Shown here: positions 1-32,000 of the stretch, piece after piece | Position numbering within the stretch: position 1 is the first letter of the stretch | Layout of the letters: the number at the start of each line of letters is the position of its first letter | NCBI RefSeq assembly: GCF_000146505.1 | Contig: NC_017448.1 | Span: forward strand, 3,780,001-3,812,000 | Origin: Fibrobacter succinogenes subsp. succinogenes S85 | GTDB taxonomy: Bacteria > Fibrobacterota > Fibrobacteria > Fibrobacterales > Fibrobacteraceae | DNA length: 32,000 nucleotides | Direction: 5' to 3' | Notes under the pieces: model-generated | Seen by the model: only the letters and a program-made list of their open reading frames with translations | Database searches by the model: none | What the model was told of the DNA's origin: nothing | Translations under genes and position numbers: made by a program

Positions 1-396
1 TACTTGCCCAAGGAAAAGGTCTCGTTCCCGCTCAAGATGAACGTTGATGCCCGCGGCAGCTTCACCGAACTTTTGAAGACGGTGAATTGCGGACAGTTCA
101 GCGTGAACGTGTCCAAGCCGGGAATTACCAAGGGTGAACACTGGCACCACAGCAAGTGGGAATTCTTCATTGTGGTGAGCGGTCGCGCCCTGATTCAGGA
201 ACGCAAGGTCGGCACGGATGAAATTATGGAATTCGAAGTGAGCGGTGATAAGATTGAAGCGGTTCACATGCTCCCGGGTTATACGCACAACATCATCAAC
301 CTCTCGCAGACCGAAAACCTCGTGACTGTCATGTGGGCGAACGAATCCTTTGACCCGAACCACCCGGATACCTTCGGGGAGAAAGTGGTAAAATAA
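1..396 (+). CDS. CapF/FnlB-type capsular L-FucNAc pathway enzyme, C-terminal cupin domain (5' end cut by the window edge)
   Basis: The ORF is open to the window edge. Cupin-like motifs GSFTE, SKPGITKGEHWHH, GYTHNI and MWANESFDPNHPDT match my recollection of the C-terminal half of S. aureus Cap5F/Cap8F. Its stop overlaps the next start (TAATG). Confidence 0.75.
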   Translation, partial: YLPKEKVSFPLKMNVDARGSFTELLKTVNCGQFSVNVSKPGITKGEHWHHSKWEFFIVVSGRALIQERKVGTDEIMEFEVSGDKIEAVHMLPGYTHNIINLSQTENLVTVMWANESFDPNHPDTFGEKVVK

Positions 397-1580
397 TGCA
401 GATTAAAACTGATTACTCTGGTGTGAAATTCGCCGATAACGGCAAGCTGAAACTTTTGATTATCGTGGGTACGCGCCCCGAAATCATCCGCCTCGCGGCA
501 GTCATCAACAAGTGCCGCAAGTACTTTGACTGCGTTCTCGCGCACACCGGCCAGAACTACGATTACAACCTGAACGGCGTGTTCTTCAAGGACTTGAGCC
601 TCAAGGATCCTGAAGTTTACATGGATGCCGTCGGTGATGACCTCGGAGCAACCGTGGGTAACATCATCAATTGCAGCTACAAGCTCATGGTCGCTTGCAA
701 ACCGGACGCATTGCTGATTCTCGGTGATACCAACAGCTGCCTTTCTGCCATTGCCGCAAAGCGCCTGCACATTCCGATTTTCCACATGGAGGCAGGCAAC
801 CGCTGTAAGGACGAATGCCTGCCCGAAGAGACCAACCGCCGCATCGTGGACATCATCAGCGATGTGAACATGGCCTACTCCGAACATGCCCGCCGTTACC
901 TCGCTGACTGCGGCTTGCCCAAGGAACGCACGTACGTGACCGGTAGCCCCATGGCCGAAGTCCTGCACAAGAACCTCGCGCAAATCGAAGCGAGCGACAT
1001 TCACGCCCGCCTCGGCCTCGAAAAGGGCAAGTACATTTTGCTCAGCGCCCACCGCGAAGAAAACATCGACACCGAAAAGAACTTCACGAGCCTCTTTACC
1101 GCCATCAACAAAATGGCCGAAAAGTACGACATGCCGATTCTGTACAGCTGCCACCCGCGCAGCCGTAACCGCCTTGCCGCATCGGGATTCAAGCTCGACA
1201 AGCGCGTGATTCAGCACGAACCGCTCGGATTCCACGACTACAACTGCTTGCAGATGAACGCATTCGCCGTCGTAAGCGACAGCGGCACGCTCCCCGAAGA
1301 AAGCTCCTTCTTCACAAGTGTCGGCCACCCGTTCCCGGCAATCTGCATCCGCACCAGCACGGAACGCCCCGAAGCGCTTGACAAGGCCTGCTTCTTCATC
1401 GCCGGCATCGACGAAAAGTCCCTCTTGCAGGCCGTCGACACCGCCGTCACGATGAACTCCAACGGCGACTACGGCATTCCTGTGCCGGACTACATCGAAG
1501 AAAACGTCTCGACCAAGGTCGTGAAGATCATCCAGAGCTACACCGGCATCGTCAACAAGATGGTGTGGAGAAAGAACTAG
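396..1580 (+). CDS. wecB: UDP-N-acetylglucosamine 2-epimerase family, non-hydrolysing (CapG/FnlC-type by context)
   Basis: 394-aa ORF with GTRPEIIRL, HTGQNYDYNLN, HMEAGNR and SDSG motifs of the non-hydrolysing 2-epimerase fold. It directly follows a CapF-like gene. Confidence 0.85.
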   Translation: MQIKTDYSGVKFADNGKLKLLIIVGTRPEIIRLAAVINKCRKYFDCVLAHTGQNYDYNLNGVFFKDLSLKDPEVYMDAVGDDLGATVGNIINCSYKLMVACKPDALLILGDTNSCLSAIAAKRLHIPIFHMEAGNRCKDECLPEETNRRIVDIISDVNMAYSEHARRYLADCGLPKERTYVTGSPMAEVLHKNLAQIEASDIHARLGLEKGKYILLSAHREENIDTEKNFTSLFTAINKMAEKYDMPILYSCHPRSRNRLAASGFKLDKRVIQHEPLGFHDYNCLQMNAFAVVSDSGTLPEESSFFTSVGHPFPAICIRTSTERPEALDKACFFIAGIDEKSLLQAVDTAVTMNSNGDYGIPVPDYIEENVSTKVVKIIQSYTGIVNKMVWRKN

Positions 1581-1605
1581 TCAAGGCTGGTTGATTGCCG
1601 AATTT

Positions 1606-1640
1606 CAGCACCCCGCAAGAGCAGGGTGCTGTTTGTTTTG
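1606..1640 (+). terminator. Rho-independent terminator of the polysaccharide operon
   Basis: 8-bp stem cagcaccc/gggtgctg (1606-1613 and 1624-1631) with a 10-nt loop, followed by tttgttttg. Confidence 0.7.
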
Positions 1641-1672
1641 CTGGTGCTAGGGGTAAACCGTCACACCCCTAT

Positions 1673-1701
1673 GTCATCCCGGCCTCCGAGCCGGGATTTC
1701 C
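1673..1701 (+). repeat. REP-like hairpin element (gtcatcccggc...gccgggatttcc)
   Basis: 6-bp stem cccggc/gccggg. It has the same 'gtcatcc...' head as the elements at 11186 and 29386. Confidence 0.6.
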
Positions 1702-1759
1702 CTTTGCCGATAAATGGGAGGAGACTCCTCGGAAAAGAGCGAATTTTTATAAGTGGCTT

Positions 1760-1990
1760 GTGGCTCTCAAGAATGACCTGCAAACGCTCTTAGCTCTTGA
1801 AGGACAAGATCGTGTCTATAAATTTATTTCAGATAAATTTGGTGAACGCGTGACAAAAGCGTTGTTTGAAAACATGGGGGCGAGTATGAAAAAGGAATTT
1901 GATAGCGGAAAAGTTAGAATTAGTAAAGCAGGGACAATTGGTTCGGTAGGAGTTTTGGCTTCGCATGGACACACGTTTTATGGGTCGTAG
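1760..1990 (+). pseudogene. ORF fragment with no convincing start, possibly the 5' part of a frameshifted gene continuing at 1965-2264
   Basis: The track ORF 1595-1990 starts at TTG and runs through a terminator and a REP hairpin, so its 5' third is not credible. The first plausible start is GTG 1760. It overlaps the next ORF by 26 nt in another frame. Confidence 0.25.
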
Positions 1991-2264
1991 AAGGACTCCG
2001 ATTGAACAGTTGAGAGACTTGAACGGGAAATATGTTGTTAATCCGAAACCATTGGAATTGGCTGAAGGAGCAACTCGTTTAGAACATGTATATGACAATC
2101 AGAAACAAAGACTATGCCTTTATCATCCTAAGAAAAGACCATGGGATAGATCGATGCTTTTATCTGAAACGGTAATTCCATGGGCGATTGAGTGGCTTTA
2201 TTTCTATGAAATTTGGCTTTGTACTGGTCAATGGTTGGGCGGTGGAGAGCATCCCGTAAGGTAG
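1965..2264 (+). CDS. Hypothetical protein with an E2/UBC-like H-x9-C-L...W motif
   Basis: 99-aa ORF. The segment LEHVYDNQKQRLCLYHPKKRPW has the same His-to-Cys spacing as the E2 signature HPNIxxxGxICL...W. The C-terminus is Trp-rich (IPWAIEWLYFYEIWLCTGQWLGGGEHP). Confidence 0.4.
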   Translation: MDTRFMGRRRTPIEQLRDLNGKYVVNPKPLELAEGATRLEHVYDNQKQRLCLYHPKKRPWDRSMLLSETVIPWAIEWLYFYEIWLCTGQWLGGGEHPVR

Positions 2265-2305
2265 ATGTAATTGCTTTTTTTTTCACGCTTCGGAAAAAAA
2301 ATCCC

Positions 2306-2388
2306 GTTTTGTCACAAACTGTCAAAATGGATTATGTATTTTAGGGGTGTGAAAAGTGCGCTTGTCACGCTAGATGGTTTGACAAGCG
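2306..2388. promoter_or_regulatory. Operator-like TTGTCA half-sites and a 9-bp inverted repeat upstream of the first Panacea antitoxin gene
   Basis: ttttgtcacaaactgtcaaaa (2307-2327), plus a perfect inverted repeat cgcttgtca (2359-2367) and tgacaagcg (2380-2388), lying 31-60 nt upstream of ATG 2419. Confidence 0.3.
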
Positions 2389-2418
2389 TTGAATTAAACT
2401 CTATCTTTGTGGTGTAAA

Positions 2419-2982
2419 ATGAAGACTCTAGAGCAAATAAAGAAAATCGAGAATGTGATACTCTATGTATTGCAGAAGTTTGATGACGGCGTAGACTACA
2501 TCAAGCTTTTCAAGATAATCTATTTTGCCCAAAGGGATTACCTGTGCCGTTTTGGCAAGACTTTGGTCCCAGAAACTTTCAAGGCCAGGATGCATGGCCC
2601 TATCCCGACATTGACCGACAAGGTCATAAAGAATGTCGAAGATGGGGTGGGTGACGATTTCCCCGACTTGAAGGAGTTCATGGAATCCATCAAGGTTGTC
2701 GACCAGAAGGTCTATGCCTTGAAAGAGCCGAATCTGGATTTTATCGCAAAGAAGGAACGCGAGTACCTCGACAAGTGGTTTGACTACTGCAAGGACAAAA
2801 AGTCCTATGACCTGTCCGAGGAATCTCACGATGCTGTTTATCATAGCGTTGTCGCCAGGTCCAAGAAGGATCCTCAGCAGGATGTTATGACGAATATCGA
2901 TATTGCGATGTCCGGTCACGCTTCCGACAAGATGATTGAGTACATCCGCGAAAAAGAACTTCTTGTTGCCGAGTTAGCGTAA
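2419..2982 (+). CDS. Panacea/DUF4065 (SocA/PanA-like) antitoxin domain protein, pair 1
   Basis: The segment IKLFKIIYFAQRDYLCRFGKTLVPETFKARMHGPIP matches the DUF4065 core (KLqKLlYfaq...g.pl....f.aw.hGPV). I prefer ATG 2419 to TTG 2407. Its stop overlaps the next start (TAATG). Confidence 0.75.
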   Translation: MKTLEQIKKIENVILYVLQKFDDGVDYIKLFKIIYFAQRDYLCRFGKTLVPETFKARMHGPIPTLTDKVIKNVEDGVGDDFPDLKEFMESIKVVDQKVYALKEPNLDFIAKKEREYLDKWFDYCKDKKSYDLSEESHDAVYHSVVARSKKDPQQDVMTNIDIAMSGHASDKMIEYIREKELLVAELA

Positions 2983-3473
2983 TGGAAGACAAAAACGGAG
3001 TTCTTGCCAAACTTCATGACGAAGTTTGCGTGGTGAAGTATGCTGAAGACTTGCATGTCGGTGATATCATCTATGTGCAGCTTGATTCGGCGGATGGCAT
3101 TAATACCCAAGGGTATCCCACTAGGCTGAAATATGTTGTTGTTTCCGGAGCTAAGTCGGACCGGAAACAGATTGCTGCAGTTTTGATAAATTCGGAAAAC
3201 GATTATTCCAACGATCCTGAATGGCAAAATGAGCAGTACCTGCTTTCTCAGAAGAATTATGCCGATTTTTTGGAATACGACAGTTGGCTGGACTGTTTTG
3301 AAATTAAGGAACTCAAAGTCCGCAAAATTGTTGCAAGGAAAGCTGAAAAGAAAGGTTGCTTGAATAATTATGACTTGCGTGTCATGATGCAGAAATTGAA
3401 GGATTCTGAATTCATCGACGAACACCTGAAAAAGGTGTACGGGATAAATTCATTTGAGTTGCCTGAAAATTAG
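2982..3473 (+). CDS. Uncharacterised toxin candidate partnered with the Panacea antitoxin, with a MazF/PemK-like sequence pattern
   Basis: 163-aa ORF that is translationally coupled. The order GDIIYVQL...RLKYVVVSG...IAAVLINSE...YDSWLDCFEIKEL...KKGCLNNYDLRVMMQKL parallels MazF (GDIVWVDF...RPAVVLS...CVPCTT...ADQVKSI...KKGTVAPEELQLIKAKI). Confidence 0.6.
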   Translation: MEDKNGVLAKLHDEVCVVKYAEDLHVGDIIYVQLDSADGINTQGYPTRLKYVVVSGAKSDRKQIAAVLINSENDYSNDPEWQNEQYLLSQKNYADFLEYDSWLDCFEIKELKVRKIVARKAEKKGCLNNYDLRVMMQKLKDSEFIDEHLKKVYGINSFELPEN

Positions 3474-3583
3474 TGGGGCGAGGGATAGGTTTATAAACGA
3501 GGAATGCTGACTTCTGCGAAACCGAAGCCATCAACAACCAGGTGTCCTTTTACAAGACCGATACTTTCATAAGGAATAAATAT

Positions 3584-3757
3584 ATGACTTACGAATTTGA
3601 TCTTCATGAAAGCAGGGAAGAAGGAAGGAAAGAAGCTGAGGCTAAGGCGTTGGAAGAGAAAAAAGCCATGGCCAGGGGATTCCGCGATGACGGATTTCCT
3701 TTAGAAGCTATTTCTAAACGAACCGGATTTACAGTCGAAGAAATTAAAGCGTTGTAG
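3584..3757 (+). CDS. Small charged/HTH-like protein resembling the C-terminal tail of Rpn/YhgA-like putative transposases, possibly a gene remnant
   Basis: 57 aa from ATG 3584. The EEGRKEAEAKALEEKKAMARGF...ISKRTGFTVEEIKAL pattern resembles that tail. A strong terminator follows. Confidence 0.4.
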   Translation: MTYEFDLHESREEGRKEAEAKALEEKKAMARGFRDDGFPLEAISKRTGFTVEEIKAL

Positions 3758-3785
3758 CTTTTTTCTGCTTCAAAATCTTTTCTAC

Positions 3786-3818
3786 AGAGCATCGCAAATT
3801 GCGCTGCTCTTTTTTTTG
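3786..3818 (+). terminator. Rho-independent terminator
   Basis: Stem agagca/tgctct with an inner gcaa/ttgc stem (3786-3810), followed by a T8 run. Confidence 0.7.
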
Positions 3819-3831
3819 TTGATGCGGAGTA

Positions 3832-3860
3832 TTGACAAACGGAAAAAACTTGTGTATATT
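3832..3860 (+). promoter_or_regulatory. Sigma70-like promoter candidate for the second Panacea pair
   Basis: TTGACA (3832-3837), a 17-nt spacer, then TATATT (3855-3860). The direct repeat tgtgtatat occurs twice just downstream. The promoter consensus for this phylum is an assumption. Confidence 0.3.
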
Positions 3861-3971
3861 TTATAGTGTACAAATGTGTATATCTGAAGCTTGTGAAAAG
3901 AATGAAACCTTGTTTTGGGGAGATGTTGACTGAATGTATTCTTTTTCATATTTTTATAGAGAAGGTGTTTA

Positions 3972-4514
3972 ATGTCTGCTTTTAAACCGCTATTTGGCAA
4001 AGAGGTCTTGCTTAACGCAGCTTTGTGGGTTGCTACGAAGTTGCCCGAAGACCAATGTCGCTTGCATAAGATTTTTAAAATCTTGTGGTTTGCTGACTTA
4101 TACCACCTGAAAAAATATGGTAGGACTGTTACAGGTGATACCTATATCGCTATGAATAATGGTCCTGTTCCATCTGTTTTATACGATGAAATGAAGTTTA
4201 CGCCTTCGGAAGGAGATGCGTTTCGGAGGTTTGACAAGGGCTCTGAAAAAGGGTTTGTTGTTCCTTTGAAAACTGTTAATTCTGATTTCTTGTCGGAATC
4301 AGATATAGAGGCTTTGTCGTATTCTTTTGATTTGTATAAAGATAAATCATTTGATGAATTAACTCGATTGTCCCATCAGCATGCATGGAATTCTGCACAA
4401 AAATCTGGTATGAATACATCCATCAGGATAGATGAAATTCTGGATGAAATTGGTGCTGATTGCGAATTACGCAAATATGTAAAAGATGATATTCTTTTTA
4501 GGCAGGCTCTTTAA
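3972..4514 (+). CDS. Panacea/DUF4065 (SocA/PanA-like) antitoxin domain protein, pair 2
   Basis: LHKIFKILWFADLYHLKKYGRTVTGDTYIAMNNGPVPSVLYDEM matches the DUF4065 core. The next ORF starts 2 nt downstream. Confidence 0.75.
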   Translation: MSAFKPLFGKEVLLNAALWVATKLPEDQCRLHKIFKILWFADLYHLKKYGRTVTGDTYIAMNNGPVPSVLYDEMKFTPSEGDAFRRFDKGSEKGFVVPLKTVNSDFLSESDIEALSYSFDLYKDKSFDELTRLSHQHAWNSAQKSGMNTSIRIDEILDEIGADCELRKYVKDDILFRQAL

Positions 4515-4516
4515 TT

Positions 4517-4924
4517 ATGGACTTGCCAAAAAAGTTAATAGGGGAATTGTATTCTGAACGCGGTTCTGTCGTGCATTCAGAGATGAATTCTGTGATAAAG
4601 ACGGATCACGGAAAGTATTTGTTGGTAGTTAAGAAAACGGAATCTCTAATTGTATGTTGCTCTATCAATACGAATAGGGTGTATTTCAAACCAGAAGAAT
4701 CTCAGCCTAAAATTCTGAAACGGGAAAATGATTTTCTTGATCATGATTCTTATGTGGATTGTGCTCAGGTTTTTTCGATTGAAATGCAAAAGTTTTATGA
4801 TAATATCAAAACAGGTGTTTTTGTGCCGATAGGTTTTTTGAATAATCTTGCTATGGCAGCTGTTCTTCGTGCCGGGCAGACCTGTAGAGTTTTGAAAAAA
4901 TTCGAGCAGGAATATTTTAAGTAA
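4517..4924 (+). CDS. Uncharacterised toxin candidate, distant paralog of 2982-3473
   Basis: 135-aa ORF. It shares the layout KYLLVVKK...IVCCSINTN...DFLDHDSYVDCAQVFSIE with the first candidate (DS[YW][VL]DC motif). Confidence 0.55.
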   Translation: MDLPKKLIGELYSERGSVVHSEMNSVIKTDHGKYLLVVKKTESLIVCCSINTNRVYFKPEESQPKILKRENDFLDHDSYVDCAQVFSIEMQKFYDNIKTGVFVPIGFLNNLAMAAVLRAGQTCRVLKKFEQEYFK

Positions 4925-4953
4925 AACAATAAATTTAAAATAGGAGAATATAA

Positions 4954-5384
4954 TATGCTGACTACTATATCGCATATTTCGATGTTCTTGGCTGTAAATC
5001 GTTCTTCTCTGGCAATGAACAGGCTGAACTTGAATTCGTACAAAATTTGAAGAAAAAGATAGAGCGTTCTGTGAAGTCTGCGATTTCAATTAATAGTTCG
5101 TTCGTACTGAGTCAACTTGCTGATATGCGAGTGGAATATAAATTGTTTTCAGACAATGTTGCTTTATGGATGTATTGAGAGATAATATAAGCAAGTATTG
5201 TAATTACGACGACATTGATAATAAAAACTCTGATGATGTGGCGGCAAAGGCAAAAGTTATTCGTAAGTACAAATGGCTTGTTGTTTATCATAATCAGTTG
5301 TGCTATATGCATAAAAAAGAAGATTGTATTTTGACCATCAATTATACATTTGATTCTGTAACTTTGAATGAATGCATGAATTAA
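4954..5384 (+). pseudogene. Decayed gene in three consecutive frames, with a palm/class III cyclase-like N-terminal pattern
   Basis: An AGGAG RBS sits before ATG 4955 (31-aa ORF). The open frame 4954-5178 reads YADYYIAYFDVLGCKSFF...(45 aa)...KLFSDNVALW. A third frame covers 5142-5384 (track ORF 5166-5384). Confidence 0.3.
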
Positions 5385-5509
5385 AAGTCTATATGTTATA
5401 GCCTTATTGCTCTTTTAAATAACTTCTGTGGAAGATTGCTTTAATCTTGTTTGGAAGCCGTTGCAAGTAGATTGGTGTGAAATCGCTCCCATGCAAATTA
5501 GATTTGAAT

Positions 5510-7699
5510 ATGAACTACGATTTCTCTGTTTTAAGCGATAATGATTTTCAAGAAATGGTCGATAAACTCTTGATTGGTAAAACAAGAGTCGTTGAACAGT
5601 ATGCCGAAGGCCGTGATAATGGGATTGATGGACTTGTCTATGACCTCCCTAAGGAAACCATCGTTCAAGCGAAACATTATCTTAGGTCTGGTTTTAGCAG
5701 GTTAAAGAGTGTAATAAAAAAAGAGGAATTGCCAAAAATTCAAAACGAGAATATTTCGTGCTATGTTTTAGCGACATCTTTAAATTTATCTCGGAATCAG
5801 GCTGAAACATTAAGAGCTTTGATAAAGAATGTCGTTCAAGACGTAGTTGTTTTGGGTGCGGTTTCAATAAGTGGTCTACTTGACAAAGATCCTGCGACTT
5901 TGAAATCTACCATAAAGTTGTGGGCGACGAACGCCGAAATAGTTAGGATGCTCTTTAAACCCGCTAACATGAACTGTTTTTATGAACTGCAGAACCGATG
6001 GGAAGACTTAAATAATGTGTTTGTTGAAACTCCTGATGTGAAGAATGTGGTGGATTCGCTAGAAAAGAACCATGTAGCTGTAATTGCTGGCGAACCTGGC
6101 GTGGGAAAGACTACTTTGGCTGAATATATTTGTCTTCTTTATTTCAAAGAAGGGTATGAGGTTCATTTCTTTGAGGGTAAGTTTTCGCACGACGATTATG
6201 ATTTAAGTGATACGGAAAAGAAGATTATCTTCTATTTTGATGATTTTTTAGGTAGCACCTATTACAACTGTTTCTCTGGGAAACAGGACTGTTCTATTGT
6301 TAATTTCCTAAAACGGATGTCAAAAGAAAAGAACAAACGATTTATTCTTACTTCTAGGACGAATATCATTCAAAAAGCATGTGCCTATAGCCAAAGATAT
6401 CGAGATTATCGTCTTACGAAACGGGCGTATATAGTTAATGTGGGGGAATACTCTTATTTAACAAAAGCTAGAATTTTGTACAATCATTTGCAAAATTCAA
6501 ATGTGGGGGCTGGTGAAATTGCGAACATTGTGAAAAACAAAGCTTATAAGACGATTGTTGAACATAGAAATTTTAATCCCCGACTAATCCATTTTATTAC
6601 AAAACAGGAGAATTTTGAAGATTCGCAACAAGAACATTATTTAGAGTTCATCATTGAATCATTGGATAATCCTAAAGAAATTTGGGAAAATTGCTTTACA
6701 GGGCAATTAGACTCTTCTCAACGCCTTTTAGTTCAATTAGTTGTTGCTAATCGAGAAAAAATTCAAGAGAGTACGCTCAAGAATGCATATAGTAAAGCGC
6801 TTGTTGTAATGGGTATAAAAATTCCTGAACTGGAACGTAATGATTTTGAATATGTTTTGAGTGGGTGTCTTCGATCTATCTTAAGAAGGGATGTTGAAAT
6901 ATCGGGTGGATGCAAGAAAGCTATTGTTTCTGTGTTTAACCCATCTGTTACCGATTATGTATTGCCCACCATTTTAGAAAGAGATATAATAGTTAAATTG
7001 TGTAGTGTTCTTGGAACGGTTGATTCCATAACAATTATAGAATCAAATGAAGAAAAAATTGATGATGTTCAATCGATCTATAGGGATATTGTAAAAGAGA
7101 TCCCTAAAAAAACGTGGTCAGATGCGAAAATTCGTTTAATTCGCCTTATGGGAAATAAGTGTGGGCTTGTTCCTAATCTGATAAAATATGCTATAAAAAA
7201 TAACGACATAATTACTGATGATAATAAATTTGATTTTTATTTTATCGTTATAGAAAATTTATCCAAATATGACTTTTCTGAATTTATCATATGCTGTGGT
7301 TGGTCTTTTTGTAACGATTATTCGGATTTTGGTGCTATTTTAGAGGGTTATAGAAAAACATCTTTTGCTCAACATTTTGTTATTGAATATCTGCAAGAAT
7401 GTGTGTATGAATCATTGCTTGATGATATTGAAAATATTTTGGGAAATGAAACTGATGCTTTTATATGTACATCATGTGAAGAAGTTGCGGAAGAAATGAA
7501 AATTTTTTTGGAGGAAATCAAAGATACGTATCCATTTTTGAAAGAAGATGAAATTGACTCTATTCGCGAAAATGTTGATTTAAAAAGTATTGTTGATCGA
7601 AATTTTAAATTTTTTGAATCTGCAAAAAATAGTAGTTGCGAGAAAAAAGAGCAAGAAGATATAAAGAATGTTGATGCTTTATTTAGTGGTTTGTTGTAG
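5510..7699 (+). CDS. Mrr-like PD-(D/E)xK nuclease fused to a STAND-type P-loop NTPase with a helical C-terminal region (defence candidate)
   Basis: The N-terminus LSDNDFQEMVDKLL...GRDNGIDG...IVQAKHY has a restriction-endonuclease-like core. Walker A is GEPGVGKTT and Walker B is IIFYFDDFLG. RFILTSR is a STAND/NACHT-like motif. I prefer ATG 5510 to GTG 5477. Confidence 0.8.
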   Translation: MNYDFSVLSDNDFQEMVDKLLIGKTRVVEQYAEGRDNGIDGLVYDLPKETIVQAKHYLRSGFSRLKSVIKKEELPKIQNENISCYVLATSLNLSRNQAETLRALIKNVVQDVVVLGAVSISGLLDKDPATLKSTIKLWATNAEIVRMLFKPANMNCFYELQNRWEDLNNVFVETPDVKNVVDSLEKNHVAVIAGEPGVGKTTLAEYICLLYFKEGYEVHFFEGKFSHDDYDLSDTEKKIIFYFDDFLGSTYYNCFSGKQDCSIVNFLKRMSKEKNKRFILTSRTNIIQKACAYSQRYRDYRLTKRAYIVNVGEYSYLTKARILYNHLQNSNVGAGEIANIVKNKAYKTIVEHRNFNPRLIHFITKQENFEDSQQEHYLEFIIESLDNPKEIWENCFTGQLDSSQRLLVQLVVANREKIQESTLKNAYSKALVVMGIKIPELERNDFEYVLSGCLRSILRRDVEISGGCKKAIVSVFNPSVTDYVLPTILERDIIVKLCSVLGTVDSITIIESNEEKIDDVQSIYRDIVKEIPKKTWSDAKIRLIRLMGNKCGLVPNLIKYAIKNNDIITDDNKFDFYFIVIENLSKYDFSEFIICCGWSFCNDYSDFGAILEGYRKTSFAQHFVIEYLQECVYESLLDDIENILGNETDAFICTSCEEVAEEMKIFLEEIKDTYPFLKEDEIDSIRENVDLKSIVDRNFKFFESAKNSSCEKKEQEDIKNVDALFSGLL

Positions 7700-7882
7700 T
7701 TTTTTTTGTAGACCGTTTTGCATTAATTTAATTTTGAACAAATTGCGAACATCTGATTGAACGAACTCACTTCCAAAAACTTTTGAGCTTCGCTCCAAAT
7801 CCGCTGCGGCTCGTAAATGCCCGAAAATCGGTCACTTCTCTCGCCTTGCTGGATTTATTATATTTGAAAAGTACGAGGAATT

Positions 7883-7920
7883 AAAAAACGCGCAGGCTAA
7901 TCAATAGCCTGCGCATTTTC
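7883..7920 (-). terminator. Terminator of the GH116-like gene (symmetrical, possibly bidirectional)
   Basis: Stem gcgcaggct (7890-7898) and agcctgcgc (7906-7914) with a 7-nt loop. A T-run follows on the minus strand (aaaaaa at 7884-7889 on plus), and attttc follows on the plus strand. Confidence 0.7.
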
Positions 7921-7940
7921 TTGTGCGTTGAATTTTCCGA

Positions 7941-10900
7941 TTACTTATAAAGCAGAGCGAACACCATGCCCGGGCGGAAGTACTTACCAGCGGTGTACTT
8001 GAGTGCCGTGCTGTGGAGGAGCGTGAAGAGCTCGTTCACATCAACCTTGTTGCTCTTGGCAATGGCGCCGAATGCCTTCGTGAAGGTGGCGAGATTGCGC
8101 GGGAGCTTCGGGCTGATGCGGGAGTCGGCGAGGAGTGCGCCCTTCTTCAGGAGTTCCTTGTGCATCTTGTCGGCGGCAGTTGCGCTGAGGCCGAACTTTG
8201 CAACGAGTGCTTCCGGGTGGAGGCGGCAAGAACCGTTGAATCCTTCCGGTGCAGCGAACGGAACGCGGGCTTCGTCATAGAGGTTTCCGATCATGGAATC
8301 GGCGAGCACGGAGGCTTCCTTTTCCAAACCGTGGAACATCATGGCGGTCATGATGCTGTACTGAATGCCGATCCAAACGTCGTGAGCCTGGAAGTTGAAT
8401 TCGTCGAGCGGAGAACCGTCCTTACGAACAAGGTTTGCAGCACCGATGAGCGGGCTGTTGGCCTTATAGTTCGTATTGAAAATTCTGAGCAAGTTAGACT
8501 TTGCCTTAGCGCTGTCGGTAATCGGTTCGAGGTCGAGCAAGCGGAGGTAAGTGTCTGCAAGCATCGTGTCGGCGAACACGTCGTCGCAGTCGTTGGCTAT
8601 CTTTGCTTCCCAGCTCTTGGTGAAGGCTTCCTTGCACTGAGCCGTAATCCAAGCCTTCTTGAGACCGCGGAGTTCGTTCTTGGAGAGGTCTTCGCCGTCC
8701 GGGATTTCGCCTGCGCAGAGCCATTCGTTGATTGCCTTCACGCCAGCGTTCGGATCTTCCGGGAGTTCCAGAGAAACCTTCACGGCTTCGCGGAGTTCGG
8801 CGTACTTTTCGACGTTCAAGTCCTTCATTTCCATCGGGGTCACGAAGAAGCGGAAGTAGCCTTCGTTTTCGTCCCAGAGGGATTCGGTGAATTCCTTGTT
8901 GGCGGCTTCGGACTTTTCGTTCCACTTGGCAGCTTGTTCGTTGTCGCCGAGGAGCTCTGCAATCTTTGCGGCAGCGCGGAGGCCTGCAATCCAGAGGGAA
9001 CCGCAGTAAACGGAGATGCCGTAGCTGCAGAGGTTGTCGAACGTATCGTCCGTACCGTGCGTGAGCGGGAAGTTTTCGCCCGGGTTCACCATCTTTTCTA
9101 GGTATTCCATAGCGGCGTAAACGGCTTCCTTGCAATCGGCGAGGCACTGCATGTCCTTCGTCTTGTGGTAGTGACGGTAGACCATGAGCACGTATTTCGG
9201 AGCGAGGTCCTTCCATTCCTTAACGTTGTGCCAGTCGTAGGCATCCGGTTCGGCGTCGAAGGGGCTACCGAGGTCGTGAATCACAGCGCCACGCACAGCG
9301 CGCGGGCCTTCGAGCTTCGGATCCGGGAGGTCGGCGTAGGGGAGGTTCACAAATTCGTGGTGACGGCGACGGTTGTTGTTCACGGCGAGGATTGCATCAC
9401 CAAAGCGCTTCATCACAACGCCATCGAGGCGCGGCATGAGGGCGAGCAAGCTAAAGCTGCCGTAGAAGTAAACGTCGAGAGAGTTGAAGAACGGATAGTC
9501 GGCGCATTCGCGGACTAGGAAACGGTCTTCCTTGTCCCACACGGTGGCTTCGGCGAGGAAGCTGAGCGTGTTGATGGCGAGGCTCTTGAATTCAGCCTGC
9601 TTGGCGGCAGTCTTGTAGAGCTTGGCAACCGGCTTCTTCGGAACAAGGTTTTCAAATGCCTTGAGGCGATCATCAAAAGTCTTGTCGGCAGCGAGAGCTT
9701 CCGTAAGGAGGGCGACTACGCGGCCGTATGCTTCCGGGTAGAATGCGGTGTACTTCTTGGCGGAAGTGAGCTTGTTCAGCTTGATTTCCGGGAAGTCGAG
9801 CACCATGTTGAACTGGAAGGAGACCTTCTGCTTCGGCTTGAGGACTGCGGTAACGGCGATGGCACCGGCAATCGTTTCACGTCCGCTGTAAACGTTCTTG
9901 ACCCAGGAGCCTGCAACGCGACCGCTCTGGAGAGCTGCCTTCAAGACGGACTTGGCGTCGTCCTGGTAGAACATCGGCTTCACGGAAACGTTGAGGTTGT
10001 CCTTCTTGTTCCAAGCTACGCTCACACCCATGCAACCGTTGAAGTCGCTTTCGGCGAGAGCCTTTTCGTTATAAAATTCGATACCGCGAACAGAGCGGCC
10101 ATCTTCGAGTTCCTTGTCGAACTGCACGCCCTTCGGGAAACGTGCTGCCGGAACGAGAACAAAGCTGGAGTCCTGAACGCCCTGGCGGTCCTTCTTGGCC
10201 ATGTAGCCCGTGATGCTGTCCTGAATCTGGACGATCGTCACTTCGCGGGTTTCCTTGGTGTTGTTTTCGAGCGTGAAGACGGTGGCGTTCACCGGGAGGC
10301 TGGAGAGGCGTTCGTCGCCCGGAGTCACGTAGCTGGACTGCGTCTTGGTGATGGCGACACCCTTGCCTTCATAGACAGTTTCGCTAACCGGATAGAGGGC
10401 GGTGTACTTCATCTTGGCGGCGTCATAACCCGGCTGGCCGAGGAATTCGCTGTCGTTTGTCCAAGCGGCGGTGAGAGCGCCTTCGCGTGCAGCCTTTTCG
10501 CCAACCATGCCGTCGAAGAAGTCAATGAGCACGGCGCGGTTGATGGCGGCGGTGTCCTTGCCTGCGGCGATCAAAGCCTGAGTGCGGTCGCTGAACTGGA
10601 TGTGCCAGCGTTCAAAAGCGGCCTTGTTCGTTTCGAAGAAAGTCTTGTCGGCGAGAACCTTGTTGAGCTTGGCTTCGGCCTTCTTCTGGTCCTTCATGTC
10701 GGCGTCGCCGAAAACGCGTGCGCCATTAGCATCGAGGAGCGGGAAGTTGTTGTTGTAAATGCCGAATGCGGCGAAGTTGCCAATCACAAGCGCAGCCTTT
10801 GCGCTGAGCACAGCTTCCTTGAAGAAGAAGTTGTTGAAGCGGAGGTCAGAAGCCTTTTCGGTGCGAACCTGGACGCCCGGCATCACGTTCATCACGGGAG

Positions 10901-11084
10901 TCGTGCCTGCTGGCGTTGCTGTAAACGTAGAACCGATACCGCCCACGGCAATACCCGTGGTGGAAGGAGTTGTAGAAAGCGGGGTGTACCACGGCTGAAT
11001 GAATTCCACAGCGAGACCCGGGGTCATCAGCTTTTGGACGGAGCCGGACATTTTTGCACCGGCAAGATATTCTTTAATGCTCAT
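7941..11084 (-). CDS. GH116-like (GBA2-type, DUF608) beta-glucosidase/glucosylceramidase family protein, cytoplasmic
   Basis: 1047-aa ORF. The motifs GIAVGGIGS, YPFFNSLDVYFYGSFSLLALMPRLD, HDLGSPFD...WKDLAPKYVLMVYRHY and VYCGSLWIAGLRAAA match GBA2/GH116 signatures from memory. No signal peptide is present. Confidence 0.8.
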   Translation of the reverse strand: MSIKEYLAGAKMSGSVQKLMTPGLAVEFIQPWYTPLSTTPSTTGIAVGGIGSTFTATPAGTTPVMNVMPGVQVRTEKASDLRFNNFFFKEAVLSAKAALVIGNFAAFGIYNNNFPLLDANGARVFGDADMKDQKKAEAKLNKVLADKTFFETNKAAFERWHIQFSDRTQALIAAGKDTAAINRAVLIDFFDGMVGEKAAREGALTAAWTNDSEFLGQPGYDAAKMKYTALYPVSETVYEGKGVAITKTQSSYVTPGDERLSSLPVNATVFTLENNTKETREVTIVQIQDSITGYMAKKDRQGVQDSSFVLVPAARFPKGVQFDKELEDGRSVRGIEFYNEKALAESDFNGCMGVSVAWNKKDNLNVSVKPMFYQDDAKSVLKAALQSGRVAGSWVKNVYSGRETIAGAIAVTAVLKPKQKVSFQFNMVLDFPEIKLNKLTSAKKYTAFYPEAYGRVVALLTEALAADKTFDDRLKAFENLVPKKPVAKLYKTAAKQAEFKSLAINTLSFLAEATVWDKEDRFLVRECADYPFFNSLDVYFYGSFSLLALMPRLDGVVMKRFGDAILAVNNNRRRHHEFVNLPYADLPDPKLEGPRAVRGAVIHDLGSPFDAEPDAYDWHNVKEWKDLAPKYVLMVYRHYHKTKDMQCLADCKEAVYAAMEYLEKMVNPGENFPLTHGTDDTFDNLCSYGISVYCGSLWIAGLRAAAKIAELLGDNEQAAKWNEKSEAANKEFTESLWDENEGYFRFFVTPMEMKDLNVEKYAELREAVKVSLELPEDPNAGVKAINEWLCAGEIPDGEDLSKNELRGLKKAWITAQCKEAFTKSWEAKIANDCDDVFADTMLADTYLRLLDLEPITDSAKAKSNLLRIFNTNYKANSPLIGAANLVRKDGSPLDEFNFQAHDVWIGIQYSIMTAMMFHGLEKEASVLADSMIGNLYDEARVPFAAPEGFNGSCRLHPEALVAKFGLSATAADKMHKELLKKGALLADSRISPKLPRNLATFTKAFGAIAKSNKVDVNELFTLLHSTALKYTAGKYFRPGMVFALLYK

Positions 11085-11132
11085 AATGAGGTCCGATAAT
11101 TTAAAGGTTTATACGGGTGGAAAGATAGTAAA

Positions 11133-11180
11133 TAGACGAAAGAACGCGGCTATGCCGCTATAGACTAGAGATGAAAGAGG
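11133..11180 (+). repeat. TAGACGARAGAAC-hairpin-TAYAGAC module, copy 1
   Basis: tagacgaaagaac gcggc tat gccgc tatagactagagatgaaagagg. Confidence 0.85.
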
Positions 11181-11185
11181 GATGC

Positions 11186-11224
11186 GTCATCCTGGAGCGT
11201 AGCGGGGGGATCCAGTGAAGTTTT
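11186..11224 (+). repeat. 'gtcatcctg...ggatccagtgaagtttt' REP-like element
   Basis: It shares its head and tail with 29386-29439. Confidence 0.75.
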
Positions 11225-11288
11225 GTTTTACGATGTCTTTTTTCAAACTATTTACATCAATTGCTTCTGATTGATTTATTTTTAGGGT

Positions 11289-11489
11289 ATGACTAAGTTG
11301 ATTGCACATATGCTCCCCGGCGTTTTCCTCATCGTCGTGTTTTCCCTGTTGAAAGCCTACGTTATCCCAGCCCACGTCACCTTTGAATCGTGGTTCGTCT
11401 ACGTCAACTTTTTAGTCTGGGTCGTCTGCATAACCGTCCCGTGCGTCATCTATTACCTCCGCACTCCACCTGGAATCGATCATAAGTAA
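11289..11489 (+). CDS. Small two-TM membrane protein (hypothetical)
   Basis: 66-aa ORF with two hydrophobic stretches (LPGVFLIVVFSLL and FLVWVVCITVPCVIYYL). No homology is recognised. Confidence 0.4.
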   Translation: MTKLIAHMLPGVFLIVVFSLLKAYVIPAHVTFESWFVYVNFLVWVVCITVPCVIYYLRTPPGIDHK

Positions 11490-11490
11490 G

Positions 11491-11539
11491 TTAGACGAGA
11501 GAACGGACCTATGGTCCTACAGACGAGTGACGAAAGAGG
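11491..11539 (+). repeat. TAGACGARAGAAC-hairpin-TAYAGAC module, copy 2
   Basis: ttagacgagagaac ggacc tat ggtcc tacagacgagtgacgaaagagg, starting 2 nt after a stop codon. Confidence 0.85.
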
Positions 11540-11578
11540 TACTCTAAAGATTTGTTTTGATTCCATGATTGTTGGAAT

Positions 11579-11605
11579 ATTCTCTCGTCTCTAGTCTTTC
11601 GTCTA
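11579..11605 (+). repeat. TCTCGTC-type heptad repeat, the inverse orientation of the TAGACGA family
   Basis: ttctctcgtctctagtctttcgtcta, immediately upstream of purN. Confidence 0.8.
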
Positions 11606-11625
11606 AAAAAAACTATATTTGGCCC

Positions 11626-12216
11626 ATGTTTAAAATTGGCGTCATGGCTTCCGGCGGTGGAAGCAACTTCAAAGCAATTATTGACCGCATTGGCGAGGGT
11701 GACCTCGAAGCCCAGTGCAAGTTCTTAATCACGAACAACGCTGGTTGTGGTGCGGTGCATCATGCCGAAGAATTCGGAATCCCGGTGCATCACATTTCGG
11801 GTAAGACGCATCCGGATCAGGCTGCGTACGAAGCGGCTATGCTTGAAGTTCTCGACAAGTACGATGTGGACCTTTTGATTTTGGCCGGTTACATGAAGGC
11901 GCTCCCACTTTGCATGCTTAAGCGTATGCCGGACCGCATTTTGAATATTCACCCGTCGCTGTTGCCGAAGTTTGGCGGTAAAGGTTTCTTTGGACATCAC
12001 GTTCATGAAGCTGTGCTTGCCGCGCATGAAACGGAATCTGGCCCGACGGTGCATCTCGTGAGCGAAGAAATTGACCGCGGTCGTATCTTGGCGCAGACTA
12101 AAGTTCCTGTGATGAAAGACGATACCGCCGATACGCTTGCCGCCCGCGTCTTGGTTCAAGAACACGCTTTGTACTGGAAGACAATTAAGGAATACGCGGC
12201 CTCGCTGGGTCTATGA
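11626..12216 (+). CDS. purN: Phosphoribosylglycinamide formyltransferase
   Basis: MFKIGVMASGGGSNFKAII, ILAGYM, NIHPSLLP and the EIDRGRILAQ motif. ATG 11626 is chosen because the track start 11569 lies in repeat DNA. Confidence 0.9.
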   Translation: MFKIGVMASGGGSNFKAIIDRIGEGDLEAQCKFLITNNAGCGAVHHAEEFGIPVHHISGKTHPDQAAYEAAMLEVLDKYDVDLLILAGYMKALPLCMLKRMPDRILNIHPSLLPKFGGKGFFGHHVHEAVLAAHETESGPTVHLVSEEIDRGRILAQTKVPVMKDDTADTLAARVLVQEHALYWKTIKEYAASLGL

Positions 12217-12956
12217 AATTCAAACTGCCCGCATTTTTGGAAAACATTGAATCCCCGGTAGAAGGGGAGGTGGCTCTGCGCAAGTTCGCTGCGGAGAATT
12301 CCGCGATTGTCGTGGGAATTGATGAAGTTGGTCGAGGACCGCTTGCAGGCCCTGTTGTCGCTTGCGCGGCTGTACTCAAGTCGCCCGATGCGCTCTTGAC
12401 GCTGAACGATTCCAAAAAACTTTCTCGCCCTAAGCGCGAAGCGATGTTTGATGCGGTCAAGGACGCTTGTGCCTGTTATGCGATTGCTAGCGCGAGCGTT
12501 GAAGAAATTGACGAAATCAACATTCTTGAAGCGGACTTCTTGGCGATGCGCCGTGCCTTGCAGGCCCTCGGATTCCCCGGCCTCAACGAATCCGCCCCCG
12601 AAATCCCCATTGAAGTCAAAGGCTCGCTGAACGATGTCATGCCGGACTCCGTTCCGGCATCGGCCCTCTCGTCTAACGTTCTAATCGCAGTCGATGGCAA
12701 TCTCAAGATTCGTGGTGTTCCTGCCGAAAATCAGATGCCGATTGTAAAGGGTGATGGCCGCATCGCTAGCATCTCGGCGGCCTCGATCCTTGCGAAAGTT
12801 TTCCGTGACCGCTATATGGATAAATTAGAAGAACTTTATCCGGGATACGGTTTTGACAAGCACGCCGGTTACGGCACCAAGGCTCACCTCGACGCCATCC
12901 GCCGCCAAGGCTTCTCGCCTGCCCACCGCAAAAGCTTCCACCCCAAAAGCTTGTAG
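12213..12956 (+). CDS. rnhB: Ribonuclease HII
   Basis: GIDEVGRGPLAGPVV, LNDSKKLS, DGN and ASILAK motifs. It has an ATGA overlap with purN. The protein is longer than typical, with an N-terminal extension and an internal insert. Confidence 0.9.
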   Translation: MKFKLPAFLENIESPVEGEVALRKFAAENSAIVVGIDEVGRGPLAGPVVACAAVLKSPDALLTLNDSKKLSRPKREAMFDAVKDACACYAIASASVEEIDEINILEADFLAMRRALQALGFPGLNESAPEIPIEVKGSLNDVMPDSVPASALSSNVLIAVDGNLKIRGVPAENQMPIVKGDGRIASISAASILAKVFRDRYMDKLEELYPGYGFDKHAGYGTKAHLDAIRRQGFSPAHRKSFHPKSL

Positions 12957-12959
12957 CTG

Positions 12960-12986
12960 TTCTTTCGTCACTCGTCTCTCGTCTTT
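12960..12986 (+). repeat. TCTCGTC-type heptad repeat
   Basis: ttctttcgtcactcgtctctcgtcttt, starting 4 nt after the rnhB stop. Confidence 0.8.
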
Positions 12987-13050
12987 GGACTTTGCACATG
13001 TGCTAAATGCTAGGCTCAATTATGTCAAAAAACAAGTTTTTTGCCGCAAT

Positions 13051-13160
13051 ATTCGCCTTACGCATTTATCGCTTCGCTTAAGTCCAAAATGCTCGCTTCG
13101 GTCATGTCCAAATGAATTTGGCCGCGACTCTCAGCTTATGCATTTGTCGTCTCTCGTCTG
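13051..13160 (+). repeat. Intergenic element of about 100 nt (family shared with 25576-25640)
   Basis: ccaaaatgctcgcttcggtcatgtccaaatgaatttggccgcgactctcagcttatgcatttgtcg aligns at roughly 80% with the copy at 25576. It contains an internal direct repeat cttaYgcatttRtcg. Confidence 0.75.
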
Positions 13161-13675
13161 ATTTCCCCATACGCTTCTACGAGTTTCTCGAATTTGACAG
13201 CGCAGTTGGCGGGGGAGGTGGACGGCAATTTGACAGCCTTGATTCCGGTCGCCTTTTCGCAGTATTTTTCGTAGAGTTTGTGCGCAGTGGCGCCTGTGCA
13301 AAAGATGCGCTTGATTTTCGTTTTCGCAATGAGCGATGCGATATCATTCGGCACGACGTCTTCAATGCTCGTATCGCTTGCTCCAATGATAGTGCAACTG
13401 TCAAGAACGTCCCACAATGCGATATGGTGTTCTAAAAGCATCGCTTTTTTCTCGTCGATGGTCTCAGGGGTTGGCTCATTCAAGACGCTTGCGAGAACTT
13501 TCCAGAACCGGTTTTGCGGATGCCCATAATAGAATCCCTGTTCGCGCGATTTGGGCGAGGGGATGGAACCAAGCAACAGAACCTCTGATTTTTCATCGAA
13601 AAGTGCAGGAAACTCATGCGTTACCCAAGTCCTCGTATTCTTTACGGTTCTAGATTGCGTCTTCTTAATTGCCAT
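13136..13675 (-). CDS. Uracil-DNA glycosylase superfamily protein, DNA-deoxyinosine (hypoxanthine) glycosylase-like
   Basis: VLLLGSIPSPKSREQGFYYGHPQNRFWKVL and LPSTSPAN motifs. The last seven codons and the stop lie inside repeat DNA. Confidence 0.75.
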   Translation of the reverse strand: MAIKKTQSRTVKNTRTWVTHEFPALFDEKSEVLLLGSIPSPKSREQGFYYGHPQNRFWKVLASVLNEPTPETIDEKKAMLLEHHIALWDVLDSCTIIGASDTSIEDVVPNDIASLIAKTKIKRIFCTGATAHKLYEKYCEKATGIKAVKLPSTSPANCAVKFEKLVEAYGEIRRETTNA

Positions 13676-13701
13676 ATTTCTAAAAATAAAAAGATATCTT
13701 A

Positions 13702-13758
13702 CCTCTCGTCACTCGTCTTTCGTCTCTCGTCCTCCTACTGTCTACTGCCTACTAATGA
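13702..13758 (+). repeat. Composite heptad repeats (TCTCGTC type plus CTACTGY type)
   Basis: cctctcgtcactcgtctttcgtctctcgtcc followed by tcctactgtctactgcctactaatga. This is the reverse complement of the composite at 23521-23576. Confidence 0.85.
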
Positions 13759-13814
13759 TACATTGAACTTACCACTTAAAATTGCTATATTTGCCCGCGT
13801 AAAAATGGTTGCGT

Positions 13815-13846
13815 CCTAACCACTAACCACTAATCACTGATTACTG
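13815..13846 (+). repeat. CTAACCA-type heptad repeat
   Basis: cctaaccactaaccactaatcactgattactg, ending 4 nt before the prfC ATG. Confidence 0.85.
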
Positions 13847-13850
13847 CTCC

Positions 13851-15416
13851 ATGAATCCAGAAATTGAAAAACGCCGCACTTTCGCCATCGTCAGCCACCC
13901 TGACGCCGGTAAAACCACCATCACCGAAAAGTTCCTGTGGTACGGGAATGTGATTCGCGAGGCTGGTCACGTGCGCGCGAAGGCCAACAAGAGCTATACC
14001 GTTAGTGACTGGATGAAGATTGAACAGCAACGTGGTATTTCTGTTTCGAGTTCCGTGTTGAACTTCCCGTTCGAAGGTTGCATGTTCAACCTCGTCGATA
14101 CCCCGGGGCATCAGGACTTCTGCGAAGACACGTACCGTGCGCTCACCGCCGTGGACGCCGCTCTCGTGCTTATCGATAGTGTGAACGGTGTTGAAAAGCA
14201 GACGATTCGCTTGATGAATGTCTGCCGCATGCGCCATACGCCGATTATCACGTTCATCAACAAGATGGACTTGGACGGCCGCCATGTGCTCGACTTGCTC
14301 GACCAGATTGAAAGCGTTTTGCAGATTAAGACTGCTCCGTTTACGCTCCCGATTGGCGTCGGTAAGCTTTTCAAGGGCGTCTATTCCATCGCCGAAAATA
14401 CGTTCCACACGTTCAACCCGGACGATGGCAAGCAAGAGATTATCCAGATGGAAGGACCGGATGATCCGCGCCTCGTTGAACTCTGCGGTGAAAACTGGGT
14501 GAATCAGTTCAAGGAAGAGTACGAAATGGTCACGGGCGGTATGGATCCGTTCGACCACGAAAAGTTCCTCAAGGGCGAAATGTGTCCGGTATTCTTCGGT
14601 TCTGCCGTGAACAACTTCGGTGTGCGCCAGCTTTTGAACGCTTTTGCAAAACTCGCTCCTCCGCCGATGATCCGCGACACCGACAAGCGCCCGGTTAAGC
14701 CGGACGAAGACGCTTTCAGTGCATTTGTCTTCAAGATTCAGGCCAACATGGACCCGAAACACCGCGACCGCACGGCATTCCTCCGCATTTGCTCGGGCAG
14801 CTTTACCCGTGGCGAAAAGGTTTTCCACGTGCGTACGGGCCGTGACATCCGCTTGGCTGCTCCGACCGCGTTCCTCGCGAAGGACAAGGAAGTGATTGAC
14901 CACGCCTGGGCGGGCGACATCGTGGGTATCAACGATCCGGGACTTTTCCGCATTGGCGATACGCTTACGGATGGCGAAAAGATGAACTTCACGGGCATTC
15001 CGGACTTTGCTCCGGAACACTTTGCCCGCGTGACGCTTTTGAACCCGCTCAAGTCTAAGCAGATGGCGAAGGGCCTTGCCGAACTTTCGGAAGAAGGTGC
15101 AACGCAGCTCTATGAACCGCTCAAGTCCGCTGTGCCTGTCGTGGGCGTCGTGGGTGAACTCCAGTTTGACGTGCTCAAGTTCCGCTTGCAGAGCGAATAC
15201 GGCGCCGACGTGCAACTTGACCGCGTGCCAGCTCATTGCATCCGCTGGGTGAAGGGTCCCGAAGCCGATGTCGGCAAGTTCGCCGAAGAATACGCCGGCG
15301 ATTGCATGATGGATAAGGAACGCAATCTCGTGTGCCTCTTCCCGAATGAATATCGCCTGAACCTCGCGCTCAAAAACTACGAACGCTTGAGCTTCGCCGA
15401 AACCTCTCAGGGGTAG
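13851..15416 (+). CDS. prfC: Peptide chain release factor 3
   Basis: RRTFAIVSHPDAGKTTITEK, DTPGHQDF and NKMD GTPase motifs, with RF3-typical length (521 aa). Confidence 0.95.
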   Translation: MNPEIEKRRTFAIVSHPDAGKTTITEKFLWYGNVIREAGHVRAKANKSYTVSDWMKIEQQRGISVSSSVLNFPFEGCMFNLVDTPGHQDFCEDTYRALTAVDAALVLIDSVNGVEKQTIRLMNVCRMRHTPIITFINKMDLDGRHVLDLLDQIESVLQIKTAPFTLPIGVGKLFKGVYSIAENTFHTFNPDDGKQEIIQMEGPDDPRLVELCGENWVNQFKEEYEMVTGGMDPFDHEKFLKGEMCPVFFGSAVNNFGVRQLLNAFAKLAPPPMIRDTDKRPVKPDEDAFSAFVFKIQANMDPKHRDRTAFLRICSGSFTRGEKVFHVRTGRDIRLAAPTAFLAKDKEVIDHAWAGDIVGINDPGLFRIGDTLTDGEKMNFTGIPDFAPEHFARVTLLNPLKSKQMAKGLAELSEEGATQLYEPLKSAVPVVGVVGELQFDVLKFRLQSEYGADVQLDRVPAHCIRWVKGPEADVGKFAEEYAGDCMMDKERNLVCLFPNEYRLNLALKNYERLSFAETSQG

Positions 15417-15431
15417 TTTAGACGAGAGTTG

Positions 15432-15458
15432 AAAGGTGGGGACCCCTTTGCTTTTTAA
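15432..15458 (+). terminator. Candidate rho-independent terminator of prfC
   Basis: Imperfect hairpin aaaggtggg-gac-cccctttg followed by cttttt. Confidence 0.5.
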
Positions 15459-15497
15459 CTCGATGTTTGTTATATTTGTACTCAACCGCTAATATAC

Positions 15498-15512
15498 GGG
15501 GGTGCTCTGGTT
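15498..15512 (+). repeat. Exact 15-nt duplicate of the tmRNA 5' end
   Basis: gggggtgctctggtt occurs at 15498-15512 and again at 15651-15665, in the same orientation. Confidence 0.9.
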
Positions 15513-15650
15513 GGCCAAAATTCCTGCTACTCGCAGCAATTTTGCCCTCCGGGTCTTTCGAACGCATGCGTTCTCAAGAGCTTAAATGCTCGCTAGCTCG
15601 CATTTAATCGACAGGCCTGTCTCAACCGAGCATCCTTGTGTAGAACACAA

Positions 15651-16008
15651 GGGGGTGCTCTGGTTTCGACAGGGTTACCGAAGTGTTAGTTGCAAGTCGA
15701 GGTCTCAGACGAGGGCAACTCGTTAAAAAGTCTGAAAAAAAATAAGTGCTGACGAAAACTACGCACTCGCTGCCTAATTAACGGCAACGCCGGGCCTCAT
15801 TCCGCTCCCATCGGGATGTACGTCCGGACGCAATATGGGATAGGGAAGTGTCATGCCTGGGGGCATCTCCCGAGATTTACTAGGCTGGTCAAACTCCGCG
15901 CCGACCTTCTTGGGCGTGGATAAGACGAGATCTTAAATACGAAGGGAACACTTGTAGGAACGTACATGGACGTGATTTTGGACAGGGGTTCGACTCCCCT
16001 CACCTCCA
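15651..16008 (+). ncRNA. ssrA: tmRNA (SsrA), tag ADENYALAA
   Basis: The 5' end is GGGGGUGCUCUGGUUUCGACAGGG. The 3' T-arm GGGGUUCGACUCCCC is followed by CACCUCC-A, which pairs with the 5' end and includes a G3:U wobble. CCA is not encoded. The tag ORF gct gac gaa aac tac gca ctc gct gcc taa lies at 15748-15777. Confidence 0.9.
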
Positions 16009-16016
16009 GAAAAAAA

Positions 16017-16045
16017 AGAACTCACTATGTGAGTTCTTTTTTTGT
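16017..16045 (+). terminator. Terminator of ssrA
   Basis: Stem gaactcac/gtgagttc (16018-16025 and 16029-16036) followed by a T-run. Confidence 0.75.
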
Positions 16046-16099
16046 TTTGTAAGAACCGCTCGGCTCTTTCTTTCTAAATTGAAATCAAAAGGAGGTTGT

Positions 16100-16513
16100 A
16101 TGGATTGCAGAATCTTAGTCCGTTTCATTGGAGTCCAAGAGGATCTTGATGCGTTGTGGAGCGCATTCATGGAACATTTCCCGGAGGCCGAACTGCCGAG
16201 CGTCGATTCCGGAGAATGGTATTCCGTCGAAGATTACATGACCGATGAATACGAATGCCGCTTCGAGGTACTGCCGGAGTCCGAGCTATATGCAATCGAT
16301 GGAACTTTCCTTGTCGAAAACGAACCGCCCGAGGATGTCCTGACCGAAATTCTGGAACGCTTCGAACGCGTGTATGCCGTGTTCAAGTGGTCTACGATGG
16401 ATGTTGGGGTAGGCTGCGGTACCAGCGAAGGCTGGGGCGAGTTCAATGCCGACCGCGCCGATGACGGTTCCGACGAAGCGAACGAAATCTCCGAAGCTGT
16501 CCTCGGATTTTAG
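16100..16513 (+). CDS. Acidic hypothetical protein
   Basis: 137 aa from ATG 16100, preceded by an AAAGGAGG RBS. No family is recognised. It is convergent with the radical SAM gene. Confidence 0.6.
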   Translation: MDCRILVRFIGVQEDLDALWSAFMEHFPEAELPSVDSGEWYSVEDYMTDEYECRFEVLPESELYAIDGTFLVENEPPEDVLTEILERFERVYAVFKWSTMDVGVGCGTSEGWGEFNADRADDGSDEANEISEAVLGF

Positions 16514-16548
16514 CCATTTATTTTACGCCATTTATTTTACGCCATTTT
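16514..16548. repeat. 14-nt tandem duplication (2.5 copies) spanning the radical SAM gene stop
   Basis: ccatttattttacg occurs at 16514-16527 and 16528-16541, followed by a partial copy ccatttt. Confidence 0.85.
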
Positions 16549-17625
16549 CTCAAGCAGTGTATCGCAGATTTCTGCGAGCATTCTTTCGTGCGTACACACT
16601 TCGGGTGACACTCCTTCTATTGTCCCCGTCGTGTAGTAGCTCGTGCAGGCGCACTCGTGCGCACAGCAGCGGTAGCGGATGTCGCACCCCTCGCATTCCT
16701 TTTTGTCGTTGTCTAAAAATACTCGAATCTTGTCACAAGCCGCTTCGTCAAAGCCGGTAAAAACGTTCCCCTGCACATAGTGGGTGTTTGGGTTTGAGGT
16801 GATAAACCGTGTGCAAGGGAACATATTCCCGTTTGTCGCAACACCGATGGCTCCATTGTACACATGGCACGAATAAAGTCTGTATCGCGAATTAATAAGT
16901 CTTATTTTTACTTTGTCGTGGATTGTGCCGAGGAAGAACTTGTCGCCTTTCTCGCGGCATTCTCTCCAGTAATCTGCCATTTTCTGGTATTGCAAGGCGA
17001 GCTTGTCAAAATCTTCACCGCTCCACTTACCGTCAAAATCAACACTTGTGGTAAGGCTCTGGAATCCCTGTTCGTGCAGCCACTTGACGCTCTCAAAAAG
17101 CGTGCTGACGTGGGCTCGCGTGACGGTGCTTAACGCGACTGCGCCGAGTTTCACGAATCGCGGAATATGCTTTTCGATGGCCTTGAAACTTCCCGTATTG
17201 TTGACGGTGCGGCGCGCGATATCGTGGTGGTGTTCCGGCCCGTCGAGTGAAAGATAAATGCGGAATTTTTCGCGTTCGCAAAAGTCAAAGAATTCGTCGT
17301 CAAACAGCGTGGCGTTTGTGTTGACCGCAAATTGCAACTTGAAATTTTTTGAGATTTTGCCTTTGTCCATCGCGTCATCGACAATCGCCTTTGCGAATTC
17401 AACACCTTTATAAATGGCGTCCCTTCGCAAAAGCGGCTCCCCTCCAAAGAACGTGATGTTCAAGTACGACTGCCTAAAGAAAATCGTGCGGTCGAGTGCA
17501 ATTTTGATGGCCTGCTCGAGGGTTGCATCGTCCATGACCGTTTTGCGGTCTGCTTGCGATTCCTTGTAATAGCAGTAGGTACAACGTAAATTACATTGTT
17601 CTGTAAGGCAAAGGACTAAATTCAT
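16537..17625 (-). CDS. Radical SAM enzyme with a C-terminal SPASM domain (peptide/protein maturase type)
   Basis: CNLRCTYC (CxxxCxxC) lies near the N-terminus, with a GGEPLL motif. The C-terminus has CX12GX4C (CHVYNGAIGVATNGNMFPC) and the cluster CEGCDIRYRCCAHECAC. I prefer the start MNLVLCL (ATG 17625), which overlaps the upstream stop as ATGA. Confidence 0.9.
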   Translation of the reverse strand: MNLVLCLTEQCNLRCTYCYYKESQADRKTVMDDATLEQAIKIALDRTIFFRQSYLNITFFGGEPLLRRDAIYKGVEFAKAIVDDAMDKGKISKNFKLQFAVNTNATLFDDEFFDFCEREKFRIYLSLDGPEHHHDIARRTVNNTGSFKAIEKHIPRFVKLGAVALSTVTRAHVSTLFESVKWLHEQGFQSLTTSVDFDGKWSGEDFDKLALQYQKMADYWRECREKGDKFFLGTIHDKVKIRLINSRYRLYSCHVYNGAIGVATNGNMFPCTRFITSNPNTHYVQGNVFTGFDEAACDKIRVFLDNDKKECEGCDIRYRCCAHECACTSYYTTGTIEGVSPEVCTHERMLAEICDTLLEKMA

Positions 17626-18251
17626 GCTTGAATGTCGTCTTGCTCGAACGTGGTGACCATGCTGAATATCATACACGAGCCATCATCGCAGATGTGTATG
17701 CGAGGGTTGAGCGTATCTATGGCAGGTGTGGTTTGAGTGGCAGGGATTGCTGTTTTGCTGCTACTAGACTTTTCCTCGGACGAGCTTGACAGCGTTTCGC
17801 TTGATGAAGAATCTTCGTACGGCGGGAGAATGCCTGCTTCTGGAGGTGGCTCGTAAGACGAACTGCTAGGTTTTTCGACGGAAGAACTGCTGAGACGTTC
17901 AGAAGACATGACCATCGGGGAACCCGATTCTGGCGGCGGGTACACCATGGAGCTACTCAATGGCTGCATTGCAGAGGATAGTGCTTCGATGGCTTCGCTG
18001 CTGAGATGTTCTCCGCTTGAAGAAATGTCGGTATAGCTAGAACTGCTGTATTGTTCTCCGCATGCCGCCTGTCCGCATGTCGGTTCGTTCTCTGGCTGCT
18101 GCTTGGGATGGTCTCCGCTATTTGCCGATACACTGTCATCGCAAGCTGTTGCACCGATGGATGCCGCAATTCCGAGTGCAGCTGCGACCGCACTTTGGGT
18201 AAAATGGCTCAATTTTGAGCTTTTGACGACTTTCTTCTTCTCAATTTTCAT
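17622..18251 (-). CDS. Ser-rich putative lipoprotein with a conserved Cys/acidic C-terminal tail, paralog B
   Basis: MKIEKKKV...AAALGIAASIGATAC signal/lipobox, about 150 aa of Ser/Pro/Glu low complexity, and the tail IHICDDGSCMIFSMVTTFEQDDIQA. A GAGG RBS is present. Its stop overlaps the radical SAM start. Confidence 0.8.
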   Translation of the reverse strand: MKIEKKKVVKSSKLSHFTQSAVAAALGIAASIGATACDDSVSANSGDHPKQQPENEPTCGQAACGEQYSSSSYTDISSSGEHLSSEAIEALSSAMQPLSSSMVYPPPESGSPMVMSSERLSSSSVEKPSSSSYEPPPEAGILPPYEDSSSSETLSSSSEEKSSSSKTAIPATQTTPAIDTLNPRIHICDDGSCMIFSMVTTFEQDDIQA

Positions 18252-18275
18252 GGTTCCCTCTAACACTTGCAGATC

Positions 18276-18845
18276 TTATACATTGTCAAACATTTCGTAT
18301 GTGGACACCATGCTCACTAGCGGAAAGTCGTCATCGTCATGGCACATAATGACGTTTACGCCCATAGAATCAATTTTGTTGCAATCTCTTGGCCATGGTG
18401 GGACGACTTCTGTGGAACTGCTAGATTCTTCCTTGACGCTCGACGAACTGCGGGGCTTTTCGACAAATGTGCTGCTAGAACTTTCGGATGAGCTGCTGAC
18501 GATTTCTTCTGACGAACTGCTTTGAATTGGTGCAACAGAAGAGCTGCTTGGCGTTTGTACGGAAGAAGAAGAAAGTGCTTCGATGGCTTCACTGCTGAGT
18601 CGTTCGTGGCTCAGCGGAATATCGGTTACAGAAGAACTTGATTGTATTTCGGGGCTTTCGGAGGCGTCGCTGCTGTTTGGATTGTTGTTGTCTGGTTCAA
18701 CAGGGCCGATAACCTGACCACTTTCAGCATCGCCTGTACAGCCGCTCATCAAAATTGCGGACATGCCAAGCATTGAGGCAACACCTGCCTTGGTGGCATT
18801 CGACAAACGTGAATTTCCGGTAACTTTCTTCTTCTCGATTTTCAT
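18276..18845 (-). CDS. Ser-rich putative lipoprotein with a conserved Cys/acidic C-terminal tail, paralog A
   Basis: MKIEKKKV...SAILMSGC lipobox, a Ser-rich linker, and the tail VIMCHDDDDFPLVSMVSTYEMFDNV. An AAGGAGG RBS is present. Confidence 0.8.
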   Translation of the reverse strand: MKIEKKKVTGNSRLSNATKAGVASMLGMSAILMSGCTGDAESGQVIGPVEPDNNNPNSSDASESPEIQSSSSVTDIPLSHERLSSEAIEALSSSSVQTPSSSSVAPIQSSSSEEIVSSSSESSSSTFVEKPRSSSSVKEESSSSTEVVPPWPRDCNKIDSMGVNVIMCHDDDDFPLVSMVSTYEMFDNV

Positions 18846-18990
18846 AAAAATTTTCCTCCTTACATCCTTACACCATGTTAATATAGTTTGTTTTGGAATA
18901 TAAAGTGTAATTTGGGGCCTTTTTTGTGATTGGCTCTGAACGTTTTTGTTGCATCCGTTGCATATAGGCGTTGCGACTTCGCCGCAGTTG

Positions 18991-19087
18991 GCAGAACTTA
19001 GTTGGTAGAACTTAGAATATGCAAAAAATGCATCCGGAATCCCGAATGCATTTCTCTAAGTTCTAAGATCTAAGCTCTAAGTTCTAA
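18991..19087. repeat. Inverted TTAGAAC-type heptad arrays flanking a hairpin
   Basis: The left arm is gcagaacttagttggtagaacttagaa and the right arm is ctctaagttctaagatctaagctctaagttctaa. Confidence 0.85.
19022..19053 (-). terminator. Terminator of ilvBN
   Basis: Stem atgcatccgg (19028-19037) and ccgaatgcat (19042-19051) with one mismatch. A T6 run follows on the minus strand. Confidence 0.6.
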
Positions 19088-19090
19088 AGG

Positions 19091-19585
19091 CTAAGTCTTA
19101 TCTTCACCGCGGAGCATGATGACCTTGCCCGTGCGGATGTATTCCACGATTTCGAACTTCTGCAACAAGCTCTTGAGGGTATCGACCTTCTGGCTGTTGC
19201 CCGTAATCTGGATAATCATGGACGTCATCGTCATATCCACCGTGTTGGCGTGGAAATGGTCGCAAAGCTGCAAGATTTCGGTGCGCTGTTCTGCAGTGCA
19301 ACGAACCTTGATGAGGGCAAGTTCCTTTTCCACAGCGTCCGTACCGGTATGGTCCTTGGCCTGAACCACGTCCACGAGCTTTTCGAGCTGCTTGATGATT
19401 TGCATCAAGATTTCGGGATTGCCGTGAGCGATGATGTTCATGCGGCTGAAGTTCGGGTCGAGCGTGGGGGAGACGACGAGAGAATCGATGTTGTAGCCAC
19501 GGCGGGAGAACACGAGTGCAATACGCACGAGCACGCCCGGGCGGTTTGCCACTAACAAGCTAATAGAATGTGCAATATCTTTCAT
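19091..19585 (-). CDS. ilvN: Acetolactate synthase small (regulatory) subunit
   Basis: The ACT domain signature ISLLVANRPGVLVRIALVFSRRGYNIDSLVV is present. The length is 164 aa and it lies downstream of ilvB. Confidence 0.9.
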   Translation of the reverse strand: MKDIAHSISLLVANRPGVLVRIALVFSRRGYNIDSLVVSPTLDPNFSRMNIIAHGNPEILMQIIKQLEKLVDVVQAKDHTGTDAVEKELALIKVRCTAEQRTEILQLCDHFHANTVDMTMTSMIIQITGNSQKVDTLKSLLQKFEIVEYIRTGKVIMLRGEDKT

Positions 19586-19600
19586 TTTCTAATTCTCCTA

Positions 19601-21319
19601 TTACGTCGATCCGGTGGGTTTTTCGAGCTGCGTCTTCGGCTGTTCGGTGATCATGCTTGTGATCGGAGCGCCTGCCGGAATCATCGGGAACACGTTGTCT
19701 TCCTTTTCGCATTCGCAGTGGATGAGGATCGGGCCGTCGTTGTAGTCCAAAGCCTTCTGGATCACGCGTTCAGCATCGGCCGGGCGCTTGATACGCAGAC
19801 CCGGGATGCCGTAAGCTTCAGCGAGCTTCACGAAGTCCGGGTTGCCTCTCATGTCAACGCTGGAGTAGCGGTGGTCGTAGAAGAGTTCCTGCCACTGGCG
19901 CACCATGCCGAGGTACTTGTTGTCCATCACGAAAATCTTGATGGGGAGCTTGTGGATCGCGGCTGTTGCAAGTTCTGCTTCGGTCATCTGGAAGCCACCG
20001 TCACCGCTGAAGCTGCAAACCGGCCAACCGGTTTCGTTGCCGAATGCGGCACCGATAGCAGCCGGGAAGCCAAAGCCCATCGTGCCTGCGCCACCGCTGG
20101 AGTGGAGCTGACGCGGATAGTTGATGTGGAAGAACTGTGCAACCCACATCTGGTGCTGGCCCACGTCTGTGGTAACAATGGCCTTGCCCTGCGTAAGTTC
20201 GCTCACGGTAGCAACGATGTGCTGCATACGGAGGCCGCCCTGCTTGGCGTAGGTAAGCGGATAGCGCTTCTTCCAGGTCTGGCAAGTCTTGATCCAGTCG
20301 GCGGTATCGAGCTTGTTCACCATCGGGAGGAGCTGTTCCAGGACGAGCTTCGCGTCACCGCACATGAACACATCCGGCTGCAACACCTTGCCTTCTTCGG
20401 CTGGGTCGATGTCGATGTGCATCTTCACGGCGTTCTTGCAGAATTCGCTGAGCTTACCGGTAATGCGGTCGTCCCAACGGCTACCGATCGAAAGGATCAA
20501 GTCGCATTCGAGGACAGCCTTGTTGGCGTAAATTGTACCGTGCATGCCGAGCATGCCGAGAGAAAGTTCGTGGTCGGTCGGGAATGCACCGAGGCCAAGC
20601 ATTGTGCAGCAAACCGGAGCGCCGAGCTTTTCGGCAAGTTCCTTCACCTGGCGGTGTGCGCCAGAAATCATGGCGCCGTGGCCCACGAGCAAAAGCGGCT
20701 TCTTGGAATTCTTGAGGTATTCGGCGGCCTTTTCGACGCTTTCAGTAGAAGCGTAGGTCGGAATCTTGTAACCCGGAAGGTCCATCTGGTCCGTGAACGG
20801 AGCGGTGCAGGGGCCTGCAGTCACGTCCTTCGGGAGGTCGATAAGCACCGGGCCCGGACGGCCAGAACGTGCGATGTGGAAAGCTTCCTTCATCACGCGC
20901 GGAAGGTCGTTCGTGTCCTTCACCAAGTAAGAATGCTTCACGGTTGCAAAAGTCATACCGCTAGTATCGCATTCCTGGAAAGCGTCCTTGCCCAAGTTCG
21001 GAGTCGTCGTCTGTGCCGTGAGCACGACGATCGGGCTAGAATCCATGAGAGCTGTATAAATACCTGTAAACGTGTTCGTTGCACCCGGACCGCTAGTGAC
21101 AAGAGCTACACCGACCTTACCGGTCTGGCGGGCATAACCGTCAGCCATGTGGGTTGCGCCCTGTTCATGACGGCTGAGCACAACTTTGATGCTGGAGTCG
21201 AGGATGGCATCGAACATCGGAATGGCCGATCCACCGGGATAGCCGAAAATTGTATCAACGCCTTCACGCTTGAGGCATTCGATAATCACTTCGGCACCAC
21301 TTAAGGTCTTATTTGCCAT
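19601..21319 (-). CDS. ilvB: Acetolactate synthase large subunit, biosynthetic type
   Basis: GAEVIIECLKREGVDTIFGYPGGSAIP and the ThDP motif GDGGFQM...N are present. The length is 572 aa. Confidence 0.9.
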   Translation of the reverse strand: MANKTLSGAEVIIECLKREGVDTIFGYPGGSAIPMFDAILDSSIKVVLSRHEQGATHMADGYARQTGKVGVALVTSGPGATNTFTGIYTALMDSSPIVVLTAQTTTPNLGKDAFQECDTSGMTFATVKHSYLVKDTNDLPRVMKEAFHIARSGRPGPVLIDLPKDVTAGPCTAPFTDQMDLPGYKIPTYASTESVEKAAEYLKNSKKPLLLVGHGAMISGAHRQVKELAEKLGAPVCCTMLGLGAFPTDHELSLGMLGMHGTIYANKAVLECDLILSIGSRWDDRITGKLSEFCKNAVKMHIDIDPAEEGKVLQPDVFMCGDAKLVLEQLLPMVNKLDTADWIKTCQTWKKRYPLTYAKQGGLRMQHIVATVSELTQGKAIVTTDVGQHQMWVAQFFHINYPRQLHSSGGAGTMGFGFPAAIGAAFGNETGWPVCSFSGDGGFQMTEAELATAAIHKLPIKIFVMDNKYLGMVRQWQELFYDHRYSSVDMRGNPDFVKLAEAYGIPGLRIKRPADAERVIQKALDYNDGPILIHCECEKEDNVFPMIPAGAPITSMITEQPKTQLEKPTGST

Positions 21320-21666
21320 AATTTATCCTGTCTTTTAAAGAATAGATGAAAATTTAGATGAGCTGAAATATAGGAGTAATTTTTGAGGGTGGCAAGAGGT
21401 AAAACCCGACTTTTGTGAAATTTTTTGAAATTTTTAGTGAAATTTTATTTTGAAACGACCTGTTTTGGTGTAAAAATTGAAAAATTTTCGTTAAATTTTG
21501 AAAAATCGCACTTTGAATAAAGTAAAAACTAGTGAATTTTGGATTAAATTTCTGTTTTATGGAACTTGAGATGCTGAAATAATTGATTTTGGGAAATTGT
21601 CTCCCTGGAACGATATTCCTCCTTACTAAGTGGGCATCCCGCGTTTTTTTTTACTATTTTAATCTT

Positions 21667-22068
21667 ATGCTTAAGAAAATCATACTTTCTCTGTTCCTCG
21701 CGGCCGCCTTTGTGTTCGCCGCCGACCCGATCACCATTGAAGGGCGTTTGACCGAAATTCCGGGCAAGATGCCTAGCAATGACCTGTACAGCTATGTCTA
21801 TGTATTTAAGTACAAGGTCCAAAAGGTTGTTTCGGGCAAGCTCGACGCCAAGGAAGTTCTCGTGGGTGTTTATAACCCGCTCATCGCTCGCGGCAAGGTC
21901 AAGGACAAGATGGCCGACAAGTCCAAGGGCAACGTTGGCGAATTCAAGGCCAAGTCCAAATACACGCTCAAGCTGATCCCGCTCGAAGGCAACTGGGACG
22001 GCGCTGTTGAAGATGAATACTTTGACGACGAATCCCCGCGCTACTTGGCTATTGAAGTGAACGAGTAA
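21667..22068 (+). CDS. Small secreted protein (hypothetical), first gene of the MBOAT cluster
   Basis: ATG 21667 gives the signal peptide MLKKIILSLFLAAAFVFA/ADP. The track start 21583 adds a non-signal extension. Confidence 0.6.
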   Translation: MLKKIILSLFLAAAFVFAADPITIEGRLTEIPGKMPSNDLYSYVYVFKYKVQKVVSGKLDAKEVLVGVYNPLIARGKVKDKMADKSKGNVGEFKAKSKYTLKLIPLEGNWDGAVEDEYFDDESPRYLAIEVNE

Positions 22069-22071
22069 TTA

Positions 22072-23490
22072 ATGGTTTTCTCTTCCCAGATTTTTCTTTT
22101 CTATTTCTTGCCGACGTTTTTGGTTGGCTACTTTGTTCTCTTCAAGCTCGGGGCTAAGCATTCGTTCCTGAACTTGTTCATTACCATCTTCAGTTACGTT
22201 TTTTACGGCTGGCTCGAACCATGGCTCGTGTTCCTTATGTTCGGTTGTACGCTCGTGGTGTACGTGGCTGGGCGGTTCATCTCGGCGCCTGACGCAAGCA
22301 AGTTCCAGCGGAATTTTGCGCTCGGTACGGCGATTGCGGTAAATCTCGGTGCGCTTGGGTTCTTCAAGTATTACATGTTCGGCATGGGAATCGTGAATGA
22401 TTTTGCGACCATGCTTGGCTGTGAGCCGTTCTCGATTATGACGGTCCTTTTGCCGGTGGGTATTTCGTTCTACTCGTTCCAGTCCATGAGTTACGCCATA
22501 GACGTGTGGCGCGGTACGGCACCTCCGGTCAAGAATTTTGCGACATTCGCATGCTACGTGGCGCTTTTCCCGCAGCTTGTGGCTGGCCCGATTGTGCGTT
22601 ACAATACGGTAGCCGAAGAACTTGAAACCCGCACGCATACGCTCGAAAACTTTGTGCGCGGTATTTTGTTCTTCTGCTTTGGTTTTGCCGAAAAAATCTT
22701 CCTTGCAAATCAGGTGGGCATCATTGCAGACCGCGTTTTTGCAGCCGATGCTCCGGGCGTCATCAATAGCTGGTGGGGTTCGCTTGCCTACATGTTCCAG
22801 ATCTATTTTGACTTCTCGGCGTATTCTAATATGGCGATCGGTCTTGGCCTTATGCTCGGGTTCCATTTCCCGCGCAACTTCAACGGCCCGTACCGCTCGA
22901 TTAGCATTACGGACTTCTGGAAGCGCTGGCACATTTCCCTCACAAGCTGGTTCCGCGATTACCTGTACATTCCGCTGGGCGGTAACCGCGTGCCGACGGG
23001 GCGCATGTACTTCAACCTATTCCTCGTGATGTTCGTGAGTGGCGTTTGGCATGGTGCGAACTGGACGTTTGTGTGCTGGGGCCTTTATCACGCCTTCTTC
23101 ATGATTGTCGAACGTGCGAACAACAAGAACGCTTGGTACTACAAGGCTCCTCGCGTGGTGCAAATCCTTTTGACTCAGGTGATTGTGCTCTTTGGCTGGG
23201 TGCTGTTCCGCGCAGATTCCATTGGTGATGCCGTCCGCATGTGGAAGAATATGCTTGGGCTTGGCGCAACGGCTGCTTCCGACGTGATTTTGTCTACTGA
23301 AATTTTCACGCCGACATGCGTCACTTTCATGCTGCTTGCAGGGCTCTTCTCGTTCTGGAAGTTCCGCAGCTACGATTGGTGCGTTGACGTCTCGTTCAAA
23401 AAATCGCTTGTCGTGCTTGGGCTTTTCATCCTTGCAACGCTTGCGCTCTTTACCCAGAGCTACAATCCGTTCTTGTATTTCCAATTTTGA
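22072..23490 (+). CDS. MBOAT family O-acyltransferase (AlgI/DltB-like)
   Basis: A multi-TM protein with FWKRWHISLTSWFRDYLYIPLGGNR and SGVWHGANWTFVCWGLYH (the conserved His). Confidence 0.9.
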   Translation: MVFSSQIFLFYFLPTFLVGYFVLFKLGAKHSFLNLFITIFSYVFYGWLEPWLVFLMFGCTLVVYVAGRFISAPDASKFQRNFALGTAIAVNLGALGFFKYYMFGMGIVNDFATMLGCEPFSIMTVLLPVGISFYSFQSMSYAIDVWRGTAPPVKNFATFACYVALFPQLVAGPIVRYNTVAEELETRTHTLENFVRGILFFCFGFAEKIFLANQVGIIADRVFAADAPGVINSWWGSLAYMFQIYFDFSAYSNMAIGLGLMLGFHFPRNFNGPYRSISITDFWKRWHISLTSWFRDYLYIPLGGNRVPTGRMYFNLFLVMFVSGVWHGANWTFVCWGLYHAFFMIVERANNKNAWYYKAPRVVQILLTQVIVLFGWVLFRADSIGDAVRMWKNMLGLGATAASDVILSTEIFTPTCVTFMLLAGLFSFWKFRSYDWCVDVSFKKSLVVLGLFILATLALFTQSYNPFLYFQF

Positions 23491-23491
23491 T

Positions 23492-23576
23492 TTAGACGAA
23501 AGAACGCCGCAAGCGGCTATAGACGAAAGACGAAAGGTAGTAGACAGTAGGCAGTAGACAGTGGTTAGTAGACAGG
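23492..23576 (+). repeat. TAGACGARAGAAC-hairpin-TAYAGAC module, copy 3, plus GTAGACA-type heptads
   Basis: ttagacgaaagaac gccgc aa gcggc tatagacgaaagacgaaagg followed by tagtagacagtaggcagtagacagtggttagtagacagg. It begins 2 nt after the MBOAT stop. Confidence 0.85.
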
Positions 23577-23603
23577 AATGCAAGTATCAAGAGTTCTTTC
23601 TTT

Positions 23604-23633
23604 CCTAACCACCAACCACTAACCACCAACCAC
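23604..23633 (+). repeat. CTAACCA-type heptad repeat
   Basis: cctaaccaccaaccactaaccaccaaccac. Confidence 0.85.
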
Positions 23634-23671
23634 AAGTATTATTATATTAGTTTTGTTCTATAGCTTGGTAT

Positions 23672-24922
23672 ATGTCAATGCATAACAAATTATCAAAGAT
23701 TCTATTCTTATTTGCCTTGGCGGCGGGTGTTGCCTTTGCAGATCCTATTCCGACCGAGGCTTTAACTCAGAGTGGCCTTGTGATGCGTGACCGTCAACTC
23801 CGTGATATCGGTCTTGTGATGCGTGGTGGGCGAGGTGGTTTTATCGATATTGGCTACACTTACACGCCTTCGTCTGAACAGTTGCAACTCAAGAGCGAGT
23901 ACGGTGTTCATGACGGTTTTGCGTTTAGGCACCATTACGGCATTTTCGGGAGCTGGGTGCTGGATTCCATTTCTCATTTGGGATTCCTCACTTGGTTTGA
24001 CCGCGCGGGTTGGGATTCTCAGGACTTTTTCTTCTTCCCGCATTATGGCGATTTCGCGCATATTTCATCTTCGTTTACGTGGGGCTTTTCGTACACGAAT
24101 ACAAAATATGATGTTACGGCTGCGCTCGGCTTGCAACACCAGAATCTTGAACTTGCGAGCCATAAAGTTTATCCGAACGAATCGGATTCCTTGCTGTTCT
24201 ACTGGGCTCATGCTCGTTACAAGAACGTGAGCTTGCAGGCGAGCTTCTATCGCAATACGTTCCAGACGATCCGCCTCTCGCTTGATTTGGAATCACGCTC
24301 GCTTTACGGCGGTGTTTCAAGCGGTTACAAGACGTTCTTGCCAAATTTGAACGCTACGATTTACAGGCGTAAAAAAGATGGCGGAGATGATAACTTTGTC
24401 CGTTTGAATTGGGAACAAAATCTTTATGAACAAGTTTTGTATGCTGATGTGACGTTTGATTTCCCGGATGACGGATTTCGTTCTGCGGCGTTGAAATTTT
24501 ATCCGGTCCCGTCTCGTTTGTTTGCTTTTGAGGCATCCTGTTTGCGCCGTCATGAACGCGCTGGCGCTAAGGACTTGCTCTGGGGTGGTGCAATTGATCT
24601 CTTCTTTATCCGTTTGGGCTACAATACCGTGTTTGACTACGAGAATATGTTCCATGCCAGTGGAACGTTTATCGCAGAAGTCAAGGTGAATCTGGGCTCG
24701 ATTGGCGGCAGGTTCTTTGGTCGCGGTGCGGCTCAGGCGGCTCCGATGGAAACGACAGACCGCAGGATTGATTTGAAAAAATCCTTGAAGGCTTTGTCTG
24801 AACAGCATAATTTGGGCAGCACGAAGGTTGATGCTCAAGGCAATAAGGTGATTGAAGCGAAGGGAATCCGCTACGAAAAAACAGGATCTTCGGGAACAAC
24901 TTCTAACGAAGGAGGCTACTAA
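23672..24922 (+). CDS. Secreted protein, possible outer-membrane beta-barrel (hypothetical)
   Basis: Signal peptide ...LAAGVAFA/DP, with aromatic-rich alternating segments throughout. No SGNH or GDS motif was seen. Confidence 0.65.
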   Translation: MSMHNKLSKILFLFALAAGVAFADPIPTEALTQSGLVMRDRQLRDIGLVMRGGRGGFIDIGYTYTPSSEQLQLKSEYGVHDGFAFRHHYGIFGSWVLDSISHLGFLTWFDRAGWDSQDFFFFPHYGDFAHISSSFTWGFSYTNTKYDVTAALGLQHQNLELASHKVYPNESDSLLFYWAHARYKNVSLQASFYRNTFQTIRLSLDLESRSLYGGVSSGYKTFLPNLNATIYRRKKDGGDDNFVRLNWEQNLYEQVLYADVTFDFPDDGFRSAALKFYPVPSRLFAFEASCLRRHERAGAKDLLWGGAIDLFFIRLGYNTVFDYENMFHASGTFIAEVKVNLGSIGGRFFGRGAAQAAPMETTDRRIDLKKSLKALSEQHNLGSTKVDAQGNKVIEAKGIRYEKTGSSGTTSNEGGY

Positions 24923-25425
24923 TGAAATACTTGCGTATATTCCTTTGTCTGGTTGCACTTTCTCTCTCCGCTTGCATGAGCCATTTGTTTACGGATACGT
25001 CGACCAGGCTCCAGGTCGAAAACAAGACGGATGTCACGATTTTGGGGGTTGATATTATTTCTGAAGACGGAACGTCTGTGCAGCCGTGGATTCGCGATGC
25101 GATTGAACCGGGCGAAAAGAGCAAGGTTGTCGAAGAAGACTGGGTCGGAACGTTTAAGGTCCGCGTTCGCTTTGACAAGTGGAATGGTGAAACGTTAGTA
25201 AGCATAGCGAAGTTTTGTGCTACTTATAGCACGCCTATTAGAGTGTACAATACTTTAGCCAAACAAGGCGAACCGAATGTAATTGAAAAAAATATAAGCG
25301 GCTGCGGTTCGGAAGAAAACGTTCATATGATCTATACTGAAACGGACCTGGACTTTGATGGCGGCAGCCAGCACCTCATTGTCTCGCAAGACGAAGACGG
25401 GAATGTTGCTTTTAAGTTGAAGTAG
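24922..25425 (+). CDS. Putative lipoprotein (hypothetical)
   Basis: MKYLRIFLCLVALSLSAC lipobox. It has a TAATG overlap with the upstream gene. Confidence 0.7.
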   Translation: MKYLRIFLCLVALSLSACMSHLFTDTSTRLQVENKTDVTILGVDIISEDGTSVQPWIRDAIEPGEKSKVVEEDWVGTFKVRVRFDKWNGETLVSIAKFCATYSTPIRVYNTLAKQGEPNVIEKNISGCGSEENVHMIYTETDLDFDGGSQHLIVSQDEDGNVAFKLK

Positions 25426-25543
<118 letters not shown>

Positions 25544-25575
25544 CCTGTCTACTTGTACTTTCACTATGTTCAAGT

Positions 25576-25640
25576 ACCAAATGCTCGACTCGGTCATGCC
25601 AAAGCAAGCTTTGTCGCGACGCTCATCTTACGCATTTGTC
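25576..25640 (+). repeat. Second copy of the intergenic element seen at 13084-13150
   Basis: ccaaatgctcgactcggtcatgccaaagcaagctttgtcgcgacgctcatcttacgcatttgtcc. Confidence 0.75.
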
Positions 25641-25669
25641 CTACCGCCTATTCCCAACATCTTACTTTT

Positions 25670-25702
25670 TTCTTTCGTCTCTCGTCTCTCGTCTTTCGTC
25701 TA
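25670..25702 (+). repeat. TCTCGTC-type heptad repeat
   Basis: ttctttcgtctctcgtctctcgtctttcgtcta, 30 nt upstream of the smc start. Confidence 0.85.
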
Positions 25703-25731
25703 AGACTTAATAATTACTACATTTTGCTACA

Positions 25732-28700
25732 GTGCAGATAACTAAGTTAAAGATTTTTGGTTTTAAGTCCTTCGCGCAGAGAACGGAAATTAACTTCCCG
25801 ACGAAGGGTCTTACGGCTGTCGTTGGGCCGAACGGCTGTGGCAAGTCCAATATTACAGACGCCATCCGCTGGGTGCTTGGCGAACAGAAAGCCGCCGCTT
25901 TGCGTATGGGGAAAATGCAAGACGTTATCTTTAGCGGTACTGAAGAACGCGCCGCCATGAGTCTTGCCGAAGTTTCTATCGTCATCGATAATAGCGATGG
26001 CACGCTTGCTTCTGATTATTCCGAAGTCATTGTGACGCGCCGCGTACACCGCGATGGTTCGGGCGAATACCTCATCAATAACCAGGAATGCCGTTTGCGT
26101 GATGTTCACGCCTTGCTCTTTGACTCGGGCCTTGGTTCCAGCACATATTCGCAGATGAACGCCGACATGATCAAGGCGGTTCTTTCGGACAAGGCGGACG
26201 ACCGCCGAGTACTTTTCGAAGAAGCTGCAGGCGTGAGCAAGTACAAGCAGCAGCGCAAGGAAACGCGCCGCCAGCTCGAACGCGTGCAGATGGACATGGA
26301 ACGTGTCGAAGACAACTTGCGCAGTGTGCGCCGTTCTGTCCGTCTCTATGAAACTCAGGCCGAAAAGGTCAATGCATACAAGAAATTAAATACGCGCCTC
26401 CGCGAACTTGATTTGTCTGTCAGTTTGGACAAGTTTGAGGACTACAAGGAAGGTCTCGCCACGCTTGATTCTACGACCAAGCGCATGAACCACGAAGTGG
26501 AATCTTCCAAGACGCAGGCGACAGAATTGCAGGCTAAGATTGAAGAAAAGAAGCTTGCGATTAGCGAAGACGAAAATACTTACCGCGATTTGGAACGCAA
26601 TGTCCAGGCGGCAACGATTGCCTTAAACGACCTGAACAACAATATCATGCGTTTGCGCGATTCCATGGCGGCCCTTGAATCTTCGAACGAAAAGGCTCAG
26701 GGCGAAATTGAACGCAGCGAACAGAAGTCGCAGGAACTCTCCGAAGAAAAAGCTCGCCTCGAAGAAGAAATTGCCGTTCTCGGTAGCGAAAACGACATGG
26801 ACGAGCTGAATGCGCTTTTGGAACGTGAACGCGAAACGCTGCAGGTCATGCGCGACAAGGTTGATGACTTGCGTACGCAGTCCCGTGAACTTTCGAATGC
26901 TCGTTTGCAGGCCACAAACCGCGTGAACTCCCTCCGCGGACGCTTCGAACGCATGGACGCCGAAGTCAACATGCTCCAGTCGAACATCGCGAAGTGGCAG
27001 ACCGAAATCGAAGGTCTCGACAAGCAAAAGTCCGATGCCGAAGCGAACATCGCCGAAATCCAGGCGGGTATCGAAGACACGAATCGCGAAATCGAAAATC
27101 TCGAAGAACAGCGTGCCACGCGTGAAGAACGCTTGGAATCCGAACGTGCCGAACTCACCGAAGCGCAACAGAAATTGCAGGGCTTGAAGAATGAAGAAGC
27201 CCGTTTGCAGTCTAGAATTGACGTGCTTCAAAGCGTGATGAACGAGGGCTCGGATGCCAACCGTTACCTCAAGGAAAACAAGGCGAACCTCATTGGCGGT
27301 CTTGTTTCTGAACGCATCGAGGCAACGCCGGAATACGCATCGAGCGTCGAAGCTGCTCTCGGTGAAATTCTTGATTCTGTAGTCGTGAATGGCGACAGTG
27401 CCGTGAACGAAATTGTGGATGCGCTCAAGAGTGAAAACGTGGGCAAGGTGCTCATGTCGCTTGTTTCGAGTGCAGCCCCTGCTTACGACAAGCCGGTGAA
27501 CAATCCGTGCGTTGTCGGTTCGCTCAAAGATTTTGTCAAGACGGACGACGAAGTTTCTCCGTGGCTTTCGGGAATTCTCTCTCGCTATTTTGTTGTAGAT
27601 TCCTTGCAGACTGCGCTGAATCTGGCGAAGGAATACCGTGGTGAAAATTTGAATTTTGTCACCGCTGATACGATTGTGCGTACAAGCGGCCTTGTGTCGT
27701 TTGGCGTTTCGACGTCGGGGGCTCTCTCCCGCAAGAACGAAATTGCTGATGCCGAAGCGCTTTTGGAAAAAGTGCAAGGTGATATTTCTGCCGGCGAAGA
27801 AAATGTGGACCGCTTGCGTGAATTGACCGAAGAAGATACTCAGATGCTCTCGTCCTTGGTCGATGAAATCCGTGAAAAGCGCGATTCTCTGCGTGGTGGC
27901 GATGCTTCTATCCGCATCCACAGGAATACGGTTGAAAACTGCACCCGTCGCTTGACCCAGTTGAATGGCGATGTGACGAACGCGCAGAACAGAATTGAAG
28001 CGGCTGCGCAGTCCAAGAACAGCGATGCGGAACTTGCCGAAGCCGAAGCTGAAGTCGAAAAGGTTGAAGAACGTTACCAGACGATTTCGGACCAGCTCGG
28101 TGAAAACGAGACGATGCTTCGCGAAAAAGAAGAAGATGTCCGTGAACTCGAACGCAGTGCGCAAGACAAGACTTCTCGCTTAAAGCAGAACCAGAACCGC
28201 GTGGTCGCTATTGCCGACCAGATGGAATTTTTGGACAACACGATTCGCAACCGCCGTGAAGAAATCGAAAAGAATACGGTTTCGATTGAAAAGTTTGAGA
28301 CGGATTGCAACAAGCTCGCTGACGAAGCGCAAGTGAAGGATAATGCGCTCCGCGAACTTGAACGCAATCGCGACCTCGCTCGTGAACGCTATGACCTCGT
28401 GAGCGGTGATTTGGAAGGCTGGCGTGACGAAGTGAACCGCCTCCGCGATGACATGATTGAAAAGATGAAGGAACTGAATGACGTCGGCCGTCGTCAGGAA
28501 TCCCTTCAGAACAATCTCGACCGCCTCCGCGAACGCATCACGAATGAATGGTCTGTCGATCTTGACAATCCCGAAAATGTCGAACGTGTGGAATACACGC
28601 AGCCAGAAGCCGACCGCGAAATCCGTGAACTCCGCGGCAAAATCAAGGAACTGGGCCCGATTAACATCAACGTGATGGAAGATTACGAAGACGAAAAGAA

Positions 28701-29286
28701 GCGCCTCGAAGAAGTCGAAAAACAGTTCGACGACCTCGATCGCGCCCGTGCATCGCTCGACCGCACCATTACAAAGCTTGACGACATTGCCCGCCAGCGC
28801 TACCTGGATACGTTTGCACGCATCCAGAAGAACTTCCAGTTCGTGTTCAGCAAGCTGTTCCTCAATGGCGAAACGAAGATGAACCTCGTGGAACGCGTGG
28901 ACGAAATGGGCAAGCCGATGGACATTCTCGACGCCGACATCGAAATCAACGTCCGCCCGACCGGTAAGAAGATGCGCGGCATCAAGGCTCTTTCCGGTGG
29001 TGAACACGCGCTTACGGCAACGGCGCTTTTGTTCGCTATTTACATGGAAAAGCCGTCTCCGTACTGCGTGCTGGACGAAGTCGACGGTCCGCTTGATGAT
29101 GCTAACGTCGGTCGCTTTATGGCGCTCCTTCGTGAATTCAGTAAGCAGACCTTGTTCATCGTCGTGACGCATAACAAGCGTACCATGGCCGAAGCCGATA
29201 TGCTCTACGGTGTGACGCAGGAAATCAAGGGTATTTCCCGCATCGCTAGCGTGCAGCTCGCCGACGCAACTAAGTTTGCTATATAG
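25732..29286 (+). CDS. smc: Chromosome segregation protein SMC
   Basis: It has a GTG start. The N-terminal Walker A is FKSF...VVGPNGCGKSNITDAIRWVLGEQ. Long coiled coils are present. The C-terminus has LSGGE and Walker B CVLDEVDGPLD. Confidence 0.95.
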   Translation: MQITKLKIFGFKSFAQRTEINFPTKGLTAVVGPNGCGKSNITDAIRWVLGEQKAAALRMGKMQDVIFSGTEERAAMSLAEVSIVIDNSDGTLASDYSEVIVTRRVHRDGSGEYLINNQECRLRDVHALLFDSGLGSSTYSQMNADMIKAVLSDKADDRRVLFEEAAGVSKYKQQRKETRRQLERVQMDMERVEDNLRSVRRSVRLYETQAEKVNAYKKLNTRLRELDLSVSLDKFEDYKEGLATLDSTTKRMNHEVESSKTQATELQAKIEEKKLAISEDENTYRDLERNVQAATIALNDLNNNIMRLRDSMAALESSNEKAQGEIERSEQKSQELSEEKARLEEEIAVLGSENDMDELNALLERERETLQVMRDKVDDLRTQSRELSNARLQATNRVNSLRGRFERMDAEVNMLQSNIAKWQTEIEGLDKQKSDAEANIAEIQAGIEDTNREIENLEEQRATREERLESERAELTEAQQKLQGLKNEEARLQSRIDVLQSVMNEGSDANRYLKENKANLIGGLVSERIEATPEYASSVEAALGEILDSVVVNGDSAVNEIVDALKSENVGKVLMSLVSSAAPAYDKPVNNPCVVGSLKDFVKTDDEVSPWLSGILSRYFVVDSLQTALNLAKEYRGENLNFVTADTIVRTSGLVSFGVSTSGALSRKNEIADAEALLEKVQGDISAGEENVDRLRELTEEDTQMLSSLVDEIREKRDSLRGGDASIRIHRNTVENCTRRLTQLNGDVTNAQNRIEAAAQSKNSDAELAEAEAEVEKVEERYQTISDQLGENETMLREKEEDVRELERSAQDKTSRLKQNQNRVVAIADQMEFLDNTIRNRREEIEKNTVSIEKFETDCNKLADEAQVKDNALRELERNRDLARERYDLVSGDLEGWRDEVNRLRDDMIEKMKELNDVGRRQESLQNNLDRLRERITNEWSVDLDNPENVERVEYTQPEADREIRELRGKIKELGPININVMEDYEDEKKRLEEVEKQFDDLDRARASLDRTITKLDDIARQRYLDTFARIQKNFQFVFSKLFLNGETKMNLVERVDEMGKPMDILDADIEINVRPTGKKMRGIKALSGGEHALTATALLFAIYMEKPSPYCVLDEVDGPLDDANVGRFMALLREFSKQTLFIVVTHNKRTMAEADMLYGVTQEIKGISRIASVQLADATKFAI

Positions 29287-29385
29287 ACCGCTCGGCTCTA
29301 TCGCTGATGGAAAAAATCCCTCTTCGCCTCGCTCTCGCCACCACGGCACGTTTGCTCAGTGCCGCTTGTGGCTCACGATGGCAGT

Positions 29386-29439
29386 GTCATCCTGAGCGAA
29401 GATGCGTAGCATCGTAGTCGAAGGATCCAGTAAAGTTTT
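29386..29439 (+). repeat. 'gtcatcctgagcgaag...gaaggatccagtaaagtttt' REP-like element
   Basis: Nested hairpins atcc/ggat and gatgc-gta-gcatc. It is related to 11186-11224. Confidence 0.8.
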
Positions 29440-30333
29440 ATGATTCTCTCGTCTTTCGTCTCTCGTCTATCATCTCTAAAAGGTTTCGCTCTCGCGGCTG
29501 CGTCCGCCATTTGCTACGGCACCAATCCGCTGGGCGCGTTGCATTTGTACACCCAGAATTACTCGCCGGAGACGGTCCTCTTTTACCGTTTTTTCACGGC
29601 GGCGATTCTCCTTTTTGTGGTAATTCTCGCGAAAGGTTCGCATTTTAAAATCTCGTTCCGCGAGTTCCGTGCGCTTGTCGCGTTCGGATTCCTCTTTGCG
29701 GTAAGTTCGCTTACGTACTACGCATCCTTCAAGTACATGGACGCAGGGCTTGCATCCACGCTATTGTTCCTTTATCCGCTCGAAGTCTCGGTGCTCATGG
29801 CCATTTTCTTCAAGGAACGTATAAAGGCTTGGACAATCGCTTCTATCGCGGTCTCGATGGCGGGCGTGGCGCTCTTGTATCGCGGCGGCGATGGCTCGAC
29901 GCTAAGCACGGTGGGGTGCCTGCTGGTGTTTTTGTCGTCCATAAGCTATGCCATTTACATGGTGATGGCAAACCGCATCAACCTCCAGATGGGTTCTGTG
30001 AAGATGACTTTTTACGCCATCTGCTTTTGCTTGTGTTTTTTGTTGCTTTATTCCGTGACGCTTGGCTCTGGCCTCCCGCCGCTCTTTACGCAGGCAAGTT
30101 CGTGGGGTTGGGGCTTTATGCTGGGCCTTGTGCCGACGGTGCTCTCACTCATCTTCATGGTCAAGGCTGTGAAAATTATCGGCTCCACGCCCACGGCAAT
30201 TCTCGGTGCTTTGGAACCCGTGACTGCCGTGACCATTGGCGTAATGGTCTTTGGAGAAACGCTAACGACTCGCATTATTGCGGGTATCGCCTTGATTCTC
30301 GGTTCTACCATGCTGGTGGCTGTGAAAAAGTAG
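29440..30333 (+). CDS. EamA/DMT family transporter
   Basis: A 10-TM-like hydrophobic profile with duplicated EamA-type halves. The start codon and first 12 or so codons lie in TCTCGTC heptad repeat DNA. Confidence 0.8.
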   Translation: MILSSFVSRLSSLKGFALAAASAICYGTNPLGALHLYTQNYSPETVLFYRFFTAAILLFVVILAKGSHFKISFREFRALVAFGFLFAVSSLTYYASFKYMDAGLASTLLFLYPLEVSVLMAIFFKERIKAWTIASIAVSMAGVALLYRGGDGSTLSTVGCLLVFLSSISYAIYMVMANRINLQMGSVKMTFYAICFCLCFLLLYSVTLGSGLPPLFTQASSWGWGFMLGLVPTVLSLIFMVKAVKIIGSTPTAILGALEPVTAVTIGVMVFGETLTTRIIAGIALILGSTMLVAVKK

Positions 30334-30340
30334 AATAGTC

Positions 30341-30400
30341 GCACCGTAGGTGCCAAACTAAAATCTACTGACTAATGACTATTGACTAGTGACCTATTAC
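30341..30400 (+). repeat. Hairpin plus CAAACTAAAATCTACTGACTAA module, copy 1 (TGACTAN heptads)
   Basis: gcacc gta ggtgc caaactaaaatctactgactaatgactattgactagtgacctattac. Confidence 0.85.
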
Positions 30401-30519
30401 AAACAACTAAGTTCTATATAATACATTCTGACTTTTTTTGGTGTAGTTTTCCACGTCTACTCCCGTTTTCCTGCATTTTTGCTCTCGTTTTTCTGTAATC
30501 ATTTTATAGTTTTATTTAC

Positions 30520-31578
30520 ATGAAAAATTTAGTCCAAACTCTTTTGCTTTCTTCGGTGGCGGCGTTGTTCGCATCGTGCAATAGCTCAACATCTGGTCCG
30601 GAATCATTTCGGGAACCGATAAGTTACACTCCGGATGGCAAATGTACGATTGATATGTTAAAGTACAAAACTCAGGAACAGTTGGACTCGTTGCGTACTT
30701 TTTGTGATACCATTTTTGTTCATAGTGTCTTGAATGTTTATAAGGACACTGTTTACGACGATACTTTGATTACAGGCAATGAAAAGTACACCAGCTTTAT
30801 TTATTTTGATCGTTATACGGAAAAATACGATACACTTACTAAGCAAAGTGCTGCAAAAAGTGGGACTTCAGGCCCATGCGGTAGAGTTCCTGTTTATTGC
30901 AATCTTGATTCCTCTGATACGCAAAAGACGTTTAGTTGCGAAATTTCCAGTGTGTGTTATATGTATAATCAGACAGATAATCTTGCAACGAGTTCTGCCG
31001 AGGTTGCTGTCGTTCGTTTAGATCCTGTATTAATAACGAATGAGCCACTGTGTTCTCAACCGGGGTATCGCTGTGTGCGTGATACTGTTTTCCATGATGT
31101 TCTTCATAAAACATATCGAACAATTGCTCGTGACACAACATTCTTGAATTATGGTCCAAGAGCTTGGACGGATTATGTTCCTGCCATCAATGCGCCCGCA
31201 TTTGATACGGTTACGTTCCGCAATGCGCTGGATACGCTTGACACGCAAAAGCCAATCTTTGGAATAGATACTTTGTTCTCAGGATATACCATTACGGTGG
31301 ATGGGTTGCCGGACTGGGCATCGAATAATACTAAATGTACGACGGTAGATTCTTCACGTATCTGTATTTATCAAGATATTCTTCGTCCAATATCAATGCT
31401 TACGACTTATCCAACGCTTTACAATAAAAAGCCATTCTATCTTTGGAATAATCTTGAATCGCCTTTGGAAAAAGACACTTTGATTACATGGAAATTGAGA
31501 TATAGATATTCCGGTGGTCATAATTTTGAAGGAAATCGCGACTCGTTAGAAATAACTACGCTCTTTAAGGGAATTTAG
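30520..31578 (+). CDS. Putative lipoprotein (hypothetical)
   Basis: MKNLVQTLLLSSVAALFASC lipobox. The length is 352 aa and no family is recognised. Confidence 0.7.
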   Translation: MKNLVQTLLLSSVAALFASCNSSTSGPESFREPISYTPDGKCTIDMLKYKTQEQLDSLRTFCDTIFVHSVLNVYKDTVYDDTLITGNEKYTSFIYFDRYTEKYDTLTKQSAAKSGTSGPCGRVPVYCNLDSSDTQKTFSCEISSVCYMYNQTDNLATSSAEVAVVRLDPVLITNEPLCSQPGYRCVRDTVFHDVLHKTYRTIARDTTFLNYGPRAWTDYVPAINAPAFDTVTFRNALDTLDTQKPIFGIDTLFSGYTITVDGLPDWASNNTKCTTVDSSRICIYQDILRPISMLTTYPTLYNKKPFYLWNNLESPLEKDTLITWKLRYRYSGGHNFEGNRDSLEITTLFKGI

Positions 31579-31580
31579 AC

Positions 31581-31672
31581 TTTGGTCGTTGGTTAATAGT
31601 CAATGGTTTTATAACCGCGCCATTGGCGCCAAACTAAAATCTACTGACTAAAGACTAATGACTAATAACTAA
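31581..31672 (+). repeat. Hairpin plus CAAACTAAAATCTACTGACTAA module, copy 2, with an inverted heptad arm
   Basis: tttggtcgttggttaatagtcaatgg ... gcgcc att ggcgc caaactaaaatctactgactaaagactaatgactaataactaa. Confidence 0.85.
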
Positions 31673-31689
31673 ATTGTTATATTAGCAGC

Positions 31690-31956
31690 ATGCTAAGTAC
31701 ATGTTCAATTTGCAAAAAGGAATTTAATGACAAGGTGGGGATGTCCCCGATGGAAAGTAACCTTGCCATCCGTTATCGCAATAAAATCGGCAATATTTGC
31801 CCCGATTGTCAGGCCGAAATCCGCAAGACCAAGCAGGGGCGGTGGCGCCTTTTCTTCTGGAATGTGAAGGTGGCTCTCTATTGCTTGCGATTCCTTGCGC
31901 TTTTTGCGCTCCCGTTTATTGCACTCGTTGTTGTTCTCGCTTTGTATGTATTGTAA
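31690..31956 (+). CDS. Small zinc-ribbon protein with a C-terminal TM anchor (hypothetical)
   Basis: CSIC...CPDC forms two CxxC pairs. The hydrophobic tail is LYCLRFLALFALPFIALVVVLALYVL. Confidence 0.5.
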   Translation: MLSTCSICKKEFNDKVGMSPMESNLAIRYRNKIGNICPDCQAEIRKTKQGRWRLFFWNVKVALYCLRFLALFALPFIALVVVLALYVL

Positions 31957-32000
31957 CTTGAACTTACTTATAGCTATTATTACCACTCAATAGTTGTTTA

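Follow-up and report, generated by a model that had tools for sequence, protein, structure and literature searches.

Background

The closest described relatives of the locus reported here are the PanAT toxin–antitoxin (TA) pairs catalogued by Kurata et al. 2022 (PNAS 119:e2102212119, PMC8832971). Among these, the MazF-like PanTs of Pseudomonas moraviensis (cluster T6) and Bifidobacterium ruminantium are small proteins without a CDD hit, encoded downstream of a Panacea antitoxin gene and related by HHpred to EndoA, PemK and MazF; they are toxic and block protein synthesis, and the cognate PanA neutralises them (PMC8832971). The PanAs tested neutralise their toxins with no need for ClpXP or Lon, and eight other PanTs were found to be non-toxic in E. 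coli (Kurata et al. 2022, PMC8832971). Neutralisation by PanA can be direct or occur via appended elements, and it has been cautioned that a conserved fold does not necessarily entail a conserved function (Ernits 2023).

The toxins of the present locus belong to another cluster of the same catalogue, T5, whose representative, a Steroidobacter protein, is annotated as EndoA/MazF/PemK-like on the basis of HHpred matches to EndoA (99.53%), MazF (99.5%) and CcdB (98.3-98.5%) (PMC8832971). The sole T5 pair which has been assayed is that of Chryseobacterium bovis, where the toxin was scored as 'toxic' and so was the antitoxin (Table S1, Fig. S6B), for which reason the pair is not counted as a typical TA (PMC8832971). 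The catalogue holds no validated TA pair among T5 members (Kurata et al. 2022, PMC8832971).

Two other systems are relevant for comparison. MazEF and PemIK (Kid-Kis) are small bicistronic operons in which the antitoxin gene comes first, as in the pairs described here, but their antitoxins are AbrB/MazE or RHH proteins instead of Panacea-domain proteins. The type VI system SocAB of Caulobacter crescentus, on the other hand, includes an antitoxin with the same Panacea/DUF4065 domain, SocA being the founding Panacea protein, while its toxin SocB (cluster T10) is a sliding-clamp inhibitor.

Results and discussion

Two intact gene pairs with a previous record

The window, i.e. the whole stretch of DNA that was analysed, comprises 32,000 nucleotides of Fibrobacter succinogenes S85 (contig NC_017448.1, positions 3,780,001 to 3,812,000), and all coordinates given below refer to it. 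Four genes were considered:

2419..2982, + strand, panA-1, Panacea-domain antitoxin, 187 aa (WP_015732385.1, Fisuc_2697)
2982..3473, + strand, panT-1, candidate MazF-fold toxin, 163 aa (WP_014547293.1, FSU_3266; Kurata cluster T5)
3972..4514, + strand, panA-2, Panacea-domain antitoxin, 180 aa (WP_014547295.1)
4517..4924, + strand, panT-2, candidate MazF-fold toxin, 135 aa (WP_014547296.1, FSU_3269; Kurata cluster T5)

Re-reading of the sequence reproduced the open reading frames, the 1-nt overlap at the first junction (...GCG TAATGG) and the 2-nt gap at the second (...TTTAA tt ATG), all of which had been described in the earlier note. An alternative TTG start at 2407, used by GenBank ADL27055, extends PanA-1 to 191 aa. 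All four proteins are identical to F. succinogenes S85 entries (exact match), and all four reading frames are intact and of full length when set against their families.

Both exact pairs (WP_015732385.1|WP_014547293.1 and WP_014547295.1|WP_014547296.1) have a row of their own in Kurata et al. 2022, Dataset S1, where the order is given as A|T and the gaps as -1 and 2, respectively (PMC8832971). They are entered as predicted PanATs marked 'notest', both toxins falling in cluster pT5/T5, with conservation scores of 5|5 and 2|2 (PMC8832971). The proteins of the locus and those catalogued under T5 are therefore the same, with no difference in identity. The two Panacea–MazF-like pairs are real but were already catalogued in 2022 and hence are not new, and the earlier proposal that the small proteins, not recognised as a named family, may be a new Panacea-partnered toxin family is not supported. 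What the present analysis adds is the size of the toxin family, its invariant lysine and asparagine, and the island context. One more S85 row of the catalogue, with a gap of 5, was considered as the second pair and rejected, as it corresponds to WP_014547082.1/WP_015732312.1 (cluster T1), which form a third PanAT locus at another place in the genome.

We consider that the locus probably consists of two independent bicistronic PanAT modules, in each of which a Panacea antitoxin gene is followed by a translationally coupled gene for a MazF/PemK-fold toxin of cluster T5.

Stand-alone Panacea antitoxins

The DUF4065/Panacea assignment was upheld, since PanA-1 (49.9 bits, 6.9e-13, residues 30-139) and PanA-2 (77.3 bits, 2.3e-21) both exceed the gathering score of PF13274 SocA_Panacea, which is 25.7 bits. 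The GPV signature motif of PanAT members, located in a Panacea beta-strand, is present in PanA-2 as NGPVPS and in PanA-1 as the GPI variant HGPIPT, where the V-to-I change is conservative. PanA-1 and PanA-2 are 31% identical to each other (E=3e-14). Both are stand-alone Panacea domains devoid of an N-terminal HTH, in agreement with the label 'noNTD' in Kurata Dataset S1, and both end in a helical C-terminal tail of 40-48 residues. Their sole match among PHROGs is phrog_1281, a family of 'unknown function', and none of the four proteins of the locus is covered by a PADLOC model.

The presence of a SocA-type domain brings up a SocAB-like type VI arrangement, where PanA would act as a proteolytic adaptor handing the toxin to ClpXP, with no sequestration. 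SocA's place as founding Panacea protein is in its favour, as are the weak matches of both antitoxins to the NCBIfam model SocA_antitoxin (NF047745; 29.1 bits at 7e-7 for PanA-1 and 15.5 bits at 0.01 for PanA-2), and one mechanism does not have to preclude the other (Kurata et al. 2022, PMC8832971). However, both scores fall far short of the equivalog cutoff of 190, the T5 toxins are unrelated to SocB, and the PanAs tested so far act without the two proteases, which makes this the least probable of the readings considered. By analogy with those PanAs, direct binding of the toxin would be expected here, in contrast to ClpXP delivery in SocAB.

Two distantly related toxins with a predicted MazF-type fold

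The downstream proteins carry the ordered motifs on which their kinship had been proposed, namely KYVVV/KYLLV, LINS/SINT and DFLEYDSWLDC/DFLDHDSYVDC in PanT-1 and PanT-2, respectively, as seen in the sequences and by BLASTP. The similarity is above chance (30% identity across 67 aa, E=7e-6) and was recovered by profile-profile comparison (probability 79%, E=1.5e-5, 84 columns), so that the two can be regarded as distant homologues.

Against PF02452, with a gathering score of 23.1, PanT-1 and PanT-2 reached 15.5 and 14.2 bits, thus missing the threshold; weak matches to the same model were found in 27/46 members of the PanT-1 family (best E 1.3e-4), and matches at E<=0.01 in 7/91 members of the broad family. 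No credible match to either toxin was returned by PHROGs, and HMMER profiles built from four family alignments and searched against PDB sequences retrieved neither MazF nor any other credible match. In UniRef, PanT-1 is named 'PemK-like, MazF-like toxin'. As a separate observation, PanT-2 has a sub-threshold match to the NCBIfam model Mbov_0400, a Mycoplasma ICE protein (E 2.5e-4, 21 bits vs a cutoff of 55), which spans residues 60-99 and covers the DFL..DS..DC motif alone.

The AF2 models of PanT-1 (pLDDT 88.3, pTM 0.83) and PanT-2 (pLDDT 89.1, pTM 0.84) predict for both an SH3-like beta-barrel of the MazF/CcdB type. When the PDB was searched with Foldseek, the top 50 matches of PanT-1 were all MazF (best E 1.9e-5, TMt 0.57-0.74), as were ranks 1-39 for PanT-2 (best E 8.7e-6), and the BFVD matches of PanT-1 were PemK-like proteins or endoribonucleases. 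The fold guessed at in the earlier note, of MazF/PemK/CcdB type, was thereby borne out, with MazF on top for both proteins. Given the blank HMMER result and the profile-profile and structural matches, the link to MazF is visible solely by these latter two approaches.

In the models, the toxins would have the same fold as those of MazEF and PemIK (Foldseek E in the 1e-5 to 1e-6 range, TMt 0.57-0.74), and they have in common with them a GD...hydrophobic beta-1 strand and a D-S motif ahead of a long beta strand. Unlike canonical MazF/PemK toxins, they are 20-50 residues longer and have a C-terminal helical extension, predicted in PanT-1 at about residues 129-152.

CcdB and MazF have one fold, and the toxins could in principle be CcdB-like gyrase poisons instead of RNases. 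The CcdB structures 7epi and 4elz do appear among the fold matches of PanT-2, first at rank 40 (E 0.02; TMt 0.68-0.70), and the HHpred result for the T5 representative includes CcdB. Nevertheless, the E-values of PanT-2 are better for MazF than for CcdB by some three orders of magnitude, the top 50 of PanT-1 include no CcdB, and the weak sequence matches are to PemK_toxin and MazF models, the Pfam search of both toxins having returned no CcdB match. We therefore hold a gyrase poison to be very unlikely.

A large family with an unusual pair of invariant residues

The toxin family comprises approximately 1,555 clusters at 50% identity, over which the motifs are strongly kept. PanT-2 belongs to a narrow Fibrobacter-type subfamily with approximately 30 relatives, as retrieved by word-indexed search. 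Across 91 diverse members, K50 and N70 (PanT-1 numbering; K33 and N51 in PanT-2) are the only invariant residues, and conservation is 90% or higher at positions G27, L97, S101, C105 and G125 of PanT-1. The invariance of R48 is confined to the PanT-1 subfamily, this residue being lost in PanT-2 (His31) and in intermediate relatives.

As reference we used the catalytic residues of MazF, which we take to be an arginine (EcMazF R29, BsEndoA R25) and a threonine (T52 and T48, respectively). The alignment obtained with hhalign between the family profile and a verified mini-alignment of MazF/EndoA (probability 57-70%, E 5e-6 to 1e-4) is of low confidence; in it, Asn70 is aligned to EndoA T48 and Pro46 to the R25 column, directly followed by the four-residue insertion T47-R48-L49-K50, which would place Lys50 within the insertion, just past the catalytic Arg25 column. 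With low confidence, the invariant Lys and Asn may map at or beside the catalytic Arg and Thr of MazF. This family does not retain the canonical Arg/Thr pair as such, its invariant residues being Lys and Asn; as the Arg is not conserved and Asn occupies the Thr column, there is no assurance of RNase chemistry.

It is therefore conceivable, though we would not expect it, that the toxins combine a MazF fold with another activity, with Lys/Asn for Arg/Thr and the C-terminal helical extension going along with a different substrate (tRNA, rRNA or DNA) or with binding without catalysis. The restriction of invariance to the two residues, the absence of R48 from PanT-2 and the intermediates, the position of the family under the Pfam PemK thresholds and the caution on fold versus function (Ernits 2023) all point in this direction. 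Conversely, the possible location of both invariant residues at, or next to, the catalytic positions of MazF suggests the same active-site location, the top structural matches are all MazF RNases, and the validated MazF-like PanTs block translation.

Conserved gene order and origin of the two pairs

In 16/16 loci from 7 diverse relatives, the toxin gene is immediately preceded by a SocA_Panacea gene of the same strand; the two genes overlap or lie within a few nt of each other, and their neighbourhoods are otherwise unrelated. The same Panacea–toxin order was found on a viral contig. The survey of co-occurrence with DUF4065 proposed in the earlier note yielded a toxin relative adjoining a Panacea gene in every locus examined, the two-gene arrangement which is conserved in PanATs.

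It had been suggested that the pairs may be diverged duplicates present side by side. No DNA-level repeat or similarity was found between them, protein identity is approximately 30%, and each pair has orthologues that stand alone in other genomes, always right behind their own Panacea gene. On these grounds a local duplication does not hold, and both a recent tandem duplication and a four-gene functional unit were ruled out.

Regulatory signals and island context

The following candidate signals were identified around the two pairs:

2379..2407, + strand, sigma-70-like promoter candidate TTGACA-17-TATCTT, 10/12 matches, 12 nt before the panA-1 ATG
3786..3818, + strand, terminator-like hairpin GAGCAUCGCAAAUUGCGCUGCUC followed by U8, between the pairs (dG -15.1 kcal/mol, z -2.2)
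3832..3860, + strand, sigma-70-like promoter candidate TTGACA-17-TATATT upstream of panA-2, 11/12 matches, by consensus match alone
3926-3954, + strand, second sigma-70-like candidate upstream of panA-2, by consensus match

The hairpin was missed by a consensus scan due to a bulge in its stem. The suggestion that each pair has its own promoter or terminator is weakly favoured by these boxes and the single hairpin; against it, shuffled sequence contains as many sigma-70-like boxes as the region does, and the promoter and terminator calls alike do not rise above chance.

Both pairs are part of a defence island of low GC content, which is inserted with polysaccharide-biosynthesis genes on one side and a GH116 gene on the other. 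The island also contains a gene for nSTAND3 (PDC-S73) and clear gene remnants, namely the C-terminus of a CBASS cyclase, part of an E2 and the tail of an Rpn. The CBASS cyclase and E2 remnants and the nSTAND3 gene make up a defence context which favours the PanAT reading. A search of 1400-8300 for marks of an island border (tRNA gene, integrase, flanking repeats) found none.

Such a setting raises the question of whether the modules are functional TA systems at all: the small proteins might be non-toxic or weakly toxic, or the pairs might be decaying remnants in a degenerating island. Besides the remnants themselves, several metagenome members of the panT-2 cluster are truncated, and the many PanTs of Kurata et al. 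which were non-toxic in E. coli, together with the atypical C. bovis T5 pair, are compatible with this explanation. Loss of function nonetheless appears rather unlikely, given that the four reading frames are intact, antitoxin–toxin adjacency is tightly kept across unrelated contexts, and motif conservation extends over the entire family.

A putative mode of action

If the locus does encode two independent PanAT modules, the most likely mode of action can be sketched from the fold and from the validated PanAT systems having other MazF-like toxins. The free toxin would be a sequence-specific, ribosome-independent endoribonuclease arresting translation. The cognate PanA would bind it directly and hold it inactive (type II neutralisation), possibly through the Panacea core or through the helical C-terminal tail of 40-48 residues. 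Loss or triggering of PanA, for instance upon phage infection or loss of the island, would then free the toxin. The two modules would represent distant paralogues which were acquired separately.

A more speculative extension, to which we assign a low probability, is that the T5 PanTs constitute a catalytically separate branch within the MazF fold, with invariant Lys/Asn for Arg/Thr and another RNA target or chemistry. The stand-alone Panacea domain might then serve as a sensor of phage infection, not as a passive plug, and the two modules, without cross-reaction, could be abortive-infection systems with different triggers.

Conclusions

The main value of these results lies in the correct annotation of the two pairs, already catalogued as predicted PanATs with MazF-like toxins. 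In the rumen, Fibrobacter succinogenes plays an important part in the degradation of cellulose, and little has been described of its defence islands. The T5 toxins make up a large family in which the conserved residues depart from those of canonical MazF. Furthermore, with two PanA/PanT pairs of approximately 30% identity in one locus, this genome offers a natural test of the insulation of cognate specificity among Panacea antitoxins.

Two Panacea-toxin gene pairs in a low-GC defence island

The two gene pairs lie in an island of low GC content (~1650-7950; 28-45% GC against 50-60% in the background and flanks), the features of which are listed below. In each pair, a gene encoding a Panacea-domain antitoxin (PanA; A1 and A2) is followed by one for a candidate partner toxin (PanT; T1 and T2).

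Features of the island and its flanks (window coordinates)
4-396: end of a Polysacc_synt_C gene, left flank
396-1580: UDP-GlcNAc 2-epimerase gene (Epimerase_2), left flank
1595-1990, + strand: CBASS cyclase C-terminal remnant
1965-2264, + strand: CBASS E2 C-terminal remnant
2419-2982, + strand: A1 (panA-1), Panacea-domain protein, 187 aa
2982-3473, + strand: T1 (panT-1), MazF-fold toxin candidate, 163 aa
3542-3757, + strand: FSU_3267, 71-aa ORF resembling an Rpn C-terminal tail, between the two pairs
3786-3818: terminator-like hairpin followed by U8
3972-4514, + strand: A2 (panA-2), Panacea-domain protein, 180 aa
4517-4924, + strand: T2 (panT-2), MazF-fold toxin candidate, 135 aa
5477-7699, + strand: STAND NTPase, 740 aa
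7941-11084, - strand: GH116 glycosidase gene, right flank

All four open reading frames lie where the earlier note had placed them, with the junctions it had described, namely a 1-nt overlap in pair 1 (GCG-TAATGG, one base being common to the stop and start codons) and a 2-nt gap in pair 2 (TAA-tt-ATG). Exact-sequence look-up identified A1 as WP_015732385.1 (Fisuc_2697, 'Panacea domain-containing protein'), T1 as WP_014547293.1 (FSU_3266; UniRef100_C9RN29, named 'PemK-like, MazF-like toxin of type II toxin-antitoxin system'), A2 as WP_014547295.1 and T2 as WP_014547296.1 (FSU_3269, annotated as hypothetical). The start of A1 differs between S85 records, being either TTG at 2407 (191 aa, ADL27055.1) or ATG at 2419 (187 aa, WP_015732385.1); a promoter-like -10 box at 2402-2407 overlaps the TTG codon, which favours ATG as the probable start.

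The region holding both pairs is a typical defence island with three further defence-related features. Neither an integrase nor a tRNA gene was found at 1400-8300, and no direct repeats flank the island. At its left edge, two overlapping ORFs (1595-2264, +) are the C-terminal remains of a decayed CBASS system: the first matches PADLOC oligonucleotide-cyclase models over their final ~100 positions (PDLC00780, 6.5e-17, profile 289-386 of 388), and the second matches the C-terminal half of CBASS E2 models (1.5e-33, profile 65-139 of 149). Downstream of the pairs, the STAND NTPase (nSTAND3, PF20720, 1e-43) is a full-length match to the PADLOC candidate system PDC-S73 (1.6e-152) with the same architecture, and its N-terminal ~190 residues weakly match the Mrr_cat restriction endonuclease domain below the cutoff (E 0.0044). 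Its start codon differs between GenBank (740 aa) and RefSeq (729 aa). Between the pairs, the resemblance of FSU_3267 to Rpn-family nucleases is confined to their extreme C-terminus (TIGR01784 215-272 of 273, E 1.5e-6, below cutoff); it also matches the tail of phrog_3300 'transposase', and no nuclease domain was found upstream of it. E. coli has intragenic antitoxins in the form of small proteins that are translated from the C-termini of Rpn (PMC10400941), and FSU_3267 might be either an RpnS-like protein without its parent gene or what is left of a gene.

Transcription signals around the pairs are only suggestive: the hairpin lies between them, 3' of FSU_3267, and sigma-70-like boxes precede each antitoxin gene, their regional count equalling that in shuffled sequence. 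Elsewhere in the window, and unrelated to the pairs, ARAGORN predicted a tmRNA gene (15498-16008, +) with the tag peptide ADENYALAA.

Antitoxin domains and relatedness of the pairs

Both upstream proteins carry the Panacea (DUF4065) domain, as had been proposed, scoring 49.9 bits (A1) and 77.3 bits (A2) against Pfam PF13274 SocA_Panacea, above the gathering score of 25.7 bits; the GPV signature reads GPI in A1 and GPV in A2. A1 and A2 are 31% identical (E 3e-14). The ordered motifs described for the downstream proteins are present, and the kinship of T1 and T2 was recovered by BLASTP (30% identity over 67 aa, E 7e-6) and by hhalign of the two family alignments (79% probability, E 1.5e-5), a sequence similarity above chance.

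The earlier note had also suggested that the pairs may be diverged duplicates. A local, recent duplication was rejected, as no DNA-level repeat joins pair 1 to pair 2 within the window, and the two are not linked to each other at the loci of relatives that were looked up. The pairs are therefore anciently diverged paralogues, each acquired independently.

Toxin fold and active site

The suggestion of a MazF/PemK-like fold held, although sequence profiles alone gave little: T1 (15.5 bits) and T2 (14.2 bits) fell under the gathering score of Pfam PemK_toxin (23.1), weak matches to which occurred in 27 of 46 T1-family members (best E 1.3e-4), and HMMER family profiles had no match among PDB sequences. 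The AlphaFold2 models, both of them confident (T1: pLDDT 88.3, pTM 0.83; T2: pLDDT 89.1, pTM 0.84), were compared with the PDB by Foldseek. The top 50 hits of T1 were all MazF-family chains (best E 1.9e-5, target-normalised TM 0.57-0.74), while T2 retrieved MazF at ranks 1-39 (best E 8.7e-6) and its first CcdB at rank 40 (E 0.02). Comparison with viral models returned 'PemK-like protein' and 'Endoribonuclease' as best matches, and both toxin models have one or two C-terminal helices beyond the MazF core. Residues 60-99 of T2 have a sub-threshold NCBIfam match to the Mycoplasma 'Mbov_0400 family ICE element protein' (E 2.5e-4; 21.3 bits against a cutoff of 55; profile positions 60-99 of 152), and these ICE proteins may represent a further branch of this MazF-fold family.

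An exhaustive profile search recovered 1,555 clusters (50% identity) with E<=1e-3, 611 of them with E<=1e-10; among the best 150 of the 1,555, members are small, spanning 93-212 aa, mostly 130-175. In a 91-sequence sample, the only invariant residues are Lys50 and Asn70 of T1 (Lys33 and Asn51 of T2), and Gly27, Leu97, Ser101, Cys105 and Gly125 (T1 numbering) are at least 90% conserved. The family was aligned by hhalign to a small MazF alignment (57-70% probability, E 5e-6 to 1e-4), the reference E. coli MazF and B. subtilis EndoA sequences being identical to PDB chains 3nfc_A and 4me7_A. At that probability, Asn70 falls on EndoA Thr48, and T47-R48-L49-K50 forms a four-residue insertion directly after the column of EndoA Arg25, these two EndoA positions (R29/T52 in E. 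coli) being the MazF catalytic residues. Arg48 is invariant only within the T1 subfamily, T2 having His31 at that column. The location of the active site is thus probably conserved; the chemistry is not demonstrably that of MazF, so RNase activity of the predicted toxins is no more than likely.

Conservation of the pairing in relatives

A survey of the pairing together with INDEPENDENCE of the two pairs, covering seven relatives at 26-80% identity, yielded 16 loci. In all 16, the gene immediately 5' is a SocA_Panacea gene in the same orientation, with an overlap or a gap of a few nucleotides, and the neighbourhoods are otherwise unrelated. The same arrangement occurs on the viral or prophage IMG/VR contig UViG_3300014039_000542 (L017, 39.8 kb), where a 190-aa PanA (PF13274 6.7e-18) and a 151-aa toxin-family member occupy 2243-3267 with a 4-nt overlap; therefore, the family is also phage-borne.

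The pair-1 orthologue of a Fibrobacter MAG (GCA_017961645.1, L008/L009, 1897-11308) lies in another defence island, beside a CTD6/MC2/AAA_23 system, a tyrosine integrase and a CAP12-PCTIR TIR protein. A different, T2-like pair stands 4 kb from it (PanA, PF13274, 1e-21; partner of 144 aa, 99.1% by hhalign against the family profile). Pair-2 orthologues stand alone within polysaccharide-biosynthesis clusters. T2-type pairs (loci L007, L014, L015 and L016) recur in surface-polysaccharide clusters with Wzz, Wzy_C, Polysacc_synt and glycosyltransferases, and in L014-L016 they are followed immediately by an Epimerase/Polysacc_synt_C and an Epimerase_2 gene, the same two genes as flank the window island. 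Variable surface-polysaccharide loci may be a preferred home of the T2-type module.

Discussion

The reading of the pairs as Panacea antitoxins with MazF-like toxins is correct but already published. Dataset S1 of Kurata et al. 2022 (PMC8832971), 'Predicted PanAT pairs (1268)', lists both in separate rows under GCF_000146505.1, in the order antitoxin then toxin: WP_015732385.1/WP_014547293.1 (pT5/T5, gap -1, score 5 and 5) and WP_014547295.1/WP_014547296.1 (pT5/T5, gap 2, score 2 and 2). Both rows are marked 'notest', i.e. predictions. The domains and fold put forward in the earlier note stand, while a recent duplication does not. Nor does its suggestion of a new, unnamed toxin family, because these exact proteins are catalogued as predicted, MazF-like PanAT pairs of toxin cluster T5. 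By HHpred, a T5 representative resembles mRNA interferase EndoA (99.53%), MazF6 (99.53%), MazF (99.51%), PemK-like proteins (99.41%) and CcdB (98.3-98.5%) (PMC8832971). The same dataset holds a third S85 pair elsewhere in the genome, in Kurata cluster T1, a name distinct from our T1.

Beyond the gene organisation, Panacea domains, MazF fold and conserved pairing established here, the mechanism is drawn from validated PanAT systems and MazF biology. The Panacea-partnered toxins of P. moraviensis and B. ruminantium, EndoA/PemK/MazF-like by HHpred, are toxic and specifically block protein synthesis, and their neutralisation by PanA is independent of ClpXP and Lon (PMC8832971). By analogy, each free PanT would probably be an endoribonuclease halting translation. 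Each stand-alone PanA ('noNTD') would bind and inactivate its own toxin, via either the Panacea core or the 40-48-residue C-terminal helical tail, and the toxin would be freed after loss of the antitoxin or by a phage-derived trigger. Both modes of neutralisation, by the Panacea core or by an appended part, occur, and Panacea has been proposed to act as a sensor (Ernits et al. 2023). The main caveat is experimental: the sole T5 pair assayed, from Chryseobacterium bovis, was not validated as a toxin-antitoxin system because antitoxin as well as toxin scored 'toxic' (Table S1), and E. coli tolerated several other PanTs with no sign of toxicity (PMC8832971).

Follow-up and report, generated by a model that had tools for sequence, protein, structure and literature searches.

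The window analyzed here is a 32,000-nt stretch of the Fibrobacter succinogenes subsp. succinogenes S85 genome, and the gene under study occupies positions 5510-7699 of its forward strand as an intact open reading frame (ORF) of 729 amino acids (aa) plus a stop codon in the translation of the window. Stop codons are found throughout the reverse strand of the same interval. A GTG at position 5477, which would open a longer frame, was rejected as the start, and we regard the ATG at 5510 as the real one because the homologues begin at the same MxYDFS. The gene resides in an AT-rich islet (GC of 0.365, against 0.505 in the rest of the window; 0.335 in the gene itself) bounded by the genes for a UDP-GlcNAc 2-epimerase and a GH116 glycosidase. 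Besides the 729-aa gene, the islet carries two Panacea/PemK-like toxin-antitoxin-like pairs and the fragments of a degraded CBASS. Neither direct nor inverted repeats of note flank the islet, no integrase or tRNA was found at it, and a tmRNA gene is located approximately 8 kb away. Sigma-70-like promoter sites were not more numerous than in shuffled sequence. The first-pass annotation, made from the sequence alone, had excluded a classical restriction-modification (R-M) system on the grounds that no methyltransferase is adjacent, and this held, as no methyltransferase domain was detected in the neighboring genes and the other large ORFs of the window that were scanned. The compositional bias extends to the relatives: in 95% of 56 genomes, the AT content of the corresponding gene exceeds that of its flanks. 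The gene was probably acquired horizontally within a small defence islet, and the locus can be regarded as a small defence hotspot in which a degraded CBASS, two Panacea pairs, and the 729-aa gene accumulated.

Table 1. Features of the islet and of the 729-aa gene, in coordinates of the window; residue counts refer to 236 full-length relatives.
Feature	Position	Strand	Basis
AT-rich islet carrying the gene, ~5.7 kb	2265..7940		Base composition
Complete gene: Mrr-nuclease / nSTAND3 NTPase / acidic helical sensor (presumed)	5510..7699	+	PADLOC PDC-S73 match
Mrr-type PD-(D/E)xK nuclease domain, aa 1-120	5510..5869	+	AF2 secondary structure, Mrr_cat
Catalytic core D40 ... Q53-A-K55, with E29 and D36 upstream	5627..5674	+	Conservation in 236 relatives
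Helical linker, aa 121-170, with near-invariant K136-L137-W138	5870..6019	+	Helices H117-164 (AF2)
STAND nucleotide-binding domain nSTAND3, aa 171-328	6020..6493	+	PF20720
Walker A, G194-EPGVG-K200-T201	6089..6112	+	K200 236/236, G199 234/236
Walker B, IIFYF-D244-D245	6224..6244	+	D244 235/236, D245 234/236
STAND motif R277-FILTS-R283	6338..6358	+	T281 235/236, R283 236/236
STAND helical and winged-helix domains, aa 329-476, with invariant H352-RNFN-P357-R358	6494..6937	+	AF2, fold matches
Variable, strongly acidic all-helical domain, aa 477-700, presumed sensor	6938..7609	+	Identity, pI, AF2
Acidic tail, aa 701-729, ending in V721-D-A-L-F725 (motif nt 7670-7684)	7610..7696	+	Conservation
Terminator-like hairpin, 10-bp stem, between the gene and the convergent GH116 gene	7890..7914		Sequence

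The encoded protein comprises an N-terminal nuclease, a STAND NTPase, a helical/winged-helix module, and a variable acidic C-terminus, and its AF2 model was obtained with a mean pLDDT of 88.2 and a pTM of 0.78. The tripartite layout of Avs proteins, namely an N-terminal effector, a central STAND NTPase, and a C-terminal sensor, is present, and all of the motifs read earlier from the sequence (the D...QxK core, Walker A/B, and RFILTSR) are found in the 729-aa ORF. We counted residue conservation over 236 full-length relatives with a median identity of 29% to the query; D40, Q53, K55, K200, D244, D245, R283, and R358 are retained in 232-236 of them, depending on the residue.

The nuclease domain shows the element order alpha-beta-beta-beta-alpha-beta in the AF2 model, and its motif reads G34-R-D36-N-G-I-D40-G ... 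I-V-Q53-A-K55-H-Y. The catalytic residues, the conservation of which had been set as a check on the first reading, are retained in nearly all relatives (D40 in 232, Q53 and K55 in 233 each), as are D36 (231) and E29 (216). The Mrr_cat-like nature proposed for the N-terminus stood at the level of the family, with Pfam Mrr_cat found in 22 of 26 members (best E = 9.5e-9) and with D40, Q53, and K55 in agreement, but not for the query protein alone, which scored 17.9 bits, below the cut-off of 21. Against the isolated nuclease domain, the same profile gave an E-value of 0.0034. No Pfam match to SIR2 was obtained on the 729-aa protein at E<=1. In the helical linker that follows the nuclease, K136, L137, and W138 are kept in 230, 234, and 235 of the 236 relatives, respectively.

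The nucleotide-binding domain matched Pfam PF20720 (nSTAND3) with an E-value of 9.3e-44 and 149.3 bits (cut-off of 27.2) over profile positions 1-154 of 155, and nSTAND3 was present in all of the 26 relatives scanned. The Pfam search thus assigned the NTPase to STAND proteins, as anticipated from its motifs, and not to a housekeeping ATPase; the fold matches and the genomic context, together with the nSTAND3 match, led us to reject a housekeeping NTPase. The NCBIfam search of the protein gave sub-threshold P-loop matches only. R277-FILTS-R283 is what we take to be the STAND sensor-1 arginine motif. Downstream of it, the AF2 model contains a NOD-type module built of helices (aa 334-453) and a subsequent beta-hairpin (E458-475), in which H352 and P357 are each retained in 234 of the 236 relatives and R358 in all of them.

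The first-pass annotation had assigned approximately 350 aa after the NTPase motifs to a probable helical sensor. The helical nature of this region was borne out, while a single sensor was not, as the region is divided into the STAND helical/winged-helix part (aa 329-476) and a sensor of approximately 250 aa (aa 477-729). The latter opens with the invariant N477-P-S479-xx-D482. Whereas the nuclease and nucleotide-binding domains share an identity of 0.38-0.45 with distant relatives, that of the sensor part drops to 0.17, and in most of the 150 matches listed in the search of representatives (described below), the best-matching segment stops at around aa 490-530 of the query. The C-terminal region, as the most variable part of the protein, is presumed to be sensor-like from such sequence comparisons. 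Its acidity is nevertheless shared: the C-terminal domain of the query has a pI of 4.4 and a net charge of -20, the median pI of the family is 4.4, and the net charge stays at about -20 to -23 across the family at approximately 17% identity. Modeled alone by AF2, the domain is all-helical with a pLDDT of 87.6. The fold search of the PDB with the isolated domain yielded nothing significant (best E = 0.13); the weak matches were generic TPR, PPR, or 14-3-3-like helical proteins, and a TPR identity of the sensor was rejected on this ground.

The protein terminates with an acidic tail, and aspartate and glutamate make up 27% on average of the last 60 aa of the family members. Of the 236 relatives, 191 carry a V-D-A-L-F-type motif within their last 25 aa, whereas 45 of 1,652 control windows do, and F725 is kept in 233 of the 236. 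The last nine residues were modeled with a pLDDT of 81 when the N-terminal half was included, compared with 44-50 for the corresponding tail in the model of the isolated C-terminal domain. What is odd in the family is that the C-terminal Phe motif hardly varies and that the sensor is uniformly acidic.

The architecture has already been catalogued and is not new. The PADLOC profile PDC-S73 matched the protein with an E-value of 1.6e-152 and 508 bits, aligning aa 1-726 with profile positions 1-750 of 752, and the window protein, being of the same length and domain order with no structural difference, is a further member of PDC-S73 judging from its sequence. The PADLOC matches at E<=1 comprised PDC-S73, two Aga models, mad8, and MkoA, with nothing further; none of the PADLOC Avs models, including Avs5 (AVAST type 5), matched at this threshold. 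PDC-S73 is a single-gene phage-defence candidate from a guilt-by-embedding screen, in which genes lying within BREX, DISARM, or type I R-M systems served as the source of the PDC models, which are explicitly presented as candidates (bioRxiv 10.1101/2024.01.29.577857). The string 'PDC-S73' was absent from the searchable papers, and we found no experimental phage-defence assay of the family in the literature. The STAND survey by Lee et al. (2026), which covers Avs families 7-24 and 198 defence STAND clades, started its search from seeds that included Mrr-containing STANDs, and the PDC-S73 family was therefore probably included. The paper on nSTAND1/2 contains no description of nSTAND3.

The family is large and widespread. 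More than 2,131 homologues were found, and the full HMMER scan of query aa 171-729 against 1.84 billion representatives returned 2,775 clusters at 50% identity. The same length and architecture recur in more than 1,000 clusters at this identity, which argues for purifying selection on the whole protein. Among the top 150 matches to query aa 171-729, no other effector was seen, and nearly all of these proteins are approximately 750 aa long with the NTPase at around residue 175. The members are distributed over more than 10 phyla, 44 plasmids (25 of them conjugative), and the temperate Clostridium phage HM T.

We then compared the gene neighborhoods of the relatives. The homologue of Fibrobacter sp. 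UWT2 (72% identical) is accompanied by genes for a KAP NTPase, Thoeris ThsA/ThsB, RloB+AAA_21, and Abi_2. Another relative (P0090) lies inside a type I R-M operon, between hsdM plus AbiEi/AbiEii and hsdS/hsdR, in a stretch that also contains an integrase and a D5-type primase; this position fits the logic by which PDC-S73 was discovered. Others adjoin a methylase+ResIII pair resembling type III R-M (P0083) or AAA_13, Mrr_cat, AAA_15, and RloB/AAA_21 genes (P0014), and the sole defence trace beside P0057 is a 94-aa HsdM_N fragment upstream. The copies in Aeromonas and Thalassospira, two of the seven annotated contexts, are solitary among housekeeping genes. Altogether, defence genes were found within approximately 5 kb in four of the seven annotated contexts, a small sample, against the published background of 1.5%. 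The 112 immediate neighbors in 56 genomes included no recurrent gene that could be an obligatory partner: the largest homologous cluster has three members, the commonest Pfam family accounts for 5 of the 112, and R-M components are represented by ResIII (3), N6_Mtase (2), and Eco57I (2). A small ORF downstream of the gene in three relatives (139-163 aa) was considered as a partner and rejected, the ORFs being mutually non-homologous save one duplicate record. A PDC-S73-type gene is a single-gene system without an obligatory partner.

The best fold matches in the PDB were, in this order, EfAvs5 (9jap; E = 4.8e-8), Avs4 bound to a phage portal (8dgf; E = 2.8e-7), human SAMD9 (9zjs), and the AVAST5 filament (9nc9), and further matches included ZAR1, CED-4, NRC, the Dark apoptosome, and Apaf-1. 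The whole-chain TM-scores of 0.24-0.31 are weak as a global match, as can be anticipated when multidomain proteins are compared in different conformations. When the protein and a profile of 94 family sequences were searched against the PDB sequences, we obtained P-loop matches only, with no Avs and no solved relative in sequence. As the family profile finds no Avs in the PDB, it is the fold and the common Pfam family that link the protein to Avs5: a published analysis assigned PF20720 to the NTPase of the Avs5 proteins studied, and both are single polypeptides of similar size with the order of effector, NTPase, and helical C-terminus. The first-pass annotation considered the protein much shorter than the characterized Avs proteins, which is wrong; a length of 729 aa is not unusual because the solved Avs5 chains are 764-833 aa long. 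On the other hand, the effector of Avs5 is a SIR2 NADase and that of the window protein an Mrr-type nuclease, so that DNA cleavage is predicted in place of NAD+ depletion, and the sensor of the window protein is shorter than that of Avs5, very acidic, and without a fold match. EfAvs5 is known to form filaments (PMC11897194).

With Avs4 (and Avs3), the window protein shares an N-terminal PD-(D/E)xK-type nuclease joined to a STAND NTPase and the same predicted DNA cleavage activated by oligomerization. Avs3 and Avs4 belong to a class of nuclease-STAND-TPR sensors of the phage portal or terminase, and Avs4, whose chain in 8dgf has 1,534 aa, is approximately double the length and carries a large TPR sensor. 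The Avs4 NTPase belongs to a STAND clade different from that of the nSTAND3 protein. Avs6, Avs9, and SAMD9/9L are placed in the same structural neighborhood as Avs5, but these proteins are much longer and their effectors are PNP or AlbA_2 (with or without SIR2 and OB). The exchange of effectors on a related chassis is illustrated by PNP in Avs6 and AlbA_2 in Avs9 (Legrand et al., 2025; PMC12680541), where an Mrr effector is not mentioned.

The effector-NTPase-sensor reading proposed at the outset is supported by the nSTAND3 match, the conserved catalytic residues, the fold matches to Avs5 and Avs4, the PDC-S73 assignment, and the defence context. We consider it likely that the gene encodes a stand-alone NLR-like (Avs-like) antiphage protein, combining sensor and effector, in a horizontally acquired small defence islet. 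For its trigger, oligomerization, substrate, and abortive outcome, we infer the following course from the characterized Avs proteins. The resting protein would be an autoinhibited closed monomer or dimer, with the C-terminal region folded onto the NTPase/nuclease half. Upon infection, a phage-derived ligand, most likely a protein, would bind the variable acidic C-terminal helical domain; that so short a domain may bind a phage protein is proposed purely by analogy. Ligand binding would release the STAND switch, and the NTP-bound nSTAND3 module would oligomerize and gather the N-terminal Mrr-type PD-(D/E)xK domains into active nuclease assemblies. The nuclease would then cut DNA without sequence or self/non-self discrimination, by which phage replication would be halted and the infected cell lost, i.e., abortive infection.

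A different way of activation can be conceived for the C-terminal half, although we regard it as unlikely. This half might be a lock and a bait that mimics DNA: the acidic domain and the terminal [I/V]-D-x-L-F peptide may cover the surface with which the protein's own nuclease/NTPase half binds DNA, and basic DNA-binding phage proteins (SSBs, recombinases, or packaging proteins) would titrate the domain away and free the nuclease. F725 is conserved to the same degree as the catalytic lysines, and the tail being confidently placed only together with the N-terminal half in the model is a hint of its docking there. If true, this activation logic would be distinct from the recognition of folds in Avs1-4 and Avs7-21.

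The nuclease is of the Mrr catalytic type, and the protein shares Mrr_cat with the GxDxGxDG ... QxK signature with the classical Mrr and type IV enzymes. The gene could hence be read as an NTP-dependent type IV (modification-dependent) restriction enzyme, similar to McrBC, Mrr, or SauUSI, in which the C-terminus reads modified phage DNA, the NTPase drives assembly or translocation, and the Mrr-type domain restricts foreign DNA directly with the cell being spared. The absence of a cognate methyltransferase fits such enzymes, NCBI labels many members as 'restriction endonuclease', and the family profile picked up McrB (6ut6 and 7vsr; E of ~1e-3) among its weak P-loop matches. However, the McrB matches are confined to the Walker A region, and the NTPase, with its helical and winged-helix modules, is built as a STAND switch and not as an AAA+ GTPase of the McrB type or a helicase. 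The classical Mrr differs also in domain order and partners, the nuclease of the window protein being N-terminal and fused to the STAND NTPase, and no winged-helix DNA-reading domain was detected in the window protein. In addition, the C-terminus, with a charge of about -20, a median pI of 4.4, and no SRA, winged-helix, or DUF3427 fold recognized, is expected to be a poor DNA binder since it is acidic and lacks a recognizable DNA-reading fold. We thus find the type IV reading quite improbable.

It is very improbable that the gene has no role in phage defence, as either a selfish addiction/stabilization module or a decaying, non-functional passenger of the islet. The toxin-antitoxin-like pairs and the degraded CBASS that it adjoins, the occurrence of the family on plasmids and in a prophage, and the AT-rich composition that marks the gene as foreign are compatible with such an origin, but the ORF is intact with every family-invariant residue retained, the length and architecture are preserved in more than 1,000 clusters at 50% identity, and no antitoxin-like partner recurs. 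Least probable of all is a PrrC-like guard that monitors a partner, for instance a type I R-M complex, and fires its nuclease when a phage anti-restriction factor disables the partner. In favor of a guard, the genes behind the PDC models come from within BREX, DISARM, or type I R-M systems, P0090 sits between hsdM and hsdS/hsdR, an HsdM_N fragment precedes P0057, and basic or DNA-mimic-binding surfaces would be conceivable targets of an acidic sensor, but no R-M genes lie near the copies in the window, Fibrobacter sp. UWT2, Aeromonas, or Thalassospira, the 112 neighbors in 56 genomes contain a handful of R-M components, none of them recurrent, and the existence of copies without a partner to be guarded makes guarding unlikely as a general mode.

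If functional as an Avs-like antiphage protein, the window protein would be among the more compact nuclease-armed NLR-like immune proteins and a convenient minimal model of a STAND switch gating a PD-(D/E)xK nuclease, and a positive phage assay would turn the catalogue entry PDC-S73 into a named defence system. NCBI annotates PDC-S73-type genes under misleading labels such as 'restriction endonuclease', 'ABC transporter', and 'GTPase SAR1 family protein'.

The gene at 5510-7699 on the forward strand translates in an unbroken frame into 729 residues and a stop codon, and the opposite strand contains many stops. The ORF list gave an alternative, longer start (GTG at 5477), but all of the homologues begin with M-x-Y-D-F-S, matching the ATG at 5510, and the latter is therefore regarded as the real start. 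The PADLOC model PDC-S73 covered the protein from end to end (E = 1.6e-152), while none of the PADLOC Avs models matched it. The PDC models, 145 in all, represent 'phage defence candidates'; they derive from genes that lie within BREX, DISARM or type I restriction-modification (R-M) loci and were put into PADLOC as predictions for future study (bioRxiv 10.1101/2024.01.29.577857); the string 'PDC-S73' is absent from the searchable literature. The gene is a further member of this already catalogued candidate, namely a nuclease-armed, nSTAND3/Avs5-like STAND protein.

The nuclease core and the Walker A, Walker B and RFILTSR motifs named in the first-pass annotation were each present. Pfam nSTAND3 (PF20720) matched aa 171-328 with an E-value of 9.3e-44 (score 149 bits, cut-off 27 bits), placing the NTPase in STAND and not in a housekeeping family; the remaining Pfam P-loop families were at or under their own thresholds, and the NCBIfam scan of the protein yielded sub-threshold P-loop matches only. 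Mrr_cat fell just under its threshold at aa 8-59 of the query (17.9 against 21 bits); when 26 aligned members of the family were scanned, 22 matched it (best E = 9.5e-9) and all 26 matched nSTAND3. The NTPase of Avs5 is also assigned to nSTAND3 (bioRxiv 10.1101/2025.07.08.663546; PMC12931631), tying the present NTPase to the Avs5 chassis, whereas the effectors differ, being SIR2 in Avs5 and an Mrr-type nuclease here. Effector swaps are documented among SAMD9-like families (SIR2 in Avs5, PNP in Avs6 and AlbA_2 in Avs9; PMC12680541), and an Mrr effector is unmentioned in that study. A 2026 survey divided prokaryotic STANDs into 589 clades, linked 198 of these to defence and named Avs7-24 (PMC13581612). 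As its seeds took in Mrr-containing STANDs, the PDC-S73 family is probably included in its tree.

The full-length AlphaFold2 model, built on an alignment of 94 homologues, was confident (mean pLDDT 88.2, pTM 0.78). Judging from its domain order, the sensor of roughly 350 aa proposed earlier is in part the STAND module, and about 250 aa stand as the sensor proper. The best Foldseek match in PDB was the EfAvs5 SIR2-STAND (9jap; E = 4.8e-8), accompanied by phage-portal-bound Avs4 (8dgf), human SAMD9 (9zjs) and the AVAST5 filament (9nc9), and followed by ZAR1, CED-4, NRC and the Dark apoptosome. The whole-chain TM-scores of these matches were low (0.24-0.31), a range to be expected when multidomain proteins are flexible. 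No related entry was found among PDB sequences with either the protein or the family profile. The solved Avs5 chains are of 764-833 aa, and the earlier remark that the protein is much shorter than characterised Avs proteins was wrong. Separately, aa 1-193 (5510-6088) matched positions 1-193 of Aga_TIR-PNTD1-PNTD2, an Argonaute-associated model in PADLOC (E = 6e-25), and the nuclease plus linker matched positions 1-138 of Aga_REase-TIR-PNTD1-PNTD2 (E = 4e-18), similarities suggesting a nuclease module common to this protein and pAgo-associated effector proteins. Our literature search found no paper on the label 'PNTD'.

A word-indexed search retrieved >2,131 homologues of ~725-790 aa, many with precomputed Mrr_cat and nSTAND3 domains. 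The HMMER scan with aa 171-729, which covered 1.84 billion cluster representatives in full, detected 2,775 clusters with a cut-off of E<=1e-3, of which 1,044 remained when it was set to E<=1e-30. Among the best 150 of the 2,775 clusters, almost every match placed the NTPase at around residue 175 of a ~750-aa protein, and thus the architecture is remarkably uniform; no effector exchange was visible among them. In an alignment of 236 full-length members (median identity to the query 29%), the nuclease catalytic residues, as well as those of the NTPase, were conserved almost throughout. Neither of the findings that the first-pass annotation had named as refuting it, an NTPase of a housekeeping family or poorly conserved nuclease residues, was thus observed.

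Features of the gene product and of the surrounding region (nucleotide positions in the window; residues kept in 236 members; identity to the query from homologues <45% identical)
Feature	Position	Strand	Basis	Motif or match	Residues kept	Identity
Nuclease core, alpha-beta-beta-beta-alpha-beta	aa 1-120	+	AlphaFold2 model; sequence	G34-R-D36-N-G-I-D40-G ... Q53-A-K55-H-Y	D36 231, D40 232, Q53 233, K55 233	0.38
Helical linker	aa 121-170	+	AlphaFold2 model			
P-loop (nucleotide-binding) domain	aa 171-328	+	AlphaFold2 model; sequence	Walker A G194-EPGVG-K200-T201; Walker B IIFYF-D244-D245; STAND motif R277-FILTS-R283	K200 236, D244 235, D245 234, R283 236	0.45
Helical domain, winged-helix hairpin at end	aa 329-476	+	AlphaFold2 model		H352 234, R358 236	0.36
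All-helical C-terminal domain (presumed sensor)	aa 477-729	+	AlphaFold2 model		D482 (start) 236	0.17
CBASS cyclase and E2 fragments, overlapping ORFs	1595-1990, 1965-2264	+	PADLOC CBASS models, C-terminal parts only	cyclase profile 289-386 of 388, E=6.5e-17; E2 profile 65-139 of 149, E=1.5e-33		
Panacea module 1	2407-3473	+	SocA/Panacea antitoxin domain, E=7e-13	then small PemK/MazF-like ORF, E=0.02, sub-threshold		
Putative ORF, 71 aa	3542-3757	+		no Pfam or PADLOC match		
Panacea module 2	3972-4924	+	SocA/Panacea antitoxin domain, E=2e-21	then small PemK/MazF-like ORF, E=0.05, sub-threshold		
Putative ORF, 72 aa	5166-5384	+		no Pfam or PADLOC match		
tmRNA gene	15651-16011	+	Rfam RF00023, 168 bits, full length	tag peptide ADENYALAA		

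Identity to the query was lowest in the C-terminal domain, and in most of the best 150 of the 2,775 clusters the best matched stretch ended at ~aa 490-530; such variability is the pattern that would be expected of a fast-evolving sensor. The isolated domain was modeled confidently (pLDDT 87.6), and a fold search with it gave no significant relative (best E = 0.13, generic helical-repeat proteins). The domain is acidic (net charge -20; family median pI 4.4, IQR 4.3-4.5) and carries at its tail a conserved [I/V]-D-x-L-F peptide, V721-D-A-L-F725 in the query; over the preceding 60 residues, D+E make up 27% on average in the family. Of the 236 members, 191 had the peptide among their C-terminal 25 residues, compared with 45 of 1,652 control windows, and F725, kept in 233 members, matches the catalytic residues in invariance though it lies inside the most variable region. 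The last nine residues had a pLDDT of 81 in the full-length model, while the isolated model gave 50 at aa 717-726 and 44 at aa 727-729; the higher values in the presence of the N-terminal half hint at docking of the tail on that half, a comparison between models built on different alignments. This hint and the uniformly acidic sensor together allow a lock-and-bait reading, an unlikely one, in which sensor and tail would act as an autoinhibitory DNA mimic. A K-L-W triplet in the linker (aa 136-138, 5915-5923) is also near-invariant (among 236 members, 230 keep K136, 234 keep L137 and 235 keep W138) and might be where the conserved C-terminal L-F docks.

The effector-NTPase-sensor, Avs-like reading of the first-pass annotation was essentially right, in light of nSTAND3, the conserved catalytic residues, the Avs5/Avs4 fold matches and PDC-S73. 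The best-supported interpretation is that the protein acts by abortive infection in an Avs-like manner: binding of a phage ligand to the variable C-terminal domain would be followed by opening of the STAND switch and its oligomerization with NTP, and the clustered Mrr-type domains would cut DNA. The analysis shows the architecture, the catalytic conservation, the kinship in fold, the single-gene organisation and the context, and it takes the trigger, oligomerization, substrate and outcome by analogy from characterised Avs proteins. Avs3 and Avs4 form tetramers. EfAvs5 forms filaments (PMC11897194). An Mrr-type nuclease joined to an NTPase could also be a type IV NTP-dependent restriction enzyme, but this is disfavoured, as the NTPase is a STAND switch and not a McrB-type or helicase motor, and the acidity of the C-terminal domain would make it a poor DNA binder.

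Defence genes lay within ~5 kb in four of the seven annotated contexts of relatives; the published background rate is 1.5%. The relative in Fibrobacter sp. UWT2 (72% identity) was found with a KAP NTPase, Thoeris ThsA/ThsB, RloB+AAA_21 and Abi_2. P0090 lies inside a type I R-M operon, with AbiEi/AbiEii on one side and hsdS/hsdR on the other, in a stretch also bearing an integrase and a D5-type primase. P0083 adjoins a methylase and ResIII pair (type III R-M-like) and HTH-Peptidase_M78/DUF4411 genes, and P0014 adjoins AAA_13, Mrr_cat, AAA_15 and RloB/AAA_21 genes. A fifth relative, P0057, has only an HsdM_N fragment upstream, and the copies in Aeromonas and Thalassospira are solitary among housekeeping genes. 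Among 112 immediate neighbours in 56 genomes of more than ten phyla, defence ATPases were the families met most often (AAA_15, 5; SMC_N/AAA_23, 4; OLD TOPRIM, 2), with PADLOC matches to LmuB, AriA, GajA and Old; R-M parts (ResIII, 3; N6_Mtase, 2; Eco57I, 2) were also among the commonest, and housekeeping genes were numerous as well. No neighbour recurred among the 112, the largest homologous cluster having three members, and therefore the gene works alone. A role as a PrrC-like guard of R-M systems, which the context of P0090 would suit, cannot be general, as most copies, including the query, travel without R-M genes. No methyltransferase domain was detected in the ORFs scanned across the window, in agreement with the earlier statement that none adjoins the gene.

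Members of the family occur on 44 plasmids, of which 25 are conjugative, and in a temperate phage, Clostridium phage HM T (KU517658.1). The phage member, of 787 aa and annotated as 'restriction endonuclease' (4998-7361 of the phage locus), has the replication genes on one side and, on the other, a sigma-factor gene with an integrase-family gene behind it. In 95% of the 56 genomes the family gene had a lower GC content than its flanks (median difference -0.069), and among the annotated contexts the gap was largest in Aeromonas media (0.32 against 0.64). Such mobility might bring to mind a selfish or decaying passenger, a reading contradicted by the intact invariant residues of the query and an architecture uniform across >1,000 clusters. 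The main value of the gene is as a compact model system and as a prompt for testing a candidate family that is very widespread.

In the window, the gene (GC 0.335) is carried by an AT-rich islet (~2265-7940; GC 0.365 against 0.505 for the rest), with a UDP-GlcNAc 2-epimerase gene on one side and, on the other, a GH116 glycosidase gene in convergent orientation. The two tandem modules in the islet are paralogous (Panacea proteins 31% and downstream ORFs 30% identical) and are probably PanA-type toxin-antitoxin pairs. The CBASS-matching ORFs look like a truncated operon remnant at the left edge of the islet, since they match only C-terminal parts and begin directly after the epimerase gene. Outside the islet the window consists of ordinary chromosomal genes (RF3, tmRNA, radical SAM, TPP enzyme, MBOAT, SMC). 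The tmRNA gene, a normal one the 5' end of which ARAGORN placed too far out at 15498 (an apparent 511-nt gene), lies ~8 kb from the islet and is not its integration site. Surface-polysaccharide genes adjoin the defence islet in the window (396-1580, the epimerase) and in two Fibrobacter-type relatives (L001, 13449-21442; L008, 1-2513), the genes across the three loci including Wzz/Wzc, Wzy and glycosyltransferases, and this may represent a recurrent defence hotspot beside a variable polysaccharide locus.

Follow-up and report, generated by a model that had tools for sequence, protein, structure and literature searches.

The window analysed here, a stretch of 32,000 nucleotides of the Fibrobacter succinogenes S85 genome, holds three consecutive minus-strand genes, Fisuc_2713, Fisuc_2712 and Fisuc_2711, which we refer to as lipoA, lipoB and rSAM and which form an operon neighboured by ilvBN, a tmRNA gene and prfC. 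An earlier note, drawn from the sequence alone, had described the interval 16537-18845 as two tandem lipoprotein paralogues followed by a translationally coupled radical SAM/SPASM maturase, and this observation is confirmed in all details open to checking. The coordinates, the minus-strand layout, the gaps of 24 nt (18252..18275, between lipoA and lipoB) and -4 nt and the ATGA overlap agree, as do the common MKIEKKKV start and the lipobox of the two lipoproteins, the cysteine of which we locate at position 36 in lipoA and 37 in lipoB. The genes and their signals are as follows:

18855..18861, minus strand: Shine-Dalgarno sequence AAGGAGG, 9 nt 5' of the lipoA ATG (read from the sequence)
18276..18845, minus strand: lipoA (Fisuc_2713), 189-aa lipoprotein precursor, first of the two tandem paralogues, start MKIEKKKV (open reading frame and translation)
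17622..18251, minus strand: lipoB (Fisuc_2712, annotated as 'proteophosphoglycan ppg4'), 209-aa lipoprotein precursor, start MKIEKKKV
17622..17625, minus strand: ATGA overlap of the lipoB stop TGA and the rSAM start ATG
16537..17625, minus strand: radical SAM/SPASM enzyme (Fisuc_2711), 362 aa, without an RRE domain, start MNLVL
16490..16507, minus strand: weak terminator-like hairpin about 30 nt past the rSAM stop (consensus scan only, in which such sites are no more numerous than expected from shuffles)

The lipoA protein is identical to ACX76296/WP_015732391, is matched by the N-terminal HMM of the lipoprotein family at 6e-20 and aligns with lipoB over residues 1–91 (E = 3e-15). For rSAM, the GTG at 17676 given by the ORF lister was rejected as start codon: the homologues all start MNL, with M1, N2 and L3 invariant, and the GenBank protein has 362 aa. 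Shine-Dalgarno-like sites accompany 34 of 52 lipoprotein starts of the family, compared with 4 of 30 rSAM starts. Transcription of Fisuc_2713, Fisuc_2712 and Fisuc_2711 is co-regulated; in low pH RNA-seq the lipoprotein genes respond with log2 values of -1.53 and -1.59, and the enzyme gene is down 2.4-fold (PMC5442110).

Conservation of the gene pair

The pairing of enzyme and lipoproteins is obligate, two-way and clade-specific. All 92 matches of the N-terminal HMM in the 80 genome loci are encoded just ahead of the enzyme gene, on the same strand, and when metagenomes were searched reciprocally from the lipoprotein N-terminus, the enzyme was the next gene downstream in 27 of 27 informative loci. 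The lipoprotein–rSAM arrangement recurs in 56 of the 80 genome loci, with one to five tandem lipoprotein copies per enzyme. The stop of the last lipoprotein gene overlaps the rSAM start in 41 of these 56 (by -4 in 32 and by -1 in 9), congruent with the translational coupling proposed earlier. Within the window's clade, lipoproteins sit beside the enzyme in all 35 loci, and on clustering of 78 enzymes the partner type follows the enzyme clade with no exception. The conservation of gene neighbourhood that the earlier note had wanted checked is thereby borne out, and the possibility raised alongside it, that orthologs usually occur without such lipoproteins, is contradicted by both the clade and the metagenome loci.

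The pairs also display the traits of RiPP-type systems, namely adjacent precursor genes, a constant part with a variable core, and multiple copies. No conserved protease or exporter gene was found in the loci, which fits use of the general Sec/Lsp machinery.

The radical SAM/SPASM enzyme

Two cysteine-rich regions define the enzyme:

17572..17595, minus strand: radical SAM cluster motif CNLRCTYC, residues 11–18, Cys invariant
16564..16869, minus strand: SPASM auxiliary-cluster region, C253–C354, pattern C-x12-G-x4-C ... C-x2-C-x5-C-x4-C-x-C ... C ... C (from the alignment with CteB and anSME)

Beyond the CxxxCxxC motif, eight further cysteines are invariant in the family (C253, C271, C311, C314, C320, C325, C327 and C344) and C354 is retained in at least 90% of its sequences, so the radical SAM and SPASM cysteine patterns that had been read from the sequence are both present. 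Canonical SPASM domains (PF13186/TIGR04085) follow CX9-15GX4C ... CX2CX5CX3C ... C, with seven Cys and two auxiliary clusters; the pattern here, invariant in 36 homologues, departs from this with a CX2CX5CX4CXC spacing. Of the suggested profile searches, that with Pfam Radical_SAM (PF04055) places the protein in the superfamily (60.7 bits, threshold 29.5), whereas Pfam SPASM falls short (15.1 bits, cut-off 21.5) despite the presence of the cysteine pattern. The extra invariant C327 means that an open CteB-type site on auxiliary cluster I cannot be deduced.

The structural model matches CteB and anSME over its full length, and CteB ranks first among PDB entries by both sequence and fold, ahead of anSME and ChlB. 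Among the NCBIfam families, PapB-family ranthipeptide maturases rank highest (NF047865; 212.5 bits for the window enzyme, below the cut-off of 340, and 180–224 bits for its relatives), then nif11, QhpD and SCIFF maturases, and the cut-off of every characterised curated family was missed. No RRE can be accommodated, because the enzyme begins 10 residues before the radical SAM motif. These data support rSAM being a radical SAM/SPASM protein of the peptide- or protein-maturase kind, similar to CteB, PapB and QhpD, and agree with the peptide-modifying architecture assigned to it before.

The lipoproteins and their C-terminal tails

Each lipoprotein carries three conserved elements:

18738..18845, minus strand: lipoA extended signal peptide, with conserved n-region MKIEKKKVTGNSRLSNATK, h-region and lipobox LMSGC (Cys36)
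18141..18251, minus strand: lipoB extended signal peptide, with MKIEKKKVVKSSKLSHFTQ, h-region and lipobox ATAC (Cys37)
18564..18626, minus strand: lipoA internal conserved motif TDIPLSHERLSSEAIEALSSS (alignment of diverse clade members)
17970..18032, minus strand: lipoB internal conserved motif TDISSSGEHLSSEAIEALSSA (alignment of diverse clade members)
18279..18356, minus strand: lipoA C-terminal module NVIMC168HDDDDFPLV-SMVSTYEMFDNV (statistics over 93 distinct tails)
17625..17702, minus strand: lipoB C-terminal module RIHIC188DDGSC193MIF-SMVTTFEQDDIQA (statistics over 93 distinct tails)

With a positively charged n-region, a hydrophobic h-region of 16–17 residues and a lipobox of the type [LVI][ASTVI][GAS]C, both proteins are predicted to be lipidated bacterial lipoproteins, i.e. 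Sec and signal peptidase II substrates. Neither matched any curated family. The lipobox Cys is invariant in the family and has a median position of 37, compared with 21 for generic lipoproteins encoded in these loci, and the conserved n-region is about 16 residues longer than usual; in spirochaete relatives the lipobox Cys lies likewise far in, at positions 40–42. The amino acids of the initial MKIEK are invariant while their synonymous codons vary. This long n-region and the internal TDIP..SSEAIEALSS element are two conserved features absent from the earlier note. The Ser/Pro/Glu low-complexity region that it did describe is evident between lipobox and tail (Ser 28–33%, Pro 9–11%, Glu 10–11%), and the family lipoproteins are predicted to be disordered; the AlphaFold2 model of lipoB is disordered as well, with a mean pLDDT of 43, a confidence too low to support a tail hairpin.

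The tail follows the consensus hxhC–variable loop–SMV[ST]T[FY]E..D. Over 93 distinct tails the S, M, T, E and D of SMVxTxE..D are each 94–100% conserved, the motif ends 5–6 residues past the Glu in every case, and all 93 carry at least one Cys no more than 25 residues upstream of the motif. Lack of conservation of the tail among orthologs, which had been considered capable of overturning the original proposal, is thus not seen. C-x-D occurs in about 69 of 91 tails. In lipoA the layout is C155-x12-C168-HDDDDFPLV-SMVSTYEMFDNV, Cys155 being located 13 residues before Cys168. Among 4913 ORFs scanned, the motif is restricted to the lipoprotein family, the other approximately 4800 being devoid of it. 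The loop between the tail Cys residues is allelic among strains with its flanks fixed, as in RiPPs, where the core varies and the recognition part stays constant. The Cys pair could also be a plain disulfide formed after export.

Proposed mechanism and alternatives

We propose that the operon encodes two disordered, Ser-rich lipoprotein precursors and an RRE-less maturase that modifies their tail before export, a model that we regard as evenly balanced when taken as a whole. Its parts differ in strength: the lipoproteins are probably the substrates of the enzyme, the case for the tail as the modification site in the window's clade is evenly poised, and a thioether as the chemistry is a possibility falling somewhat short of that. 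Ribosomes ending lipoB would re-initiate on the enzyme gene, which usually lacks its own Shine-Dalgarno sequence, so the enzyme would be made beside its substrate. It may then bind the precursor in the cytoplasm, possibly through the long conserved n-region (MKIEKKKV..LS...K) in the manner of a RiPP leader, and would modify the C-terminal module hxhC–variable loop–SMV[ST]T[FY]E..D–COOH. The likeliest chemistry would be a thioether from the Cys sulfur to a carbon of Asp, Glu or Thr in the same module, each link costing 2 Da and closing a small macrocycle. Sec passage, lipidation by Lgt and cleavage by signal peptidase II would follow, the latter removing 'leader' and signal peptide at once. This would leave a flexible stalk of about 150 residues, anchored by its lipid and tipped with a cross-linked, strain-variable C-terminal knob.

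The lack of an RRE and the scores below the curated cut-offs, that of Pfam SPASM included, count against this reading, and the sister enzyme clades (about 55% identity) weigh on it as well. These clades share the same invariant cluster Cys, while their partners include proteins that lack Cys beyond the lipobox (in cluster 7, 11 of 17; of the MNIK type, all) or, in other clades, a small Lys-rich protein encoded downstream. Thus, chemistry differs between clades or is not Cys-based, the Cys tail cannot account for the wider family, and both chemistry and site remain inferred. The partners may accordingly be modified independently of the tail Cys, by epimerisation or by cross-linking (C-C or C-O) at an element that all of them share, with the Cys tail of the window's clade then serving as a separate exported binding or disulfide module; we consider this rather unlikely. 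SPASM enzymes do make C-C and C-O links besides thioethers (PMC8939145). Moreover, a candidate common element, [AS]G[DEIQV][PIVL][IVPA], is present in 53% of the mature regions of lipoproteins and, once these are shuffled, in 5% (for example EAGILPP in lipoB, ESGQVIGP in lipoA, and PLAGDPI), with like strings in the partners encoded downstream (ELAGIPAI, ETAGIPVL) and in those of spirochaetes (PPLAGKPA). This motif was however defined post hoc, has no known chemistry and is absent from roughly a third to a half of the lipoproteins, whereas the tail is by far the best-conserved mature part in the window's clade, with Cys in every distinct tail, and the nearest characterised relatives of the enzyme are all thioether formers.

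In two genomes (L023 and L072) the tail is lost in frame and the coupled enzyme kept, as would be expected if the lipoproteins were receptors, anchors, immunity or auxiliary factors and the enzyme acted on another target. Small non-precursor 'LPL' proteins, whose genes immediately precede those of SPASM enzymes in Bacteroidetes graspetide loci and which were proposed to be PqqD-like helpers, provide a precedent (PMC8939145), and modification of the lipoproteins is so far inferred. Nonetheless, an exported disordered lipoprotein is unable to chaperone an oxygen-sensitive cytoplasmic enzyme, the loci hold no other conserved candidate substrate genes, and one to five diverging tandem copies, a variable core between constant flanks and strict co-variation with the enzyme clade are the signature of a precursor, making such a non-substrate role improbable. 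Very improbable is a target at the 'lipobox' Cys or its surroundings, for instance cross-linked to the next acidic residue, which would render these unconventional lipoproteins. It is the only Cys universal to the lipoprotein-type partners, and Asp or Glu follows within 0–3 residues in 90 of 93 members, a spacing within the Cys-Xn-Asp/Glu range of PapB; C-[GSD]-[DE] is nevertheless equally present in generic Fibrobacter lipoproteins of the same loci and hence not family-specific, modification of the thiol would block Lgt and signal peptidase II, and the Lys-rich downstream partners lack such a Cys context. The similarity to anSME, a cytoplasmic enzyme for Sec-exported proteins that is the second-best structural match and of the same RRE-less size, could alternatively hint at oxidation of a Cys or Ser of an exported protein to formylglycine before Sec passage. 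With neither a C/S-x-P/A-x-R motif nor a sulfatase domain in lipoA and lipoB, a TIGR03942 score of 90.9 against a cut-off of 349 and the additional anSME auxiliary cluster I Cys missing, we give this next to no credence.

Significance

The usual RiPP and maturase systems comprise short cytoplasmic precursors that carry a leader, plus a protease and an exporter dedicated to them. In the present case an entire lipoprotein precursor is the candidate substrate and the accessory genes are absent, so if the maturase reading is true the general export machinery must perform both leader removal and export, and the modification would be displayed on the cell, not released. Confirmation would assign a function to an uncharacterised gene family of which genomes throughout Fibrobacter carry several paralogous copies each, and to the TIGR04134-type pairing in spirochaetes. 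An RRE-less, possibly C-terminus-directed cross-linker would furthermore join a small set of enzymes useful for peptide macrocyclisation. More speculatively, and on balance doubtfully, the system may be a lipoprotein-displayed RiPP, where the n-region is the leader for an RRE-less enzyme, signal peptidase II the leader peptidase, and a strain-variable thioether macrocycle is displayed at the cell surface on the tip of a disordered stalk of 150 residues. If so, F. succinogenes, a major cellulose degrader of the rumen, could use it for strain-specific recognition (for example in adhesion, in kin discrimination or as a receptor decoy), and within Fibrobacter the enzyme family would have been directed to other partner types on several occasions.

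Comparison with known systems

A close characterised parallel is PapB/PapA, the freyrasin ranthipeptide system, likewise consisting of a radical SAM/SPASM enzyme and a target rich in Cys and Asp/Glu. PapB links Cys to Asp or Glu with 0–6 residues in between, also acts at C-termini and is active on leader-free substrates in vitro (PMC9413430, PMC12373016, PMC12715619). The C-x-D of the family tails falls inside this Cys-X0-6-Asp range. In contrast to the window enzyme, PapB has an N-terminal RRE (residues 1–85), and its substrate is a short peptide with six CX3D motifs, whereas here a 190–210-aa Sec/lipoprotein precursor offers one or two tail Cys; the dedicated protease and exporter are also missing at the window locus. 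CteB (PDB 5WGG/5WHY) is the nearest solved structure (sequence E = 2.8e-20, fold TM 0.77) and shares with the window enzyme two Cys in the first SPASM segment, where anSME has three. The alignment begins at CteB residue 99, leaving out its RRE. The SCIFF maturase family (TIGR03974) yields 122.2 bits against a cut-off of 425, and no six-Cys-in-45 peptide is encoded at the window locus, the partners being of another kind.

The family mentioned in the earlier note, 'radical SAM-associated putative lipoprotein', does exist as TIGR04134, a hypothetical equivalog to which, to our knowledge, no function is assigned. The note's doubt about its coverage was justified, as the window genes fall outside it: with a cut-off of 39.8 bits, it returned nothing at E ≤ 0.1 for lipoA and lipoB and, with eight further partners from Fibrobacter and spirochaetes, nothing at E ≤ 1. 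The sole match among the partners tested was a Treponematales protein (L075; 27.1 bits), the neighbour of an enzyme with 34% identity to that of the window. The arrangement is alike, a lipoprotein gene immediately 5' of a gene for a PapB-like, RRE-less radical SAM/SPASM enzyme, and with its lipobox Cys at 40 the Treponematales protein has a similarly extended n-region, yet in it a folded domain of about 100 aa takes the place of the Ser-rich disordered stalk and Cys tail seen in the Fibrobacter proteins.

QhpD is a radical SAM/SPASM enzyme forming Cys-to-Asp/Glu thioethers in a protein that is later exported from the cytoplasm. Its family (TIGR03906) is the third-best match, at 136.1 bits where the cut-off is 453; QhpC, unlike the partners here, is a subunit of an enzyme and not a lipoprotein, and no other qhp genes lie within the window. 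The RRE-less SPASM enzyme anSME (PDB 4K36-4K39) resembles the window enzyme in size and fold, with partners there of the sulfatase kind. Both anSME with its sulfatases and QhpD with QhpC are precedents for a cytoplasmic radical SAM enzyme that acts before Sec export. The layout emphasised in the earlier note, requiring such action on a precursor with an N-terminal export signal and a conserved C-terminal segment, stands, while its novelty is tempered by these two systems.

Organization of the locus

The system is encoded by three genes on the minus strand:

18276..18845, minus strand, lipoA (Fisuc_2713), 189 aa, identical to GenBank ACX76296
17622..18251, minus strand, lipoB (Fisuc_2712), 209 aa, identical to GenBank ACX76295
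16537..17625, minus strand, radical SAM (rSAM) gene (Fisuc_2711), 362 aa, identical to ACX76294/ADL25122, 'radical SAM domain protein'

These coordinates bear out the layout described in the earlier note: lipoA and lipoB are spaced by 24 nt, and the ATGA at 17622..17625 contains both the stop codon of lipoB and the start codon of the rSAM gene. That start is an ATG (MNLVL), and an upstream GTG present in the ORF listing was ruled out, as M1, N2 and L3 are shared by all 36 homologues compared. A strong Shine-Dalgarno sequence, AAGGAGG, is found at lipoA and none at the rSAM gene; across loci, sequences resembling it are found ahead of 34 of 52 lipoprotein starts versus 4 of 30 rSAM starts. Given this scarcity, translation of the enzyme probably relies on ribosomes that terminate at the stop codon of the lipoprotein gene. 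In the single relevant published data set that we found, an RNA-seq study, all three genes are expressed and shift jointly at low pH (PMC5442110). The GenBank name of lipoB, 'proteophosphoglycan ppg4', is a misnomer stemming from its low-complexity, Ser-rich composition.

Upstream, the operon is flanked by ilvB and ilvN, and downstream by a convergent acidic ORF, the tmRNA gene and prfC. The following features of the surroundings were recorded:

16079..16513, plus strand, acidic ORF, 144 aa, convergent with the rSAM gene, no Pfam match
15498..16008, plus strand, tmRNA gene, tag peptide ADENYALAA, between prfC and the acidic ORF
7941..11084, minus strand, GH116-family glycoside hydrolase, 1047 aa, adjoining the low-GC island
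5477..7699, nSTAND3 NTPase, in the low-GC island
2407..2982 and 3972..4514, SocA/Panacea antitoxin-domain ORFs, in the low-GC island

The low-GC island at 2000..8000 (GC 0.33–0.43 versus about 0.5 elsewhere, positive GC skew) probably serves in defence or as a toxin-antitoxin locus and was probably acquired by horizontal transfer. The acidic ORF was considered as a third component and ruled out, being convergent, without family match, and elsewhere either adjacent or about 4.5 kb off; it is probably not part of the system and linked by synteny only.

The enzyme

The assignment as a radical SAM/SPASM maturase, proposed in the earlier note, holds in its main part: the Pfam Radical_SAM match exceeds the threshold, CX3CX2C is located at residues 11–18, and 8 further Cys are invariant across homologues. 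Congruent with this, the AlphaFold2 model (pLDDT 85.8) matches, in order, CteB, anSME and ChlB, the last in a structure crystallised with the leader region of the ChlB precursor substrate. The Pfam SPASM score of 15.1 falls below the threshold of 21.5. In NCBIfam, the enzyme scores highest against the PapB-family ranthipeptide maturase model (212.5 bits versus a cut-off of 340), followed by the nif11, QhpD and SCIFF maturases and anSME, each far under its cut-off. By sequence, the nearest solved structure is CteB, with an alignment that starts only at CteB residue 99, so that a RiPP recognition element (RRE) is absent. The first SPASM segment is CteB-like, with two Cys and without the extra Cys of anSME. 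The idea that auxiliary cluster I has an open coordination site, as in CteB, was nevertheless dropped, as an extra invariant residue, C327, could be the fourth ligand. By family, the enzyme is cytoplasmic and oxygen-sensitive.

Pairing of enzyme and lipoproteins

Exploiting the enzyme as a genome-scan query, we retrieved 80 loci, nearly all from Fibrobacter and often several per genome. An HMM of the lipoprotein N-terminus matched 92 ORFs in these loci, every one of them upstream of an rSAM gene on the same strand, with 1–5 tandem copies per locus. In 32 of the 56 lipoprotein-bearing loci, the end of the last lipoprotein gene overlaps the beginning of the rSAM gene by 4 nt, and in another 9 by 1 nt. 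Reciprocally, a degenerate DNA pattern for MKIEKKK[VI] was scanned across metagenomes, yielding 120 loci, most of them chance matches, which were filtered by the family HMM. Family lipoproteins were recovered in 32 loci; the 27 that extend far enough downstream all have an rSAM gene directly behind the lipoprotein, and the remaining 5 are truncated by the contig edge. The neighbourhood pointed out in the earlier note is thus recovered from both directions. One retrieved locus represents two systems in tandem: behind the end of an rSAM gene come two lipoprotein genes and then another rSAM gene (L091:108-1920). No conserved protease or transporter was found in the retrieved loci.

Architecture of the lipoproteins

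LipoA and lipoB match no Pfam or NCBIfam model, and the AlphaFold2 model of lipoB is disordered (mean pLDDT 43) and uninformative, its sole structure being a low-confidence two-residue strand pair near the tail Cys. Alignments of 20 diverse members and 24 close orthologues revealed four conserved modules, parted by indel-prone Ser-rich spacers. The signal peptide is long, with an invariant MKIEK, and the lipobox Cys has a median position of 37 in the family versus 21 in generic lipoproteins encoded at these loci. Synonymous variation at codons 3–8 (e.g. GAA 27 versus GAG 25) places the constraint on the peptide, not the RNA. An internal motif, TDIP(L)SHE..SSEAIEALSS, is complemented by the optional short modules PTCGQAACGEQY, PPEAGILPPYE and EPEPLAGDPII. 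The last of these occurs as EPEPLAGDPII[TQ]ESSSSESTP in some lipoB orthologues (alignment A3, columns about 186–208), whereas others lack it, the copy in the window among them; EPEPLxGDP is also the C-terminal tail of lipoproteins paired with the enzyme clade at 55% identity.

The C-terminus follows the pattern [VI]x[LM]C, 8 to 18 residues, S-M-V-[TS]-T-[FY]-E-x-x-D, and 2–3 residues to the end. Among 93 distinct tails, S, M, T, E and D of the motif are conserved at 94–100%, so that the tail conservation on which the earlier note had made its proposal depend is indeed present. Every tail holds at least one Cys within the 25 residues upstream; 20 tails have one, 56 have two and 17 have three or four. 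C-x-D is found in about 69 of 91 tails. Behind the Cys, the loop appears as discrete alleles, DDGS, EDPN[ND]P[GR] and PDGTGS, among orthologues otherwise 80–96% identical. Across 4913 scanned ORFs, the tail motif is confined to this lipoprotein family.

Partner types across enzyme clades

Clustering of 78 enzymes showed that clade and partner type correspond one-to-one. In the clade of the window enzyme (35 loci), this Cys-containing tail is always present, save for two loci with in-frame tail deletions and one decayed copy. In those two (L023:4561-5004 and L072:4561-5004, versus L021:4480-5004), the Cys tail is gone (...SSSEAKPDV, then stop), with the ATGA-coupled enzyme kept. The clade at 53–57% identity is associated with a single lipoprotein of EPEPLxGDP-type ending, and small clades with partners carrying SMxTxxGH tails or with MNIK-type lipoproteins. 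In place of an upstream lipoprotein, four clades at 45–55% identity have a small protein rich in Lys, encoded 14–40 nt downstream (L041–L044, L053–L056, L058–L063, L065, L067, L068, L070 and L074). These downstream partners of the paralogous Fibrobacter rSAM/SPASM clades represent a different partner type and span 74–172 aa (MAK..KK..., e.g. L054:6139-6564). Spirochaete relatives, at 33–38% identity, possess upstream lipoprotein-like proteins that include a folded domain and have the Cys at positions 40–42; one of these proteins matches TIGR04134 under threshold.

Proposed function

Each enzyme has several precursor copies that diverge from one another, the variable core is framed by constant segments, partner and clade co-vary strictly, and translation is coupled; together, these features constitute a RiPP-like signature, which makes the lipoproteins the probable substrates of the enzyme. 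For the window's clade, the strongest candidate modification site is the tail, and a thioether from Cys to Asp, Glu or Thr would, by analogy with the nearest relatives, be the most likely chemistry. PapB joins Cys to Asp or Glu across 0–6 intervening residues, and is active at C-termini and without leader in vitro (PMC9413430, PMC12373016, PMC12715619).

With a cytoplasmic, oxygen-sensitive enzyme and an exported partner, any modification must precede Sec translocation. Precedents for modification ahead of export are anSME with the sulfatases and QhpD with QhpC. The long conserved n-region, common to the spirochaete systems too, may act as recognition element for the RRE-less enzyme, and would be removed by signal peptidase II together with the signal peptide. 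As a whole, we consider this the best explanation, with its chances evenly balanced; that the product is a RiPP displayed on a lipoprotein, with the n-region of the signal peptide serving as leader, is a more doubtful proposition.

The invariant Cys set is common to the enzymes of all these clades despite their differing partners, and a Cys after the lipobox is absent in 11 of 17 partners of the 55%-identity clade and in all MNIK-type partners. The chemistry has thus diverged between clades, or is not Cys-based, or another shared element is the true site. A rival to the thioether reading is accordingly Cys-independent modification at an element shared by partner types. One such element would be an [AS]G[DEIQV][PIVL][IVPA]-type motif, enriched in partners of several types (53% versus 5% after shuffling), yet defined post hoc. 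In the window, the short motif strings are:

17814..17843, minus strand, PEAGILPPYE of lipoB
18693..18725, minus strand, ESGQVIGPVEP of lipoA

Strings of this or PLxGD type are also seen in L046, L034, L041 and L073, including downstream and spirochaete partners. As the 'AG[ID]P'-type motif is limited to 53–68% of the lipoproteins, we do not count it as a universal modification site, and retain it within this rival explanation alone. Alternatively, the tail Cys pair could form a post-export disulfide. A formylglycine, anSME-like reading was ruled out, since the lipoproteins contain neither a CxPxR motif nor a sulfatase domain.

Comparison with known systems

The system is real, widespread in Fibrobacter and readily testable. 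No study of it was found in the literature searched (TIGR04133/TIGR04134, Fisuc locus tags, rSAM with lipoprotein precursors), and the rSAM–lipoprotein pairing concept exists only as an uncharacterised database family. That family, 'radical SAM-associated putative lipoprotein', mentioned in the earlier note, is TIGR04134; lipoA and lipoB fail its membership test and are not covered by it. A homologue search with a Treponematales TIGR04134-like protein returned that protein alone. The window enzyme likewise falls outside the PapB, SCIFF, QhpD and anSME families, failing the membership test of each. By analogy, enzyme and lipoproteins would nevertheless behave like an rSAM/SPASM maturase of the thioether type and its precursor.
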